From the NCBI GenBank assembly GCA_036555245.1, contig DATBLP010000054.1, positions 54,406 to 118,405 of the forward strand: a stretch of DNA of 64,000 nt, given 5' to 3'. The position numbers and the translations under genes are program-made. Numbering within the stretch: position 1 is the first letter of the stretch; every line of letters begins with the position of its first letter. The notes under the pieces were generated by a model, which saw only the letters and a list, made by a program, of their open reading frames with translations, did not search any database and was not told where the DNA came from. Below are positions 1-64,000 of the stretch, piece by piece. Source of the DNA: Burkholderiales bacterium (GTDB lineage: Bacteria; Pseudomonadota; Gammaproteobacteria; Burkholderiales; SG8-39).

Positions 1-1
1 G

Positions 2-1606
2 CAGTGCCAGCGCGAGGGCGTGGTGGACTTCGCCGAACTGCTGCTGCGCACTTACGAGCTCCTGTCGAGGAACGAGGTGCTGCGCGAGCACTACCGGAGC
101 CGGTTCCGCCACATCCTGGTCGACGAATTCCAGGACACCAATCGCCTGCAATACCGCTGGCTGAAGCTGCTCGCCGGCCCGAAAACCGTGATGTTCGCGG
201 TCGGGGACGACGACCAGAGCATTTATCGCTTTCGCGGCGCTCACGTCGGCAACATGAGCGAGTTCGAGCGGGATTTCCGCGTCGAGAACGTGATCCGCCT
301 GGAGCAGAACTATCGCTCGCACGGGCACATCCTCGCCGCAGCCAACGCGCTCATCAGCCACAACCGCAAGCGCCTCGGCAAGAACCTGTGGACCGCGGCC
401 GGGCGCGGCGAGCCGGTGCGCCTGTACGAGGCGCAGAGCGACGGCTACGAGGCGCGCTGGCTCGTCGAGGAAATTCAATCGCTGCATCGGTCCGGACTGC
501 GCCTCGCCGACATCGCCATCCTGTACCGCTCCAACGCCCAGTCGCGCGTGATCGAGCATGCGCTATTCTCGGACGGCCTGCCCTACCGGGTATACGGGGG
601 ACTGCGCTTCTTCGAGCGTATGGAGATCAAGCATGCCCTTGCTTACTTGCGACTTGCGGCCAATCCCGAAGACGACGGTGCCTTCCTGCGGGTGGCAAAT
701 TTTCCGGCGCGCGGCATCGGGACCCGCACGCTCGAGCAGCTTCAGGAGGCGGCCAAAGCGGGCGGCATGAGCCTCCACAAAGCGGCCGCGGGGCTCTCGG
801 GCAAGGCGGGGACGGCGCTTGCCGCGTTCCTGCGCATCGTCGATTCGATCAGAGCCGAGACCCGGGGCTTGCCCTTGCCCGAAATCGTCGAGGTCATGCT
901 GGCAAAGAGCGGCCTGGTCGCGCACTACAAGAGCGAAAAGGAAGGCGCGGACCGCGTGGAGAACCTCGGCGAGCTGGTCAACGCGGCCGCCGCATTTGTC
1001 GGCGAGGAAGACGAGCACGACCTGCAGGCATTTCTCGCGCACGCCGCGCTCGAATCGGGCGAGACCCAGGCTGCCGAAGGCGCGGACGCACTGCAGCTGA
1101 TGACAGTGCACTCGGCCAAAGGCCTCGAATTCGCGGCGGTGTTCATCACCGGTCTCGAGGAGGGGCTGTTCCCGCACGAGCAGAGCGTTCTCGAGGATGA
1201 CGGCTTGGAAGAGGAGCGCCGGCTCATGTACGTCGCCATAACGCGCGCAAGGACGCGCCTCTACCTCTCGCACGCACAGACGCGGCTGCTGCATGGGCAG
1301 ACCCGCTACAACGTAGCCTCGCGCTTCATCGATGAGATCCCCGAGAACGTGGTGAAACGGCTGAGCTCGGCGCCGAGGCGCGAGGGGCTCGACGACGTGG
1401 CGTGGCCCGAGCCGGCACGAACCGCAGCGGCCAGCAAGGCCTACCACGGGTTCCGCATAGGCCAGTCGGTGCAGCACCCCAAATTTGGTCAGGGCGTGGT
1501 CGTCAGCGCCGAGGGCTCCGGGGCGGACGCACGGCTGCAAATAAACTTCGGGAGACAGGGCATGAAGTGGTTGGCTTTGGAATACGCCAAACTGACTGCC
1601 GCATAG
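2..1606 (+). CDS. uvrD: DNA helicase II UvrD (SF1 helicase), 5'-truncated by window edge
   Basis: Frame 2 is open to the window edge. 'VVDFAELLLR..ILVDEFQDTN', 'VHSAKGLEF' and 'YVAITRAR' match UvrD/Rep helicase motifs. The C-terminal 'FGQGVV' Tudor-like tail is present. Confidence 0.9.
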   Translation, partial: QCQREGVVDFAELLLRTYELLSRNEVLREHYRSRFRHILVDEFQDTNRLQYRWLKLLAGPKTVMFAVGDDDQSIYRFRGAHVGNMSEFERDFRVENVIRLEQNYRSHGHILAAANALISHNRKRLGKNLWTAAGRGEPVRLYEAQSDGYEARWLVEEIQSLHRSGLRLADIAILYRSNAQSRVIEHALFSDGLPYRVYGGLRFFERMEIKHALAYLRLAANPEDDGAFLRVANFPARGIGTRTLEQLQEAAKAGGMSLHKAAAGLSGKAGTALAAFLRIVDSIRAETRGLPLPEIVEVMLAKSGLVAHYKSEKEGADRVENLGELVNAAAAFVGEEDEHDLQAFLAHAALESGETQAAEGADALQLMTVHSAKGLEFAAVFITGLEEGLFPHEQSVLEDDGLEEERRLMYVAITRARTRLYLSHAQTRLLHGQTRYNVASRFIDEIPENVVKRLSSAPRREGLDDVAWPEPARTAAASKAYHGFRIGQSVQHPKFGQGVVVSAEGSGADARLQINFGRQGMKWLALEYAKLTAA

Positions 1607-1620
1607 CGGCAGTCAGTTTG
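1588..1620. terminator. Perfect 15-bp inverted repeat (CAAACTGACTGCCGC-ATA-GCGGCAGTCAGTTTG) spanning the uvrD stop codon; possible bidirectional terminator
   Basis: Read directly from the sequence. It lies between convergent uvrD (+) and the 83-aa ORF (-). There is no clear T-tract, so intrinsic-terminator function is uncertain. Confidence 0.45.
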
Positions 1621-1683
1621 CCCAAAGTGGACCTCAGCCGACGCCTCGGTTTCCGCGCTTGAAAGGGTTTTGGGACCGCCCGT

Positions 1684-1935
1684 CTACCGGTTCTTGTCGA
1701 ACAGAGGGAGCTGGCTCGCGCCCACGAGCGCGGCCTGTTCGACGGCGCGCTTCGCGTCATCGAGCGTTGCCGCTTCGCCGGCATGGTTCCCGGCTTCCCA
1801 TCGGTAGATCCCGTCCCATTCCTTCTTGGGACCGAGTCTGACGATCCCCAGGCGTTCCTTGCCCAGCCAGTAGCCGTGGGACAGGTAGCCGCGTTCCCAG
1901 AATGCCCGCGCTGACTTCTTGGAGCTCCTCGCCAT
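1684..1935 (-). CDS. Hypothetical 83-aa protein (no family recognised)
   Basis: The ORF has non-artefactual composition ('WERGYLSHGYWLGKERLGIVRLGPKKEWDGIYRWEAG'). A GAGGGGGAA Shine-Dalgarno-like sequence sits about 5 nt upstream of the ATG. The ORF fills an otherwise empty gap. Confidence 0.5.
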   Translation of the reverse strand: MARSSKKSARAFWERGYLSHGYWLGKERLGIVRLGPKKEWDGIYRWEAGNHAGEAATLDDAKRAVEQAALVGASQLPLFDKNR

Positions 1936-2063
1936 CCGTTCCCCCTCGCGGGAATTCTACGCTCCACCTGCGTGGAGGGAAATCCGGGGCTCGTGTAGTA
2001 TCGGCCTCCACCCCCAGAAGGGGATAGTCAGAGGACCCCGTTTAGGGGGTACCAAGAATACTC

Positions 2064-3599
2064 ATGAAAATCGACTACCTCGAGCGAATTCTCAGGGCGC
2101 GCGTATATGACGTTGCGGTCGAGACGCCTCTCGAGGTCGCGCCCAATCTCTCCGCGCGTCTCGGCAATCGCATTCTCCTCAAGCGTGAGGACATGCAGCC
2201 GGTGTTCTCATTCAAGTGCCGCGGTGCCTACAACAAGATGGCGGGCCTTTCCGCTGCCGCGCTAGCTCGCGGCGTCCTCGCGTCCTCGGCCGGCAACCAC
2301 GCGCAGGGCGTGGCGCTCGCCGCGCAGAAACTCGGCTGCAGGGCGGTGATCGTCATGCCGGTTACCACGCCGAAGATCAAGGTGGACGCCGTCAAGGCGC
2401 GCGGCGCCGAAGTGCATCTGCACGGCGATACGTACGACGAGGCCCAGGTCGAGGCCCGGCGCATCGAGCGTTCGCGCAAGCTCACATTCGTCCATCCCTA
2501 TGACGATCCCGATGTGATCGCCGGCCAAGGGACGATCGGCATGGAGATTCTCCGCCAGAGCGCGCAAGCCCTTCAGGCCGTGTTCGTTCCCATCGGAGGC
2601 GGCGGTCTGGTCTCGGGCATCGCATCCTACGTCAAGCGGCTGCGCCCCGCGGTCAAGATCATCGGAGTCGAGCCGGTTGACGACGATGCGATGGCGCGCT
2701 CCTTGAAGGCGGGACGGCGCGTGGTCCTCGATCATGTGGGCCTCTTCGCCGACGGGGTCGCGGTAAGGCAGGTCGGGGAGGAGACCTTCCGGCTGTGCCG
2801 GAAGCTTCTGGACGGAATCATTCTGGTCGACACCGATCAGATCTGCGCCGCAATCAAGGACGTGTTCGAGGACACACGCACGATCCTCGAGCCCGCAGGA
2901 GCGCTCGCCGTCGCAGGGGCCAAGGCCTACGTCGCGCGATCGGGCGTGCGCGGCAGGAGACTGGTCGCGGTGGCGTCGGGCGCGAACACGAACTTCGACC
3001 GCCTGCGGTTCGTTGCCGAGCGCGCCGAAGTCGGCGAGCATCGCGAGGCGATCCTCGCGGTCACGATCCCCGAGAAGCCCGGCAGCTTCAAGAAGTTCTG
3101 CGCAACTCTGGGCGCGCGCAACCTCACCGAGTTCAACTACCGCATCGCCGACCCCAGGCAAGCACACGTATTCGTCGGGGTGGAGGTTCACAATCGTGAC
3201 GAGACCGAGCGGATCGTGAAAGTCCTCGGGCGCGAGGGACTGGAAACGCTCGATCTGTCGGACGATGAGATGGCCAAGCTGCACGTGCGCCACATGGTTG
3301 GAGGCCATGCTCCAGCCTCCATGCGCAGACCCGGGCGCGCCGGGCCGGATGAATTGCTCTACCGGTTTGAATTCCCCGAGCGGCCCGGAGCCCTGATGAA
3401 GTTCCTGTCCAACATGCGCACCGACTGGAACATCAGCCTGTTCCACTACCGCAACCAGGGCAGCGACTACGGGCGAGTGCTGGTCGGCATGCAGGTACCG
3501 CCCACCGCCATGCGCGAATTCCGCAGGTTTCTGCAGACACTCGGCTACCCGTGCGTGGACGAGACACGCAACCCCGCTTACCGTTTGTTCCTCGGTTAG
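2064..3599 (+). CDS. ilvA: Biosynthetic threonine dehydratase (threonine ammonia-lyase)
   Basis: 511 aa. PLP-lysine motif 'FSFKCRGAYNK', the glycine loop 'PIGGGGL', and two C-terminal ACT-like regulatory repeats are typical of IlvA. Confidence 0.93.
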   Translation: MKIDYLERILRARVYDVAVETPLEVAPNLSARLGNRILLKREDMQPVFSFKCRGAYNKMAGLSAAALARGVLASSAGNHAQGVALAAQKLGCRAVIVMPVTTPKIKVDAVKARGAEVHLHGDTYDEAQVEARRIERSRKLTFVHPYDDPDVIAGQGTIGMEILRQSAQALQAVFVPIGGGGLVSGIASYVKRLRPAVKIIGVEPVDDDAMARSLKAGRRVVLDHVGLFADGVAVRQVGEETFRLCRKLLDGIILVDTDQICAAIKDVFEDTRTILEPAGALAVAGAKAYVARSGVRGRRLVAVASGANTNFDRLRFVAERAEVGEHREAILAVTIPEKPGSFKKFCATLGARNLTEFNYRIADPRQAHVFVGVEVHNRDETERIVKVLGREGLETLDLSDDEMAKLHVRHMVGGHAPASMRRPGRAGPDELLYRFEFPERPGALMKFLSNMRTDWNISLFHYRNQGSDYGRVLVGMQVPPTAMREFRRFLQTLGYPCVDETRNPAYRLFLG

Positions 3600-3657
3600 G
3601 GAAGCTGGCGGACCGCCGGCCCGCGACACCGCGCATGCTCTTGCGGCTCTTCCCGAT

Positions 3658-4368
3658 TCAGGTTTTCGGTTCTTCGCCGAAATAGCCCGGAGCTATCTCT
3701 CCCGCGTAGCAGGGCGGAGAGGAAAAAGCCGCGTCATCAATGAGCTTGAGGCCCTGCGGCTCGCGACGATATACGCCACGCTCGGTAACCACGAAATCGG
3801 CCGGAATGTCGTGAGGCTGAGGATGGATGGTCCGCAGGTACGCCTGCTCGTAGGCGATTCCGATGACCCGGGGCCGCGTCTCGATCGCGGCGAGCGTACG
3901 GTCGAAGAAACCGCCCCCGTAACCCAGTCGGAATCCGCCGCCGTCCCAGCCGAGCATGGGCAGAAGTACGCTGTCGGGCCGCACCTCGGGGGAGCCTACC
4001 GGATAGGGAATGCCGAGCGGGCCCTCGACCAGCCTGATCCCCGGGTGCCATTCACGGAAGATCAGCGGAGTTCTTGGGGCGACCACGACCGGCAGTGCGG
4101 TTACGGCTCCGCGACGGCGAAGCGCTGCAGCGAGGTGGCGCGCGTCGTACTCATTCTTGTACGGCCAGCAGAATGCGAGAATCCCGTGCACCAAATCCCC
4201 GAACGTGCGTTCAACGTTCTGGTCGATGCGGGCGCGCAGCGCGGCAAGCGCCTCTGGGGTGAGCGCCACCCGCTCGGCGAGCAGCCGTGCGCGTTCGCGT
4301 CTGCGCCAGGCGGACAGGTCGGAAGGAACCGTGTCATCTTCAGCAGGCAAGTGAGGCAAGTCTTTCAT
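3658..4368 (-). CDS. 5-formyltetrahydrofolate cyclo-ligase
   Basis: 'GWDGGGFRLGYGGGFFDRTL' matches the 5-FCL signature. I place the start at the internal ATG (MKDLPH..., 4368). The longer ORF to 4548 would overlap the divergent slt. Confidence 0.8.
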   Translation of the reverse strand: MKDLPHLPAEDDTVPSDLSAWRRRERARLLAERVALTPEALAALRARIDQNVERTFGDLVHGILAFCWPYKNEYDARHLAAALRRRGAVTALPVVVAPRTPLIFREWHPGIRLVEGPLGIPYPVGSPEVRPDSVLLPMLGWDGGGFRLGYGGGFFDRTLAAIETRPRVIGIAYEQAYLRTIHPQPHDIPADFVVTERGVYRREPQGLKLIDDAAFSSPPCYAGEIAPGYFGEEPKT

Positions 4369-4414
4369 CCGTCTTGGAAAACGCCATGGTATTCTACAAA
4401 AGGAGGAAAGAAAA

Positions 4415-6379
4415 TTGAGGCGCGCGCTGCGTTGTACTGCTGCGGCAACGTTGTTCCTCGGCGCGTTCGCGACGGGCCGGGCCGCCAATCTCGATCCGCA
4501 GGATACAGCGATAATTGCCGCCCGCAACGCATTCGAGTCGCGAAACAAGGCCCGGGTCGATGCCCTTCTGCCCAGGCTGGAGGGCCATACGCTCGAACCC
4601 TACGCCGAGTATTGGAGCCTTTTCCTGCGTCTTCCGCGTGCATCTGCAGAGGAGGTCCGGGACTTCCTCGGACGGTATCCGGGCACGGTGCTCGCCGAGC
4701 AACTGCGCGGCGACTGGCTCAAGGTGCTCGGCAAGGCTGGGCGCTGGGAGTCGTTCAATCTCGAGTACCCGGCCCTCGCCAGCGACGATCCGGAGGTGAC
4801 CTGCTACGCGCTGCTCGGGCGGTGGAGGCGCGACGACGCGACGGCCGCGGCTGATTTCAGACCCTTGTGGAATGCACCGCGCGAGCTCCCGGAAGGCTGC
4901 GCGACCGTCGCCACCGAGATGCGCAAGGCCGGTCAGTTGAGCACGCACGAAGTCTGGGAGCGCTTTCGCGTTCTGGTGGGCGCGGACCTGCTGTCCGCCG
5001 CCAAGCGGCATCTGCGGTACCTGCCTCGCGACCAGCATGTCGAGGCGAGCCGGCTGAACTTGATTTTTCGCGCGCCCCTCAAGTTCTTCAAAAAACCTCG
5101 GGCCGATCTCGGCAAGGTCGCCGAGCGCGAACTCGTGATCGCCGCGCTCACGCAGCTTGCCGACGAAGACCCGCGCGCCGCGGCCCGCATGTGGAGCGCG
5201 GGACTCGCCGAGGCATTCCCGGCCGAAGACCGCAGCTATGCATGGCTGATGCTTGCCCTGCGCGGAGCACGCCGGCACCTGCCCGAGGCCCTCGACTGGT
5301 TCGGCGCTGTCGGCGAGCGGACGCTCACCGACGATCAGCTCGCGTGGCGCGCGCGGATCGCGCTTCGCGGGCAACAGTGGGCCGAGGTGAGAAACTCGAT
5401 CGACCGCATGTCGCCCTTGGCGAAGGCCGAGCCTGCGTGGACCTACTGGTACGGGCGCGCCGAACGCGCACTCGGCGAACCGCTCGAATCGAGAGGCTAT
5501 TTCGAGCGCATCGCGGGCGAATACCACTTTTACGGGCGTCTCGCGGCGGAAGAGCTTGGCATCGCGTTCCACGTCCCGTCTCGCGCCCCGCTGCCGACAG
5601 AGGAAGAGATCGCCGATGTAGCGGCAGTGCCGGGTTTGAAGCGGGCCCTCGCCTTGTATCGGACGGATCTGCGCGCCGAGGCCACCCGCGAATGGCTGTG
5701 GACCATTCGCGGCATGGACGACCGGCGGCTTCTCGCTGCAGCCGAGCTGGCGCGCCGCAATGAGGTCTGGGATCGTGCGATTGGCACTGCGGATCGGACG
5801 GTCGTCACGCATGATTTCTCGGTCCGTTATCTCGCACCGTATCGCGAGCTGCTCGCCGAGCAGGCGCGCACCCGGGAACTCGAGGAGCCATGGGTGCTCG
5901 GCCTCATTCGCCAGGAGAGCCGTTTCATCACCCGCGCGAGGTCCTCGGCCGGGGCCACCGGGCTGATGCAGGTGATGCGCGACACGGCAAGGTGGGTGGT
6001 GCGGAGAACGCGCATGAAAGGCTTTTCCTGGGCTCGCCTCTCCGAGCCGAACGTCAACGCGGCGCTCGGCACGTACTACCTGCGCCATGTGCTCGATCAG
6101 TTCGATGGGAATCCGGTCCTTGCTGCGGCTGCCTACAACGCCGGGCCCACGCGTGCGCGCCAGTGGCGCGGCAGCGAGCCCATTGAAGGGGCGATCTTCG
6201 CCGAGACGATCCCGTTCGGGGAGACGCGCGACTACGTCAAGAACGTGATGGCCAATACCTTCTACTATGCCGCTGTGCTTGGCGCCGAGGCGACCCCGCT
6301 CAAGACGCGCCTCGGAGTGGTCAAGCCCCGATCCGTCCCCGACGTGGTGGCCATGCAAGACTCGCGCGACCTTCCCTGA
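4415..6379 (+). CDS. slt: Soluble lytic murein transglycosylase (Slt70 family)
   Basis: 654 aa with a signal peptide. Catalytic 'GLIRQESRF', 'ATGLMQVM' and 'AAYNAGP' motifs are present. TTG start with AGGAGG 8 nt upstream. Confidence 0.88.
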   Translation: MRRALRCTAAATLFLGAFATGRAANLDPQDTAIIAARNAFESRNKARVDALLPRLEGHTLEPYAEYWSLFLRLPRASAEEVRDFLGRYPGTVLAEQLRGDWLKVLGKAGRWESFNLEYPALASDDPEVTCYALLGRWRRDDATAAADFRPLWNAPRELPEGCATVATEMRKAGQLSTHEVWERFRVLVGADLLSAAKRHLRYLPRDQHVEASRLNLIFRAPLKFFKKPRADLGKVAERELVIAALTQLADEDPRAAARMWSAGLAEAFPAEDRSYAWLMLALRGARRHLPEALDWFGAVGERTLTDDQLAWRARIALRGQQWAEVRNSIDRMSPLAKAEPAWTYWYGRAERALGEPLESRGYFERIAGEYHFYGRLAAEELGIAFHVPSRAPLPTEEEIADVAAVPGLKRALALYRTDLRAEATREWLWTIRGMDDRRLLAAAELARRNEVWDRAIGTADRTVVTHDFSVRYLAPYRELLAEQARTRELEEPWVLGLIRQESRFITRARSSAGATGLMQVMRDTARWVVRRTRMKGFSWARLSEPNVNAALGTYYLRHVLDQFDGNPVLAAAAYNAGPTRARQWRGSEPIEGAIFAETIPFGETRDYVKNVMANTFYYAAVLGAEATPLKTRLGVVKPRSVPDVVAMQDSRDLP

Positions 6380-6399
6380 GAAGCAGGGAACCGGCAGCG

Positions 6400-6423
6400 A
6401 GCCGAGGAACCGGCGGCTTTTTT
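6400..6423 (+). terminator. Putative rho-independent terminator after slt
   Basis: Short GC stem (AGCCG..CGGCT, or GCCG..CGGC) followed by a T6 run immediately after the slt stop. Confidence 0.5.
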
Positions 6424-6469
6424 GCGATAATGCGGCTTCCGTGCGTTTGGTAGTTCAGGCCATTTCATC

Positions 6470-7417
6470 ATGAGCCGATTCCTGGTCCTCGGGGGCAGCG
6501 GTTTCGTCGGCCGCCACCTGATCCACGCGCTTTCGCAGGAAGGCCATATTGTCGTTGTGCCCACGCGCCGGCGCGAGCGCGCCAAGCACCTGATCCTCCT
6601 GCCGACCGTGGACGTCATCGAAGCCGACGTGCACGAGCCGGCAAGCTTGGCCCGGCTCGCTGGCGGTAGCGACGCGGTGATCAACCTGGTCGGCATACTT
6701 CAGGGGTCTTCCGGCTCTCCCTACGGCCCGGAGTTCGCGCGCGCCCACGTCGAGCTTCCGAAGAAGATCGTCGAGGCCTGCGTGAAGAACCGGGTCGGAC
6801 GGCTGCTTCACATGAGCGCGCTGCAGGCGCAGCCGGATGGCCCCAGCCAATACCTGCGTTCCAAGGGCGAAGGCGAAGCCTGGGTCCTCGCGGCGCAAAA
6901 CGAGCTCGCGGTGACGGTGTTCCGGCCCTCGGTCATATTCGGACCGGAAGACCGATTTCTCAATCTGTTTGCGAGGCTTCAGCGCTGGCTTCCCATCCTG
7001 TTTCTCGGCTGCCCGGAGGCGCGATTCCAGCCGGTGTTTGTCGGGGACGTGGTGCGTTGCATGGAATCGAGTCTCACCGATCGGGACAGCCATGGCGCGC
7101 GCTACGACCTGTGCGGCCCGCGCGTCTATACCCTGCGCGAGCTCGTCAAGTACGCGGGTGCAGTGAGCGGGCACCCGCGGCCGATCATCGGATTGTCCGA
7201 CCGCTTCTCTTATCTTCAGGCCTGGGCGATGGAATGGCTTCCGGGCGGGCTGCTGTCGCGCGACAACTACTATTCGATGCAGGTCGATAGCGTTTCCGGC
7301 AGCAAGTTTCCATTCGGCATTGAACCCATGCCGCTCGAGGCGGTGGCACCGGCCTACCTGCAGGGCGGCGGCTCCGCCTCGCGCTACGGCGGACTCCGCT
7401 ACAAAGCCGGCCGTTAG
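6470..7417 (+). CDS. NAD(P)H-binding Rossmann protein, complex I NDUFA9-subunit-like / atypical SDR
   Basis: N-terminal '[12 protein letters not shown]' dinucleotide-binding motif. Length and overall pattern match NDUFA9-like epimerase-family proteins. Confidence 0.78.
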
Positions 7418-7437
7418 CTTCCGGAATTTCCGCCCGC

Positions 7438-8571
7438 GTGAAAATCTACGCTGTCGGCGGCGCGGTACGCGATGAGCTTCTTGGCCTGTCGGTGACCGAT
7501 CGCGACTATGTCGTTGTCGGCAGCACGCCCGAGGAAATGGTGCGGCTGGGCTACAAGCCGGTCGGCAAGGACTTTCCGGTGTTCCTTCACCCCCGGACCA
7601 ACGAGGAATACGCGCTGGCGCGCACCGAGCGCAAGGTCGCGCGCGGCTACAAGGGGTTCCAGGTGCATTCGGCGCCGGATGTAACGCTCGAGCAGGACCT
7701 GGAGCGGCGTGACCTCACCATCAACGCCATGGCCCGCGACGAAACGGGACGCCTGGTCGACCCCTTCGGCGGAGCGGGCGATCTGGAGCGCGGACTGCTG
7801 CGGCACATCAGTCCTGCTTTTTCCGAGGACCCGGTCCGGATCCTGCGGGTGGCGCGCTTCGCCGCCCGCTTCGGCTTCGCCGTTGCACCGCAGACGATGG
7901 CATTGATGCGAAGCATGGTTGCGAGCGGCGAGGCGGACGCTCTGGTGCCAGAGCGTGTGTGGCAGGAGTTTTCCCGCGGCCTGATGGAGGGCGAGGCAGC
8001 CCTCATGTTTCGAGTGCTCGCCGAGGCGCGGCTCCTCGAGCGGCTCCTTCCGGAACTCAAGCTTGCGTTCGAGAACGGGCGTCCCGTCAACGATTCCGCG
8101 CGCACTCTAGTGCGCGCGCTCGATTGCGCCGCAAGAGAGCGGCTCGGCCTCGCGCCGCGCTTTGCGCTCGTGGCTTCGCGATCGGGGTCCGGCGATTCGA
8201 CGCGCGCCTTGAGCGAGCGTCTCAAGGCCCCGGGTGACTGCCGCGATCTCGCGTTGCTCGTCGTGCTGCATGGCGAAACAGTCAGGCGGGCACCGGGATC
8301 CCGCGCATCGGAAATTCTGTCGCTTCTTGAGCGTTGCGATGCCTTGCGCAGGCCGGAGCGGTTCCGCGACCTGCTGGCCGTGTGCGAATGCATCGATAGC
8401 AGTGAACGGGGCTGGTGCGAGATTCCTTATCCGCCGCGCGTGACTCTGCGGCGAGCGCTCGCCGCAGCCGTTGGCGTCGATGCCGGCACGATCGCCGCTG
8501 CAAGCGCTAAGGCCGATATTCCAGCGAAGGTGCGCGAAGCGCGAGTCGCAGCGATCGAGGCGCTCGGATGA
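7438..8571 (+). CDS. cca: CCA-adding tRNA nucleotidyltransferase
   Basis: 'YAVGGAVRDELLG', 'DRDYVV' and 'RDLTINAMA' are class-II CCA-enzyme motifs. GTG start. Confidence 0.9.
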   Translation: MKIYAVGGAVRDELLGLSVTDRDYVVVGSTPEEMVRLGYKPVGKDFPVFLHPRTNEEYALARTERKVARGYKGFQVHSAPDVTLEQDLERRDLTINAMARDETGRLVDPFGGAGDLERGLLRHISPAFSEDPVRILRVARFAARFGFAVAPQTMALMRSMVASGEADALVPERVWQEFSRGLMEGEAALMFRVLAEARLLERLLPELKLAFENGRPVNDSARTLVRALDCAARERLGLAPRFALVASRSGSGDSTRALSERLKAPGDCRDLALLVVLHGETVRRAPGSRASEILSLLERCDALRRPERFRDLLAVCECIDSSERGWCEIPYPPRVTLRRALAAAVGVDAGTIAAASAKADIPAKVREARVAAIEALG

Positions 8572-8579
8572 GCAGCCCG

Positions 8580-8774
8580 TCACAGAATCCGCGCGATCAG
8601 CGTGAGGACGAGCGAGAGCAACACGGTGCTGGTGAACGGGAGGTAGTACGTCCGGCCTTTGTGGCGGACCACAATGTCGCCCGGCAATCGGCCCAAGCCC
8701 AGTCTGGCGAACCAGGGCGCGAGCGCCGTAAGCACGAGCAGCGCGACGACAAGCGTGAACACCCATTTGAGCAT
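8580..8774 (-). CDS. DUF2905-family small membrane protein
   Basis: 64 aa with two hydrophobic helices flanking 'LPGDIVVRHKGRTYYLPFTS', the pattern I associate with DUF2905. Confidence 0.7.
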   Translation of the reverse strand: MLKWVFTLVVALLVLTALAPWFARLGLGRLPGDIVVRHKGRTYYLPFTSTVLLSLVLTLIARIL

Positions 8775-8802
8775 GGCGCCACTCTAACTCAGCGGAGAAG
8801 AC

Positions 8803-9420
8803 ATGATCGAGCTATACACCTGGACCACGCCCAACGGCCGCAAGATCTCCATCATGCTGGAGGAATGTGGTCTTACTTACAACGTGCACAAAATCAACAT
8901 CGGCGCGCGCGAACAATTTTCTCCCGAATATCTCGCCATCAACCCGAACGGCAAGATTCCCTCGATCGTTGATTCAGACGGCCCGGATGGGGCACCGATC
9001 CAGATGATGGAGTCGGGTGCGATCCTAATCTACCTTTCTGAGAAAACCGGAAAACTGTTCCCGCAAAGCTACCGCGGCCGATACAAGACGCTCGAGTGGC
9101 TCATGTTCCAGATGGGTCACGTCGGACCGATGTTCGGGCAGGTACACCATTTCGTGCGCAATGCGAAGGAGCAGGTGCCCTATGCGATCGAGCGCTATGT
9201 CAGGGAAAAGGACCGGCTGTACGGGGTGCTCGACAAACGCCTAGGCGAGACCGCGTACCTGGCTGGAGATTATTCGATCGCGGACATCGCCACTTATCCG
9301 TGGGTGGCGCGCTACGAGTGGCACAAAACCGACCTGAACGCTTGGCCGAACGTGAAGCGCTGGTTTGACGCCATCAGCGCGCGCCCGGCGGTGAAGCGTG
9401 GCATGGCGGTTCCCTCCTAG
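8803..9420 (+). CDS. Glutathione S-transferase family protein (YfcG/YghU-like)
   Basis: N-terminal thioredoxin-like GST fold: 'PNGRKISIMLEE', 'INPNGKIPSIVD', 'ESGAILIYL'. Confidence 0.85.
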   Translation: MIELYTWTTPNGRKISIMLEECGLTYNVHKINIGAREQFSPEYLAINPNGKIPSIVDSDGPDGAPIQMMESGAILIYLSEKTGKLFPQSYRGRYKTLEWLMFQMGHVGPMFGQVHHFVRNAKEQVPYAIERYVREKDRLYGVLDKRLGETAYLAGDYSIADIATYPWVARYEWHKTDLNAWPNVKRWFDAISARPAVKRGMAVPS

Positions 9421-9435
9421 TGCCCGCGTTAGGGA

Positions 9436-10101
9436 TCACTGTTTCCTCGCGTACTTTGCGAGGAAGGCGTTGATCTCCTCGAGTTTGAGCTGGGGCTCCC
9501 GCGCGTCGGGTTGAGTCCCCACGACCCGATTCATCCATTCCATGTTCCTCTCCATGCGCGCAACCACCGCGGGCCACTCGGAGGCCGTGTGACGCTTCGG
9601 ATCGGGCAGCACATGACATTGCTGGCAGGCGAGCTTGAACGACTGGCCCTCGGGCAGGTTCACTGCGGGATATTTTTCCGGGTCGAGGGGCCGTTGCCCG
9701 TGCTTGCGCAAGTATGCGAGCAGGACTTCCGCCTCGGAAACGCTCGGCGCCTGCACGCCAGCCATCATGTCTTGCATGAGGTCGCCCATGTTGCCCCTAC
9801 CCCTCATCCGCACTACCATGCGCTCGAAAATTGCTGGCCATTTCTCCGACTGATGCATGGCCGGATTGGGCAGATTGTGGCATTGCACGCAGTACTGCAC
9901 AGCAAGCCGCGCCCCGCGCGACGCAGGCTCGGGCAACTGACGCGAAGCGAAAGTGGGTGGGAGAATGCGCTCCAGCATTGGCCCGTGCGGGCTTTCGGCC
10001 CAGCGCTTCTTCGCCTGCGCAACGAGTTGGGCCGCATCCTGCGCGCTTGCCGCAGCGGCAAGAACCAAGAAGACCACCGGCACCAAAGCAGCGGGCCGCA
10101 T
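9436..10101 (-). CDS. Periplasmic dihaem c-type cytochrome (internally duplicated)
   Basis: Signal peptide present. Two CxxCH sites ('CVQCH', 'CQQCH') sit in repeated modules of the form C.QCH.LP.P..H...EWPA...RM...M. Confidence 0.75.
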   Translation of the reverse strand: MRPAALVPVVFLVLAAAASAQDAAQLVAQAKKRWAESPHGPMLERILPPTFASRQLPEPASRGARLAVQYCVQCHNLPNPAMHQSEKWPAIFERMVVRMRGRGNMGDLMQDMMAGVQAPSVSEAEVLLAYLRKHGQRPLDPEKYPAVNLPEGQSFKLACQQCHVLPDPKRHTASEWPAVVARMERNMEWMNRVVGTQPDAREPQLKLEEINAFLAKYARKQ

Positions 10102-10152
10102 GCCGCGATTATACCGGCCGAGACAATTCCACCGTGGCGCTGAGCCCCGCCA

Positions 10153-10380
10153 TTACTTCTTTGCCGCGCCGGCGGCCTCCTTTTCCATCATCGCTTTCAG
10201 CTCGCGCGCCTTCTTTTCCGCGGCCTTCCTGACATCGCCCTTCTTCATGGTGTTCTTCTTCATTTCGCCGCGCATGGGTTCGTCCATTTTCATCGGCTTT
10301 CCAGAGGGCGCATCCGCAGGGTAGGCGCTGGCGCTGGCGGCGAGTCCCGCGATCGCTATGATGGCGCGGATCGGTCCCAT
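10153..10380 (-). CDS. Small secreted Met/Lys-rich protein (MXKDX-repeat-like)
   Basis: 75 aa. The signal peptide ends at 'ASA'. The mature 56 aa contain 7 Met and 13 Lys ('PMKMDEPMRGEMKKNTMKK..KAMMEKE'). The gene is tightly linked (4 nt) to the upstream Mo-enzyme gene. Confidence 0.6.
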   Translation of the reverse strand: MGPIRAIIAIAGLAASASAYPADAPSGKPMKMDEPMRGEMKKNTMKKGDVRKAAEKKARELKAMMEKEAAGAAKK

Positions 10381-10384
10381 GTCC

Positions 10385-11143
10385 TCAGCTGCCGCTGAAC
10401 CAGTTGTAGCCCTGGTCTTCCCAGTACCCGCCGGGATATTCGTTGGTAACGAACATCGCCATGATGTGCTTCGGATTCTTGAAGCCGAGTTTCGTTGGAA
10501 TGCGCAGCTTCATTGGAAAGCCGTACTTGGGCGGAAGAATTTCGTCGGCATAGCGGAAGGTGAGAAGCGTCTGCGGGTGAAGCGCCGTAGCCATATCGAT
10601 GCTCGTATAGTAATCGTCCGCGCACTCGAAGCCGACGTATTTCGCCGTGGTATCGGCGCCGATCCGCTCGAGAAAGGTCGAAAAGCGCACGCCGCTCCAC
10701 TTGCCGATTGCGCTCCAGCCCTCGACGCAGATGTGGCGAGTGATCTGGGAAGTCTGCGGCAGCGCATACAGCTCTGGCAGCGTCCAGGGCTTCTTTTCGC
10801 GCACCAGACCCTCGATTTCCATCTTGTAGCTCTTGCCGTCAACGAGGGTCACTTCGTCCTCGCCGTAGAAAGCGTTGAAGGGAAAGGGTCTGGTGATTGC
10901 GCTCTCCGGAAACTCCGGCGCAAGCTTGTTCGAACTGAACAGCCAGCTTTGAACTCTGTCGTTCCAGCGCGACATGCCGGTGAGGAGTCTTTGCACGCCT
11001 TCATCGTCGGTCAGGTCGCATCCTGAGAGAAGCGCGAGCGCGCCGAGGGACAAGCCCTGCCTCAGGAAGAGCCGTCGCTCGATGGAGCGAATGAGCCTCG
11101 GCGACTGATGAGCAAGGCTCGTTTCCATGGCGCGTTTCTTCAT
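10385..11143 (-). CDS. Molybdopterin-dependent oxidoreductase, sulfite-oxidase fold (MsrP/YedY-related), Tat-exported
   Basis: Twin-arginine signal 'RRLFLRQG' followed by 'LLSGC'. 'HICVEGWSAIGKWSGV' holds the Mo-ligand Cys region. Start set at the ATG (11143) that forms an ATGA overlap with the upstream cytochrome b gene. Confidence 0.85.
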   Translation of the reverse strand: MKKRAMETSLAHQSPRLIRSIERRLFLRQGLSLGALALLSGCDLTDDEGVQRLLTGMSRWNDRVQSWLFSSNKLAPEFPESAITRPFPFNAFYGEDEVTLVDGKSYKMEIEGLVREKKPWTLPELYALPQTSQITRHICVEGWSAIGKWSGVRFSTFLERIGADTTAKYVGFECADDYYTSIDMATALHPQTLLTFRYADEILPPKYGFPMKLRIPTKLGFKNPKHIMAMFVTNEYPGGYWEDQGYNWFSGS

Positions 11144-11769
11144 GAGGTCCTCCTGACTCGGCCCGTGATCATGGTCGGCAATGTGCGCGGGACGAAGATC
11201 GCCATGACTATGTGAACGAGGACGATGAGCACCGTCAGCGCCATGGCGCCAAAATGCAGGAAGCGTGCGCCCTCGTACCCGCCCATTGCCGAGGCGATTT
11301 CCTGGAACTGCACCGGCTTCCATATCGCAAGCCCCGAGAATACGAGGACGACGAGACACAAGATGATGGCGAGGTAAGCCGCGCGCTGCGCCGCGTTGTA
11401 GACGCTCAGATCCTCATGCGCGAGTCTGCCGCGCAGCGCCTCCAGCACGTCGTGCAACACTGCGCGCGGCGTGAGCGGAAAGAGCTTTCGGCGGAAATGT
11501 CCCGAGAATATCCCGTAGCTCACGTAGACGATGCCGTTTAGCACGAGGAGCCACATCGCGGCGAAATGCCATTGCAGGGCGCCGGCCAGCCAGCCGCCGA
11601 GCGTGAGCTCGTTCGGAAACCGGAACGGAAAGAGCGGCGAGGCGTTGTAGATACGCCAGCCGCTGGCGACCATGACGAGAATCGCGAGCGCGTTGATCCA
11701 ATGTGTGACGCGCACGACCAAGGGATGGACTTTCACCCATTCTGCGTGCTGCCCTTGCGCTGCGTCCAT
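11140..11769 (-). CDS. Membrane cytochrome b (cytochrome b561 / Ni-hydrogenase b-type family)
   Basis: Four predicted TM helices with conserved His ('VTHWINA', 'LQWHFAA', 'FLHFGA', 'VLVHIVMA'). AAGGAG SD before the ATG at 11769. Confidence 0.8.
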   Translation of the reverse strand: MDAAQGQHAEWVKVHPLVVRVTHWINALAILVMVASGWRIYNASPLFPFRFPNELTLGGWLAGALQWHFAAMWLLVLNGIVYVSYGIFSGHFRRKLFPLTPRAVLHDVLEALRGRLAHEDLSVYNAAQRAAYLAIILCLVVLVFSGLAIWKPVQFQEIASAMGGYEGARFLHFGAMALTVLIVLVHIVMAIFVPRTLPTMITGRVRRTS

Positions 11770-11827
11770 CGAGTCTCCTTGGTGCGCTGCTGCCGACCCG
11801 CCTTGGTCGGCAAACACAGGCTACACC

Positions 11828-12973
11828 TTACAGCGCCTGCCGGCGGTCCCCTTCGCTGAATCCGAGGAGCGGACCAGGGAATCCCCGGCCAAGCGCGATC
11901 ACTTTGAATAGCTCCCCCATCTCGGCGGCGCTCATGAGCCGGTTCGCCTGGTTCGCGAGCGGCAGAAACCTAGCGCCGTCCTCGGCAGGCGTTCTGGACA
12001 TGATCTGCGTAATCCCGCAATTGACGAGGAACTGGGCCTGGCCGGTGTAACCGAGCAGATCCAGCCCGCTTTCCCGGGCTGTGCGGGCGATTGCACTGAA
12101 ATCGACATGGCAGGTGATGTCCTGCAGTCCCGGCGCGAAGAAAGGATCGGGGTGGGCGTGATGGCGGTAGTGGCACATGAGGGTGCCGTCCTTCCGCTGC
12201 GCGTGGTAATACTCTTTGGCAGGAAAGCCGTAATCGATGAAGAGGGCCACGCCCCTCTCCAGGATCTGCGCGAGGCTGCGAATGAAGCCGAGCGCGGCGA
12301 GTTGGATTTCCGTGCAAAAGCCTTCCGGAAGATCCAGAGCCCGTGCAGCTGCAAGCGGTTCACCCGAGGCGATTCGCCAGGACCAGTCGAGCCGGTCGCT
12401 GCGGACGCCCACGCCGGCTTCCTCGATTCTTCCGCCTTCGACCCGCACCACGGTGGCAGGCATCGCGTCGAGGACTTCGTTGCCGAGCACGACTCCCGAG
12501 AACGCAGGCGGTAGGCGGTTCAGCCACGCGACGCGCTCGAGAAGGTGGGGGACTCTCGCCGCGAGGGTATCACGGCTGCGCTCACGCAGGTCGGCGGAAA
12601 GTTCGAGAATGAGATAGTTACGCGGCACGCGGCCCGAGCGCTCCAGCTCCTCTAGCAACGTGGCCGCGAGCGCGCCGCTGCCGGCGCCCACTTCGAGCAC
12701 CTCGTCAAAGCCGGATTCGAGTATCTGGTTGACCTGACGCGCGAGCGTCTGGCCGTAGAGCGGCGAAATCTCCGGCGCCGTGACGAAATCTCCCGCCTTT
12801 CCGAGCTTGCGACTCCCGGCGCTGTAGTAGCCGAGTCCCGGTGCGTACAAAGCAAGCTCCATATAGCGAGCAAAGCTTATCCAGCCGCCGTTTGCCGTGA
12901 TTTGTTCGCGAATGTGCGTGACCACCCGGTCGCTGTGAGCGCGTGCCTCGGGCGTGGGTTCGGGTAGCGGCAT
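11828..12973 (-). CDS. Class I SAM-dependent methyltransferase, DUF185 / MidA-NDUFAF7 family
   Basis: '[26 protein letters not shown]' and '[12 protein letters not shown]' are typical of this family. Confidence 0.8.
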
Positions 12974-13012
12974 GGAAAGCTGGGGAGGAGTATTCCGGTA
13001 TCATTCTAGGTC

Positions 13013-13762
13013 ATGTCAGAAGCGCTTTCAGGAAAAGTTGTGCTCATCACCGGAGGCGTCAAGCGCGTCGGTGCGGCGATCGCGCGCCGTCTGCACAGCC
13101 AGGGTGCGAAGGTCATGCTGCACTACCGGAGCTCGGAACGCGAAGCGAATGCTTTGCGGACCGAGCTGAATGCGCAACGCGACAATTCCGTCGCTCTCGT
13201 GCAGGCCGATCTGCTCGATCTCGCGGGACCGTCCGAGATTGTGAAGAACACCCTCAGCCGCTTCGACAGGCTGGATGCGCTCGTGAACAACGCCTCCGCT
13301 TTCTTTCCCACTCCAGTGGGCGAAATGACACTAGCGAACTGGGAGAGCCTCATTGGAGCCAATCTGCGCGCCCCACTTTTCCTTTCTCAGGCCGCCGCAC
13401 CACACCTGAGAAGGTGGGGCGGCACGATCGTCAACATTACCGACATTCATGCCGAACGGCCGCTCAAGAACTATGTCATCTACTCGGTGGCCAAGGCAGG
13501 ACTCGCGGGCCTCACGCGCTCGCTCGCGCGCGAGCTCGCGCCCGAGGTGCGCGTCAACGGCGTTGCGCCCGGTGCCATTGTTTGGCCCGAGGACGGCTCG
13601 TGGGACGAAGTCACGCGCCAGCGCATCGTGTCGCATACTTTGCTCAAGCGAACGGGCGATCCCGACGACGTCGCGCGCGCCGTGTATTATTTGATTGCAG
13701 AAGCGCCGTATGTGACGGGGCAGATCATCGCCGTGGATGGCGGCAGGAGCATCAACCTGTGA
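13013..13762 (+). CDS. Short-chain dehydrogenase/reductase, pteridine reductase-like
   Basis: '[15 protein letters not shown]' cofactor motif, 'NNAS', and the 'YSVAKAGL' catalytic Y-x3-K. Confidence 0.8.
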
Positions 13763-14613
13763 ATGCACCAGAAAGAATCCAGCTCTCTCGTAAGCAGCAA
13801 TTCGAAGCGGGCAAGCTCGAAAAGCGGTTGTGCCGTCTCGCCGGCGAAGCGATCGGCGACTACGGCATGATCTCACCTGGAGACCGTGTCATGGCGTGCC
13901 TGTCGGGCGGCAAGGACAGCTACGCCATGCTCGACGTTCTCATGAAGCTGCGCCAGCGCGCGCCGGTGGAATTCGAGATCTTTGCAGTCAATCTGGATCA
14001 GCGCCACCCGGGTTACCCGGAGCACGTGCTGCCCGACTATCTGAAGTCCCTAGGCGTCCCGTTCCGCATCGAGGTGCAGGATACCTATTCCGTCGTAAAG
14101 CGCATCGTTCCGCAGGGGGAAACCATGTGCGGGCTGTGTTCGCGCCTGCGCCGCGGCGTGCTTTATCGGGTCGCGCGCGAGATCGGTGCGACGAAGATCG
14201 CGCTCGGGCACCACCGCGACGACATCCTTGAGACCTTCTTCCTCAATCTCTTCTTCGGCGGCAAGATGAAAGCGATGTCGCCGAAGCTCCAATCCGACGA
14301 CGGTAAGCATATAGTCATCCGCCCGCTCGCTTACGTCGCCGAGAGCGATCTCGAGACCTATGCCGAGATCCGGAAATTCCCGATCATCCCCTGCGACCTG
14401 TGCGGCTCGCAGCCGACTCTGCAGCGGAAGCAGGTGAAAAGAATGCTCGCCGAGTGGGAGAAGCGCAATCCCGGGAGGCTAGAGTCGATGTTCCGCGCGC
14501 TCTCCGACATCGTGCCCTCGCATCTCATGGACCGAAAGCTCTTCGATTTCGCCGGGGTACGCGCTTTCGGGAAAGCGCAGGACGATGGGGACAAGGCTTT
14601 CGATCAGCAATAG
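13759..14613 (+). CDS. ttcA: tRNA 2-thiocytidine(32) synthetase
   Basis: PP-loop 'CLSGGKDS', '[10 protein letters not shown]' and 'CDLCGSQ'. GTG start with a GTGA overlap onto the preceding stop. The longer track ORF from 12943 is an off-target extension. Confidence 0.9.
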
Positions 14614-14621
14614 CACCCCAC

Positions 14622-15452
14622 ATGAGACTTCGAGCCCGCATCGCCGCCTTTGTGATCGCCTTGGGCATCGCTGCGCTCGCGCTTGCGCTGGTCAGCTGCG
14701 TGACCGCGCAGGACTGGCGCACAGCGAGCCAGGAGCCCGTCGGCCTCGCCCCCGATCCGGCCGTCACTCCCGAGCCGATCGTGCAAGTCTATGCGGCCCG
14801 CGTCATAGGCTGGCGTGGCGTTTTCGGCGTGCACACTTGGATCGCCATGAAGCGCGCCGCGGCCCCGGAGTACACGGTGTACGAAGTCATCGGCTGGCGG
14901 CTACGCTGGCAGGACACGGCCCTCGTGGTCCGACATCGGGCACCCGACGCGCGCTGGTTCGGAAGCGCACCGGAACTGATCGCAGAAAAGCGCGGGACCG
15001 GAGTCGAGGAGCTGATCGCACGCATCGACGCGGCCGCACGCAGCTACCCCTGGGCCGGCGAATACACCACGTGGCCTGGACCGAACTCCAATACCTTCAC
15101 AGCCTGGGTGCTGCGGGCAGTGCCTGAGCTCGGAGCCGATTTGCCGCCGACCGCAATCGGCAAGGATTACTTCGGGACGAAAGTCTTTGCCTCGGCGCCG
15201 AGCGGGCGCGGGTTCCAGTTTTCCCTATTCGGACTTGCGGGACTGACAGCCAGCGGCGTGGAAGGTCTAGAGATCAATCTGCTCGGGCTCACCTTTGGAC
15301 TGAATCCCTTTGATCCCGCGCTCAAGCTTCCGCTCGTGGGACGGCTTGGGGCGGCACGCCCGGCCGCCAAGGCGCTCGACCCGGGAGTCGATCAGGCAGG
15401 AGCAGCCCGGGCGAGAGTGAGCGGGAGCCCCGCCGCGGCACCTGCGCTCTAG
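14622..15452 (+). CDS. DUF3750-family protein (probable lipoprotein)
   Basis: Signal/lipobox 'LALVSC'. 'VFGVHTWIAMK...YTVYEVIGW' and 'YTTWPGPNSNTFTAWV' match my recollection of DUF3750. Start at the internal ATG 14622. Confidence 0.6.
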   Translation: MRLRARIAAFVIALGIAALALALVSCVTAQDWRTASQEPVGLAPDPAVTPEPIVQVYAARVIGWRGVFGVHTWIAMKRAAAPEYTVYEVIGWRLRWQDTALVVRHRAPDARWFGSAPELIAEKRGTGVEELIARIDAAARSYPWAGEYTTWPGPNSNTFTAWVLRAVPELGADLPPTAIGKDYFGTKVFASAPSGRGFQFSLFGLAGLTASGVEGLEINLLGLTFGLNPFDPALKLPLVGRLGAARPAAKALDPGVDQAGAARARVSGSPAAAPAL

Positions 15453-15562
15453 CGACTTCGGCGACAGGGATTTCACTTTAAGCGGACGGATCCCAAGTAG
15501 TTTGATGCTCTGTATTCCTTTTCTTGTCAAACTCGGATTGACATGCTAGGCTTTGCTCCGCT

Positions 15563-15826
15563 ATGAATTGCGCAGAACGCCTCGTATCGATCTTTGGCAG
15601 CCAAGCCGAAGTCGCGCGCGCGTTCCGGCTTGACCGCGCCGTCGTCAATAACTGGGTCAAGTCCGGGTATGTGCCGGCGCGCTGGGCCGCCGAGGTCGAA
15701 CGCGTCACCAACGGCGGCATCCACGCGGTGGAAGTACTTAACGAGGCCTCGGCCAAGAAGCCGGTAAAGGTCAAATCGCGTCCCGACGATCATCTGTTCG
15801 GGTCGCCTCTTTCGGGAAAGGAAGCC
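15563..15826 (+). other. Cro/YdaS-like HTH module plus linker, in frame with and not separated by a stop from the downstream aminotransferase
   Basis: 'FGSQAEVARAFRLDRAVVNNWVKSGYVPARWAAEVERVTNGG' matches the YdaS/Cro HTH pattern. Junction codons 15722-15829 were translated by hand and contain no stop. Confidence 0.55.
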
Positions 15827-17074
15827 ATGAACAATTTCGCACCCGCCAAACGCATCAGCTCGTTTCACCCGCCGCAGAGAACGCTCATGGGTCCCGGCCC
15901 GACCGAGATCCATCCGAGGGTGCTGACGACCATGAGCCAGCCGGCAATCGGGTACCTCGATCCCGTTTTCGTCGAGATGATGGAAGAGCTGAAAGCGCTC
16001 CTGCGTTACGTGTACCAGACCAAGAACCCCCTTACCTTCCCGGTCTCGGGACCCGGCTCGGTCGGCATGGAGTACTGCTTCGTCAACCTGGTCGCGCCCG
16101 GCGACAAGGTGATCGTATGCAGGAACGGCGTGTTTGGCGGCCGCATGATCGAGAACGTCGAGCGCTGCGGCGGCAAGGCCGTGATCGTCGAGGACGAGTG
16201 GGGCTCTCCGGTCGATCCGAACAAGCTCGAGGATGCGCTCAAGAAGAACCGCGACGCGCGCGTCGTGGCATTCGTGCACGGCGAGACCTCCACCGGCGTG
16301 CAATCGGACGCGAAGACGCTCGTCCAAGCCGCCCACAAGCATGACGCGATTGCGATCGTGGACGCGGTGACCACGCTCGGCGGATCGCCCGTGCTCGTGG
16401 ACGAATGGGAGATCGACGCCATCTACTCGGCAAGCCAGAAATGCCTCTCCTGCACGCCGGGCCTCTCGCCCGTTTCCTTCTCGGAGCGCGTCGTGGATTA
16501 CGTGAAGGCCCGCAAGGACAAGATCCACTCCTGGTTCATGGACATGAACCTGCTGCTCGGCTACTGGGGAGCGACGACGCGCACCTACCACCATACTGCG
16601 CCGACCAACTCGCTTTTCGGCCTGCACGAGGCGCTGCTATTGCTGCGCGAGGAGGGCATGGAGAACGCGTGGGCGCGCCACCAGCGCCATCACAATGCGC
16701 TTAAGGCGGGCCTGGAAGCGATGGGCCTCCGGTTCCTCGTAGACGAGAAGTACCAGCTGCCTCAGATGAACGCGGTGCGCTGCCCCGAAGGCGTCAACGA
16801 GGCCGAGGTGCGCAAGCGGCTCTTGAACGAGTTCAGCATCGAAATCGGCGCCGGGCTTGGCCCGCTCGCGGGGAAGATCTGGCGCATCGGCATCATGGGC
16901 TACTCCTGCCGGCCGGACAACGTGATGCTGTGCTTGTCGGCACTGGGCTCGGTGCTCTCCGACCTTGGCATGAGGATCCATGTCGGCGATGCGGAAGCCG
17001 CGGCGCACAGTGCTTACGCCTCGATGCACGCCAAGGCCGCGCAGCAAAAGCAGAAAAGCCGCGCCGCGGCCTGA
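15827..17074 (+). CDS. Class-V PLP aminotransferase (serine--glyoxylate / alanine--glyoxylate type); the ORF is open upstream to 15563
   Basis: 'LMGPGPTEIHPRV', 'HGETSTGV' and 'SASQKCL' (PLP Lys) are present. A strong SD (GGAAAGGAAG) sits immediately before the ATG at 15827. Confidence 0.9.
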   Translation: MNNFAPAKRISSFHPPQRTLMGPGPTEIHPRVLTTMSQPAIGYLDPVFVEMMEELKALLRYVYQTKNPLTFPVSGPGSVGMEYCFVNLVAPGDKVIVCRNGVFGGRMIENVERCGGKAVIVEDEWGSPVDPNKLEDALKKNRDARVVAFVHGETSTGVQSDAKTLVQAAHKHDAIAIVDAVTTLGGSPVLVDEWEIDAIYSASQKCLSCTPGLSPVSFSERVVDYVKARKDKIHSWFMDMNLLLGYWGATTRTYHHTAPTNSLFGLHEALLLLREEGMENAWARHQRHHNALKAGLEAMGLRFLVDEKYQLPQMNAVRCPEGVNEAEVRKRLLNEFSIEIGAGLGPLAGKIWRIGIMGYSCRPDNVMLCLSALGSVLSDLGMRIHVGDAEAAAHSAYASMHAKAAQQKQKSRAAA

Positions 17075-17100
17075 CGTAACCCTCTCTGTTGCAGGGTCTT

Positions 17101-17134
17101 GCAAGCCCGCTCGATGCGGGCTTGCGCTTTGTTG
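17101..17134 (+). terminator. Rho-independent terminator after the aminotransferase
   Basis: Perfect 10-bp stem GCAAGCCCGC-TCGAT-GCGGGCTTGC followed by GCTTTGTTG. Confidence 0.7.
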
Positions 17135-17168
17135 AGCGATCGCTCATAATGATTGAGCAATCGCTCAA
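17132..17168. promoter_or_regulatory. Tandem palindromic operator-like sites upstream of the TetR gene
   Basis: TTGAGCGATCGCTCA (perfect palindromic core) and TTGAGCAATCGCTCAA (one mismatch pair) lie 6 nt apart, just upstream of the tetR-family gene and efflux operon. Confidence 0.6.
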
Positions 17169-17194
17169 TCCCCAGATCACCTCCACGGTTCTGC

Positions 17195-17860
17195 ATGGCC
17201 CGGCCCGCCGCTTCCCACGTCACTTCCCGTTCCTCATCGGGCGATCAGAAGGAACGGTTGATCTCGGCCACCGAGCAGCTGCTGTGCTCGCGGGGTTTGG
17301 CGTGTGTCACAACGCGTGATATTGCGCGCGCAGCCAAGGTCGCTGAGGGCGCGCTCTATCACCATTTCGGCGACAAGGCCGAGCTGATCCTCGAGGTCGT
17401 GCTACACGGAGTCGGCGAGTTCCGGGAGGTGCTGGACAGTCTGCCCTTGCAGGTCGGGCAGAATACCGTGCAGAAGAATCTCGAACGCGTGCTGGAGAGC
17501 GCGTTTCACTTCCATCACCGTGTCGCCTCGCTGATGTGCTCGCTTTTCGCCGACCAGCAGCTCCTTGCGCGCGTGCGCGGCATCATGAACGAACGCTGTA
17601 TCGGGCCAGGGCGCACTACGTCGACCCTCGCCGCGTATCTGCGCGCTGAGCAACGGCTGGGGCGCGTATCGGAGGACGCCCTGACCGAGCCGGCGGCCGA
17701 GCTTCTGCTCGCCGCAAGCTTCAACAGGGCCTTGCATGACCATTTCTACGGGATAAGGGACGAGCTTAGGGTGCGCCGCTGTCTGAGGGACGCCGTCCGG
17801 GCACTGCTTGCAGGTCTCGGCCCGGAGAGCGCGCGGACAAGAGGAAAGGAAAAACGATGA
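17195..17860 (+). CDS. TetR/AcrR-family transcriptional repressor
   Basis: N-terminal HTH 'TTRDIARAAKVAEGALYHHFGDK'. I chose the ATG at 17195 because the TTG at 17153 lies inside the operator. Confidence 0.85.
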   Translation: MARPAASHVTSRSSSGDQKERLISATEQLLCSRGLACVTTRDIARAAKVAEGALYHHFGDKAELILEVVLHGVGEFREVLDSLPLQVGQNTVQKNLERVLESAFHFHHRVASLMCSLFADQQLLARVRGIMNERCIGPGRTTSTLAAYLRAEQRLGRVSEDALTEPAAELLLAASFNRALHDHFYGIRDELRVRRCLRDAVRALLAGLGPESARTRGKEKR

Positions 17861-19353
17861 GTGCGCGCTTTTCGCTCTGGCGTCTCACGATCGCCGCTGC
17901 AGCCGCCTTGCTTTCGGCCTGCGCTGTCGGCCCCGACTACCGCGCGCCGGAGACCCCTGCGGCCGGCCCATACACCGAAAAGCACCAGCCGGTACAGACC
18001 GAATCGGCTCCTGTGCACGGCGGCGAAGCCCAGCGCTTCGAAGTCGGCGCGGAGATCTCGGCCGACTGGTGGAAACTCTTCGGCTCACCGGAACTCGACA
18101 AGCTCATCCGCGCCGGGCTGGCAGGCAATCCAACGCTGGATGCAGCGCAGGCGGCGCTGCGGCAGGCCGAGGAAAACCTCAATGCCCAGTATGCCGTGCT
18201 CTACCCGAGCGTGGATGCGAGCCTGTCGGCGAAGCGTCAGCGCATCACCGGGGCGGCCTTCGGAAATCCGTCGATCCCCACCAGTGTGTTCAACCTCTAC
18301 AACGCCTCGGTGAACGTCTCCTACGCCATCGACCTTGCCGGTGGGGCACGCCGCGAGTTCGAGGCGTTGGAGGCCACGATCGACTTCCAGCGCTTTCAGC
18401 TCGAGGCCGCTCATCTCTCTCTGACGGCCAATATCGTCACGACCGGGTTCCGCGAAGCGTCGCTGCGCGAGCAGGTCCGCGCGACGCGCGAGATCATCGA
18501 GGCGCTAGATCGACAGGTGCAGCTGGTAGAGAAGCAGTTCGCGCTCGGCGCAATCTCCCGCTCGGACGTCCTCGCTCAGCGGGCCCAGCTCGCCCAGACG
18601 CGCGCCAACCTGCCGCCGCTCGAGAAAGCGCTCGCACAAACGCGCAACCAGCTCGCGGTCCTGATCGGCAAGCCTCCCGCCGAGGCTGGGCTGCCCGAGC
18701 TCGACTTGACGGCGTTCCAGCTGCCGACGAGCCTCCCGGTGAGCCTCCCGGCAGATCTGGTGCAACAGCGTCCCGATGTGCGCGCGGCCGAGGCCTTGCT
18801 GCGGCAGACGAACGCGCGCATCGGCGTGGCGCAGGCGCTCATGTTCCCGCAATTGACGCTGAGCGGCAGCTATGGAACGGCGGCCACGCGCACGGCCGAA
18901 CTCTTCGATCCGGGAACTCAGCTGTGGAATATCGGCGCGAGCCTGCTCCAGCCAATTTTCCACGCGGGGCAGCTGCAGGCGAGGAAACGCGGCGCAGTCG
19001 CCGCCTACGAGCAGGCGTTCGCGCAGTATCGCCAAGCCGTGCTCGGCGCGTTCCAGAACGTGGCCGACGTGCTCCTCGCGCTCGATTTCGACGCGGCAGC
19101 GCTCAAGGCGCAGGCCGAGGCCGAGGCGGCGTCGCGCGAAAGCCTCGAAGTGACGCGGGCACAGCTCCAGTTTGGGGCGGCGAACTACCTCGCGCTCCTG
19201 AACGCCCAGCGCCAGTACGAGCAGGCGAGGATCGGCCTGGTGCAGGCGCAGGCCACGCGCTACTCGGACACCGCGGCGCTGTTCCAGGCGCTCGGCGGCG
19301 GATGGTGGCGGCGCAGCGGCCGGGGCGAGGCTCCCGCCGCGCTCGCGGACTGA
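17857..19353 (+). CDS. RND efflux outer-membrane factor lipoprotein (NodT/OprM family)
   Basis: Lipobox 'LLSAC' followed by 'GPDYRAP'. Two OEP repeats. ATGA overlap with tetR. Confidence 0.9.
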   Translation: MSARFSLWRLTIAAAAALLSACAVGPDYRAPETPAAGPYTEKHQPVQTESAPVHGGEAQRFEVGAEISADWWKLFGSPELDKLIRAGLAGNPTLDAAQAALRQAEENLNAQYAVLYPSVDASLSAKRQRITGAAFGNPSIPTSVFNLYNASVNVSYAIDLAGGARREFEALEATIDFQRFQLEAAHLSLTANIVTTGFREASLREQVRATREIIEALDRQVQLVEKQFALGAISRSDVLAQRAQLAQTRANLPPLEKALAQTRNQLAVLIGKPPAEAGLPELDLTAFQLPTSLPVSLPADLVQQRPDVRAAEALLRQTNARIGVAQALMFPQLTLSGSYGTAATRTAELFDPGTQLWNIGASLLQPIFHAGQLQARKRGAVAAYEQAFAQYRQAVLGAFQNVADVLLALDFDAAALKAQAEAEAASRESLEVTRAQLQFGAANYLALLNAQRQYEQARIGLVQAQATRYSDTAALFQALGGGWWRRSGRGEAPAALAD

Positions 19354-19391
19354 GCCGGAGCCGGGGGAAGAGAATCTTTGGAGTCCAACTC

Positions 19392-20519
19392 ATGACCAAA
19401 CGCATGATCATCATGCTCGCTCTCGTCGGAATGCTGTTCGGCGGGATATTCGGTTTCAAGGCCTTCATCGGAAGCTTCATCAAGAAGAAGATCGCCGAGC
19501 AGGGTATCCCGCCGCAGACGGTATCGACCGCGAAGGCAGGGATGTCGGAATGGCAGGGCGAATTCCAGGCCGTGGGAACGCTGCGCGCGGTGCGCGGTGC
19601 CGACATCGCCCCCGAGGTACCCGGCGTGATCACGACGATCCACTTCCAGTCGAGCCAGGAAGTCCGGGAAGGCGCACCCCTGGTTCAATTGAACAATGAA
19701 GCCGACCTCGCAAAGCTGCAGTCGCTCACCGCCGCGATGGATCTTGCCCAGGTTGTCTACGAGCGTGACAAGAAGCAGCTGGAGATCCAGGCCGTGAGCC
19801 AGGCGGTCGTTGACGCGGACGCGGCGAACCTGAAGAGCGCCAAGGCGCAGCTCGCCGAGCAACAGGCGCTCCTCAACAAGAAGCTCGTGCGCGCGCCGTT
19901 TGCCGGGCGTTTGGGAATCCGCGCCGTCGACGTCGGTCAGTACGTGACCGCGGGAACCAAGCTCGTGACACTGCAGGCGCTCGACCCCGTCTACGTGGAT
20001 TTCTTCGCCCCGCAGAAATCGCTCGGCCAGATCAAACTCGGGCAAAAAATCACCCTGAAAACCGACGCTTTTGCCGGCGAGCAGTTCGCGGGCGAGATCA
20101 GCTCGATCGACCCCAAGGTGGATCCGGCGACTCGCAACGTGCAGATCAGGGCGACCGTGCGCAACCCGAAGCGCAAGCTGCTGCCGGGGATGTTCGCCAC
20201 CGTAAGCATCGCCTCGGGAGGGCCGCAGCGCTTCCTTACCCTGCCGCAGACCGCGGTCTCCTATAACCCCTACGGCAACACCGTGTTTACCGTCGAAGAA
20301 CGGAAGGGCGAGGACGGTAAGACCGCACTCTTGGCACAGCAGAAGTTTGTCACCACCGGTGAGACGCGCGGCGACCAGGTCGCGATTCTTTCCGGGATCA
20401 AGGAGGGCGAGACCGTCGTGACGGCAGGCCAGATCAAGCTGCGCTCGGGCGTGCCGGTGGTCGTCAACAACTCGATCCAGCCGGCGAACGAGCCGGCGCC
20501 GCAACCGAAGGACCAGTAG
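19392..20519 (+). CDS. RND efflux membrane-fusion (periplasmic adaptor) protein
   Basis: N-terminal TM anchor, then lipoyl, alpha-hairpin and beta-barrel pattern ('VRAPFAGRLG', 'LPGMFATV'). The true start is the ATG at 19392 within the longer track ORF. Confidence 0.9.
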   Translation: MTKRMIIMLALVGMLFGGIFGFKAFIGSFIKKKIAEQGIPPQTVSTAKAGMSEWQGEFQAVGTLRAVRGADIAPEVPGVITTIHFQSSQEVREGAPLVQLNNEADLAKLQSLTAAMDLAQVVYERDKKQLEIQAVSQAVVDADAANLKSAKAQLAEQQALLNKKLVRAPFAGRLGIRAVDVGQYVTAGTKLVTLQALDPVYVDFFAPQKSLGQIKLGQKITLKTDAFAGEQFAGEISSIDPKVDPATRNVQIRATVRNPKRKLLPGMFATVSIASGGPQRFLTLPQTAVSYNPYGNTVFTVEERKGEDGKTALLAQQKFVTTGETRGDQVAILSGIKEGETVVTAGQIKLRSGVPVVVNNSIQPANEPAPQPKDQ

Positions 20520-20533
20520 GCCGGAGGCCCGGA

Positions 20534-23500
20534 ATGAAGAAGTTCACGGATATTTTCATCGAGCGGCCGGTCCTCGCGACGGTCGTAAGCCTAACGATTC
20601 TCGTGCTCGGCTTGCGCTCGATCGGCCTCTTGCCCGTGCTGCAGTATCCGCGCACGCAGAACGCCGTCGTGACTGTTACGACGACCTACGTGGGCGCGGA
20701 TCCGGCGCTGGTCGCCGGATTCATCACCACGCCGCTCGAGAATTCGATCGCGCAGGCGAACGGCATCGATTACATGAGCTCGGTGAGTCGCCAGAGCGTG
20801 AGCACCATCACTGCGGCGCTGCGGCTGAACTACGAGCCGGACAAGGCGCTCACCGAAATCAACACCAAGGTCAACGCGGTCCTCAACCAGTTGCCGCCGG
20901 GCTCGCAGCAGCCCGTGATCAAGGTTCAGATCGGACAGACGCTCGCGGCGATGTACATCGGCTTCGCGAGCGACGTGCTCACGCCTAACAAGATCACCGA
21001 TTACCTGATCCGCGTGGTCCAGCCGAAACTGCAGGCAGTCGAAGGCGTGCAGACGGCCGAAATCCTCGGTGGAAAACTGTTTGCGCTCCGGGCATGGCTC
21101 GATCCGGACAAGCTGGCCGCCTACAACCTCACCGCCGCCGACGTCAGCGCCGCTCTCACGGCCAACAACTTCCTTTCCGCGGTCGGCGCGACCAAGGGTC
21201 AGATGGTCCAGGTCAACCTTACCGCATCGACCGACGTCCGGACGGTGGAGGATTTCCGTAACCTCGTCATCAAGCAACGGGGTGGCGCCGTCGTGAGGTT
21301 GAGCGACGTCGCGAATGTGACTCTCGGGTCCGAGGACTACGATTCGGAAGTCGGCTTCGACGGGAAGAAGGCCGTGTACATCGGCATGCAGGTCGCGCCG
21401 ACAGCGAACCTGCTCGAGGTCATCGCGCGCGTGCGCGACGTCTTCCCGGGCATCCAGGCCCAGCTGCCCCAGGGCCTGCAGGGCCAGATTGTCTACGACT
21501 CGACCAAGTTCGTGAACAGCGCGATCGACGAAGTCGTCTGGACCATCGCCGAAGCGCTCGTCATCGTGACGCTCGTGGTGTTCGCTTTTCTCGGCTCGCT
21601 GCGCGCGGTCCTGATACCCACGGTCGCGATTCCTCTCTCGCTGGTCGGAACGTTCACGATGATGTTCGCGCTCGGTTACTCGATCAATTTGCTGACGCTG
21701 CTCGCCCTGGTCCTCGCGATCGGCCTGGTGGTGGACGACGCCATCATCGTAGTCGAGAACGTCGAACGCCACCTCGAGGAAGGCATGAAGCCGACCCAGG
21801 CGGCGATCCTCGCGGCGCGCGAGCTCGCCAACCCCATCATCGCGATGGCGCTCGTGCTGGTGGCCGTGTACGTGCCGATCGGGTTCCTCGGCGGGCTGAC
21901 CGGCGCGCTTTTCACCGAATTCGCGTTCACGCTGGTCGGCGCGGTGATCGTGTCGGCGATCGTCGCGCTGACGCTCTCGCCCATGATGTGCGCGCGGATG
22001 CTCAGGCCGCACGATCCCAACCAGAGGGGTTGGGACATAAAGCTAGTCCTCTTCCTCGATAACGCGTTCGATACGCTGCACAGACGCTACGAGCATCTCC
22101 TGGGCAGAACGCTCAACTACGTGCCGGTGACGGCCGTCTTCGCGGCCATCGTGCTCGGGAGCATCTATTTCCTCTATGCGACCGCGAAATCCGAGCTCGC
22201 CCCTGCGGAAGACCAGGGCGTGATCATCAGCTCCGCGCAGGCCGCGCCCAACTCCACGCTGCAGCAGCGCCAGCTCTACACGCGTCAGGTCTTCGAAACA
22301 ATCAAGAAGCACCCGGAAACCGATCACGTGTTCCAGATCGATATCCCGGGGCAGACGCTCGCCGGAATGGTGCTGAAGCCCTGGAACGAGCGCAAGGCCA
22401 CGGCCGCCCAGCTTCAACCGGGCGTGCAGCAGGAGCTGGCAAGCATCGCCGGCCTGCGTGCGGTGGCGTTTCAACCGCCCCCGCTTCCCGGGGCCTTCGG
22501 CCTGCCGGTGCAGTTCGTGATCCAGACGACCGAGCCCTTCGAGCGACTGAACGAAGTGGCTTCGGCTTTCTATCAGGAGGCGCAGAAGAGCGGCAGATTC
22601 TTCTTCGTCGACAATGACCTGCGTTACGATCTGCCGCAGTCGACGGTCGTGATCGACCGGGAGCTGACGGCCCAGCTCGGCCTCACCATGAAGGACGTAG
22701 GCGCGGCCCTGTCATCCCTGCTCGGCGGCGGCTACGTCAACTACTTCAGCTTCCACGACCGAGCCTACAAGGTCATTCCCCAGGTGCAGCAAGCCGATCG
22801 GCTGAACGCTGACCAGCTGAAGAGCACTTATATCCGGACTGCGAGCGGGGACTCGGTCCCGCTCTCCACCGTCGTGCACATCACGACCAAGACCGTTCCC
22901 CAGGCGCTCAACCGCTTCCAGCAGCAGAACTCCGCCACGATTTCCGGAGTGCCCTTCATCGGCGTGACCCAGGGGGACGCGATCGCGTACCTGCAGGACC
23001 TCGCCGCAAGGACGCTGCCTCAAGGGTACTCGGTGGACTATTCCGGACCGTCGCGGCAGTTCATTCAGGAATCGAGCGCGCTGCTCGTGACATTCTTCTT
23101 TGCGCTCATCATCATCTTCCTCGCGCTCGCGGCGCTCTTCGAGAGTTTCCGCGACCCGCTGATCATCCTCATCTCGGTTCCCATGTCGATCTGCGGCGCT
23201 CTCATCTTCGTAAGCCTCGGAATCGGCGGGGCGAGCCTCAACATATACACAGAGGTGGGGCTGGTGACCCTGATCGGGCTCATCAGCAAGCACGGCATCC
23301 TGATCGTCGAGTTCGCCAACAACCTGCAGAATCAGGGAATGTCAAAACGAGAGGCGATCGGCCGCGCGGCGGGCATCCGGCTGCGCCCGATCCTGATGAC
23401 CACGGGAGCGATGGTGTTCGGCGTCGTGCCCCTCCTCATCGCGAGCGGGGCGGGCGCGGTGAGCCGCTTCCACATGGGGCTGGTGATCTTTAGCGGTATC

Positions 23501-23626
23501 GCAATCGGGACCCTGTTCACGCTCTTCGTCGTTCCGGCGATGTATCTGCTGCTCGCGGCCGACCACTCGAAGCGGACGACGGGCGAAGCATTGCCGGCAC
23601 CGGGCGGGCACACGGGAACACACTGA
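20534..23626 (+). CDS. RND multidrug efflux permease (AcrB/MdtB HAE1 family)
   Basis: 1030 aa with 12-TM architecture. 'FIERPVLATV' N-terminus and the 'VVDDAIVVVENV' proton-relay region. Confidence 0.95.
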   Translation: MKKFTDIFIERPVLATVVSLTILVLGLRSIGLLPVLQYPRTQNAVVTVTTTYVGADPALVAGFITTPLENSIAQANGIDYMSSVSRQSVSTITAALRLNYEPDKALTEINTKVNAVLNQLPPGSQQPVIKVQIGQTLAAMYIGFASDVLTPNKITDYLIRVVQPKLQAVEGVQTAEILGGKLFALRAWLDPDKLAAYNLTAADVSAALTANNFLSAVGATKGQMVQVNLTASTDVRTVEDFRNLVIKQRGGAVVRLSDVANVTLGSEDYDSEVGFDGKKAVYIGMQVAPTANLLEVIARVRDVFPGIQAQLPQGLQGQIVYDSTKFVNSAIDEVVWTIAEALVIVTLVVFAFLGSLRAVLIPTVAIPLSLVGTFTMMFALGYSINLLTLLALVLAIGLVVDDAIIVVENVERHLEEGMKPTQAAILAARELANPIIAMALVLVAVYVPIGFLGGLTGALFTEFAFTLVGAVIVSAIVALTLSPMMCARMLRPHDPNQRGWDIKLVLFLDNAFDTLHRRYEHLLGRTLNYVPVTAVFAAIVLGSIYFLYATAKSELAPAEDQGVIISSAQAAPNSTLQQRQLYTRQVFETIKKHPETDHVFQIDIPGQTLAGMVLKPWNERKATAAQLQPGVQQELASIAGLRAVAFQPPPLPGAFGLPVQFVIQTTEPFERLNEVASAFYQEAQKSGRFFFVDNDLRYDLPQSTVVIDRELTAQLGLTMKDVGAALSSLLGGGYVNYFSFHDRAYKVIPQVQQADRLNADQLKSTYIRTASGDSVPLSTVVHITTKTVPQALNRFQQQNSATISGVPFIGVTQGDAIAYLQDLAARTLPQGYSVDYSGPSRQFIQESSALLVTFFFALIIIFLALAALFESFRDPLIILISVPMSICGALIFVSLGIGGASLNIYTEVGLVTLIGLISKHGILIVEFANNLQNQGMSKREAIGRAAGIRLRPILMTTGAMVFGVVPLLIASGAGAVSRFHMGLVIFSGIAIGTLFTLFVVPAMYLLLAADHSKRTTGEALPAPGGHTGTH

Positions 23627-23645
23627 GTCCCCAGGTGCGGTTCCG

Positions 23646-24851
23646 GTGACAGCGCGGATAGGCATCGTCGGCGCGGGGCCGGTAGGCGTCGTCGCTGCGG
23701 TCGCCTGCGCGAAAAAGGGGCTGGAGGTCCATCTCTTCGAGGCCGAGCGCGAAGTGGACCACAGCCCACGAGCGGCGACGACACATCCTTCCACCCTCGA
23801 AATGCTCGCGGACATCGGGCTCCTGGACGAATTTCGTTCAGTGGGACTGGTGGCGCGCCACTTCCAGTTTTGGGACGGCGCGAAGACCCTCGTTGCTGAG
23901 TTCGATCACGAGGTGTTGCGCGAGGAAACGCCTTACCCCTACGTCGTGCAGACGGAGCAGCACAAGCTCTGCGAGCTCGGCCTGCGGCGGCTTTCCGGCA
24001 TGTCCAACGTCCACGTATGGATCGGCACGAGCGTCTCGGACGTGTCCCAGGACGCCGACAGCGTCCGCATTGTTGCTGAGAACGACGCGGGTGCGGAGTG
24101 CCTCGATTTCGACTACGTCATCGGCTGCGACGGCGGGCGGAGCACCGTGCGCAAGTGCCTGGATGTGGAATTCGAGGGCTATACCTGGCCGGAGCGTTTT
24201 CTCGTGCTCACCACGCTATTCGACTTCCAGGCCGCTCTCGGCTGCTGCCATCGCAGCTACATCTCCGATCCCGCGGAATGGACCAATCTCTTCAAGGTGA
24301 CGGGCGATGATCTCAAGGGGCGCTGGCGCGCCGTATTCCCGGCGGGGGAAAACGAAAGCGACGAGCAAGCCTTTTCGGAAGTGGCGGTGAGAAGGCGCTT
24401 GGGCAGACTGGTCGACGGGCATCCGCTCGAGCTGCTTGTACATCGGAACATCTACCGGGTGCATCAGCGTGTGGCGAAAGCGTTTCGCAGAGGCCGGATT
24501 TTTCTCGCAGGCGATGCTGCGCACGTCAACAACCCTGTGGGAGGCCTCGGCCTGAATTGCGGGATCCACGACGCCATGGAGCTTGCCGAAACGCTGCGCC
24601 TTGTCACGAGTGGTGAGGCAGGAGAACATCTGCTCGATCGCTATGAGCGCCGCAGGCGGCCGCTCAACATCGAATACGTGCAGCAGCAAACCGTTGCCAA
24701 CAAGCGGCGTCTTGAGGAGCGGGATCCCAAAGTTCGGCAGGCGAACTTCGACGCGTTGCGGCGTGCGGCCGCCGACCCAAAGCTGCACAAGGAGTTTCTC
24801 ATGCGTACTTCGCTAATCGAAAGCGCGCGCGAGGCGCAAAAAATCGATTGA
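23646..24851 (+). CDS. FAD-dependent monooxygenase (UbiH/PHBH-like)
   Basis: 'IGIVGAGPVGV' dinucleotide motif, 'GCDGGRSTVR', 'LAGDAAHVNNPVGGLGLN'. It starts 19 nt after the RND gene. Confidence 0.8.
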   Translation: MTARIGIVGAGPVGVVAAVACAKKGLEVHLFEAEREVDHSPRAATTHPSTLEMLADIGLLDEFRSVGLVARHFQFWDGAKTLVAEFDHEVLREETPYPYVVQTEQHKLCELGLRRLSGMSNVHVWIGTSVSDVSQDADSVRIVAENDAGAECLDFDYVIGCDGGRSTVRKCLDVEFEGYTWPERFLVLTTLFDFQAALGCCHRSYISDPAEWTNLFKVTGDDLKGRWRAVFPAGENESDEQAFSEVAVRRRLGRLVDGHPLELLVHRNIYRVHQRVAKAFRRGRIFLAGDAAHVNNPVGGLGLNCGIHDAMELAETLRLVTSGEAGEHLLDRYERRRRPLNIEYVQQQTVANKRRLEERDPKVRQANFDALRRAAADPKLHKEFLMRTSLIESAREAQKID

Positions 24852-24856
24852 GCGGG

Positions 24857-25651
24857 CTATCTTCGCCGCGGCGCCCGGTGCTCGCCCAGCGCGCCCGCCT
24901 TGCGTTCGATGACATCGCGGAGACGCAACATCCGCGCCTGTTTCTTCGTGACGATCGGGTGGTGGCGCAACTCATCCAGTGTCTCGCCCACTTTCCAGCA
25001 GTTCTTGCCGTTGGTGACCCAGATCTTCGGGTCCAGCCTGCGCAGGTCGAAGGGACCGGCGTAGCTTCTCAGAGTCTTCTGCCCGCGCTTGTTGGCGTAT
25101 TCGTGCAGATACGACATCACTAGCTCGCGCAAGCTGCGGTAGACCGGGTCGCGCCAGCGCAGGAGCGGGGGATTGGTCTTCGATATGGCGCCCCAATAGC
25201 CGCCGCGACGGAACAGCGCGACCACGTGATCGTAGTCGCGCTCGGCGCGCAGATCCAAAAGCAGCGGCGGCTCGCCGTGTACCCACAGCGCACAGGCGGC
25301 AAGCATCGCGCCCTCGATGCAGTGCGCCCTGCGTTGATGGAGCACCTGTCTCACAGACAGTGAGGTCTGGCCCCCGATCTCGAAATTGGCCGACAGCGAA
25401 TTGAGATAGGCCTGGATCTTCTCCGGAGCCGAGAGGCGCCGCAGAACGGCAAACTCAGCTCGGGTGAGACCCAGACAATCGCGGCGCGCGGGTCGGATTT
25501 TCAAGCTTCGATTCCTTGAGAGTGGCGGGCGCACGGCGGCTCGCCCGGGTCCCGCCACACCTGCCAGGACCGATCGAAGCGAACGTGAACGTTCCGCCGT
25601 CGCGCCGGTCTCATCGGACAATTGCCGGCGCGGACGGGGCCGGTACCCCAA
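24857..25651 (-). CDS. Uncharacterised conserved-looking protein, possible papain/transglutaminase-like fold; start uncertain
   Basis: The well-behaved region runs from about 'LTRAEFAVLRRL' onward and includes 'AHCIEGAMLAA' and 'DYDHVVALF'. The N-terminal ~50 aa look like off-frame GC sequence. An alternative TTG start lies near 25504. Confidence 0.55.
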   Translation of the reverse strand: MGYRPRPRRQLSDETGATAERSRSLRSVLAGVAGPGRAAVRPPLSRNRSLKIRPARRDCLGLTRAEFAVLRRLSAPEKIQAYLNSLSANFEIGGQTSLSVRQVLHQRRAHCIEGAMLAACALWVHGEPPLLLDLRAERDYDHVVALFRRGGYWGAISKTNPPLLRWRDPVYRSLRELVMSYLHEYANKRGQKTLRSYAGPFDLRRLDPKIWVTNGKNCWKVGETLDELRHHPIVTKKQARMLRLRDVIERKAGALGEHRAPRRR

Positions 25652-25680
25652 AAAGATACAGCGATGTTAGGCTCTCCTTC

Positions 25681-26178
25681 ATGATCATGGCCCTCAGTGT
25701 CCGCCGGATGGGCAACCTTATCGGATTTCTCGCCTGCGCGGGGATGCTCGCTTTTGGCTACTACCTGCAGTTCGTCGTCGGCCTGGAGCCTTGCCCGCTG
25801 TGCATCATTCAGCGCTTGTTCCTTGCGGCGGTCGGCATCGTGTTTCTTGTCGCGGCCATCCATCACCCGGCCGGCCGGGTCGGCGCCAGCATCTATGCCG
25901 GCATGATCACGCTTCTCGCTGCTGGGGGCGTTGCCGTCGCCGGACGCCATGTGTGGCTGCAGCACATTCCCGCCGAACAGCGCCCGACGTGCGGCCCTGC
26001 GCTCGATTATCTCCTGTCGGCCTTTGGTCCGGTCGAGGGACTGAGGCGCGTTCTGCGCGGCTCCGGGGAATGCGGCCTGATCGACTGGACGCTATTTTCC
26101 TTCAGCATACCGGAATGGACGCTTGCCGCATTTCTGGTGTTCATGGCCGGGGCGCTGATCCTTGCCCTGCGGCACTGA
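25681..26178 (+). CDS. dsbB: Disulfide bond formation protein B
   Basis: 'CPLCIIQR' first periplasmic-loop CxxC, a second Cys pair ('PTCG...GECG'), and four TM helices. ATG at 25681 within the longer track ORF. Confidence 0.85.
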   Translation: MIMALSVRRMGNLIGFLACAGMLAFGYYLQFVVGLEPCPLCIIQRLFLAAVGIVFLVAAIHHPAGRVGASIYAGMITLLAAGGVAVAGRHVWLQHIPAEQRPTCGPALDYLLSAFGPVEGLRRVLRGSGECGLIDWTLFSFSIPEWTLAAFLVFMAGALILALRH

Positions 26179-26255
26179 CGCTGCGGGAATTCTCCATCCG
26201 CTCTCTACGCAAGGTCTTACCCCGGCTACGCGAGCGGTTCTGCCGACCGCCGCAA

Positions 26256-27019
26256 TCAGACCTGCTTGAGCGAGGCTTCGATATCGTTGACTGCGGCTTG
26301 GCCCCGGTCGACAAGCGCATCCTGCAGCACTTCGCCAAGCAGCAGCACCGCCGGACCCGCACCTGCCTTGAGTGCAAGCTCGGGCGATTCCACCAGCGTC
26401 CCATGGAGTGCTTTTCGGTCCGGAAGCGTCGCGCTCTCCACCACAGCGAGCGGCGTTTCTCCGGGTTTGCCGCGCCTGATCAGTTCGGAGCTGATCGCCT
26501 CCGCGAGGCCTGCTCCCATGTAGATCACCGCCGTGTCGGCCGCGAGCACGCTCGCGGCCCAGTCGTTGTCGCGCGCGCCGCTTGCGGCACGCGGGGTCAC
26601 GAAAACAACATGGCGGGCGAGCCCACGGCGGGTGAGGGACACTCCTAGCTCGGCCGCTACGGCCATCGTGCGGCCACTCCGGGAACGATCTCGAAATCCA
26701 TCCCCGCCTCGCGCAGCGCCTCGATTTCCTCCTGGGCGCGACCGAAGAGCATGGGATCGCCGCCCTTGAGGCGGGCTACGACTCGATAGCGGCGCGCCGC
26801 ATCGACCAGACGCTTGTTGATGAATTTCTGCGCGGTCGAATGACGGCCGGAGCGCTTGCCCACTGCGATCTTGTCGGCGCGCCAGGCGAGATCAAGCGTT
26901 CGGGGATGCACGAGCGCATCGTGGAATACCACGCCGGCGCGCCTGAGTACCTCTGCTGCCTGCAGGGTGAGGAGATCCGGCGCTCCGGGACCCGCACCTA
27001 TGAGATATACCTTACCCAT
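26256..27019 (-). pseudogene. cobA: Uroporphyrinogen-III C-methyltransferase (CobA / CysG methyltransferase domain) interrupted by a frameshift
   Basis: Two ORFs (27019..26657 and 26666..26256) are colinear with SUMT. They read 'LIGAGPGAPDLLTL..LKGGDPMLFGR..EIVPGV' and then 'AVAAELGVSLTRRG..VIYMG'. The frame switches within about 26657-26668, consistent with a 1-nt indel. Confidence 0.8.
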
Positions 27020-27156
27020 CGATCAATCCCGCCATCGTCTGGTTGGTCGCCTCGTCAATCAAAATAGCGGACCCGGTAGTGCGGTTCAACTCGCTCGGGT
27101 CGGCGAAAATCGGTAGCGCAAGTACACGGGATTGGCGACTGTTTTCAGGGTTTCAG

Positions 27157-27675
27157 TCATGGGTTCCCTTCGGCGAGGCGCCGTCGGAACAAGGGAGCGG
27201 GCCGCAGGACGGATGTCTGGTAGGCGTCGCTGAAGGTGGCGAAGACGGAAAGTGCTTCCTGCGCGTCTTGATCCTCGCGCAAAGCGAACGCATCGAAGCC
27301 GCACTGTTCCATGAAGTACAGATGGTCGTGCAGCACGTCCCCGATCGCGCGCAGCTCGCCCTTGTAGCCGTAGCGCTCGCGCAAGAGGCGGGCGATGGAG
27401 TAGGCCCGGCCGTCGCCGAATTTGGGGAAATTCACGGCGATCAGCGCGAACCGTCCCGTGTCGTCCCTGATCGATTCGGGATCTTCGTGCGCGTCGAGCC
27501 ACACGCCGAGGTTTCTCGGATGAGCGAAGAAGTCTTCGCGGCGCTCATGCCAGAGCCCGAGCGGGACGATCACATCGCCGCGCTGCGCCAGCTCGGGCAA
27601 ACCGCCCGCCGGCCCGAGCTCAAGCAGCTGCCAGTTGTCGGCGACGATGCGCCGATCTTTGATCAGCCTTGCCAT
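27157..27675 (-). CDS. DUF934-family protein (sulfite-reductase-associated)
   Basis: 'MARLIKDRRIV.D.W' N-terminus and 'FPKFGDGRAYSIARLLRERYGY..LRA.GDVL.D' are typical of DUF934. It lies immediately downstream of cysI. Confidence 0.8.
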   Translation of the reverse strand: MARLIKDRRIVADNWQLLELGPAGGLPELAQRGDVIVPLGLWHERREDFFAHPRNLGVWLDAHEDPESIRDDTGRFALIAVNFPKFGDGRAYSIARLLRERYGYKGELRAIGDVLHDHLYFMEQCGFDAFALREDQDAQEALSVFATFSDAYQTSVLRPAPLFRRRLAEGNP

Positions 27676-29335
27676 ATACCGATTCCTTGAAGGGTTCGAT
27701 CCCGACGCGGCGCACGACGTCTATGAAACGCTCGCCTTCGCCGTGGCGCCGCGCGAGATAGCATCCGATCAGCCGCTCGATGACGTCGGGCACTTCGGCG
27801 CGCGCGAACGACGGTCCGATGACCTTGCCAAGCGAGGCGGCGACGCCCGGGCGGGTCTCGCCCTGGTTGCCGCCGATCTCAATCTGGTACCACTCCTCGC
27901 CACTCTTGTCGACGCCGAGAATGCCGATGTGGCCGACGTGATGATGCCCGCAGGCGTTCATGCAGCCGGAAATGTTGAGATCCAGCTCACCGATGTCATG
28001 GAGGTAATCGAGGTCGTCGAAACGCTGCTGGATGGCTTCGGCGACCGGGATCGACTTGGCATTGGCGAGCGAGCAGAAGTCCCCGCCGGGGCAGGAAATG
28101 ATGTTGGTGAGCAGTCCCAGGTTGGGAGTGGCGAGGCCGATCTCCCTCACGTCCCTCCAGAGCGCGTACAGATCCGATAAGCGCACGTCGGCAAAAATCA
28201 GGTTCTGCTCGTGCGAGACGCGCAGCTCGCCGAAGGAGTAACGGTCGGCGAGATCGGCGATCGCGTCCATCTGAACCGCCGTTACGTCGCCTGGAGGCAC
28301 GCCGGTCTTCTTGAGCGAGAGCGTAACCGCGGCGTAACCCGCGCGCTTGTGCGGAAAAACGTTGCGGGCATGCCAGCCTGCAAAGGTGCGGTCGGACGCC
28401 AGCGCCGCGCTCAAACGCGGGTCCGCCGCGGATAGCGCGGCGTAGGTCGGCCGAGTAAACCGGCTCTCGATGCGCGTGATTTCCTCGGCGATGAGCGTCG
28501 AAGGCCCGTCCTTCAGGTGCGCCCACTCAGCCTCCACGTCGTCTCTGAAATTCTCCTGGCCGCGTTCCTTCACGAGGATCTTAATGCGCGCCCGGTGGAT
28601 GTTATCGCGCCGGCCGAAGCGGTTGTAGACCCGCAGGATCGCCTCGAGGTAGGTCAGAAGATGTCTCCAAGGAAGGAACTCTCGAATTACAGACCCGATC
28701 ATCGGTGTACGGCCAAGGCCTCCACCCACGAGCACTTTGAACCCTGTCTCGCCGCGGGCGTCGCGCACGGCGTGCAAGCCGATGTCGTGCATCGCGACCG
28801 CCGCACGGTCGGATCTGGCGCCGTTCAGGGCAATCTTGAACTTGCGCGGAAGGTAGGAAAATTCCGGATGGAAGGTCGACCACTGCCGGATCACCTCGCA
28901 CCAGGCAAGTGAGTCCACTATCTCGTCGTGCGCAACACCGGCGAAATGGTCGGTGGTGATGTTGCGGAACGAGTTGCCCGAGGTCTGGATCGCGTGCATC
29001 TGCACGGTGGCGAGTTGGGCGAGGATATCGGGTACGTCTTCGAGCTTCGGCCAGTTGATCTGGAAGTTCTGACGCGTGCTGAAGTGGCCGTAGCCGCGGT
29101 CGTACTTGCGCGTTATATGCGCGAGCTTTTTCAGCTGCTTCGTCGAGAGCAGCCCATACGGAATCGCGATGCGCAGCATCGGCGCGTAACGCTGGATATA
29201 CAGGCCGTTGCGCAACCGCAGCGCCCGAAATTCGTCGTCGGAGAGCTTGCCCGCAAGAAAACGGCGCGTCTGATCGCGAAACTGGGCGACGCGCTCGTCA
29301 ATGAGCTTCTGGTCGATTTCGTCGTAGGTGTACAT
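27620..29335 (-). CDS. cysI: Sulfite reductase haemoprotein (sirohaem/[4Fe-4S] nitrite-sulfite reductase family)
   Basis: 571 aa. Cluster cysteines 'SCPGGDFC' and 'SGCMNACGHH', with a duplicated NIR_SIR ferredoxin-like half-domain pattern. Confidence 0.9.
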   Translation of the reverse strand: MYTYDEIDQKLIDERVAQFRDQTRRFLAGKLSDDEFRALRLRNGLYIQRYAPMLRIAIPYGLLSTKQLKKLAHITRKYDRGYGHFSTRQNFQINWPKLEDVPDILAQLATVQMHAIQTSGNSFRNITTDHFAGVAHDEIVDSLAWCEVIRQWSTFHPEFSYLPRKFKIALNGARSDRAAVAMHDIGLHAVRDARGETGFKVLVGGGLGRTPMIGSVIREFLPWRHLLTYLEAILRVYNRFGRRDNIHRARIKILVKERGQENFRDDVEAEWAHLKDGPSTLIAEEITRIESRFTRPTYAALSAADPRLSAALASDRTFAGWHARNVFPHKRAGYAAVTLSLKKTGVPPGDVTAVQMDAIADLADRYSFGELRVSHEQNLIFADVRLSDLYALWRDVREIGLATPNLGLLTNIISCPGGDFCSLANAKSIPVAEAIQQRFDDLDYLHDIGELDLNISGCMNACGHHHVGHIGILGVDKSGEEWYQIEIGGNQGETRPGVAASLGKVIGPSFARAEVPDVIERLIGCYLARRHGEGERFIDVVRRVGIEPFKESVYGKADQRSAHRRRQLAAA

Positions 29336-29399
29336 GGTCGTGTGGAAGGGGCTTGCCGCCGATAAGCTGAAGTGGCCTGACGAGGAGGATGCATGCTAA

Positions 29400-29469
29400 G
29401 CTCTGGCCCTAATACCTCAAAAGACTTTTAAATTAGGATTTAATAACCTGTAGGTATTTTAATAAGGCT
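29400..29469. promoter_or_regulatory. AT-rich divergent cysI/cysB control region with inverted repeats (candidate LysR/CysB sites)
   Basis: CCTAAT..ATTAGG and AATACCT..AGGTATT inverted repeats occur in the only strongly AT-rich stretch nearby. Assignment of the binding protein is inference. Confidence 0.3.
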
Positions 29470-30411
29470 ATGAATTTCCAGCAGTTGCGCTACATCCGTG
29501 AGACGGTCAGGCAGGGGCTCAACCTCACTGAGGCGGCGAAAAAACTCTTCACGTCGCAGCCTGGCGTGTCGAAGCAGATTCGCGAGCTGGAAAACGAGCT
29601 TGGCGTCGAGATCTTCGTTCGTAACGGTAAGCGCATCACCTCGCTCACCGAACCGGGCCGGGCAGTGGTTGAGGTGATCGAGCATTTGCTGCAGGAAGCC
29701 GAGAACCTAAAGCAGGTGGGGCGCGAGTTCCGCGACCAGGCGGCGGGCACGCTCGCGATAGCAACAACGCACACGCAGGCGCGTTACTCTTTGCCGAGGG
29801 TCATCAGCGCCTTCAAGGAGCGCTATCCGAGGGTGCACCTCACGATCAAGCAGGGCAATCCGCCGCAGCTCGTCGAGATGGTGATCGCGGGGGAGGCCGA
29901 CATAGCGATTGCCACTGAAGCGCTCGACCAGTATCCGAAGCTGCTAGCCCTTCCCGGCTACCAGTGGCATCACTGCATCGTCGCGCCGCCGAAGCATCCG
30001 CTTCTGAAGGAAAAACGCGTGACCCTAGACGCGTTGGCGAGGTTCCCCATCGTTACATACGATCCGGCGTTCGCCGGGCGCGGTCGTGTCGACGAGGCTT
30101 TTCGGGCTCAGGGACTCGCGCCCGACATCGTTCTATCCGCCGTCGACTCCGACGTTATCAAGACGTACGTGGAGCTGGGTCTGGGGATCGGCATCGTCTC
30201 CACAGTCGCCTTCGACGAGAAGCGCGACCGGTTCCTGCGCGCGATCGATGCCGGACACCTGTTTGGGAACATGACGACCCGCGTTGCGGTACGGCGCGGC
30301 GCAGCGCTACGAGGTTTTGCCTATACTTTCATCGAGCTGTTCTCGCCGGCGCTGACGAAAAAGCTGATCGACACGGCGCTCGCCGGAAAAGGGGAGATGT
30401 ACGAGCTCTAG
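29470..30411 (+). CDS. cysB: LysR-family regulator, CysB/Cbl-like
   Basis: 'MNFQQLRYI.E......NLTEAAKKLFTSQPGVSKQIRELENELGVEIF' is close to the CysB N-terminus. It is divergent from the sulfite-reductase genes. Confidence 0.85.
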   Translation: MNFQQLRYIRETVRQGLNLTEAAKKLFTSQPGVSKQIRELENELGVEIFVRNGKRITSLTEPGRAVVEVIEHLLQEAENLKQVGREFRDQAAGTLAIATTHTQARYSLPRVISAFKERYPRVHLTIKQGNPPQLVEMVIAGEADIAIATEALDQYPKLLALPGYQWHHCIVAPPKHPLLKEKRVTLDALARFPIVTYDPAFAGRGRVDEAFRAQGLAPDIVLSAVDSDVIKTYVELGLGIGIVSTVAFDEKRDRFLRAIDAGHLFGNMTTRVAVRRGAALRGFAYTFIELFSPALTKKLIDTALAGKGEMYEL

Positions 30412-31097
30412 TCGCCGCTCGGCGCGATGCGGAAGGCGATAATCGAAGGCAGGGCGTTGAGTGCTTCGGAAAGGTGACGCGTATTGCCCCGCTCAGGGGA
30501 GTGGATCACCATCTGATATTCAAAAATCTTCCCGTCGCCAGTGACGCAGTAGTTCATATTGGCGACGGCAAAGCCCTGCCTTTCCACAATCCCTCGCAGC
30601 TCCGCTTCGGCCAATGTCGCGCTTCGCACAAACCCCACCGTAAGATTGGCGTAGAACTCGATCGGCATCCTCCGCTCGATCCAGCGGAACACGGACAGCA
30701 CAATGAGTGTAAGGGCGGTCGAGATTCCAGCAGGAAAGTAGAAACCGATGCCGATCATGATGCCGATCGCGGCGGTGATCCAGATCGAGGCGGCAGTGGT
30801 GAGGCCGCGCACCGTGAGGCCTTCTCTCATAATCACGCCGGCGCCGAGGAAACCGATGCCGGTCATGATGCCCTGCGCCATGCGGGTCGGGTCGACGCTG
30901 ATGCGCTCCAGGGAATATGCAGAGAACCACGTGTCCTGGTATACGGTCACGATCATCAGCATGCAGGACGAAAGGCACACCAGAGCATGCGTGCGAAAAC
31001 CTGCGGGGCGGCCGTGATAGCTGCGCTCCAGGCCGATGATACCGCCCGCCCCAAGCGCTATGACAAGGTGCAGCGCGATTTGCGCGTATTGTTCCAT
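30408..31097 (-). CDS. MgtC/SapB-family membrane protein
   Basis: 'GGIIGLERSYHGRPAGFRTHALVC' MgtC signature with a C-terminal ACT-like domain. ATG at 31097. Confidence 0.8.
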   Translation of the reverse strand: MEQYAQIALHLVIALGAGGIIGLERSYHGRPAGFRTHALVCLSSCMLMIVTVYQDTWFSAYSLERISVDPTRMAQGIMTGIGFLGAGVIMREGLTVRGLTTAASIWITAAIGIMIGIGFYFPAGISTALTLIVLSVFRWIERRMPIEFYANLTVGFVRSATLAEAELRGIVERQGFAVANMNYCVTGDGKIFEYQMVIHSPERGNTRHLSEALNALPSIIAFRIAPSGD

Positions 31098-31309
31098 ATC
31101 GAGCTCATCGCCACGTCTAGAGGGTCGCACCCATCATCGTGACGAAAAGACCTTATACCCGCCCTGAATCCAATAGAGCGTCATGCGCTGGAGCCGCAAG
31201 ACGTCGCATCAGCGTTTGCCTGCAAGCACTGCGCCACGGAACGTGGCTGTCCGTGCCTCTCTAGGATACCGCCGCAGCCCGGGGGCGGCCAGCCGGCGGG
31301 CCTATTCTG

Positions 31310-32749
31310 CTAGTACCGATAGTGGTCGGACTTGTACGGCCCTGCCTTGGGAACGCCGACATAGCGCGCCTGTGCATCGCTCAACTCCGTGAGCATCGCG
31401 CCGAGCTTCTTCAGCTGCAGCCGCGCAACCTTTTCGTCGAGGTGCTTGGGCAGGATGTACACGCCAAGCGGGTACTTGTTCGAATTCTTCTGGGCCTCAG
31501 TCCAAAGCTCGATCTGAGCGATCGTCTGGTTGGCAAAGGACGAGCTCATTACATAGGACGGATGCCCGGTCCCGCAGCCGAGGTTCACCAGGCGTCCTTC
31601 GGCGAGCAGGATGATGCGCTTGCCGTCGGGGAAGATGATGTGATCCACCTGCGGCTTGATGTTTTCCCACTTGTATTTCTTGAGGGCGGCCACGTCGATC
31701 TCGTTGTCGAAATGGCCTATGTTGCACACGATCGCCTGGTTCTTCATCTTCTTCATGTGCTCGTGCGTGATCACATGGAAATTGCCGGTGGCGGTGACGA
31801 AGATGTCCGCCTTGTCGCAGGCGTAGTCCATGGTGACCACGCGGTAGCCTTCCATTGAGGCCTGCAAGGCGCAGATGGGATCGATTTCGGTCACCCACAC
31901 CTGCGCGGACAGCGCGCGCAGGGCCTGCGCGCTGCCCTTGCCCACGTCGCCGTAGCCGCACACTAAGGCAACTTTCCCCGCGATCATGACGTCGGTCGCA
32001 CGTTTGATTCCGTCCACGAGCGATTCCCGGCAACCGTATAGATTGTCGAACTTCGACTTGGTTACCGAGTCATTGACGTTGATGGCCGGGAATTTCAGCC
32101 GGCCTTCCTTCGCCATCTGGTACAGGCGCTTTACTCCGGTCGTGGTTTCCTCCGTGACGCCCTTGATCTGCGCGATGCGCTTGGAGTACCAGCCGGGCTG
32201 TGCCGCCAGGCGCTTCTTGATGGCGGCGAAGAGGGCTGTTTCCTCCTCGCTGGTGGGATGCGCGACCACCGAGGGGTCCGTTTCCGCTTTGGCGCCGAGG
32301 TGAAGCAGCAACGTGGCGTCGCCTCCGTCGTCGAGGATCATGTTGGCGAACTTGCCTGCGCTTTCGGGCCACTCAAAGATCTTGTGGGTGAACTCCCAGT
32401 ATTCCTCAAGCGACTCGCCCTTGTAGGCAAATACCGGCGTCCCGCCCGCGGCGACCGCGGCGGCGGCATGGTCCTGCGTCGAGTAGATGTTGCAGGAAGC
32501 CCAGCGCACTTCCGCACCGAGCGCCTTCAGCGTCTCGATCAGCACGGCAGTCTGGATCGTCATGTGCAACGAACCCGCGATACGCGCGCCGCGAAGCGGC
32601 TGCAGCGCCGCGTACTCTTCGCGAATCGCCATGAGACCGGGCATCTCCGTCTCGGCGATGGCGATTTCCTTGCGCCCCCAATCAGACAGCGCGAGGTCGG
32701 CGACGCGGTAATCGGTAAAGCCCTTGGACTGCGGTACGGCACTCATCAC
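31310..32749 (-). CDS. ahcY: Adenosylhomocysteinase
   Basis: 479 aa. '[17 protein letters not shown]', 'ILDDGGDAT', 'GYGDVGKG' NAD motif, and 'SDHYRY' C-terminus. Confidence 0.95.
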
Positions 32750-32776
32750 GCCCTCCTTTCAATTTCGAAAAAAGTT

Positions 32777-32848
32777 CGTGAGCGCCGTTTTGCGGTGACA
32801 CCCCGAGCCTGGCAAGTCTGGCGACCCGTTGCAACGCTCCTCGGGGAG
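32777..32848 (-). promoter_or_regulatory. SAH riboswitch (S-adenosylhomocysteine-responsive) in the ahcY 5' leader
   Basis: The minus strand reads CCGAGGAGCGUUGCAACGGGUCGCCAGACUUGCCAGGCUCGGGGUGUCACCGCAAAACGGCGCUCACG. This matches the conserved GAGGAGCG..GCCAGGCUCGG..ACGGCGCUCAC core. The AAGGAGGG SD and the ATG follow about 25 nt later. Confidence 0.85.
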
Positions 32849-32940
32849 ACCTGAATTGTACCTAGTGGACGCCTCCGGCGCCAAGGGTCCGGCTGGCCCC
32901 ACAACCGTTTCGCGCGGCCCTCCTGTCCTGCAAGTCGTGC

Positions 32941-34128
<1,188 letters not shown>

Positions 34129-34221
34129 GCTGGTGGAATTCCCTGCGAAAAAAGACGTGCAAGTCTAGCACAGCACTCGGGCGTATCGAACCCACTCCTA
34201 TCCCACATTCGTCCCACTTAC

Positions 34222-35073
34222 ATGCTATTCCTGCTGCGGCTGGTGGCGCGCCTTCCCCTGCCGCTGCTGCACGCCGCGGGTGTCGCGCTCGGCTGGATGG
34301 TTTACCTGCTCTCCCCGCGCTACCGGAGGATCATCGGGTCCAATCTCGACACTGCGGGCCTGGGTGGATTTCGTTTTTGCTCGGCGGTGATCGCCGAATG
34401 CGGCAAGGCCGTGCTGGAGGTTCCGGCGGTCTGGCTGCGGACGCATGCGCGCGCGGCCGAACTCGTGGTCGAGGTCCACGGATGGGAACACGTCGACAAG
34501 TCCGTGAAGTTGGGCAAGGGCATCATCGTGGTGACTCCGCACCTGGGTTGCTGGGAGATGGTGGGGCAGTATTTCAGCAGCCGCATTCCGATGACCGTGA
34601 TGTACAGTCCGCCGAAGCTGCGCGTGCTCGAGCCCTTGATGCGAGCTGGCCGGGAACGGGGCGTCGCCATGAGAAGCGTTCCAGCCGACCTCTCGGGCGT
34701 ACGCGCCCTGCTCAAGGCGCTCAGACGCGGCGAGGCGATCGGAATGCTGCCCGATCAGGTTCCTGGCACGGGCGAAGGCGAGTGGGCGGAGTTCTTCGGC
34801 AGACCCGCCTATACCATGACGCTGCTGGGGCGGCTCGCGGAACAAACGGGCGCACCGGCGCTGCTATGCAGCGCGGAGCGGCTACCGTGGGGGCGCGGCT
34901 ACCGGTTTGTCGTCGATCTCTTGCCGGGTCCTCGCCCGTCCGAATCGCCGGCGCGCGCGCTCAATCGCTCGCTCGAACAGATGATCCGCAGTCGTCCGGA
35001 GCAATACCTGTGGAGCTACAACCGCTACAAGGTGCCGGCCGGGGTACAGCCTCCTGCAGTGGAACACCAATGA
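34222..35073 (+). CDS. lpxL: Lipid A biosynthesis lauroyl/late acyltransferase (LpxL/HtrB family)
   Basis: 'TPHLGCWE' (H-x4-E active site) and 'LPDQVP'. ATG at 34222 within the longer track ORF. Confidence 0.85.
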   Translation: MLFLLRLVARLPLPLLHAAGVALGWMVYLLSPRYRRIIGSNLDTAGLGGFRFCSAVIAECGKAVLEVPAVWLRTHARAAELVVEVHGWEHVDKSVKLGKGIIVVTPHLGCWEMVGQYFSSRIPMTVMYSPPKLRVLEPLMRAGRERGVAMRSVPADLSGVRALLKALRRGEAIGMLPDQVPGTGEGEWAEFFGRPAYTMTLLGRLAEQTGAPALLCSAERLPWGRGYRFVVDLLPGPRPSESPARALNRSLEQMIRSRPEQYLWSYNRYKVPAGVQPPAVEHQ

Positions 35074-35080
35074 GGGCATC

Positions 35081-35950
35081 TTGCTAACGCGCCTGGCGGT
35101 CGCCCTGGTGTGGCCGCTGCACTTCCTCCCGCTGTTCCTGCTCGCGCCGATCGGCTCGGCTCTGGGCCGGCTGCTCTATTTCCTCGGGCGGGAGCGCCGC
35201 AACGTCTGCCTGGTCAACCTCGCGCGCTGCTTCCCGGACAGGCCGGAGGCGGAACGCGTCGCGCTCGCCAAAGCGCATTTTCGCGCCTTCGGCAGAAGCA
35301 TTCTCGAGCGCGCGATCCTGTGGTGGGCTTCCCGCGAGCGCATCATGCGTCTGGTGCGGGTGATCGGGCTGGAACGGATTCATGCGCTCAAGGGCCAGCC
35401 GCTGATCCTGCTCGCACCGCATTTCGTGGGCCTGGACGCAGGCTGCACCCGCCTCACTTGCGAGATAGACATGGCGGGCATTTACTCGAAACAAAAGAAC
35501 CCGCTCGTCAATACCTTGCTCCTCTCGGGTCGGACGCGATTCGGGCGCCAGCGAGCCATCTCCAGGCAGGAAGGCGTGCGGCCGGCGCTTGCCGCTCTCA
35601 AAGAGGGCATTCCGTTCTACTATCTGCCGGACCTCGACTATGGCCCGCGCGACGCGATCTTCGTCCCGTTCTTCGGGGTTCCCGCCGCAACCATCACCGG
35701 ACTTTCGCGCATGACGCGAATGACCGGCGCGCGCATCCTGCCTTGCGTGACGCGGATGCTTCCCGGCGGCTCGGGCTACGAGCTGCACTGTCTTCCCGTG
35801 TGGGAGAACTACCCGAGCGGGGACGAAGCCGCCGATGCGCGCAGGATGAACGCCTTCATCGAGGAGCGGGTGCGAGAAGCGCCCGAGCAGTACTTCTGGA
35901 CGCACAAGCGCTTCAAGACGCGGCCTCCGGGAGAGGCAAAGTGGTACTAG
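35081..35950 (+). CDS. Second lipid A late acyltransferase (LpxL/LpxM family paralogue)
   Basis: 'APHFVGLD' (H-x4-D), 'YLPDLDYG', '[14 protein letters not shown]'. TTG start after GAGGG. Confidence 0.8.
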
Positions 35951-35975
35951 GCAAGGTCGGCCAAAGCACGCGCCC

Positions 35976-36863
35976 GTGCGCAAGATGAGACTGAAATTTA
36001 CGAAGATGCAGGGTGCCGGCAACGACTTTGTCGTGTTGGACGGCGTCAGCAGGCGCGTTGATGTCACGCCGCAGCTCGCCCGGCGCTTGGCGGACCGTCA
36101 CTTCGGCGTCGGTTGCGACCAGATATTGCTCGTGGAAAAACCGGAACGCAGCGACGCCGATTTCCGCTACCGCATCTGGAACGCCGACGGCGGCGAAGTC
36201 GAGCAATGCGGCAACGGCGCACGCTGTTTCGTGCGCTTCGTGCACCAAAAAGGGTTGACGAGAAGAACCGAGATTCGCGTCGAGACGCTCTCCGGCGTAA
36301 TCGCTCCGCGCCTGGAGGCAGACGGACAGGTGAGCGTGGAAATGGGCGCGCCGATCTTTGAGCCCGACCGCGTGCCTTTCGATACCTCGGGAATTGCACC
36401 AATTCGAAAAATCCCCCCCGACCCCCCTTTGACAAGGGGGGGGTCGTGGCCGCTGGAAGTCGCAGGACACACAATCCAAGTTGCGGTGCTCTCCATGGGC
36501 AACCCGCACGCGGTGCAGACAGTCGCAGATGTGAACCTCGCACCGGTCGCGGCCGAAGGCCCCCTGATCGAGCGGCACGTTCGCTTTCCGCAGCGCGCAA
36601 ACGCCGGATACATGCAGGTGCTAGACCGCGGGCACATTCGCCTGCGCGTCTGGGAGCGCGGGGCGGGCGAAACCCTTGCCTGCGGCACCGGGGCTTGCGC
36701 TGCGGTCGCGGCGGGAATCTGTGAGGGACTGCTCGACGCAAAGGTCCGGGTCGCGACGCGCGGTGGGGAATTGACGATAAGCTGGGCGGGCGGGGAGAAT
36801 CCGGTCTGGATGACCGGACCTGCCGTCGCGGTGTTCGAAGGGGAGATCGAAGTTGAAAGCTGA
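35976..36863 (+). CDS. dapF: Diaminopimelate epimerase
   Basis: '[13 protein letters not shown]', 'CGNGARC', 'SMGNPHAV', '[16 protein letters not shown]'. The start may be the ATG at 35985 (MRLKFTKM). Confidence 0.92.
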
Positions 36864-37491
36864 AGACATTGCCCGCTATCTTCGGGAGAATCCCGCCTTC
36901 TTCGAACAGTACGCCGACATGCTCGCCGAGATATATATTCCCCACCCGCACGGCGGGCGTGCCATTCCGCTCTCGGACAGGCAGGTGCTGACCCTGCGTG
37001 AAAGAAACCGGGTGCTCGAATCGCGACTCGGCGAGCTGCTGCAGATTGGCGAGGAAAACGACGCGATCGGCGAAAAGATGCATCGGTTGTGCCTGGCCCT
37101 TCTTCTTTCGAAGGACTGGAACAGCCTGCTCTCGCTTCTCTACTTGCACTTGCGAGAAGACTTCGCCGTGCCGCACTCGGCGCTCAGAATCTGGGGCGGA
37201 GCGGGGGAAGGGGCGGAGTTCCAGCCCGTCGACGACGATCTGAAACAATACACCGCCTCGCTGACCGAGCCTTTTTGCGGACCGAGCGGCAATTCGCGGG
37301 CCGCAGCCTGGTTCGGAGAAGGGGCCTCGCACGTGCGCTCGGTTGCGCTGATGGCTCTGCGCGACAAGGAATGCTTCGGCATGCTCGCCTTGGGGAGCGA
37401 GGACGCATCGCGCTTCTATCCGGAAATGGGCACGCTCTATCTGAAGCGCCTCGGTGAACTCGCGAGTGCGGCGCTGACGCGGCTTCTTTAG
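36853..37491 (+). CDS. DUF484-family protein
   Basis: '[19 protein letters not shown]' N-terminus plus a GAF-like C-terminal half. This is the canonical position between dapF and xerC. TTG start overlaps the dapF end. Confidence 0.8.
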
Positions 37492-37508
37492 CGGGCGGGC
37501 AGACGGGG

Positions 37509-38435
37509 ATGAAAGCGCGCGATCCCCGCCGCGATTCGCTCGACGAGTTCCTCGGGCAGCTTGCGCACCAGCGGCGGCTGAGCGCGGGGACCGCGCGCAA
37601 CTACCGGCATGCGGTGGAGCAGTTGTTCGCGCTGAACGAGGGCGTGGCTCTGGAGGAGATCGACGCACAGCGCATACGCCGCGGCGTATCACAGCTACAC
37701 GCGCGCGGCGTGTCGGGCCGCACTATCGCCTACGTGCTGTCCGGATGGCGCGGGTTCTTCCGCTGGCTCGTCAGGCATCGCGGGTTTGCGCACAATCCCT
37801 GCGTCGGCATTCGGCCGCCGAAAAGCCCCAAGACCCTCCCCAAGGCCCTTTCCCCCGATGCGATGTCGCAACTGCTCGACGCGGAGGCAGCCGGGCCCGC
37901 GCAGGTGCGCGACAAGGCGATGTTCGAGCTGTTCTATTCGTCGGGGCTTCGGCTCGCCGAACTCGTGAGCCTCGACCTCCCCGACGGCGCAGACATGCTG
38001 CGACACGCCGAAGTAACCGTAACCGGCAAGGGCGCTAAGACGCGCACCGTGCCCGTAGGAAGCCGGGCCTGCACCGCGGTGAAGGCATGGATCGAGGAAC
38101 GCACGGCGCTGGCGCTACCCGCCGAGCCTGCCCTCTTTGTTGGAGCACGCGGCGCGCGCATAGCCCCGAGCTCGGTGCGCCACGCCCTCGCTCAGTGGGC
38201 GCGGCGACTTGGGCTTCCGCAGCACGTTCACCCGCACATGCTGCGGCACTCCTTTGCCACTCACGTACTGCAATCCTCGGGCGATCTGCGGGCAGTGCAG
38301 GAGATGCTCGGGCACTCGAGCATCTCGACGACTCAGGTGTATACGCACCTCGACTTCCAGCACCTCGCGAAAGCCTATGACGCGGCGCACCCGCGGGCGA
38401 AAAGGAAAATGCCGATCGCGGTGAAGAAGCCGTGA
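37509..38435 (+). CDS. xerC: Tyrosine recombinase XerC
   Basis: 'RDKAMFELFYSSGLRLAEL', 'HPHMLRHSFATHVL', 'LGHSSISTTQVYTH' (R-H-R-Y catalytic set). Confidence 0.9.
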   Translation: MKARDPRRDSLDEFLGQLAHQRRLSAGTARNYRHAVEQLFALNEGVALEEIDAQRIRRGVSQLHARGVSGRTIAYVLSGWRGFFRWLVRHRGFAHNPCVGIRPPKSPKTLPKALSPDAMSQLLDAEAAGPAQVRDKAMFELFYSSGLRLAELVSLDLPDGADMLRHAEVTVTGKGAKTRTVPVGSRACTAVKAWIEERTALALPAEPALFVGARGARIAPSSVRHALAQWARRLGLPQHVHPHMLRHSFATHVLQSSGDLRAVQEMLGHSSISTTQVYTHLDFQHLAKAYDAAHPRAKRKMPIAVKKP

Positions 38436-38983
38436 GCGACACGCCTGTCGCAGGTATTCCGGCGCCGAGGGAGCTCTTTCTGCGATTTACGCAGGTCTCG
38501 CTGTCCGGATTCGGCGGCGTCATGCCGTTTGCTCGCAGGATGCTGGTCGAGGAGCGCCGCTGGCTGAGCGCCGAGGAATTCACCGATGTGCTCAGTCTGT
38601 GCCAACTGCTTCCCGGGCCGAACATCGTCAATGTCGCTGTCTGCGTCGGGGCACGCTACCACGGCATTTACGGCGCCCTTGCCGCGTTTGCAGGCTTGAT
38701 GACCGCGCCCTTCTTCACCATTCTCATGCTGGGCGCGCTCTACACTCACTACGGCCATCTTCCGGCGGTGTCGGCGCTCTTTCGCGGGGTTTCGGCCGCG
38801 GCTGCGGGTCTCATCGTTGCGATGGGTCTCAAGATGGCGGCGAGCCGGCGCCTGCGCTCGGCGATGGCTCTGTTTGCTGTGGTCGCTTTCTTCGGCATTG
38901 CGCTCGTACGGCTGCCACTCATCGTTCTCCTGATTGCGGTTGCGCCGCTGAGCGTCGCCGCGACCTTCTGGAGAACCAAGTGA
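38432..38983 (+). CDS. chrA: Short-chain chromate ion transporter (CHR) family protein, first half-size paralogue
   Basis: 'FGGVMPFARRMLVEERRWLSAEEFTDVLSLCQLLPGPN' is the CHR signature. GTG start with a 4-nt overlap onto xerC. Confidence 0.8.
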   Translation: MSDTPVAGIPAPRELFLRFTQVSLSGFGGVMPFARRMLVEERRWLSAEEFTDVLSLCQLLPGPNIVNVAVCVGARYHGIYGALAAFAGLMTAPFFTILMLGALYTHYGHLPAVSALFRGVSAAAAGLIVAMGLKMAASRRLRSAMALFAVVAFFGIALVRLPLIVLLIAVAPLSVAATFWRTK

Positions 38984-39504
38984 ACGAAACACTGGCGCAA
39001 CTCGCGCTGGATTTTTCCGCGCTTTCACTCATCGCCGTCGGCGGCGCAGTCACCGTGCTCCCCGAGATGCATCGCAGCATCGTTGAGGTCCATGGATGGA
39101 TGAGCGCCGCGCAATTCGCCGAGCTGTTTGCGCTTGCCCAGGCGGCGCCCGGTCCCAACATCCTAGTGGTGAGTCTTGTCGGCTGGAAAGTAGCGGGTCT
39201 GAGTGGCGCTGTCGTTGCCACAGCCGCGATGTGCATACCATCGTGTGTGCTCACTTACGCCGTTTCGGGTGTTTGGCATCGCTTTCGCGGTGCACGTTGG
39301 CGCTCGGCCGTGGAGGACGGCTTGGTGCCGGTGACAGTGGGCCTGATGCTCGCGGGCGGCTACCTGATCACGGTGTCCGCCGATCATTCGATAGGAGCCT
39401 TCGCGATCACGGCGGCGACGGCGGCTATCGTTCTGACAACGAGGATCCATCCGCTTTGGGTTTTCGCCGGCGGCGGCTTGCTCGGCCTTGGCGGCTGGGT
39501 TTGA
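38980..39504 (+). CDS. chrA: Short-chain chromate ion transporter (CHR) family protein, second half-size paralogue
   Basis: 'VGGAVTVLPEMHRSIVEVHGWMSAAQFAELFALAQAAPGPN'. GTGA overlap with the preceding gene. Confidence 0.8.
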   Translation: MNETLAQLALDFSALSLIAVGGAVTVLPEMHRSIVEVHGWMSAAQFAELFALAQAAPGPNILVVSLVGWKVAGLSGAVVATAAMCIPSCVLTYAVSGVWHRFRGARWRSAVEDGLVPVTVGLMLAGGYLITVSADHSIGAFAITAATAAIVLTTRIHPLWVFAGGGLLGLGGWV

Positions 39505-39532
39505 GTGGGGTTCATAGGTGCGCCGAGTCGCG

Positions 39533-40726
39533 ATGAGCGCACCCACGCTCGTGCTGAAAACAGGTCGGGAGCGCTCCCTCCGGCGGCGTCACCCCTGGAT
39601 ATTCTCGGGCGCGATCGAGAGAATCAGCGGCTCACCCGAGAGCGGAGAGACCGTGCAAGTGCGTGCTTCCGACGGCGCGTTTCTGGCCTGGGCGGCGTAC
39701 AGCCCGGTTTCGCAAATTCGCGCTCGTGTCTGGAGCTTTGATGAAGACAGGCCGCCGGGTCCGGGTCTTTTCGTGGAGAGAATTTCGGCGGCACTCGCAC
39801 TGCGCCGCGCATTGATCCGGCCAGGGGCGACCAACGCGTTGCGGCTCGTCCACGGAGAATCCGACGAACTGCCCGGCCTCCTCGCCGACCTCTACGCGGA
39901 CGTGCTGGTCGTTCAGATTCTCTCCGCGGGCTGCGAGCGGTGGCGCGACGCCCTGGTCGGAATCCTGCGCGAGCAAAGCGGCTGTACCTCGATCTACGAG
40001 CGCTCCGACGCCGAAACGCGCGAGCTCGAAGGTCTCGCACCCCGCAGCGGATCGCTCGTTGGCCCAGCGCCGCGCGGACCGGTCCGGGTCGTCGAGAACG
40101 ATATCGAATACGAAGTCGACGTCGTCGCGGGTCAGAAGACCGGGTTCTATCTCGATCAGCGCGACAATCGCGCCCGGGTGCGGCTGCTCGCGGAGGGCAA
40201 AGAGACGCTCAACTGCTTCTGTTACACCGGCGGTTTCGCGCTCGCTGCGCTTTCCGGGGGCGCGCGATCGGTGCTCTCCATCGAGAGCTCCGCAGCGGCG
40301 CTCGAGTGCGCTCGGCGCAACCTCGCGCTCAACGGGATGGACGCAAACCGCGCGCAGTGGCTCGAGGCCGACGTGTTTGCCGCCTTGCGCAAGCTCCGTG
40401 GTGAAGGCAGACAGTTCGACCTCATCGTGCTTGACCCGCCCAAGTTCGCTCCTACGCCGAAAGACGCCGAACGCGCGGCGCGCGGCTACAAAGACATCAA
40501 CCTCAACGCACTCAAGCTGCTGCGGCGCGGCGGCCTGCTGGCGACTTTTTCGTGCTCAGGCGGCATTTCCGGGGAGCTTTTCCAAAAGATAGTAGCCGGC
40601 GCCGCGGCCGACGCCCGCGTTTCGCTTGCCCTGCGCGAGCGCCTGAGCGCCGCGCCCGACCACCCGGTCTTGATCGAATTTCCGGAAGGGGAGTACCTCA
40701 AAGGGCTGCTCCTGGAACGGCGGTGA
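39533..40726 (+). CDS. rlmI: 23S rRNA m5C1962 methyltransferase RlmI-like (PUA + class I MTase)
   Basis: 'RRHPWIFSGAIE', 'GQKTGFYLDQRDNR', 'LNCFCYTGGFA', 'DPPKFA'. Confidence 0.85.
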   Translation: MSAPTLVLKTGRERSLRRRHPWIFSGAIERISGSPESGETVQVRASDGAFLAWAAYSPVSQIRARVWSFDEDRPPGPGLFVERISAALALRRALIRPGATNALRLVHGESDELPGLLADLYADVLVVQILSAGCERWRDALVGILREQSGCTSIYERSDAETRELEGLAPRSGSLVGPAPRGPVRVVENDIEYEVDVVAGQKTGFYLDQRDNRARVRLLAEGKETLNCFCYTGGFALAALSGGARSVLSIESSAAALECARRNLALNGMDANRAQWLEADVFAALRKLRGEGRQFDLIVLDPPKFAPTPKDAERAARGYKDINLNALKLLRRGGLLATFSCSGGISGELFQKIVAGAAADARVSLALRERLSAAPDHPVLIEFPEGEYLKGLLLERR

Positions 40727-40805
40727 CACGATGCCGCGTATATTGAGGGCCAGCACCGGTTCTAATTTGCCGGTTTCGGAGGGCAGATGGTTGCGTTGCG
40801 GGGCG

Positions 40806-40831
40806 GGGCGTGCTGTAATGCGCCCTTTTTT
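40806..40831 (+). terminator. Weak putative terminator after rlmI
   Basis: GGGCG-(10 nt)-CGCCC followed by a T6 run. The short stem gives low confidence. Confidence 0.4.
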
Positions 40832-40983
40832 CAGGCGGCCGGTGGCTCATCGCCGGACCTGGACGCCGGCCGCAGCCTAGATCCGGCTGCTTTGCAGCCG
40901 GTGCGCGCGGCGGCGCATGCCCACCCGCAGCAAACGATACGGCGGCAAATGCCGGGAGATCCGATTTGGCGATTCGGGAAGAC

Positions 40984-41958
40984 ATGGTTCCGGTGACTAT
41001 CCTCACCGGATTCCTGGGAAGCGGGAAGACCACGCTGGTCAACCGCATTCTCAAGGAGCAGCACGGCCGCCGCATTGCGGTGATCGAAAACGAATTCGGC
41101 GAAGCCGGCGTGGACAACGACATCCTGCTGAAGGATTCCGAAGAGCAGATCGTCGAGATGAACAACGGCTGCGTTTGCTGTACGGTGCGCGGCGACCTCA
41201 TCCGCATTCTCGGCGAGTTGAGGGAACGCCGCGACAGCGGAAAGCTCAGCTTCGAGCGCGTCATCATCGAGACCACCGGGATGGCGGATCCGGGGCCCGT
41301 CGCGCAGACTTTTTTCATCGACGAGGGGATCGGCAACTATTACCTCCTGGACAGCGTCATCACCATGGTCGATGCCATGCACGCGCCGAAGCAACTGGAC
41401 GAATTCCGCGAGGCCCAGGAACAGGTGGGGTTTGCCGACCGAATTCTTATGTCGAAGACGGACCTGGTTTCAGAGGCCGAGCAACAGACGCTGCGCCGGC
41501 GCCTTGCCAAGATGAATCCGCGCGCGCCGATCAAACAAGCACATTTCGGAAATGCGCCTCTCGAGGACATCCTCGACATCCGCGGTTTCAACCTGAGTGC
41601 AGTTCTCGAGATCGATCCGGATTTCCTCGAGGAAGGCGAGCACGAGCACGATGAATACGTGAGTTCCTTCGTGTTTCGATCCGACAAGCCTTTCGATTCC
41701 GCAAAGCTCGAGGAATTCCTCTCGGGGGTGGCGCAGATCTACGGTCCGGACATGCTGCGCTATAAGGGAATTCTGTTCATGAAGGGCAACACGCATCGGG
41801 TAGTGTTTCAGGGCGTGCACATGCTGATGGGCGGCGATCTGGGTAGCGCCTGGGGCAAGGATGAAAAGCGGTCAAGCACAATGGTCTTCATCGGCAGGAA
41901 TCTGCCTCAAGATCTTTTTGTCAAGGGGTTGGAACAATGTTTGGTGGAAAAGCAGTAA
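40984..41958 (+). CDS. COG0523 / CobW-family G3E GTPase (metal chaperone, ZigA/YeiR-like)
   Basis: Walker A '[10 protein letters not shown]', metal-binding '[10 protein letters not shown]', 'ETTGMADP', and a C-terminal CobW_C domain preceded by an acidic/His patch 'EEGEHEHDE'. Confidence 0.85.
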
Positions 41959-42428
41959 GGAAACCGGAGAAACCTGCCGCAAAAGCGGCCAAGGTGGTCG
42001 AGGAACGGCCGGCGAAGAAGAACGGCCTCAGCGAAGCCGAGTTGCTGCGCGCGCCTGCTTCTCAGTACATGGGCGCCGAGCAGCTCGCGTTCTTCCGCCA
42101 GCGCTTGCTCGACATGCAGAAGGACCTGCTGGAGAAGGCGGATTCGACTTCCGAGCATCTGCGAGAGCACGAGCTCGAGGCCGATCCGACCGATCAGGCA
42201 ACGATCGAGGAGGAATACGCACTGGAGCTTCGCGCGCGCGAGCGCGAGCGCAAGCTCCTTAAGAAGATAGACGAGGCGCTTCGTCGCATCGACGAAGGCA
42301 GCTACGGCTACTGCGAGGAGACGGGAGAGCCGATCGGCATCCCGCGGCTGCTGGCGCGGCCGACCGCAACGCTCACCATCGAGGCGCAGGCGCGCCGAGA
42401 GCAGAAGCAAAGGCTGTACGGGGAGTAG
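41937..42428 (+). CDS. dksA: DksA-family RNA polymerase-binding factor with degenerate (largely Cys-less) zinc finger
   Basis: Coiled-coil tip '[29 protein letters not shown]'. The C4 finger positions read C-E-E-T ... T-I-E-A, so only 1 of 4 Cys is retained. Confidence 0.85.
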
Positions 42429-42437
42429 TTTACGACC

Positions 42438-42462
42438 GGCGGCGCGTGAAGCTCGCGCCGCC
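42438..42462 (+). terminator. GC-rich hairpin after dksA-like gene (a second hairpin lies at 42480-42497)
   Basis: GGCGGCGCG-TGAAGCT-CGCGCCGCC is a perfect 9-bp stem. The second hairpin, CCGCCGC-GCAC-GCGGCGG, is followed by TTT. Confidence 0.5.
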
Positions 42463-42597
42463 TGTTGAGAGGCTTTGGACCGCCGCGCACGCGGCGGTTT
42501 CCCCGCCTGCAGTGATCTCTTAGTACCGACCGGTGATGACCGTCGACGGCGCTGCCTGAGGTGATGGCTCGCAGCGGTTTGATGTACACTGCGCGTC

Positions 42598-42912
42598 GTG
42601 CGCCGCACCCTACGCCACCTGCTGATCGCCGTTGCGCTCGTGTTCGCGCAGCAGGCGGCGCAGTTACACGCACTCTCCCACCTTAAGCAGGATCTCAACA
42701 AGGCCGAGCGCGGCGGCAAGTGCGTTCCCCCGATCGGCCATCCCGCCGAGCAATGCATTGCGTATCACGCTGTTGACAGCGCACTGCCGACGCTGGCGCT
42801 TGCGATCACGCCGGCTCAGATTGCATTGCCGGCTGCCGCACACTTTGTTCTTCCTCTGCCGTTCCGGCCGCGAATCGAGTTCGATTCGCGCGCCCCGCCG
42901 CTCTTCTCCTAG
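42598..42912 (+). CDS. Small hypothetical exported/membrane protein with His/Cys motifs
   Basis: 104 aa with a hydrophobic N-terminus. It carries 'LHALSHLKQDL', 'KCVPPIGHPAEQCIAYHAV' and 'FDSRAPP'. GTG start. The family is not securely recognised (it is reminiscent of DUF2946-type proteins). Confidence 0.45.
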   Translation: MRRTLRHLLIAVALVFAQQAAQLHALSHLKQDLNKAERGGKCVPPIGHPAEQCIAYHAVDSALPTLALAITPAQIALPAAAHFVLPLPFRPRIEFDSRAPPLFS

Positions 42913-43008
42913 TTCTGCCACTAGGCTCCGCCTCGCACGCGCGAGGCGGCAGTGTTCGCGAAAGCGCCCTTCGGGCCTATCGCGATCGCATGAACTTGGA
43001 GAGACAAT

Positions 43009-44355
43009 ATGTACGGTAAAGCAACTATGGCGCTCGCCATCGCGGCGGCGCTGGGTCTGCCCGAGGCCGTGAAGGCCCAGTCGCAAGACGAGCTCAAAGC
43101 CTTGCGCGAGCAGGTCAGGCAGCTCGATAAGCGCGTGCAGGATGCCGAAGCCACGGCACAGCAGGCGGCGGTGCAGGCTTCCAGCCGCCCGACCGGGGAA
43201 AGCGCTCTGAATCCCGCGGTTTCGCTGATCCTGAACGGCATCTATTCGAATCTTTCCCAGGACCCGAACACCTACAAGATCAACGGTTTTGTTCCTTCGA
43301 ACGGCGAGGTCGCGCCGCCTCCCCGCGGCCTGAGTCTGGGCGAATCCGAGCTCGCGATCATGGCCAACATCGACCACATGTTCCGTGGGACCGGGATCTT
43401 CTCCGTATCGCCCGAGAACGAGATCGAAGTCGAGGAGGCGTACATACAGACCCTCGCGCTCTCCTACGGCTTCACCATCAAGGCAGGGCGGTTCTTCTCT
43501 GCCGTCGGGTACCAGAACCAAATCCACGCCCACGCCTGGGACTTCACCGACGCACCGCTCGCGATGAAGGCGTTCCTGGGCAACCAGTTGAGCGATGACG
43601 GCATCCAGCTTAAGTGGGTGGCGCCGACGCCGTTCTACTTCGACCTCGGCGCGGAAGCGGGGCGTGGCAAGAGCTTCCCGGCCGGACCCGACGGCGGGCG
43701 CAACAAGAACGGCTTCAGCGCGGGCAATTTCTTCGCCCATGTCGGCGACGATTTCGGAACCGGTACGGCCTGGCAGATCGGGGCTTCGTATCTCACGACC
43801 TCGCCGCAGGATCGCGTCTATGACGATGTCGATTCGACAGGCACACCGGTCACCAACAGCTTCACCGGCACGACCAAGTTGTGGGTGCTCGACGGCATCC
43901 TGAAGTGGGCGCCGAACTTCAACCCGACCGAGAGGTACTTGAAGCTGCAGGGCGAGTACTTCCGGCGCAAGGAGAACGGCGATCTCACGTTCGACACGGC
44001 GGGCGCGCTTGGAACGCAGAGCGGGGGTTACAGCTCGGCGCAGTCGGGCTGGTACCTGCAAGGCGTCTACCAATTCGTCCCGATGTGGCGGGTGGGCTAT
44101 CGCTATGACCGGCTGGACGCGGGAACGACGAGCATCGGCCTGGTCGACTCGGGCGCGCTCACGGCTGCGGATTTTCCCATCCTCGCCAAGTACAACCCGA
44201 CCCGGAATACCGTGATGGTCGACTGGAGCCCGAGCGAGTTCAGCCGCGTCCGGCTCCAGTACGCACAGGACAAGTCGCGCGCGGATGCGACGGACAACCA
44301 GGTATTCCTCCAGTACATCGTGAGTCTGGGTGCGCATGGCGCCCACAAATTCTGA
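43009..44355 (+). CDS. Outer-membrane beta-barrel porin-like protein (OprO/P-like architecture)
   Basis: Signal peptide and an N-terminal coiled coil ('DELKALREQVRQLDKRVQDAE'). Alternating amphipathic strands and a C-terminal '...GAHGAHKF' with terminal Phe. Confidence 0.7.
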   Translation: MYGKATMALAIAAALGLPEAVKAQSQDELKALREQVRQLDKRVQDAEATAQQAAVQASSRPTGESALNPAVSLILNGIYSNLSQDPNTYKINGFVPSNGEVAPPPRGLSLGESELAIMANIDHMFRGTGIFSVSPENEIEVEEAYIQTLALSYGFTIKAGRFFSAVGYQNQIHAHAWDFTDAPLAMKAFLGNQLSDDGIQLKWVAPTPFYFDLGAEAGRGKSFPAGPDGGRNKNGFSAGNFFAHVGDDFGTGTAWQIGASYLTTSPQDRVYDDVDSTGTPVTNSFTGTTKLWVLDGILKWAPNFNPTERYLKLQGEYFRRKENGDLTFDTAGALGTQSGGYSSAQSGWYLQGVYQFVPMWRVGYRYDRLDAGTTSIGLVDSGALTAADFPILAKYNPTRNTVMVDWSPSEFSRVRLQYAQDKSRADATDNQVFLQYIVSLGAHGAHKF

Positions 44356-44364
44356 GGTGAATTC

Positions 44365-45270
44365 ATGAAATCGATTCTGAACTTTCTCGTTGCTTCGAGC
44401 TTGGCAATTGCCGCGCTGCCCGCGGTGGCCGCGCTTAATGTATTCGCCTGCGAGCCCGAATGGGGCGCTCTCGCGCAGGAGCTCGGTGGGGACAAAGTGT
44501 CGGTGTATTCGGCGACGACGGCGCTGCAGGACCCGCACCGGATCGAAGCGCGCCCCAGCCTGATCGCGCGCATCCGCTCGGCGGATCTGCTGGTCTGCTC
44601 CGGCGCCGAGCTGGAGATAGGCTGGATCCCGCTGCTGCTCACCCAGAGCGGGAACAGCAAAATCCAGCTCGGGGGCCCGGGTTACTTCGAAGCCTCGCAG
44701 TACGTGGTCAAGATTGAAATCCCGAAGGTGATCGATCGCGCGCTCGGCGACATCCACGCCGCGGGCAATCCGCATATCCACACCGATCCGCGCAATATCG
44801 CCAAGGTCGCTCAGGCGCTCGAGCAGCGCCTGATACAGCTCGATGGTGCGAACGCCGACGCCTACCGTTCGCGCGCCAAGTCGTTCCTCGATCGCTGGCA
44901 GGCGGCGATCGGGCGCTGGGAGCAACAGGCGGCTCCGCTCAAGGGCGTGCCGATCGTCGTGTACCATAAGGACTTCTCGTATTTCATCAACTGGGTGGGA
45001 ATGCGCGAGACGGGGAGCCTAGAGCCGAGGCCGGGCATTCCGCCTACGCCCTCGCACCTGGCAGAATTGCTGGACCAGATGAAAGTAGCGCCGGCGAAGG
45101 TCATCGTCTATTCTCCTTACAACAGTCCCCAGGCTGCGGAGTTTCTCTCGACTCGGGCCAATATTCCAACGGTGATGATGCCTTTCACCATCGGCGGAAC
45201 GGAAAAGGCGAAGGACCTGTTCGGATTGTTCGACGACACCATCGGCCGGCTGCTCGCCACGGTGAAATGA
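44365..45270 (+). CDS. Metal (zinc-type) ABC transporter periplasmic binding protein, ZnuA/TroA family
   Basis: Signal peptide present. Metal-ligand positions in 'DPHRIEARPS' and 'GNPHIHTDP'. 'YHKDFSYF' is also present. Confidence 0.85.
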   Translation: MKSILNFLVASSLAIAALPAVAALNVFACEPEWGALAQELGGDKVSVYSATTALQDPHRIEARPSLIARIRSADLLVCSGAELEIGWIPLLLTQSGNSKIQLGGPGYFEASQYVVKIEIPKVIDRALGDIHAAGNPHIHTDPRNIAKVAQALEQRLIQLDGANADAYRSRAKSFLDRWQAAIGRWEQQAAPLKGVPIVVYHKDFSYFINWVGMRETGSLEPRPGIPPTPSHLAELLDQMKVAPAKVIVYSPYNSPQAAEFLSTRANIPTVMMPFTIGGTEKAKDLFGLFDDTIGRLLATVK

Positions 45271-46028
45271 CGCTCGACGCGGCGAGCCTAAGCATCCTGT
45301 GGCCCGCGTTCATCGCGGGCCTGCTGGTCACCGCAACTCACGTCCCGCTCGGCATGCAGGTGCTCGAGCGGGGCATCGTCTTCATCGATCTCGCGGTCGC
45401 GCAGATCGCTGGGGTCGGCGTCATCCTCGCCGACTACCTCGGCTGGCACCCCGCCGGCGCCGCGGTGCAGGTCGCCGCCTTGTCGGCGGCGCTTGTCGGT
45501 GCGATGGTACTGACCTGGACCGAGCGCCGCTGGCCGGAGGTTCAGGAAGCCATCATCGGCGTGGCGTTCGTCGTCGCCTCGAGCGCCGCGATCCTGATAC
45601 TCGCCAAGAACCCGCGCGGAAGCGAACACCTCAAGGAGTTACTGGTGGGGCAGATACTGTGGGTGAACCCAGCGAGCCTTCCGCTCGAGGCCTTGATCTA
45701 TGCCGCAATCCTCGCGCTGTGGTTCGGATTTCGCGACAAGCTCGGGCGAATCGGCTTCTACGTTTTGTTCGCCTGTGCGGTTACCGTGTCGGTCCAGCTG
45801 GTAGGCCTGTTCCTGGTCTTCATCACGCTGGTCGTGCCGGCGCTCGCCACCTATTATCAGAGGCGGCGCCGCTATCTCAGGGCCTATTCGGTGGGGGTTA
45901 TCGGCTACGCGGTCGGCCTGCTCGCCTCGTTGTGGTTCGATCTTCCTTCCGGCGCGATGATCGTGTGCGCGATGGTCGGCGTCGCCCTGCTTGCGGCGGC
46001 TTGTGGGCGCAAGAACGTCGCGCAGTAG
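45267..46028 (+). CDS. Metal ABC transporter permease, ZnuB family
   Basis: 253 aa, polytopic. 'PLGMQVLERGIVFIDLAVAQIAGVG' resembles the ZnuB/ABC-3 family. ATGA overlap with the binding-protein gene. Confidence 0.85.
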   Translation: MTLDAASLSILWPAFIAGLLVTATHVPLGMQVLERGIVFIDLAVAQIAGVGVILADYLGWHPAGAAVQVAALSAALVGAMVLTWTERRWPEVQEAIIGVAFVVASSAAILILAKNPRGSEHLKELLVGQILWVNPASLPLEALIYAAILALWFGFRDKLGRIGFYVLFACAVTVSVQLVGLFLVFITLVVPALATYYQRRRRYLRAYSVGVIGYAVGLLASLWFDLPSGAMIVCAMVGVALLAAACGRKNVAQ

Positions 46029-46135
46029 CGCTGCGGGAGCTTGCGGCGCTTTCGCGTTGCGCTCGATCGCGCTCCTGTGATACAAGGAAAGGGAAGCAGC
46101 GCACGTCCAGAACCTCCGAAACCGGACAATTCCTC

Positions 46136-47491
46136 GTGGTCTTTTCGCTATTCGGCAAGAAGGGCGAGGCGCCCAAGAAGGCCGAAAAAAAATCTCCGTC
46201 GGCCAAGCCGCCGGCCACCCCGCCCACCGCTGGTCCCGCGAAGCCTGCGGGCGCCCAACAACCGGCAGCGGACTCCCTCGATTTCAGTGGCTATGCTCCT
46301 CCGCCGAAGTCGCAACCCCCGCTTCAGGACGCCGCGCCTACCCCGGCAGCTCAAGGTCCGCGGTCGGCAGCGGGCCTGCGGACTTCTTCGTCGGTGCTCG
46401 GCGACGCTGGAGCGAAGTCTCGCGCTTCGGTGCCGCCCGCTGCTGCGTCGGCGCGCGCCTCGGCCATTTCCGCACAGGCGCCGGGTCCCCGTGCGAAGGT
46501 GGCGGACGACATCGACCCGGTTATCGAGGAGACCGCGATCCTGTTTGCCAACGCGCAGGTGGAAGAAGCGCTTGCAGGCCTTCTGGCCTCGGTGCGCGGG
46601 GCGCGCATCGGCGCATCCATGCTGCAGCAATGGCTCATGCTCTTCGATCTGTATCAACACCTCGGCAAGAGGGCCGAGTTCGAAGCGCTCGCGCTGGAAT
46701 TCGTGCCGAAATTTGAACGCTCGGCTCCCGCGTGGCTCGAGGTCGAGCGGCACGACGATCCCGCGCTCGCCACCGGAGGCATAGGTTACTGCGCCCTGGT
46801 CGGCACGCTCTCGGAGGCAAGCGCGCCCGCGTTGAGGAAGCTCCGCGGCGCCGTGGGAACTCTGCGTACGATCCGGATCGACTGCAGCAAGCTCGAAGGT
46901 CTGGATGGACCCGGTTGCGGGCTTCTTCGCGATACGCTTCGGTCCATTAGGAGCTCCGGAAAAGGGATCATGTTCACCGGTGAAGGCCGGCTCATCGGCC
47001 TGCTCGAGGAATTCTGTCAGCCGGGCAGAGTCCAGACCGACGGCGCAATCTGGGATTTGCTGCTCGAGGTCTGCCGGATGCTCGATCTCAAGGAGAAGTT
47101 CGAGGAAGTGGCGGTGAACTACGCAGTCAGCTTTGAAGTTTCGCCGCCGTCCTGGGAATCCCCCGCAGCTGCGCCTCCGAAACGCGCATCAACTGCGGCC
47201 CCCGCCGAGAGCACGGGCAGCGCGCTCGTCCTTTCCGGCGAGATCACCGGAGCAAGCGAGGCGCTCGCCGCGCGGCTGCGGGAATGGGCTGCGGCGAAGA
47301 AGATGCTGTCGATCGACATGTCGCAAGCGCGGCGCGTCGATTTCATTAGCGCCGGGCTCATGCTCAAAGTCTTTTCCAGGCTGCAGCCGGCTGGCATCCC
47401 CGTTCAGATCAGAGGCGCCAACGAACTCATCCACGCCCTGTTTCGCGTCATGGGAATCGACAAGGTCGCACGTATCATTCCCCGCAGATGA
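46136..47491 (+). CDS. Tandem STAS-domain protein with Pro/Ala-rich N-terminus
   Basis: GTG start (VVFSLFGKK). About 130 aa of P/A/K-rich low-complexity sequence precede two helical+STAS repeats. The C-terminal part reads 'LSIDMSQARRVDFISAGLMLKV..IRGANELIHALFRVMGI'. Confidence 0.65.
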   Translation: MVFSLFGKKGEAPKKAEKKSPSAKPPATPPTAGPAKPAGAQQPAADSLDFSGYAPPPKSQPPLQDAAPTPAAQGPRSAAGLRTSSSVLGDAGAKSRASVPPAAASARASAISAQAPGPRAKVADDIDPVIEETAILFANAQVEEALAGLLASVRGARIGASMLQQWLMLFDLYQHLGKRAEFEALALEFVPKFERSAPAWLEVERHDDPALATGGIGYCALVGTLSEASAPALRKLRGAVGTLRTIRIDCSKLEGLDGPGCGLLRDTLRSIRSSGKGIMFTGEGRLIGLLEEFCQPGRVQTDGAIWDLLLEVCRMLDLKEKFEEVAVNYAVSFEVSPPSWESPAAAPPKRASTAAPAESTGSALVLSGEITGASEALAARLREWAAAKKMLSIDMSQARRVDFISAGLMLKVFSRLQPAGIPVQIRGANELIHALFRVMGIDKVARIIPRR

Positions 47492-47533
47492 ACTTGAACG
47501 GCGGCCGTTCGACCCCACATTCTTTCGACTCTC

Positions 47534-48070
47534 ATGGAGCAATTCCGAGGAACTACCATCGTTTCCGCCCGTCGCGACGGGAAAGTGGCGCTCGGGGGTG
47601 ACGGTCAGGTCACGCTCGGCAATGTCGTCGTGAAGTCAAGTGCGCGCAAGGTCCGGCGTCTCTACGACAACCGGATTCTGGCCGGCTTCGCGGGTGGAAC
47701 TGCCGATGCGTTTACGCTTTTCGAGCGCTTCGAGGCCAAGCTCGACAAGCACCAGGGAAACCTGCTTCGCTCGGCCGTGGAGCTCGCCAAGGATTGGCGC
47801 ACCGACCGGATTCTGCGGCGTCTCGAAGCGATGCTTGCCGTTGCGGACCGCGAAACCTCGCTCATCATCACGGGCATGGGTGATGTCATCGAGCCGGAAC
47901 TAGGATTGATTGCGATCGGCTCAGGGGGGCCCTATGCTCAAGCAGCTGCGCGGGCGCTCCTCGAGAACACGCAACTCGATGCGGAGAGCATCGTTCGCAA
48001 GTCGCTCTCCATTGCCGCCGATCTTTGCATCTATACGAACCAGAACCAGGTCGTAGAAGTGCTCGGCTAG
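47534..48070 (+). CDS. hslV: ATP-dependent protease subunit HslV
   Basis: '[22 protein letters not shown]' with N-terminal catalytic Thr after Met removal/processing. 178 aa. Confidence 0.95.
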
Positions 48071-48082
48071 GAGGCATCCGCC

Positions 48083-49441
48083 GTGTCGCAGATGACTCCG
48101 CAAGAAATCGTTCACGAGCTCGACAAGAACATCGTCGGTCAGGCGCACGCCAAGCGTGCGGTCGCCATCGCCCTCAGGAATCGCTGGCGCAGGCAGCAGG
48201 TTGCAGAGCCTCTCCGGCAGGAGATCACGCCCAAGAACATCCTGATGATCGGGCCTACAGGCGTCGGAAAGACAGAGATCGCGCGGCGCTTGGCAAAGCT
48301 TGCCGATGCGCCTTTCATCAAGGTTGAGGCGACGCGGTTCACCGAGGTCGGCTACGTAGGGCGTGATGTCGATAGCATTATTCGGGACTTGATGGAGATT
48401 GCGATAAAGGACGTACGCGAGGCGGCGACAAGGAAGGTGCGCCGGCGTGCCGAGGACGCTGCCGAAGAACGCGTGCTCAACGTGCTCCTCCCCCCCATGC
48501 GAACGGCAGGCGCCTTCGAACTGGCCGACGCGGGCGGGGATGAGAGATCCGGTGGCGACTCGGAATCGGCAAGCCGCCAGAAACTGCGCAAGAAGCTGCG
48601 CGAGCATGAATTGGACGACAGGGAAATAGAAATCGAGATATCGATACCTCAGGCGCACATGGAGATCTTCGCTCCGCCCGGAATGGAGGAGCTGACCCAG
48701 CAGATCCAAGGCATGTTCCAGAACCTCGGCGGCGGTCGGCGAAGGCTGCGAAAGATGAAGATTCAGGAGGCGATGAGAATGCTGACCGATGAGGAGGCGG
48801 CGCGTTTGGTAAACGACGAGGATCTGCGTGCGCGAGCACTTGCCAATGTCGAGCAGAACGGCATCGTTTTTCTCGACGAGATCGACAAGATCACCAGCCG
48901 CAGCGAGACAATCGGAGCGGACGTCTCGCGCCAAGGGGTCCAGCGGGACCTCCTTCCTCTTGTCGAGGGCACCACGGTTTCCACCAAGTACGGAATGGTG
49001 AAGACAGACCATATTCTGTTCATCGCGAGCGGGGCCTTCCATCTGTCAAAGCCCTCTGACCTGATCCCGGAACTGCAGGGGCGTTTTCCCATCCGCGTCG
49101 AGCTCGAGTCCCTCACAGTCGAGGATTTCCAGAGAATTCTCACCGCAACCGACGCCTGCCTCACCCGCCAATACCAGGCATTGCTTGCGACCGAGGAGGT
49201 CGAAGTGATCTTCCTCGAGGACGGAATCCGGCGCGTCGCTGAGATTGCATGGTCGGTCAACGAGAAGACCGAGAACATCGGTGCGCGGCGCCTGCACACG
49301 GTTATGGAGAAACTGCTCGAGGAAATTTCCTTTGGAGCGGGCAGGCGCGGCAAGGAGACCATCAACGTCGATGCCGCCTTTGTCGATGCGAAGCTGAAAG
49401 AGCTCTCCCAGAGCGAAGACCTGGCGCGCTACGTCTTGTGA
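48083..49441 (+). CDS. hslU: ATP-dependent protease ATPase subunit HslU
   Basis: '[17 protein letters not shown]', Walker A '[15 protein letters not shown]', '[11 protein letters not shown]'. GTG start. Confidence 0.95.
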
Positions 49442-49461
49442 TTGCCGCGGGCCGAGGAACG

Positions 49462-49902
49462 ATGAAGATTACCGTCTTGGGCATGGTGCTGCTAGCAGTC
49501 TCCACCGCCGCCTGCGGTCAGGTGGAAGCGCGGGCGGCGTGGGCACCGGCTACGGTGCGCGGGCAGGCTGCTGCGGCCGCCTACATGCAGTTATCCAGCA
49601 ACCAAGGCGCGAGCCTTATCGGCGCCGAGAGCCCGGTTGCCGGAAGCGTCGAGCTGCACGAGATGAAGATGGATGGCAACGTGATGCGTATGCGCGCTGT
49701 CGCTAGCCTTGAGATTCCTCCGCGTCAGACCGTGGAGCTCAGGCCCGGGGGCTATCACATGATGCTCCTCGGTCTGAAGCGACCGCTTAAGAAAGGAGAC
49801 TTGGTGTCCATTGAGCTCAAGTTCAAGCTGAGCGACAAGTCGGTCAGGACCGTCCCGGTCACCGCCGTGGTTCGGGACCGGGCTTCAATGGTAGATCACT
49901 AA
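49462..49902 (+). CDS. Periplasmic copper chaperone PCu(A)C (DUF461)
   Basis: Signal/lipobox 'STAAC'. 'HEMKMDGNVMRM' is the H(M)x10Mx21HxM-type Cu(I) motif. 'GGYHMML' is also present. Confidence 0.85.
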   Translation: MKITVLGMVLLAVSTAACGQVEARAAWAPATVRGQAAAAAYMQLSSNQGASLIGAESPVAGSVELHEMKMDGNVMRMRAVASLEIPPRQTVELRPGGYHMMLLGLKRPLKKGDLVSIELKFKLSDKSVRTVPVTAVVRDRASMVDH

Positions 49903-50099
49903 GGAAGGCGTACGGATTCGCTATCCGGCTTCGCGTCGAGCAGATCCTTAAGGCAACGCGGGCAATAGCAGGCTTTCCCGGGTTGGGGTGCGGGCAGCGC
50001 GGGGAAAGCCGCGCACCAGCAGCGTTCCTTGCCGGCCTGGCTTCCGCATTCGAATACCGTCCCGCAGCGGGCACAGCTAGAGGTCGGCGGCGCGCTCAT
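49899..50099 (-). CDS. Cysteine-rich CWC-family small protein
   Basis: 66 aa: 'CARCGTVFECG...CWCAAFP...CYCPRC'. Start at the internal ATG 50099. It is the last gene of the ECF sigma operon. Confidence 0.65.
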   Translation of the reverse strand: MSAPPTSSCARCGTVFECGSQAGKERCWCAAFPALPAPQPGKACYCPRCLKDLLDAKPDSESVRLP

Positions 50100-50115
50100 T
50101 GCAAGGGAATCTCTT

Positions 50116-50322
50116 TCACCGGCTCTCTGGTTCATCCGGATCCGGCAAGGCATTGAGTGCGCGGCGAAGAAACAGGAGCTGCCTCGTGAAGCGGGAGCAG
50201 GCGTCACAGACGCTCACGTGCAGCCGCAGCGCGACTCTCTCGGTGAAGGAGAGGCGGCGATCCATGCCTTCCGAGATCAATCGGCTCGCTTCCTTGCAGG
50301 AAAGACGGATCGTTATCCTCAT
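50116..50322 (-). CDS. Small soluble anti-sigma factor, zf-HC2 (ZAS) type
   Basis: 68 aa. 'LHVSVCDAC' is the H-x3-C-x2-C motif, and an upstream 'C' lies in 'LSCKEA'. No TM segment. The ATG lies 11 nt after the sigma-factor stop. Confidence 0.7.
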   Translation of the reverse strand: MRITIRLSCKEASRLISEGMDRRLSFTERVALRLHVSVCDACSRFTRQLLFLRRALNALPDPDEPESR

Positions 50323-50333
50323 TGCTTCCTCAT

Positions 50334-50918
50334 CTAGGGGCGAGCCTTCCCGGAGAACCAAGTGCGTTCCAGGCAGGCGCGCAGGCTCAGCCGGGCGCGA
50401 TACAGCAGCACCCAGCAGTTGGACGCAGAAATCCCGAGTTCCTTACAGATTTCATCCGTACCAAGGCCCATCATCTCGCGCAAGGTAAAGGCGCTGGCGG
50501 CGTTCTTCGGCAGACCCTGCAGGCAGCGCTCAAGAGCTTCGAAGAAGCGGCGCTCCTCAAGCGCCTTCTCGGGGCTCTCCCACTCCCCGGGCGGTTCCAC
50601 GAAATGGCCGTCGCTCCCGAAGAAGACCTCAAGGTCCTCGACGCTCGCGTCGCTTGCGGGCTCAGACGGACGCTCGCGCGACGACTTCCGCAGGTTGTCG
50701 ATGATCTTGTGTTTGAGAATTCCGACAAGCCAGGTCCGCACCGACGACTGGCCCGTGAATCGCTCTGCGCCCTGGATCGCGGCGAGCAGCGCTTCCTGCA
50801 CGGCGTCCTCGGCCGCGCTCCGATCGCGCAGCCGGGACAGTGCAAAGCGCATTAAATAAGGGCGCTGCCGCTCAAGTTCAAGCGTGCTTGGGACGGAGAC
50901 TTCTGCAGGCACGGGCAA
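50334..50918 (-). CDS. ECF (group IV) sigma-70 family RNA polymerase sigma factor
   Basis: Region 2 'EDAVQEALLAAI...VRTWLVGILKHKIIDNLR'. Region 4 'EICKELGISASNCWVLLYRARLSLRACL'. Confidence 0.88.
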   Translation of the reverse strand: MPVPAEVSVPSTLELERQRPYLMRFALSRLRDRSAAEDAVQEALLAAIQGAERFTGQSSVRTWLVGILKHKIIDNLRKSSRERPSEPASDASVEDLEVFFGSDGHFVEPPGEWESPEKALEERRFFEALERCLQGLPKNAASAFTLREMMGLGTDEICKELGISASNCWVLLYRARLSLRACLERTWFSGKARP

Positions 50919-50973
50919 GCGGGAACAAGGAAACGGCTGAATCTATCCGGTCAGCGCCGGCACCGCAAGGGCT

Positions 50974-51001
50974 CTTGAAATCAGCAAGTCGCCCCCTATC
51001 T
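50974..51001 (+). promoter_or_regulatory. Sigma-32 (heat-shock) type promoter for the hsp20 gene
   Basis: CTTGAAA-(about 13 nt)-CCCCCTATCT resembles the consensus CTTGAA-N13-17-CCCCATNT. It lies about 50 nt upstream of the Hsp20 ATG. Confidence 0.55.
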
Positions 51002-51051
51002 CTTGGCTACGCGGGCGACTTGCCCGGAACTGAATCCATAAGGAGTGAGCT

Positions 51052-51477
51052 ATGGCAAACATTACCCGGTATGATCCCTTTTCGGATGTGTTCGATGACC
51101 TTCTGAAGGGTTTTTTCGTCCGGCCTATCGGCTTCGAGATCGAAGAACCGTTGCGCCAGGTGAAGATTGATGTTGCGGAACAGAACGGCGAATACAAAGT
51201 GCTCGCCGAACTTCCGGGAGTGAAGAAGGACGATATCAAGGTCGCAGTCGATGGCGACCAGATCTCGATCACAGCGGAAACGCGGGTGGAGCGCGACGTG
51301 AAAAACGGCGAGCGCGTGTTGCACAGCGAACGCCGCTACGGGAAGGTTTCCCGCGCTTTCCGCCTGAGCCAGGAGATCGATGAGGCGCGCGCCAGCGCTA
51401 AGTACGCCGACGGCGTGCTCGAGCTGACGCTGCCGAAGAAGGCCGCGGCTGCGGTGAAGCAGCTGACCATCCAGTAA
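51052..51477 (+). CDS. Hsp20/alpha-crystallin small heat-shock protein
   Basis: 141 aa. 'ELPGVKKDDIKVAVDGDQISI..AE' and 'A.YADGVLELTLPK' form the alpha-crystallin domain. Confidence 0.92.
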   Translation: MANITRYDPFSDVFDDLLKGFFVRPIGFEIEEPLRQVKIDVAEQNGEYKVLAELPGVKKDDIKVAVDGDQISITAETRVERDVKNGERVLHSERRYGKVSRAFRLSQEIDEARASAKYADGVLELTLPKKAAAAVKQLTIQ

Positions 51478-52473
<996 letters not shown>

Positions 52474-52553
52474 CGACGGGTGCTTGAAGCGCGGTCACCC
52501 ATAGAACGCGCGGTCAGCCGCAGCTCCCTGGTGTGCAAGGGCGAAGGGTATGT

Positions 52554-53012
52554 TTAGGCGACCCGCGTACCACCCTCATCCCACAGCCCGGCGAGGTATC
52601 CCTCCTCGTCGTCGTAGATGGTCAACAGGCGCTGGCGGGGAGCGTCGCTGAATGACAGGTGCACCCATTGTCCGTACTCCAGGATGCACTGGTCAAAGCC
52701 GATTCCGGATTGCTGGATGGCACGGGCAAGGGCGAGCGGAGATCCGAAACCCGGACAAACGATATCGGCAGCCAGACCCAGCATATGCTGAGACGCGCTA
52801 GAGCCGCCCACGGCTTCGTTCAGCGCCGCACAGCGGTAACCGCTCGATATTTCCAGGGGCGCACCGAGCAAGGCCTGCAGGGCCTCCAAGCCTTGCGCAA
52901 GCTGTTTCAGGTTCTCGACTATCTCCGGGGACGGCGTGTTGTCGATACCGCTTTCTTGCGCGGTCTCGGAATAAGTGAGCTGCTCAAGGGAAAAGTTTGG
53001 CGATAGCTGCAT
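52554..53012 (-). CDS. Peptidase M15A-family zinc D-Ala-D-Ala carboxypeptidase/endolysin-like protein
   Basis: 'SGYRCAALNEAVGGSSASQHMLGLAADI' matches the M15 (H-x6-D ... H) core. Start at the ATG 53012 (MQLSPNFSLEQL). Confidence 0.8.
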   Translation of the reverse strand: MQLSPNFSLEQLTYSETAQESGIDNTPSPEIVENLKQLAQGLEALQALLGAPLEISSGYRCAALNEAVGGSSASQHMLGLAADIVCPGFGSPLALARAIQQSGIGFDQCILEYGQWVHLSFSDAPRQRLLTIYDDEEGYLAGLWDEGGTRVA

Positions 53013-53148
53013 GACCGGGATTCTAGTGGCCAAGGAAACACAGTGGCAATCGGCCCATTCTGGCGGCGATCGCTTGCACGCGGCTGGTAGCAAGCGCTTA
53101 CGTAGAGTCATACAATAGCCGTCCCGCCGATCGTCTGCGAGGAACGCC

Positions 53149-53733
53149 ATGCCAGCTGCCAAACGCGGCGCGCGACGCCTGCAAATCCTGCAGGTGCTGG
53201 CGCGGATGCTCGAGGACCCTAAGGGAGAGAAAGTCACTACTGCGGCCCTGGCAAAGCAGCTGGAGGTCTCGGAGGCTGCTCTTTACCGGCACTTCGCGAG
53301 CAAAGCCCAGATGTTCGAAGGTTTGATCGAGTTCATCGAGCAGACCGTATTCGGGCTCATCAACAAGATCACGGCCGAAGAGGAAAGTGGTCTCAAGCAG
53401 CTCCATGCGATCCTCGGCTCGCTGCTTGGTTTTGCCGAGAAAAATCCGGGCATGACGCGCGTGCTCGTCGGGGACGCGCTCGTGAACGAGGATGATCGAC
53501 TGCAGGCCAGGATCAATCAGCTGCATGACCGGCTGGAGGCCACGTTCAAGCAGTGTCTGCGCGTGGCCGCGACGCAGGACCAATCGGCGGGGTCGCGGGC
53601 TGCCGCCGATCCCGGCCCGCAGGCCAATCTGCTCCTCTGTTATATCGTCGGGCGATGGCAGCAGTTCGCCAAGAGCGGTTTCACGCGCCTTCCTTCGGAG
53701 CTGTGGGACAAGCAGTGGCCTCTGCTTGTTTGA
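53149..53733 (+). CDS. slmA: Nucleoid occlusion factor SlmA (TetR family)
   Basis: 'RRLQILQVLARMLEDPKGEKVTTAALAKQLEVSEAALYRHFASKAQMFEGLIEFIE' closely follows the SlmA N-terminus. Confidence 0.85.
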   Translation: MPAAKRGARRLQILQVLARMLEDPKGEKVTTAALAKQLEVSEAALYRHFASKAQMFEGLIEFIEQTVFGLINKITAEEESGLKQLHAILGSLLGFAEKNPGMTRVLVGDALVNEDDRLQARINQLHDRLEATFKQCLRVAATQDQSAGSRAAADPGPQANLLLCYIVGRWQQFAKSGFTRLPSELWDKQWPLLV

Positions 53734-53758
53734 TCGTGACAGGTGCGACGACGCGAAA

Positions 53759-54514
53759 CTAGGCGATCACCCGGGCGCACACCGTGCAGGCGGGGTCCCT
53801 CGCGAGCCTTACGGTTCGCCACTGCATGGCGAGCGCGTCAAGCATCAACAACCGCCCCTTGAGCGTCTCCCCAACGCCTGCAAGCAGCTTCAGCGCCTCG
53901 GCCGCCTGAATCGTGCCGATTATGCCGGTAAGCGGTGCGAACACTCCCATTACCGCGCAGCGCACATCCTCGAGCTCCGCGTCTTCCGGGAACAGGCAGT
54001 GATAGCAGGGACTGTTTTCGTCCCTCATGTCGAATACGCTCACTTGACCATCGAAGCGCACTGCGGCCCCCGAAATCAGCGGCTTGCGATGCCGGACACA
54101 CACGCGGTTCACTGCATGGCGTGTGGCGAAATTGTCGGAGCAGTCGAGGACGACGGTCGAATCTGCGACCAGCGGATCGAGTTCACCTTCGCCGAGGCGG
54201 CGCTGCAGCGGCGCGACCTTTACTTCCGGATTGATCTTCGCGAGCGAGTCGCGCCCGGAAACCGCCTTGGATCTTCCCACCGATTCGGTGCTGTGCAGAA
54301 TCTGTCGCTGCAGGTTGGTCAAATCCACGGTATCGCCGTCGGCGAGGGTAATCGTCCCGACGCCGGCAGCAGCTAGATAGATCGCGGCCGGGGAACCGAG
54401 TCCGCCCGCGCCGATCACGAGGGCCGAAGCTGCCCGCAGCTTCTCCTGGCCTTCGACGCCGATCTCGGGCAGAAGGATATGTCGTGAATACCGGAGAAGC
54501 TGCTCGTCGTTCAT
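53759..54514 (-). CDS. moeB: Molybdopterin-synthase adenylyltransferase (MoeB/ThiF family)
   Basis: 'RYSRHILLPEIG..GQ.KL', 'GAGGLGSPAAIYLA', 'NLQRQILH', and CxxC pairs 'CYHC' and 'CTVC'. Confidence 0.88.
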   Translation of the reverse strand: MNDEQLLRYSRHILLPEIGVEGQEKLRAASALVIGAGGLGSPAAIYLAAAGVGTITLADGDTVDLTNLQRQILHSTESVGRSKAVSGRDSLAKINPEVKVAPLQRRLGEGELDPLVADSTVVLDCSDNFATRHAVNRVCVRHRKPLISGAAVRFDGQVSVFDMRDENSPCYHCLFPEDAELEDVRCAVMGVFAPLTGIIGTIQAAEALKLLAGVGETLKGRLLMLDALAMQWRTVRLARDPACTVCARVIA

Positions 54515-54530
54515 AGGTGAATTTCACGCA

Positions 54531-54571
54531 CTGCGGAATGAGCTGCGCCACGCGTCAGCTCCATTCCGCAG
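54531..54571 (-). terminator. Long imperfect hairpin between ctpA and moeB (terminator/attenuator candidate)
   Basis: CTGCGGAATGAGCTG ... CAGCTCCATTCCGCAG forms a 15-bp stem with one bulge. A second GC palindrome, CGCGGCGCGCGCCGCG, lies at 54578-54593. Confidence 0.4.
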
Positions 54572-54605
54572 AGATAACGCGGCGCGCGCCGCGCGTCCAC
54601 CTTTA

Positions 54606-56009
54606 TCAGTTCTTGGACGATGAAGCTGGCGCGCTCTGCGCGGTGGCGAGCGGAAGACCCTTCAGGTACTTGAGCGCCTGCTGGAACTGAAAATCCTTGT
54701 CCGAGGCGAATTCGAGCGGCGCCGGCGGCTTGTCATCCCCATTGCCACCCGCCGCGGGCTTTGGGGCGGGTCGCTGTGTTGCGCCGGAGCGGGAATCCTG
54801 CTCGTTGGCCAGGTGCTTCTCCAAGTCTGCCTCCCGCAGTCTCCCGGCCGTGGACGTCGTGGGATCTTCGATGACGATATCCGGGACAATGCCCTTTGCC
54901 TGGATCGAGCGCCCGCTGGGCGTGTAGTAGCGAGCGGTGGTCAGTTTGATCGCCGTGTTGTTGCCAAGAGGAAGGATCGTCTGCACCGAGCCCTTGCCGA
55001 AAGTCGTGGTGCCGAGGATTTTCGCGCGCTTGTGGTCCTGCAATGCGCCCGCCACGATCTCGGACGCGGATGCCGACCCGGCATTGACCAGGACAACCAT
55101 CGGCACAGTCTTGATTGCGGGCGGAAGGTTCTTCAGATAGTCCTCGCGGTTGCCGCGAAGATAGTCTTCGGGCGCCGCGATGAACTTGCGCTTGGCGTCT
55201 TCGGTACGGCCGTCCGTCGATACGACCAATGCACGATGCGGCAGGAACGCCGCGGAAATTCCGACTGCGCCGTTCAGCAATCCACCCGGGTCGTTGCGCA
55301 GATCCAGAATCAGGCCCTTCAGCGGCCCGTTCTTGTATAGCGCCTCAATGTGCTTGACCAGATTTTCGCCCGTGTGCTCCTGGAACTGGGAGACGCGGAT
55401 CCAGCCGTAGCCGGGCTCAATAAGCTTCGATTTGACGCTTTGTACGCGGATAACGTCGCGCGTGAGAGTCACCTCAAAAGGCCTCGCTTCGCCCTTGCGC
55501 ATGATCGTAAGGCGGATCGTTGTTCGCGGCTTTCCTCGCATGCGCTTGACGGCGTCGTTCAGGCTCATTCCCTTCACCGAGGTGTCGTCTATCTTGATGA
55601 TGAAGTCCCCGGGTTTGAGACCTGCCCGGAACGCCGGGGTGTCCTCGATCGGAGATATGACCTTGACGAATCCTTCTTCCATGCCCACCTCGATTCCCAG
55701 GCCCCCGAATTCGCCCTGGGTCCCGACTTGCAGCTCCTTGAACGCGTCCTGGTCGAGATAGGCCGAATGGGGATCGAGCCCCGTGAGCATGCCGCTGATC
55801 GCCTCGGTGATGAGCTTCTTGTCCTCGACCGTCTCGACATAGCTCGACTTGATCGCGCCGAACACTTCGGCAAATGCGCGCAATTCGTCGACCGGCAGAG
55901 GGAAGCGCGCGGCCTCGCGCTGGGCAACGGCAGAAAAATTGAGGCTCAGCAGCACACCTGCGAGCACGCCGACCAGTACCAGGCTGGCCTGTTTGAGTCT
56001 AGTCATCAT
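54606..56009 (-). CDS. ctpA: Carboxy-terminal processing protease (S41 family, PDZ-containing)
   Basis: N-terminal anchor and PDZ ('GLKPGDFIIKID'). S41 catalytic region 'VLVNAGSASASEIVAGALQD' with K in 'TFGKGSVQ'. Confidence 0.92.
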   Translation of the reverse strand: MMTRLKQASLVLVGVLAGVLLSLNFSAVAQREAARFPLPVDELRAFAEVFGAIKSSYVETVEDKKLITEAISGMLTGLDPHSAYLDQDAFKELQVGTQGEFGGLGIEVGMEEGFVKVISPIEDTPAFRAGLKPGDFIIKIDDTSVKGMSLNDAVKRMRGKPRTTIRLTIMRKGEARPFEVTLTRDVIRVQSVKSKLIEPGYGWIRVSQFQEHTGENLVKHIEALYKNGPLKGLILDLRNDPGGLLNGAVGISAAFLPHRALVVSTDGRTEDAKRKFIAAPEDYLRGNREDYLKNLPPAIKTVPMVVLVNAGSASASEIVAGALQDHKRAKILGTTTFGKGSVQTILPLGNNTAIKLTTARYYTPSGRSIQAKGIVPDIVIEDPTTSTAGRLREADLEKHLANEQDSRSGATQRPAPKPAAGGNGDDKPPAPLEFASDKDFQFQQALKYLKGLPLATAQSAPASSSKN

Positions 56010-56058
56010 GGGCTTGATTCCGCGTTTCTCCTGCTGCCGTTCCGCGCGTGAGCGCTCG

Positions 56059-57252
56059 CTATTTCAGCGAAACCCAACGCAGCGGATCAAACGGTTTTCC
56101 TTTGTGACGAATCTCGAAGTATAAACCCGATTCCACGTTGCCGCCGCTCGCGCCCACGGTTGCGACTGCATCTCCCCCCCGCACGGCGTCCCCCACCTGC
56201 TTCAGAACGGATTCATTGTTCCCGTAGATGGTGAGATACCCCTGCCCGTGGTCGATGATCAGAAGGTTGCCGAAGCCGCGCAGCCAGTCAGCGAAAACTA
56301 CGTGCCCGGAAGCCACTGCTCGGACTTCCTGGCCGGCCGCCGAACGAATGAACAGGCCCTTCCACGTGGGGCCTCCGCTTGAACGTTGGGCCCCGAATCG
56401 ATTTGCAAGTTCCCCCCGGATCGGCAAGCGCAGCCTTCCTTTCATCCCCGCAAAAAGGCCTTCCGCACTGCCTGCCTCCGGCACTTTGTCGTTCCGGGGC
56501 AGCTTGGTTGCGGCGATGACCCTGCTGAGCTCCTCAACCAGCCGCGCCAAGCGGGACTCGTCGCGCTCGAGATCCTTGACCTGCCGTCGCTGATCGCGCA
56601 ACTGAGCGGATATGCGGGCAACCACCTTGCGACGCTCGGCCTGCTGCTGAAGAAGGACGCTGCGCTCCCTGCGCTGTGCCGATTCGACCCCGGCAAGCTC
56701 GCGGCTGGTCTCGCGGGCCAGGGATTCGAGCTCACGCTGATGAATGAGTTTGGTTCGCACCTCCTGGATGAACTGCGCTTGTGCGCGCGAAACGTAGCTG
56801 TAGTAGTGCAGCTCCCGCGCTACGCTGTTGGGATTCCCGCCCGACAGCAGCAGCCTGAGATAGCCGCGTTCGCCGTTCACATAGAGGAGGCTTAACCAGC
56901 GCCCGAGGATCTGCTGGCGCGATGCGATTTCCGTCTCGAGGGCCCGGCTCTCCTGGACGAGCGCCTTGAGCCGGGCACTGGCTGCATTGCGCGTTCCGCC
57001 CAGCGCACGCAGCGCCCGGTTGGCATTGGAGATCGCGCGTTCGGATTCGCGCAATTGGTCACGCGCTTCAGTGCGCCCTTCCTCGGTTGCGGAGATTTCC
57101 TGGCGCAGCTGTTCGATCCGCGCTCGCAGGGCGTCGAGCTGCTGGGCTTCCTTTGGGCTTTGTGCAAGCCCGACAGCGGGCGCGATGAGGAGGAACAACG
57201 CCAAGCCGCGGCTCGCGCCGTGGCCGACCCCCACATCGCGCCGGAGGGTCAT
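56059..57252 (-). CDS. envC: Murein hydrolase activator EnvC-like (coiled coil + degenerate M23/LytM domain)
   Basis: Long N-terminal coiled coil and C-terminal 'GHVVFADWLRGFGNLLIIDHGQGYLTIYGN'. It sits in the canonical position next to ctpA and gpmA. Confidence 0.85.
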   Translation of the reverse strand: MTLRRDVGVGHGASRGLALFLLIAPAVGLAQSPKEAQQLDALRARIEQLRQEISATEEGRTEARDQLRESERAISNANRALRALGGTRNAASARLKALVQESRALETEIASRQQILGRWLSLLYVNGERGYLRLLLSGGNPNSVARELHYYSYVSRAQAQFIQEVRTKLIHQRELESLARETSRELAGVESAQRRERSVLLQQQAERRKVVARISAQLRDQRRQVKDLERDESRLARLVEELSRVIAATKLPRNDKVPEAGSAEGLFAGMKGRLRLPIRGELANRFGAQRSSGGPTWKGLFIRSAAGQEVRAVASGHVVFADWLRGFGNLLIIDHGQGYLTIYGNNESVLKQVGDAVRGGDAVATVGASGGNVESGLYFEIRHKGKPFDPLRWVSLK

Positions 57253-57285
57253 TTTGGTTTCAGGGCTCCCGACATCCGCCCCCGG

Positions 57286-58035
57286 TCACCCTTTCGACCC
57301 GGCCTGATTGGCGACCGCCCGCGCTTTGGCTTCGGCCTCGGCGGGATCGCCCAGGTAGTAGTGGCGAACGGCCTGCAGTTCGGCATCTAACTCGTAGACG
57401 AGCGGAATTCCAGTGGGAATGTTCAAGTCCAGGATCTCGCGATCGCTCATGCGGTCCAGATACTTGACGAGCGCGCGCAGACTGTTGCCGTGCGCGACGA
57501 TCAACACCCGCGCGCCACGCCGTACCGCAGGCGCAATGCTGCCGTTCCAATAGGGAAGAAAGCGCGCGACGGTATCCTTGAGGCATTCGGTAAGCGGGAG
57601 CTCGGCATCGCTGAGCTCTGCGTAGCGCGGGTCGCCGCGCGAGTAGCGTCGATCATCGCGCGTGAGTGCAGGCGGCGGAACGTCGTAACTGCGACGCCAC
57701 AGGAGCACCTGGTTCTCGCCATATTTCGCGGCGGTTTCGGCCTTATTCAAGCCCTGCAGGGCTCCGTAATGGCGCTCGTTGAGTTGCCAGGAGTGACGCA
57801 CCGGGATCCACATGAGATCCATCGTTTCGAGAGTGAGCCACAAGGTCTTGATGGCACGCTTCAGCACCGAAGTGTGAGCTTCGTCGAAAATGAAGCCGGC
57901 GCCTTTCAGGTCCTCCCCGGCGCGCCTGGCTTCGTCGATGCCGCGTTGCGTCAGGTCCACGTCGGTCCAGCCGGTGAATCGGTTCTCCAGGTTCCAGATC
58001 GATTCACCGTGACGCAGTAGCACGATTTTTTGCAT
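57286..58035 (-). CDS. gpmA: 2,3-bisphosphoglycerate-dependent phosphoglycerate mutase
   Basis: '[18 protein letters not shown]' (catalytic His), 'ERHYGALQG', '[10 protein letters not shown]'. Confidence 0.95.
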
Positions 58036-58178
58036 GGATATAGTGACCCGACAGGGTCCTGCATTATGCGCGTTTCGCGCCGTAGGAAAGCATTTTATAA
58101 TGAACAGTTTTGGCCCCGGAGTTCTCGCCCACCCGTGACAAAGTGCGAGATGCTGTGCGGCATATGGGACATCGAGAA

Positions 58179-58604
58179 ATGGCGGAAGTCAACCTAGTGA
58201 AATTCGTCGGCGACAATATTTTTCTCGTCGCGGTAGCCGTCGTGAGCGGCGGGATGCTGCTGTGGCCGGTCGTGCGCCGAGGCGCCGCCGGGTCCTCGAT
58301 ATCGACCCTGCAGGCGACTCAGCTCATGAACCAGCAGAACGCGCTGGTGCTCGATGTGCGCGATGCAGCCGAATATCAGAAGGGGCATATGCTGAGCGCG
58401 CGCAATATTCCTCTCGCCGAAGTGGGCGCGCGCTCTGGGGAACTGGAGAAGCACAAGGCGAAGCCGCTCGTGATCGTGTGCGAGAGCGGCAACCGCTCGG
58501 CGAAGGCTGTTACAGCCCTGCGCAAGCTGGGATTTGAGAAGGTGTTCGCGCTGGGCGGGGGGATCGCGGCTTGGCGGCAGGCTGGCCTGCCGCTGGAGAA
58601 GTGA
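58179..58604 (+). CDS. Membrane-anchored rhodanese-domain protein (YibN-like)
   Basis: N-terminal TM '[16 protein letters not shown]'. Rhodanese domain with active-site 'VCESGNRS'. The start is ambiguous (58164, 58179 or 58197). Confidence 0.8.
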
Positions 58605-58861
58605 TGGCAAGGATTCGAATGTATTCGACCGCCGTTTGCCCGTATTGCGTGCGCGCGGAGATTCTGCTGAAGTCGAAGGGCATTGCCGAGATCGAGAAAA
58701 TCCGCGTTGATCTCGATCCGCGGCGGCGCGAGGAAATGATGCAGAAGACCGGACGTCGCACCGTCCCGCAGATCTACATCGGCGAAATGCACGTGGGGGG
58801 GTTTGACGATCTCGCCGCGCTGGAGCACGCTGGCAGGCTCGATACCTTGCTGGCCGCTTAG
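58604..58861 (+). CDS. grxC: Glutaredoxin 3
   Basis: 'YSTAVCPYCVRAEILL', 'TVPQIYIGEMHVGGFDDL'. ATGA overlap with the rhodanese gene. Confidence 0.92.
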   Translation: MARIRMYSTAVCPYCVRAEILLKSKGIAEIEKIRVDLDPRRREEMMQKTGRRTVPQIYIGEMHVGGFDDLAALEHAGRLDTLLAA

Positions 58862-58886
58862 CCGCCAAATACTTCCCGGAGCCCCG

Positions 58887-59351
58887 ATGAGCGAAACACT
58901 AGAACCGGCGTTCAGCATCGAAAAGATCTATGTCAAGGACCTGTCGCTTGAGGTACCGGGCGGGCCGCATACTTTCATGCAGCCGGAGCAGCCGCAGCTG
59001 GAAATTCAGCTCGAGCAGCAATCGCAACGCGTGAATGACTTCCTGTTCGAAGTGACTCTGGTCATTACCGTAAGCGCGAAGCGCGACTCGAAAACTCTCT
59101 TCCTTGTCGAAGTCTCACAGGCGGCCGTATTCCAGATTCGCAACGTGCCGGAGGCGGAGCTCGCGGCCGTTCTGGGGATCGTGTGTCCCAACGTGCTGTT
59201 TCCGTACGCGCGCGAAACGGTCTCCGACGTCATCAATCGCGCCGGCTTTCCTCCAGTGTTGCTCGCGCCCGTGAATTTCGAGGCGCTGTATCAGCAGCGG
59301 ACCGCGCAGGGAAGTCAGGAGGCCGCGCCTCGCATCGAGGTGGCCCAGTGA
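58887..59351 (+). CDS. secB: Protein-export chaperone SecB
   Basis: 'FSIEKIYVKDLSLEVP', 'CPNVLFPYARETVSDVINRAGFPPVLLAPVNFEALY'. Confidence 0.92.
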   Translation: MSETLEPAFSIEKIYVKDLSLEVPGGPHTFMQPEQPQLEIQLEQQSQRVNDFLFEVTLVITVSAKRDSKTLFLVEVSQAAVFQIRNVPEAELAAVLGIVCPNVLFPYARETVSDVINRAGFPPVLLAPVNFEALYQQRTAQGSQEAAPRIEVAQ

Positions 59352-59785
59352 TGCGCGCCGCTGCGGTATTTCTCCTGCTTGTTCTCGGGGGGCCGGCCGC
59401 GGCGGGCGAGTTTCGCTCGATCGCTGAGAACGGTACGCCCATGTACGACGCGCCTTCGGTTCGCGCGAAGAGGCTGTTCGTCGCCAGCCGTCTCTATCCT
59501 GTCGAGATCGTGATCAACATCGACAACTGGGTCAAGGTGCGCGACCAGGCAGGGGATCTGGCTTGGGTCGAAAAGAAAGCGCTTTCGGAAAAGCGGACAG
59601 TCGTCGCGTCCGTTCCCGTAGCCGACGTGCGGCAGGCGGCGAGTGAACAGGCGGCAATCGTTTTCCGGGTACAGCAAGGAGTGGCGCTGGATGTCGCGGA
59701 AACGCCTTCAAGCGGCTGGATTAAGGTACGTCATGCCGACGGCTTGACCGGCTACGTCAAGATCTCCCAGGTTTGGGGCATCTAG
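59351..59785 (+). CDS. Secreted tandem SH3-like domain protein
   Basis: Signal peptide present. Two bacterial SH3-like repeats ('TPMYDAPS..WVKVRD..G.LAWV' and 'V.QGVALDV..SGWIKVRHADGLTGYV'). Confidence 0.7.
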   Translation: MRAAAVFLLLVLGGPAAAGEFRSIAENGTPMYDAPSVRAKRLFVASRLYPVEIVINIDNWVKVRDQAGDLAWVEKKALSEKRTVVASVPVADVRQAASEQAAIVFRVQQGVALDVAETPSSGWIKVRHADGLTGYVKISQVWGI

Positions 59786-59816
59786 CAACAGTCCGAGCGG
59801 CGCCGCCCGTCTCCGG

Positions 59817-60803
59817 ATGAACATCGCCATCCTCGGCGCGGGAGCTTGGGGCACGGCTCTCGCGATTTCGCTAGCCGCGAGGCACCGCGTCGTTCTTTGG
59901 GCGCGCGACGCCGCGCAGGCTGCCGCAATGTCTTCGGGACGGCGCAATTCCCGCTATCTTCCAGAGGTCCTCCTCCCCGAATCGGTCACGGTCACCGGGG
60001 ATTTCTCCGCCGCGCTCGCCGGACATGACGCAACTTTGATTGCCACGCCGACATCCGAGTTGCGTGAAGTTCTCGGGCGCGTCTTCGCGTCGGGATCGAA
60101 AGGACCCGCAATCTGGGCGTGCAAGGGCTTCGAGCAGGCAAGCGGCAAGCTGCCTCACGAAGTGGCCGCAGAGGTGCTTGGGACGAACGCTGCCTGCGGG
60201 GCACTCTCGGGACCCAGCTTCGCTGTGGAGGTCGCCCAGGCCCTCCCGACGGCATTGACATTCGCGGCGCGAGCGCCAGACTTTGCAAAACGCATGGCGC
60301 GCGAGTTGCATCAGCCTACCCTGCGAGTCTATTTCAGCACCGATCTCGCGGGGGTCGAGATCAGTGGTGCGGTGAAGAACGTCATGGCGATAGCTGCTGG
60401 CATCAGCGATGGCCTTGGCCTCGGCCTCAATGCCCGGGCTGCGCTCATCACTCGCGGCCTCGCGGAGCTCACGCGGCTCGGCGTGGCGTTGGGCGGCAGG
60501 ACCGAGACTTTCATGGGACTGACCGGGGTCGGTGACTTGATCCTCACGTGCACCGGGGATCTCTCCCGCAACCGCCGCGTCGGTCTCATGCTTGCCCGCG
60601 GCGAGCCGCTCGACACGATACTGAGACGCCTCGGTCATGTTGCCGAAGGCGTGTATTCGGCAGCCGCGATAGAGGCGCTGGCAGCGAAAAAGGCGGTCGA
60701 GATGCCCATTACTCGCTCGGTATGCGCAGTCCTGTTTCGCGGAGCTCATCCGCGGGAAGCCGTCCAGCAACTGCTTGCGCGCGATCCCAGAGAAGAGGGC
60801 TGA
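59817..60803 (+). CDS. gpsA: NAD(P)H-dependent glycerol-3-phosphate dehydrogenase
   Basis: 'ILGAGAWGTALA', 'GPSFAVEVA', 'GAVKNVMAIAAG', 'LSRNRRVG'. Confidence 0.93.
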   Translation: MNIAILGAGAWGTALAISLAARHRVVLWARDAAQAAAMSSGRRNSRYLPEVLLPESVTVTGDFSAALAGHDATLIATPTSELREVLGRVFASGSKGPAIWACKGFEQASGKLPHEVAAEVLGTNAACGALSGPSFAVEVAQALPTALTFAARAPDFAKRMARELHQPTLRVYFSTDLAGVEISGAVKNVMAIAAGISDGLGLGLNARAALITRGLAELTRLGVALGGRTETFMGLTGVGDLILTCTGDLSRNRRVGLMLARGEPLDTILRRLGHVAEGVYSAAAIEALAAKKAVEMPITRSVCAVLFRGAHPREAVQQLLARDPREEG

Positions 60804-60826
60804 GCCGAGCTGAATGAAACTCGCGG

Positions 60827-61510
60827 TCAAGGCAGAACGGTGCGCGCCACCACGATATTTTCGACCCTCGCCGCGCCGGCCTCTTTCAGAACGCGCGCGA
60901 GCTCGTTCAAGGTCGCGCCGGTGGTCATCACGTCGTCGACAACTCCGACGACCTTCCCGGAAAGGTCGAGGCGACACGCAAATGCGCCGCGCACGTTTTT
61001 CGCGCGTTCGTCGTAGGGCAGCTCGGTCTGCGGGCGGGTATTCTTCGCGCGCAAAGCACCGCGGGCCTCGACCTGCATTCCTGTGAAACGGGCCAGGCGG
61101 CGCGCGATTTCGAGAGCTTGATTGAACCCACGTGCCCTGAGGCGCCTCGGATGCAGTGGCATTGGCAGGAGGAGATGGGCGCGAGGGAGCTGTTCGGCAG
61201 CAAGGCGGCGCGCAAAACACTGGGCCACGGCGAGCCGGCCGCGGTACTTGAGCGCCTGCACCAGCCTGTCGCACGGAAACTCGTAGCGCCATAGAGCGGT
61301 CGTGCGATCGAAATGCGGGGGACGACCGAGACAGTTTCCGCAAACTGCCGAACCCGGGGTCGGGAGCGCGCACTGCGGGCAACGTTCCGTCAGTCCCGGC
61401 AGCGTTGTCGCGCAGCCGCCGCAAAAGAATTCCCCGTCGGCCTGCGCACCGCAGAGCAGGCAATCCCGGCCTATCCAGGACTCCAGTTCTTGTCCGCGGC
61501 CGCTAGACAT
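60827..61510 (-). CDS. comF: ComF-family protein (phosphoribosyltransferase domain with N-terminal Cys-rich region)
   Basis: 'CLLCG...CGGC...CPQC..P...CGNC' zinc-ribbon-like N-terminus and PRT motif 'VVGVVDDVMTTGATL'. Confidence 0.85.
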   Translation of the reverse strand: MSSGRGQELESWIGRDCLLCGAQADGEFFCGGCATTLPGLTERCPQCALPTPGSAVCGNCLGRPPHFDRTTALWRYEFPCDRLVQALKYRGRLAVAQCFARRLAAEQLPRAHLLLPMPLHPRRLRARGFNQALEIARRLARFTGMQVEARGALRAKNTRPQTELPYDERAKNVRGAFACRLDLSGKVVGVVDDVMTTGATLNELARVLKEAGAARVENIVVARTVLP

Positions 61511-61595
61511 GCTCAGTAGCTTCGATTGACATGTCTGCAGCCCGCCCGCATGATCATGCGATGCCCCTCAACAAGCCATCGCCTGAGGTTTCAGC

Positions 61596-62615
61596 GTGAA
61601 ACCGATCCCTGCGGCGGCCGTGACTTCCAGTAACGGACGACCGCGCGCGGCGGTGCACGCCGACCGCAGTCATTCCGGCGGCAGGCAGCGCTGGGCGCGC
61701 GCCGATGTCGAAGCGCTGTTTGCCATGCCTTTCAACGACCTTGTTCATCGCGCACAAGCGGTTCATCGCCAATACTTCGACGCCAACGCGGTGCAGCTCT
61801 CGACGCTGCTTTCCATCAAGACCGGGGGCTGTCCGGAGGACTGCGCCTACTGTCCGCAGTCCGCGCGATATCAAACCGGCGTCGGCAATACAGCGCTCCT
61901 CCCGCTCGAGGAAGTGCTGGAAGCCGCACAGGCCGCGAAGCGAGGGGGCGCGACGCGATTCTGCATGGGCGCAGCGTGGCGCAGCCCCAAGCAGAGAAAT
62001 CTCGAGCGGGTCGCGCAAATGGTGCGCTCAGTGAAAGCGCTCGGCCTGGAGACTTGCGCGACGCTTGGAATGCTTGGCGAAGGCCAGGCGGAACAGCTCA
62101 AGGCCGCGGGCCTTGACTACTACAACCATAACCTGGACACCGCGCCCGAATTCTACGGCCAGATCGTGACGACGCGCGCCTATCATGACCGGCTCGAAAC
62201 GCTCGAACGCGTGCGCAGGGCGGGAGTCAAGGTGTGCTGCGGGGGCATTGTCGGAATGGGCGAGACCCGCGCGCAGCGCGCTGGACTGATTGCGCAGCTT
62301 GCGGCCCTCGACCCGCACCCCGAGTCGGTGCCCATCAACGATCTCGTGCAGGTGCAGGGTACACCGCTCAACGGCACGCCAAAGATCGACTGGAGCGAAT
62401 TCGTCCGCACCATCGCCTGCGCCCGGATCACCATGCCGGCAAGCTTCGTGCGGCTTTCGGCCGGACGCTCCGAGATGCCCGAAGCCGTGCAGGCGCTGTG
62501 CTTCCTCGCCGGGGCCAATTCGATCTTCTACGGCGACAAGCTTCTCACCACTGGCAACCCCGAGGCCGCGCGCGATCGCGCCCTGCTGGAAAAGCTGGGC
62601 ATGCGCGCGCTCTGA
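61596..62615 (+). CDS. bioB: Biotin synthase
   Basis: Radical-SAM '[13 protein letters not shown]', 'YNHNLDT', '[10 protein letters not shown]'. GTG start gives an N-terminal extension of about 30 aa, so the exact start is uncertain. Confidence 0.93.
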
Positions 62616-62657
62616 GCCTGCCCAAAGGCAACTCGGGACGGTCGTTAGGCTACTCGC

Positions 62658-63554
62658 ATGACTGCAGAGCCGTTCCGCCTGGACTTGCGCCAGGCGCGGC
62701 GCGCGTTCGAACGCGCCGCGCGGGCGAGCCAGGATGCCGCAGTGCTGCAGCGCGAGGTCGAGCATCGGATGCTTGAGCGGCTCGACTACATTCGGGTTCG
62801 GCCGGCGCGGGTGCTCGACGCAGGGTGCGGTGCCGGGCGCGGCTTGGCGCTGCTCGGCAGACGCTTTCCGCATTCCGAACTCCTAGGGGTGGACTACGCA
62901 ATGGCGGCGCTTCGTCTGGCGGCGCGCGCCGATTCGCTCATCGAGCGCTTGCGGCGGCGCCTCGCCGGCGCAGCGCGGTTTCATTTATGCGCAGATTTTC
63001 TCTCGCTGCCGCTCCGTGCGGGGTGTGTGGACATGATCTGGTCGAATCTGGCGCTAGCCTGGGCGGACGATCCGCTCTCGGCAATGCGCGAATTCCACCG
63101 GGTGCTCTCGGCGGGAGGGGTGCTGATGTTCTCCACTTACGGGCCGGATACGCTGAAGGAACTGCGGGATGCGCTTGCGGTGGGCTCCCGTACCCGTCAC
63201 GTGCATTCCTTCATCGATATGCACGACCTCGGCGATATGCTCGTCGCAGGCGGCTTTGCCACGCCGGTGATGGACATGGAAACGATCACGCTGACGTATG
63301 CGGACGTCGCGGCGCTTGCACGAGACCTCAAGGCGTCCGGCCAGACCTGCGCGGCGCGCGATCGCCGCCGCGGTCTGACAGGGCGTGACGCGTGGCGCCG
63401 TTTGCTCGACGCGTATGAGGGCAAGCGAACGCAAGGCAAATTGCCGGCAACGGTCGAGGTTGTGTACGGCCACGCGTGGAAGGGCGAGCCGCGCGTTGCC
63501 GCAGACGGGAGGCACATCGTAAAGATGGAAATGAGAACGAAAATCCGGGGCTAA
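62658..63554 (+). CDS. bioC: Malonyl-[ACP] O-methyltransferase BioC
   Basis: 'VLDAGCGAGRG' SAM motif, 'DMIWSNLALAWADD', 'LSAGGVLMFSTYGPDTLKELR'. It lies directly after bioB. Confidence 0.85.
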   Translation: MTAEPFRLDLRQARRAFERAARASQDAAVLQREVEHRMLERLDYIRVRPARVLDAGCGAGRGLALLGRRFPHSELLGVDYAMAALRLAARADSLIERLRRRLAGAARFHLCADFLSLPLRAGCVDMIWSNLALAWADDPLSAMREFHRVLSAGGVLMFSTYGPDTLKELRDALAVGSRTRHVHSFIDMHDLGDMLVAGGFATPVMDMETITLTYADVAALARDLKASGQTCAARDRRRGLTGRDAWRRLLDAYEGKRTQGKLPATVEVVYGHAWKGEPRVAADGRHIVKMEMRTKIRG

Positions 63555-63832
63555 AGTCCGCGTTCCGGCTTGCCGGGGGATACGATGGTGTGCTAACTTA
63601 GCGCGGTTTTTCACGGGGATCTTTCCGCTTCCTTCCAGAAATCGCCTCGCGGCGCCGCGACGAGTTCAGTGAGGTCGCGGATGTGCCGAGGCCTTCCAGT
63701 CGCGTGCGCGGTCCGCTTCTGCGTTCGCGCGGGATGGGACGCGAAATCGGGAGTCGCCTCGAAGCGAATAGTGCTGCCTGTCGCTCTGCCGCGGCTTGCC
63801 GATTCACCAGCAAGAAAACCAACGAGGACACG

Positions 63833-64000
63833 ATGATAAAGGGGATGGCCAAGAAGATCGGTGTCGGGCTCCTGGCGTATGCCGGAACGGCGCAGGCGGC
63901 TTACCAGTGGAATCTGCCCTCCCCGGTGACCCGCGTCGCCAGCGAGATCTACAATCTGCACCTCATCATGATGGGGATCATCCTGGTGATCTTCATCGGC
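63833..64000 (+). CDS. Cytochrome c oxidase subunit II, N-terminal fragment (3'-truncated by window edge)
   Basis: Hand translation gives MIKGMAKKIGVGLLAYAGTAQAAYQWNLPSPVTRVASEIYNLHLIMMGIILVIFIG. That is a signal sequence, then 'Y..NLP.PVT..A..IY.LH', then the first TM helix typical of CoxB. The frame is open to the window end. Confidence 0.65.
   Translation, partial: MIKGMAKKIGVGLLAYAGTAQAAYQWNLPSPVTRVASEIYNLHLIMMGIILVIFIG

Follow-up and report, generated by a model that had tools for sequence, protein, structure and literature searches.

A conserved in-frame fusion of a Cro/YdaS-type helix-turn-helix domain to a class-V aminotransferase in uncultured Burkholderiales, a probable enzyme-repressor of its own gene

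The fused gene and its surroundings

The gene described here lies in a window (the whole stretch of DNA that was analysed) of 64 kb, where positions 15563-17074 of the forward strand hold a single open frame of 503 aa that starts with ATG and has zero internal stops; the uninterrupted junction between its two modules, reported in the initial annotation, was thus confirmed. The features of the locus, with position, strand and basis, are as follows.

15524-15529, + strand: -35 box TTGTCA, which doubles as the left arm of the palindrome (TTGTCAA invariant in 79/79 aligned promoters)
15525-15543, unstranded: 19-bp palindromic candidate operator TGTCAAACTCGGATTGACA, family consensus TGTCAAAnTnAnTTTGACA (conservation at the gene's own promoter)
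15547-15552, + strand: -10 box TAGGCT, in the family TAnnnT (position-specific counts)
15563-17074, + strand: predicted long isoform, consisting of helix-turn-helix (HTH) domain, tether and class-V aminotransferase (in frame at 80/80 loci)
15563-15757, + strand: all-alpha Cro/YdaS-type HTH, residues 1-65, five helices (Pfam, AF2, Foldseek, phmmer, dN/dS)
15752-15790, + strand: basic tail A-K-K-P-V-K-V-K-S-R-P-D-D, residues 64-76 (invariant residues, dN/dS 0.18, fixed length)
15791-15826, + strand: variable tether, residues 77-88, containing the internal Shine-Dalgarno (SD) sequence GGGAAAGGAAG at 15814-15824 (length classes, SD core, pLDDT)
15827-17074, + strand: AGXT-family class-V aminotransferase cistron, the putative short enzyme-only isoform of 415 aa (invariant Met, homology)
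16439-16441, + strand: codon of Lys293, the PLP-binding lysine in IDAIYSASQK (class-V pattern in 77/77)
17100-17135, + strand: intrinsic terminator, an 11-bp stem with 8 G-C pairs followed by CTTTGTTG (fold energy -22.3 kcal/mol)

All relatives sampled are uncultured MAGs or single-cell genomes. In the species-representative loci, which were retrieved with the enzyme part only, the HTH lies in frame and stop-free 5' of the enzyme in 80 of 80 cases; neither a stop between the modules nor a loss of the HTH segment, both looked for in these orthologous loci, was found. This in-frame recurrence at 80/80 independent species-level loci far exceeds chance. The fused clade comprises at least 80 uncultured Burkholderiales species from soil and freshwater, and at least 120 protein clusters of ~500 aa (82-93% identity) carry both PF15943 and PF00266. 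No description of the fused architecture was found in the literature searched (fusions of YdaS, class-V aminotransferase and HTH, and trigger enzymes). The database names seen for full-length fused proteins are those of plain aminotransferases.

The neighbouring genes (TtcA, SDR, DUF3750) include none of phage type, which places the gene in a chromosomal, non-prophage setting. Synteny is partial upstream and variable on the downstream side, so the neighbours give no clue to the substrate of the enzyme, and of 79 relatives only 29 have a hairpin plus T-run similar to the terminator behind the gene. Both a Cro-like gene upstream and the palindrome are absent from the nearest unfused homologues, and the viral contigs searched contain no close relative of the HTH.

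Domains, tether and internal start

The initial annotation had proposed a Cro/YdaS-type HTH at the N-terminus, and profile searches with residues 1-88 bear this out, passing the thresholds of both PF15943 YdaS_toxin (39.1 bits over residues 6-59; gathering cut-off 30) and PF14549 P22_Cro (30.7 bits; cut-off 30.2). A match to NCBIfam NF046037 'carph-isopro' (32.6 bits) stays below its cut-off of 38, and no literature on that name was found. In AF2 models, which covered the monomer, the domain consists of helices 3-11, 14-21, 25-34, 39-48 and 55-65, and for residues 1-60 the block-mean pLDDT is 84-89 when the HTH is modelled by itself and 72-91 when it is part of the full-length chain. The top Foldseek match of the HTH model is Xfaso 1 Cro (3bd1; target-normalised TM 0.86, rmsd 1.3 A), with P22 Cro (1rzs) and N15 Cro (6on0/2hin) next in line, and phmmer also relates the HTH to 3bd1 (E = 2.4e-4). 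The core residues of the HTH are invariant in relatives and its dN/dS is ~0.20, compared with 0.18 for the basic tail and 0.10-0.18 for the enzyme; judged by these substitution patterns, the HTH is under purifying selection at the protein level. The basic tail follows the family pattern A[KR]KP[VIL][KR][VLM]KSRP[DE], in which P67, K71, S72 and R73 are invariant, and its length never varies (219 nt from HTH start to KSR motif in 77/77); it may touch DNA.

The tether that follows varies in length and keeps frame. From KSR to the internal Met it measures 39, 42, 45 or 48 nt, each a multiple of three, with 13 length changes by parsimony (a count that depends on the NJ tree and has a hard minimum of 3), and the spacings from HTH to aminotransferase among the loci are 258, 261, 264, 267 and 273 nt; all 81 junctions are in frame. 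Both AF2 models give the tether a pLDDT <50, as expected of a disordered segment; the low-confidence stretch starts at residue 66 and gives way to the aminotransferase fold. That the tether lacks stops is by itself weak evidence, because even its +1 frame is interrupted in just 4 of 81 loci, and this rarity of stops in GC-rich DNA is one of the points favouring two independent cistrons, that is, a Cro-like gene that has lost its stop, a junction without meaning, and an HTH that acts as if free. The same reading draws on the internal SD and ATG, as for a normal second cistron, and on the many HTH-only proteins of 85-125 aa that public databases list on long contigs. However, indels free of constraint would break the frame two-thirds of the time, and the four length classes with 81 in-frame junctions are left unexplained by a merely lost stop. 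The split-gene state was also examined directly in six HTH-only proteins (L081-L086) and rejected: in each of the six, several frameshifts break the aminotransferase gene or its neighbours, so that they represent assembly noise, and no intact split locus was found among the loci examined. Two independent cistrons are consequently judged improbable. The fusion is a product of selection and not an accident, because the frame is kept at 80/80 loci, the indels are multiples of three and the dN/dS of the HTH is ~0.20; with the Pfam thresholds passed as well, the genuine fusion that had been the first of three initial readings is upheld.

Residues 89-503 constitute an AGXT-family class-V aminotransferase with an intact PLP-lysine motif. 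The match to PF00266 Aminotran_5 (residues 137-431, E = 5e-23, 83 bits, cut-off 21.5) agrees with the earlier description of a full-length class-V enzyme beginning at ATG 15827 behind the strong SD at 15814-15824. The nearest PDB relatives are AGT 1vjo (348 bits), PucG 3isl (316), the ureidoglycine-glyoxylate aminotransferase 3nnk (284) and human AGT (~257). The class-V PLP-attachment pattern (PROSITE PS00595) is found in 77 of 77 fused proteins, and K293, D267 and R441 are invariant; by analogy, D267 and R441 would contact cofactor or substrate. Among NCBIfam equivalogs BhcA scores highest, yet its 224 bits fall far short of the cut-off of 650, and PhnW, pyridoxamine-pyruvate transaminase and others remain far below their cut-offs. 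The fused aminotransferase is predicted to be catalytically competent.

The enzyme part is 57% identical to ordinary unfused enzymes, and the unfused homologues start at the position equivalent to the internal Met. This Met (residue 89, ATG 15827) lies 3' of the SD GGGAAAGGAAG and is invariant in alignment A1; it is shifted by 1-2 codons yet kept in five loci (L033, L051, L077, L078, L080), and in L052 it is exchanged for the start codon TTG. An SD-like core precedes the internal start in 76 of 81 loci versus 15% background, with an anti-SD energy of -5.9 versus -2.7 kcal/mol background. Because SD and ATG are retained so far above background, an enzyme-only product is probably also made, and the earlier impression that these signals look functional holds. 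A contrary reading takes the fusion as the sole functional product and the internal SD and ATG as an ancestral relic, unused or nearly so, with a sub-variant in which the aminotransferase body mainly senses ligand or dimerises, as in MocR/GabR. Frame maintenance at 80/80 loci does indicate selection on the long form, read-through ribosomes would partly occlude the internal start, and the purine-rich motif also codes for G-[SKN]-[DE]. Against this reading stand a start that is kept when moved by 1-2 codons or replaced in L052 by TTG and not by an arbitrary codon, and an SD core that survives amino-acid changes (G/E, S/K/N) at the energy given above; in addition, the enzyme core is under strong constraint, has the PLP motif in 77 of 77 and shares the 57% identity with unfused enzymes. 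A fusion as sole product is therefore considered unlikely, and the production of both forms is retained in what follows.

Promoter and candidate operator

The boxes TTGTCA and TAGGCT (TAnnnT in the family) are separated by a spacer of 17 nt. At 53 of the 79 loci the start codon follows the end of the -10 box after 6-10 nt, the window's own distance being 10 nt. An SD ahead of the start at 15563 was seen at just 6 of 80 loci, and the anti-SD duplex energy there is -1.5 kcal/mol. A -10 box so close to the start codon, together with the missing SD, implies an mRNA of leaderless type, which would begin at ATG 15563 or slightly 5' of it. Leaderless initiation cannot hold throughout the family, because the -10 box is 11-54 nt away from the start codon at 24 of the 79 loci and none was detected at a further 2.

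A consensus scanner called no promoter in 15350-17250. It misses the -10 box because TAGGCT agrees with TATAAT at 3 of 6 positions only, and it likewise did not call the pair TTGACA (15538-15543) and TATGAA (15562-15567), on which the initial annotation had based its favoured reading, an untranslated leader whose transcription would start 3' of 15563 and whose HTH-like frame would be a non-coding relic. The two hexamers do stand at these positions of the window, separated by 18 nt, and the start at 15563 lacks an SD. However, TATGAA is not conserved, since relatives carry cATGAAC, fixed by the coding sequence, and the conserved -10 box is the TAnnnT found 17 nt past TTGTCA; the missing SD is just what is expected of a leaderless mRNA. 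A relic would moreover not be expected to show a dN/dS of 0.20 with invariant core residues, or to pass Pfam thresholds and adopt a confident Cro fold. The leader reading is thus contradicted, both by the selection acting on the HTH and by the conserved TTGTCA/TAGGCT promoter, which puts the transcription start site (TSS) at or just before 15563, and we consider it extremely improbable.

The -35 box is at the same time part of the candidate operator, which overlaps the -35 box and the spacer with its centre near -25. Its sequence is the sole match in the 64-kb window (0.03 expected by chance), and among relatives 77 of the 80 loci carry the palindrome, with ≤2 mismatches, in the promoter of the fused gene itself, and 654 kb of flanking DNA contain no further copy; because no second site occurs in the sampled DNA, the predicted regulon consists of the gene itself. 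Spacer positions 8, 10, 12 and 14 are conserved as strongly as the hexamers, and at 26 of 76 loci TTGTCA stands in the right arm, with the dyad broken at one position. Mutual information between HTH and operator gave as top columns simply those that are most variable, the recognition helix and operator core being nearly invariant. An Rfam scan for known RNA elements returned chance-level matches only.

Proposed mechanism and known systems

The mechanism proposed here, which we regard as reasonably likely, is that of an HTH-enzyme that represses its own gene, is dimerised by its aminotransferase and is accompanied by an enzyme-only isoform, with DNA binding, TSS and isoforms all deduced from sequence. 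The single gene would form a self-contained regulatory and metabolic unit. Its sigma-70-type promoter (TTGTCA, 17 nt, TAGGCT) would fire at or a few bases before ATG 15563 and yield a leaderless or nearly leaderless mRNA, on which translation from the 5'-terminal AUG would run through into the enzyme, giving a predicted 503-aa protein with the Cro HTH (residues 1-65), the basic tail, a flexible tether of ~12-25 residues and the aminotransferase. Aminotransferases of the AGXT-type class V are obligate homodimers and all-alpha Cro domains of the P22/Xfaso 1 type show weak self-dimerisation, so that it would be the enzyme body that provides the dimer and sets two HTHs on the 19-bp palindrome TGTCAAAnTnAnTTTGACA. 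Since the palindrome overlaps the -35 box and spacer, an HTH bound there would block RNA polymerase and repress the gene. Initiation at 15827, directed by the internal SD, would produce a 415-aa enzyme without HTH; mixed dimers with one HTH would bind poorly, and repression would therefore track the amount of long form. More speculatively, DNA binding may be tuned by the enzyme's cofactor or substrate state, as in other trigger enzymes. The fused gene thus probably encodes an enzyme, not described before, that doubles as the repressor of its own gene.

A more elaborate version, which we hold to be doubtful, would make the two in-frame proteins a ratio-sensing circuit of leaderless enzyme-repressor and SD-led short form, the latter acting as anti-repressor through mixed dimers, because only dimers of two long chains have two HTHs. 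If this were true, promoter occupancy would report how leaderless and SD-dependent translation are balanced, and perhaps also the state of the enzyme with respect to PLP or substrate; the cell's translational state would then be linked to how strongly the gene of a glyoxylate/amino-acid enzyme is transcribed. To our knowledge such a ratio-sensing design has been described for no PLP enzyme.

Trigger enzymes with their own DNA-binding domain, which sits at the N-terminus of an active metabolic enzyme, include PutA (RHH with proline dehydrogenase/P5CDH), BirA (wHTH with biotin ligase) and NadR; they repress their own pathway or their own gene, and DNA binding follows their oligomeric or ligand state. 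We know of no classical trigger enzyme in which a long form from a leaderless start coexists with an enzyme-only form driven by an SD. The archaeal RbkR is a further trigger enzyme with its own DNA-binding domain (PMC5397151). Like PutA and BirA, the fused protein combines an intact enzyme and a DNA-binding domain in one polypeptide under selection; unlike in PutA, BirA, NadR and RbkR, the DNA-binding fold and the enzyme class are those of a Cro HTH and a class-V aminotransferase.

The initial annotation had likened the fusion to the MocR/GabR regulators. In MocR, GabR and PdxR a flexible linker of ~25-30 residues connects an N-terminal HTH with an aminotransferase-like PLP domain of fold type I, which forms the dimer and, in MocR, senses the effector (PMC5320631, PMC4944035, PMC5734734). 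The analogy stands as a likeness of design, the fused protein also having an HTH (residues 1-65), a flexible linker and a fold-type-I PLP domain. However, whereas MocR proteins carry a GntR winged helix, a class-I PLP domain and operators of spaced repeats, the HTH here is all-alpha Cro/YdaS (PF00392 gives no listed match at E <= 1), the PLP domain belongs to class V (PF00155 reaches just 20.5 bits over residues 130-268), and the candidate operator is one compact 19-bp palindrome within the core promoter; because HTH type, PLP class and operator layout differ, membership of the MocR family does not hold. The close identity to stand-alone enzymes noted above (57%) and the retained internal start for an enzyme-only form are further differences from MocR.

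The HTH shares fold and sequence family with P22 Cro, Xfaso 1 Cro, N15 Cro and prophage YdaS. All-alpha Cro proteins are small HTH proteins whose operators are pseudo-palindromic and overlap promoters. Unlike typical Cro/YdaS proteins, which are free, 60-100 aa long and of phage or prophage origin, the domain here is permanently fused, in 80/80 loci, to a housekeeping-type enzyme. The Tn5 Tnp/Inh pair and other N-terminal proteoform pairs have been reviewed (PMC13515050). As in Tnp/Inh, one gene would give two in-frame products, the shorter without the N-terminal DNA-binding segment, and in the Tn5 case mixed oligomers can be DNA-inactive; the likeness is one of analogy, the proteins being unrelated, and the isoforms of the fused gene are deduced from conserved signals.

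For annotation, both the leaderless long forms and the internal starts of such genes should be recorded, and HTH-only 'genes' in public protein sets are to be regarded as frameshift artefacts (6/6 of those examined). As a small unit of promoter, operator, one ORF and terminator, the locus is directly testable in a heterologous host. PutA, BirA and MocR (degenerate enzymes) are textbook cases of direct metabolic feedback, for which few architectures are known. If the proposed mechanism is true, the fused-gene clade, uncultured Burkholderiales abundant in soil and freshwater metagenomes, would hold a new one, in which a minimal phage-type Cro domain borrows the dimer interface of a class-V aminotransferase and acts on a compact candidate operator.

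Fused reading frame and conservation of its junction

The gene, like every other sequence feature named in the initial annotation, is present in the window:

15563-17074, + strand: fused ORF, one frame of 503 codons with an ATG start

The uninterrupted frame and the Cro/YdaS-type HTH proposed there are both borne out, as residues 6-59 pass the Pfam cut-offs for YdaS_toxin (39.1 bits, cut-off 30) and P22_Cro (30.7 bits, cut-off 30.2); Aminotran_5 matches residues 137-431 (Pfam), and PHROGs groups the N-terminal segment with phage transcriptional regulators. In AF2 models residues 1-65 form a confident five-helix domain and the tether is disordered. The HTH model aligns structurally with Xfaso 1 Cro (target-normalised TM 0.86, rmsd 1.3 Å, 30% identity), which the HTH also matches at the sequence level (phmmer), and with P22 Cro and N15 Cro. 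A sub-threshold match to NF046037 (NCBIfam 'carph-isopro domain-containing protein'; 32.6 bits, cut-off 38) covers residues 4-50 (15563-15712); nothing on this domain name was found in the literature searched. Three very long ORFs, 12943-14613, 15527-16627 (-) and 17808-20519 (556, 366 and 903 aa), overlie true genes in a different frame or on the other strand; they are spurious and typical for GC-rich DNA.

With the full-length protein as query, at least 120 clusters of ~500 aa and 82–93% identity were recovered, each with both domains; this list is biased to fused proteins because the added HTH raises their score. An unbiased sample was therefore drawn, with one genome per species and the aminotransferase part alone as query; apart from one single-cell genome, all were MAGs of Burkholderiales or 'Betaproteobacteria'. 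In all 80 loci the HTH lies immediately 5' of the enzyme, in frame and stop-free, so that both HTH and read-through are conserved among orthologous loci. The HTH start precedes the enzyme start by 258, 261, 264, 267 or 273 nt and the KSR motif by a constant 219 nt; past KSR the tether has four lengths (39, 42, 45 and 48 nt), each divisible by three. A neighbour-joining tree of the enzyme part alone requires 13 changes of tether length, with a hard minimum of three. Independent cistrons would predict a frame shift from two indels in three, and none is observed; the alternative that a small Cro-like gene has simply lost its stop is thus unsupported, every length change being in frame. The stop-free tether (stops in 0/81 loci in the coding frame, 4/81 in +1 and 35/81 in +2) is weaker evidence than the frame itself, because stops are also rare in +1.

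An HTH-only search returned many short proteins; several of them (85–125 aa) lie on long contigs and either end at a stop or continue into the enzyme gene in the wrong frame. At all six such loci examined (L081-L086) the correct protein switches frame, usually several times per few hundred bases, within the aminotransferase gene and, where tested, also in the neighbouring SDR gene. A real two-gene state was accordingly rejected there, the jumps marking error-prone assemblies, and among these six no intact split locus was found. The proteins concerned are P0152, P0167, P0169, P0172, P0173 and P0230; many public HTH-only proteins of the fused family, labelled 'YdaS family' or 'hypothetical', likewise derive from frameshift-ridden assemblies, whose contigs are mostly named contig_NNNN and carry fragmented aminotransferase and SDR genes. 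In L085 a RES-Xre toxin-antitoxin pair (RES domain and Xre_MbcA_ParS_C antitoxin; 1792-2912) is adjacent to the fusion gene on its upstream side, in divergent orientation.

Selection on the two parts and the internal start

Pooled dN/dS (Nei-Gojobori, 1951 locus pairs)
HTH: 0.20
Basic tail: 0.18
Variable tether: 0.36
Enzyme: 0.10-0.18

These values place the HTH under in-frame, protein-level constraint as strong as that of the enzyme, contradicting the suggestion that the upstream part is untranslated leader; together with the frame kept in 80/80 loci, the HTH value of 0.20 supports a genuine HTH-aminotransferase fusion. The basic tail AKKPVKVKSRPDD (15752-15790, residues 64-76) is conserved equally to the HTH, and P67, K71, S72 and R73 do not vary. 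The K-S-R-P core bears a loose resemblance to an AT-hook, and the centre of the upstream palindrome described below is A/T-rich; by this analogy the tail might, speculatively, serve as a minor-groove arm contacting that centre.

The internal ATG (15827) and the purine-rich stretch before it (15814-15824) are as initially described, and comparison reinforces their reading as a start site. A start codon at the enzyme head is retained in every locus (TTG in L052), being shifted by one or two codons yet kept in five. An SD-like core lies 5-17 nt before it in 76/81 loci, versus 15% at random gene positions, the anti-SD duplex energy is -5.9 versus -2.7 kcal/mol for background, and the purine run survives changes in the encoded amino acids. 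Start codon retention and SD enrichment argue that the internal start is under selection and that the enzyme alone is probably produced as well.

Among solved structures, the enzyme is closest to Nostoc alanine-glyoxylate aminotransferase (1vjo, 348 bits), PucG, ureidoglycine-glyoxylate aminotransferase and mammalian AGT. With the PLP-lysine motif in 77/77 fused proteins and K293, D267 and R441 invariant among them, the aminotransferase appears catalytically active; the NCBIfam matches, none at equivalog level, name no substrate. Clustering of 1.8 billion proteins at 50% places the fused family in a single full-length cluster, beyond which the next relatives (at most 57% identity, ~400 aa) have no HTH.

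Promoter and candidate operator

Alignment of upstream regions at the start codon reveals one sharply conserved block amid unconserved sequence, a 19-bp palindrome with a single-base centre, TGTCAAAnTnAnTTTGACA:

15524-15529: -35 box TTGTCA, overlapping the palindrome's left arm
15525-15543: palindrome (candidate operator)
15547-15552: -10 box TAGGCT (conserved TAnnnT), 17 bases after TTGTCA

The palindrome is the sole match in the 64-kb window (0.03 expected by chance), lies at the fusion gene's own promoter in 77/80 loci (at most 2 mismatches), and had no other match across 654 kb of flanking sequence. Its spacer bases 8, 10, 12 and 14 are conserved outside any promoter hexamer. The nearest unfused homologues lack both HTH and palindrome, which therefore co-occur in the fused clade alone. 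At roughly one locus in three (L018-L030, L022, L026, L029, L035, L036, L041, L044, L046, L053, L062, L067, L076) the right arm reads TTGTCA rather than TTGACA (position 18 is T in 26/76), breaking the dyad at one position and making the arms a partial direct repeat; this variant tracks clades, and the recognition helix shows no obvious corresponding substitution.

The TATGAA originally proposed as -10 box is unconserved, relatives carrying only coding ATGAAC there. A consensus scanner called no promoter within 15350-17250, TAGGCT sharing just three positions with TATAAT; relatives have stronger boxes (e.g. TAAAAT, TAGAAT, TAGACT). The TAnnnT box ends 6-10 nt upstream of the start codon in 53/79 loci (10 nt in the window), and a Shine-Dalgarno sequence occurs at the HTH start in only 6/80 (anti-SD duplex energy -1.5 kcal/mol). 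Together these sequence features point to an mRNA that is leaderless or nearly so, with a predicted TSS. Leaderless mRNA is common among Cro/cI-type regulators.

Proposed unit and related systems

The surroundings are as follows:

11828-15452: Methyltransf_28 protein (- strand), short-chain dehydrogenase, TtcA-like tRNA thiolase, DUF3750 protein
17100-17126: strong terminator with T-run, after the fusion gene
17153-17860: TetR-family ORF (listed start TTG 17153), preceding the efflux operon
17857-23626: outer-membrane factor / membrane-fusion / RND efflux operon

Given this terminator and the loose conservation of neighbouring genes, the unit stands alone, made up of a promoter containing the candidate operator, a single ORF that has two starts, and the terminator. 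The upstream block is partly syntenic (TtcA in 50/80 loci, SDR in 38/80, DUF3750 in 30/80), other genes intervening between DUF3750 and the fusion gene in some relatives. Just past the terminator, over the TTG start of the TetR-family ORF, lie the palindromes TTGAGCGATCGCTCA (17132-17146) and TTGAGCAATCGCTCAA (17153-17168), likely TetR operators; similar sequence also follows the fusion gene in a relative's locus (L001).

Given the observed frame, selection, folds and conserved DNA signals, we infer as most economical a four-step enzyme-repressor mechanism, entailing a predicted TSS, two predicted protein products, DNA binding and repression. The long product would be a dimeric enzyme-repressor, its aminotransferase dimer placing on the palindrome two Cro domains that self-associate weakly; as the palindrome centre lies near -25, the bound protein would block RNA polymerase. 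The short product would be enzyme alone, and mixed long/short dimers, with one HTH, would bind DNA poorly. Modulation of DNA binding by ligand or cofactor is speculative.

The fused protein resembles MocR/GabR regulators in having an HTH, a linker and a dimeric fold-type-I PLP domain (PMC5320631, PMC4944035), but has neither the GntR winged helix nor the class-I domain, the two features that define that family. In logic it is like the trigger enzymes PutA, BirA and RbkR (PMC5397151). Having two starts is reminiscent of Tn5 Tnp/Inh and other N-terminal proteoforms (PMC13515050). The literature searched yielded no account of a protein that joins Cro/YdaS to a class-V aminotransferase; among the matches listed, full-length proteins are publicly named 'aminotransferase class V-fold PLP-dependent enzyme' or alanine-glyoxylate/serine-glyoxylate/serine-pyruvate transaminase. 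The interest of the system is moderate to good, in that its architecture, operator and pair of starts are sharply delimited and widely conserved and lend themselves to direct testing.
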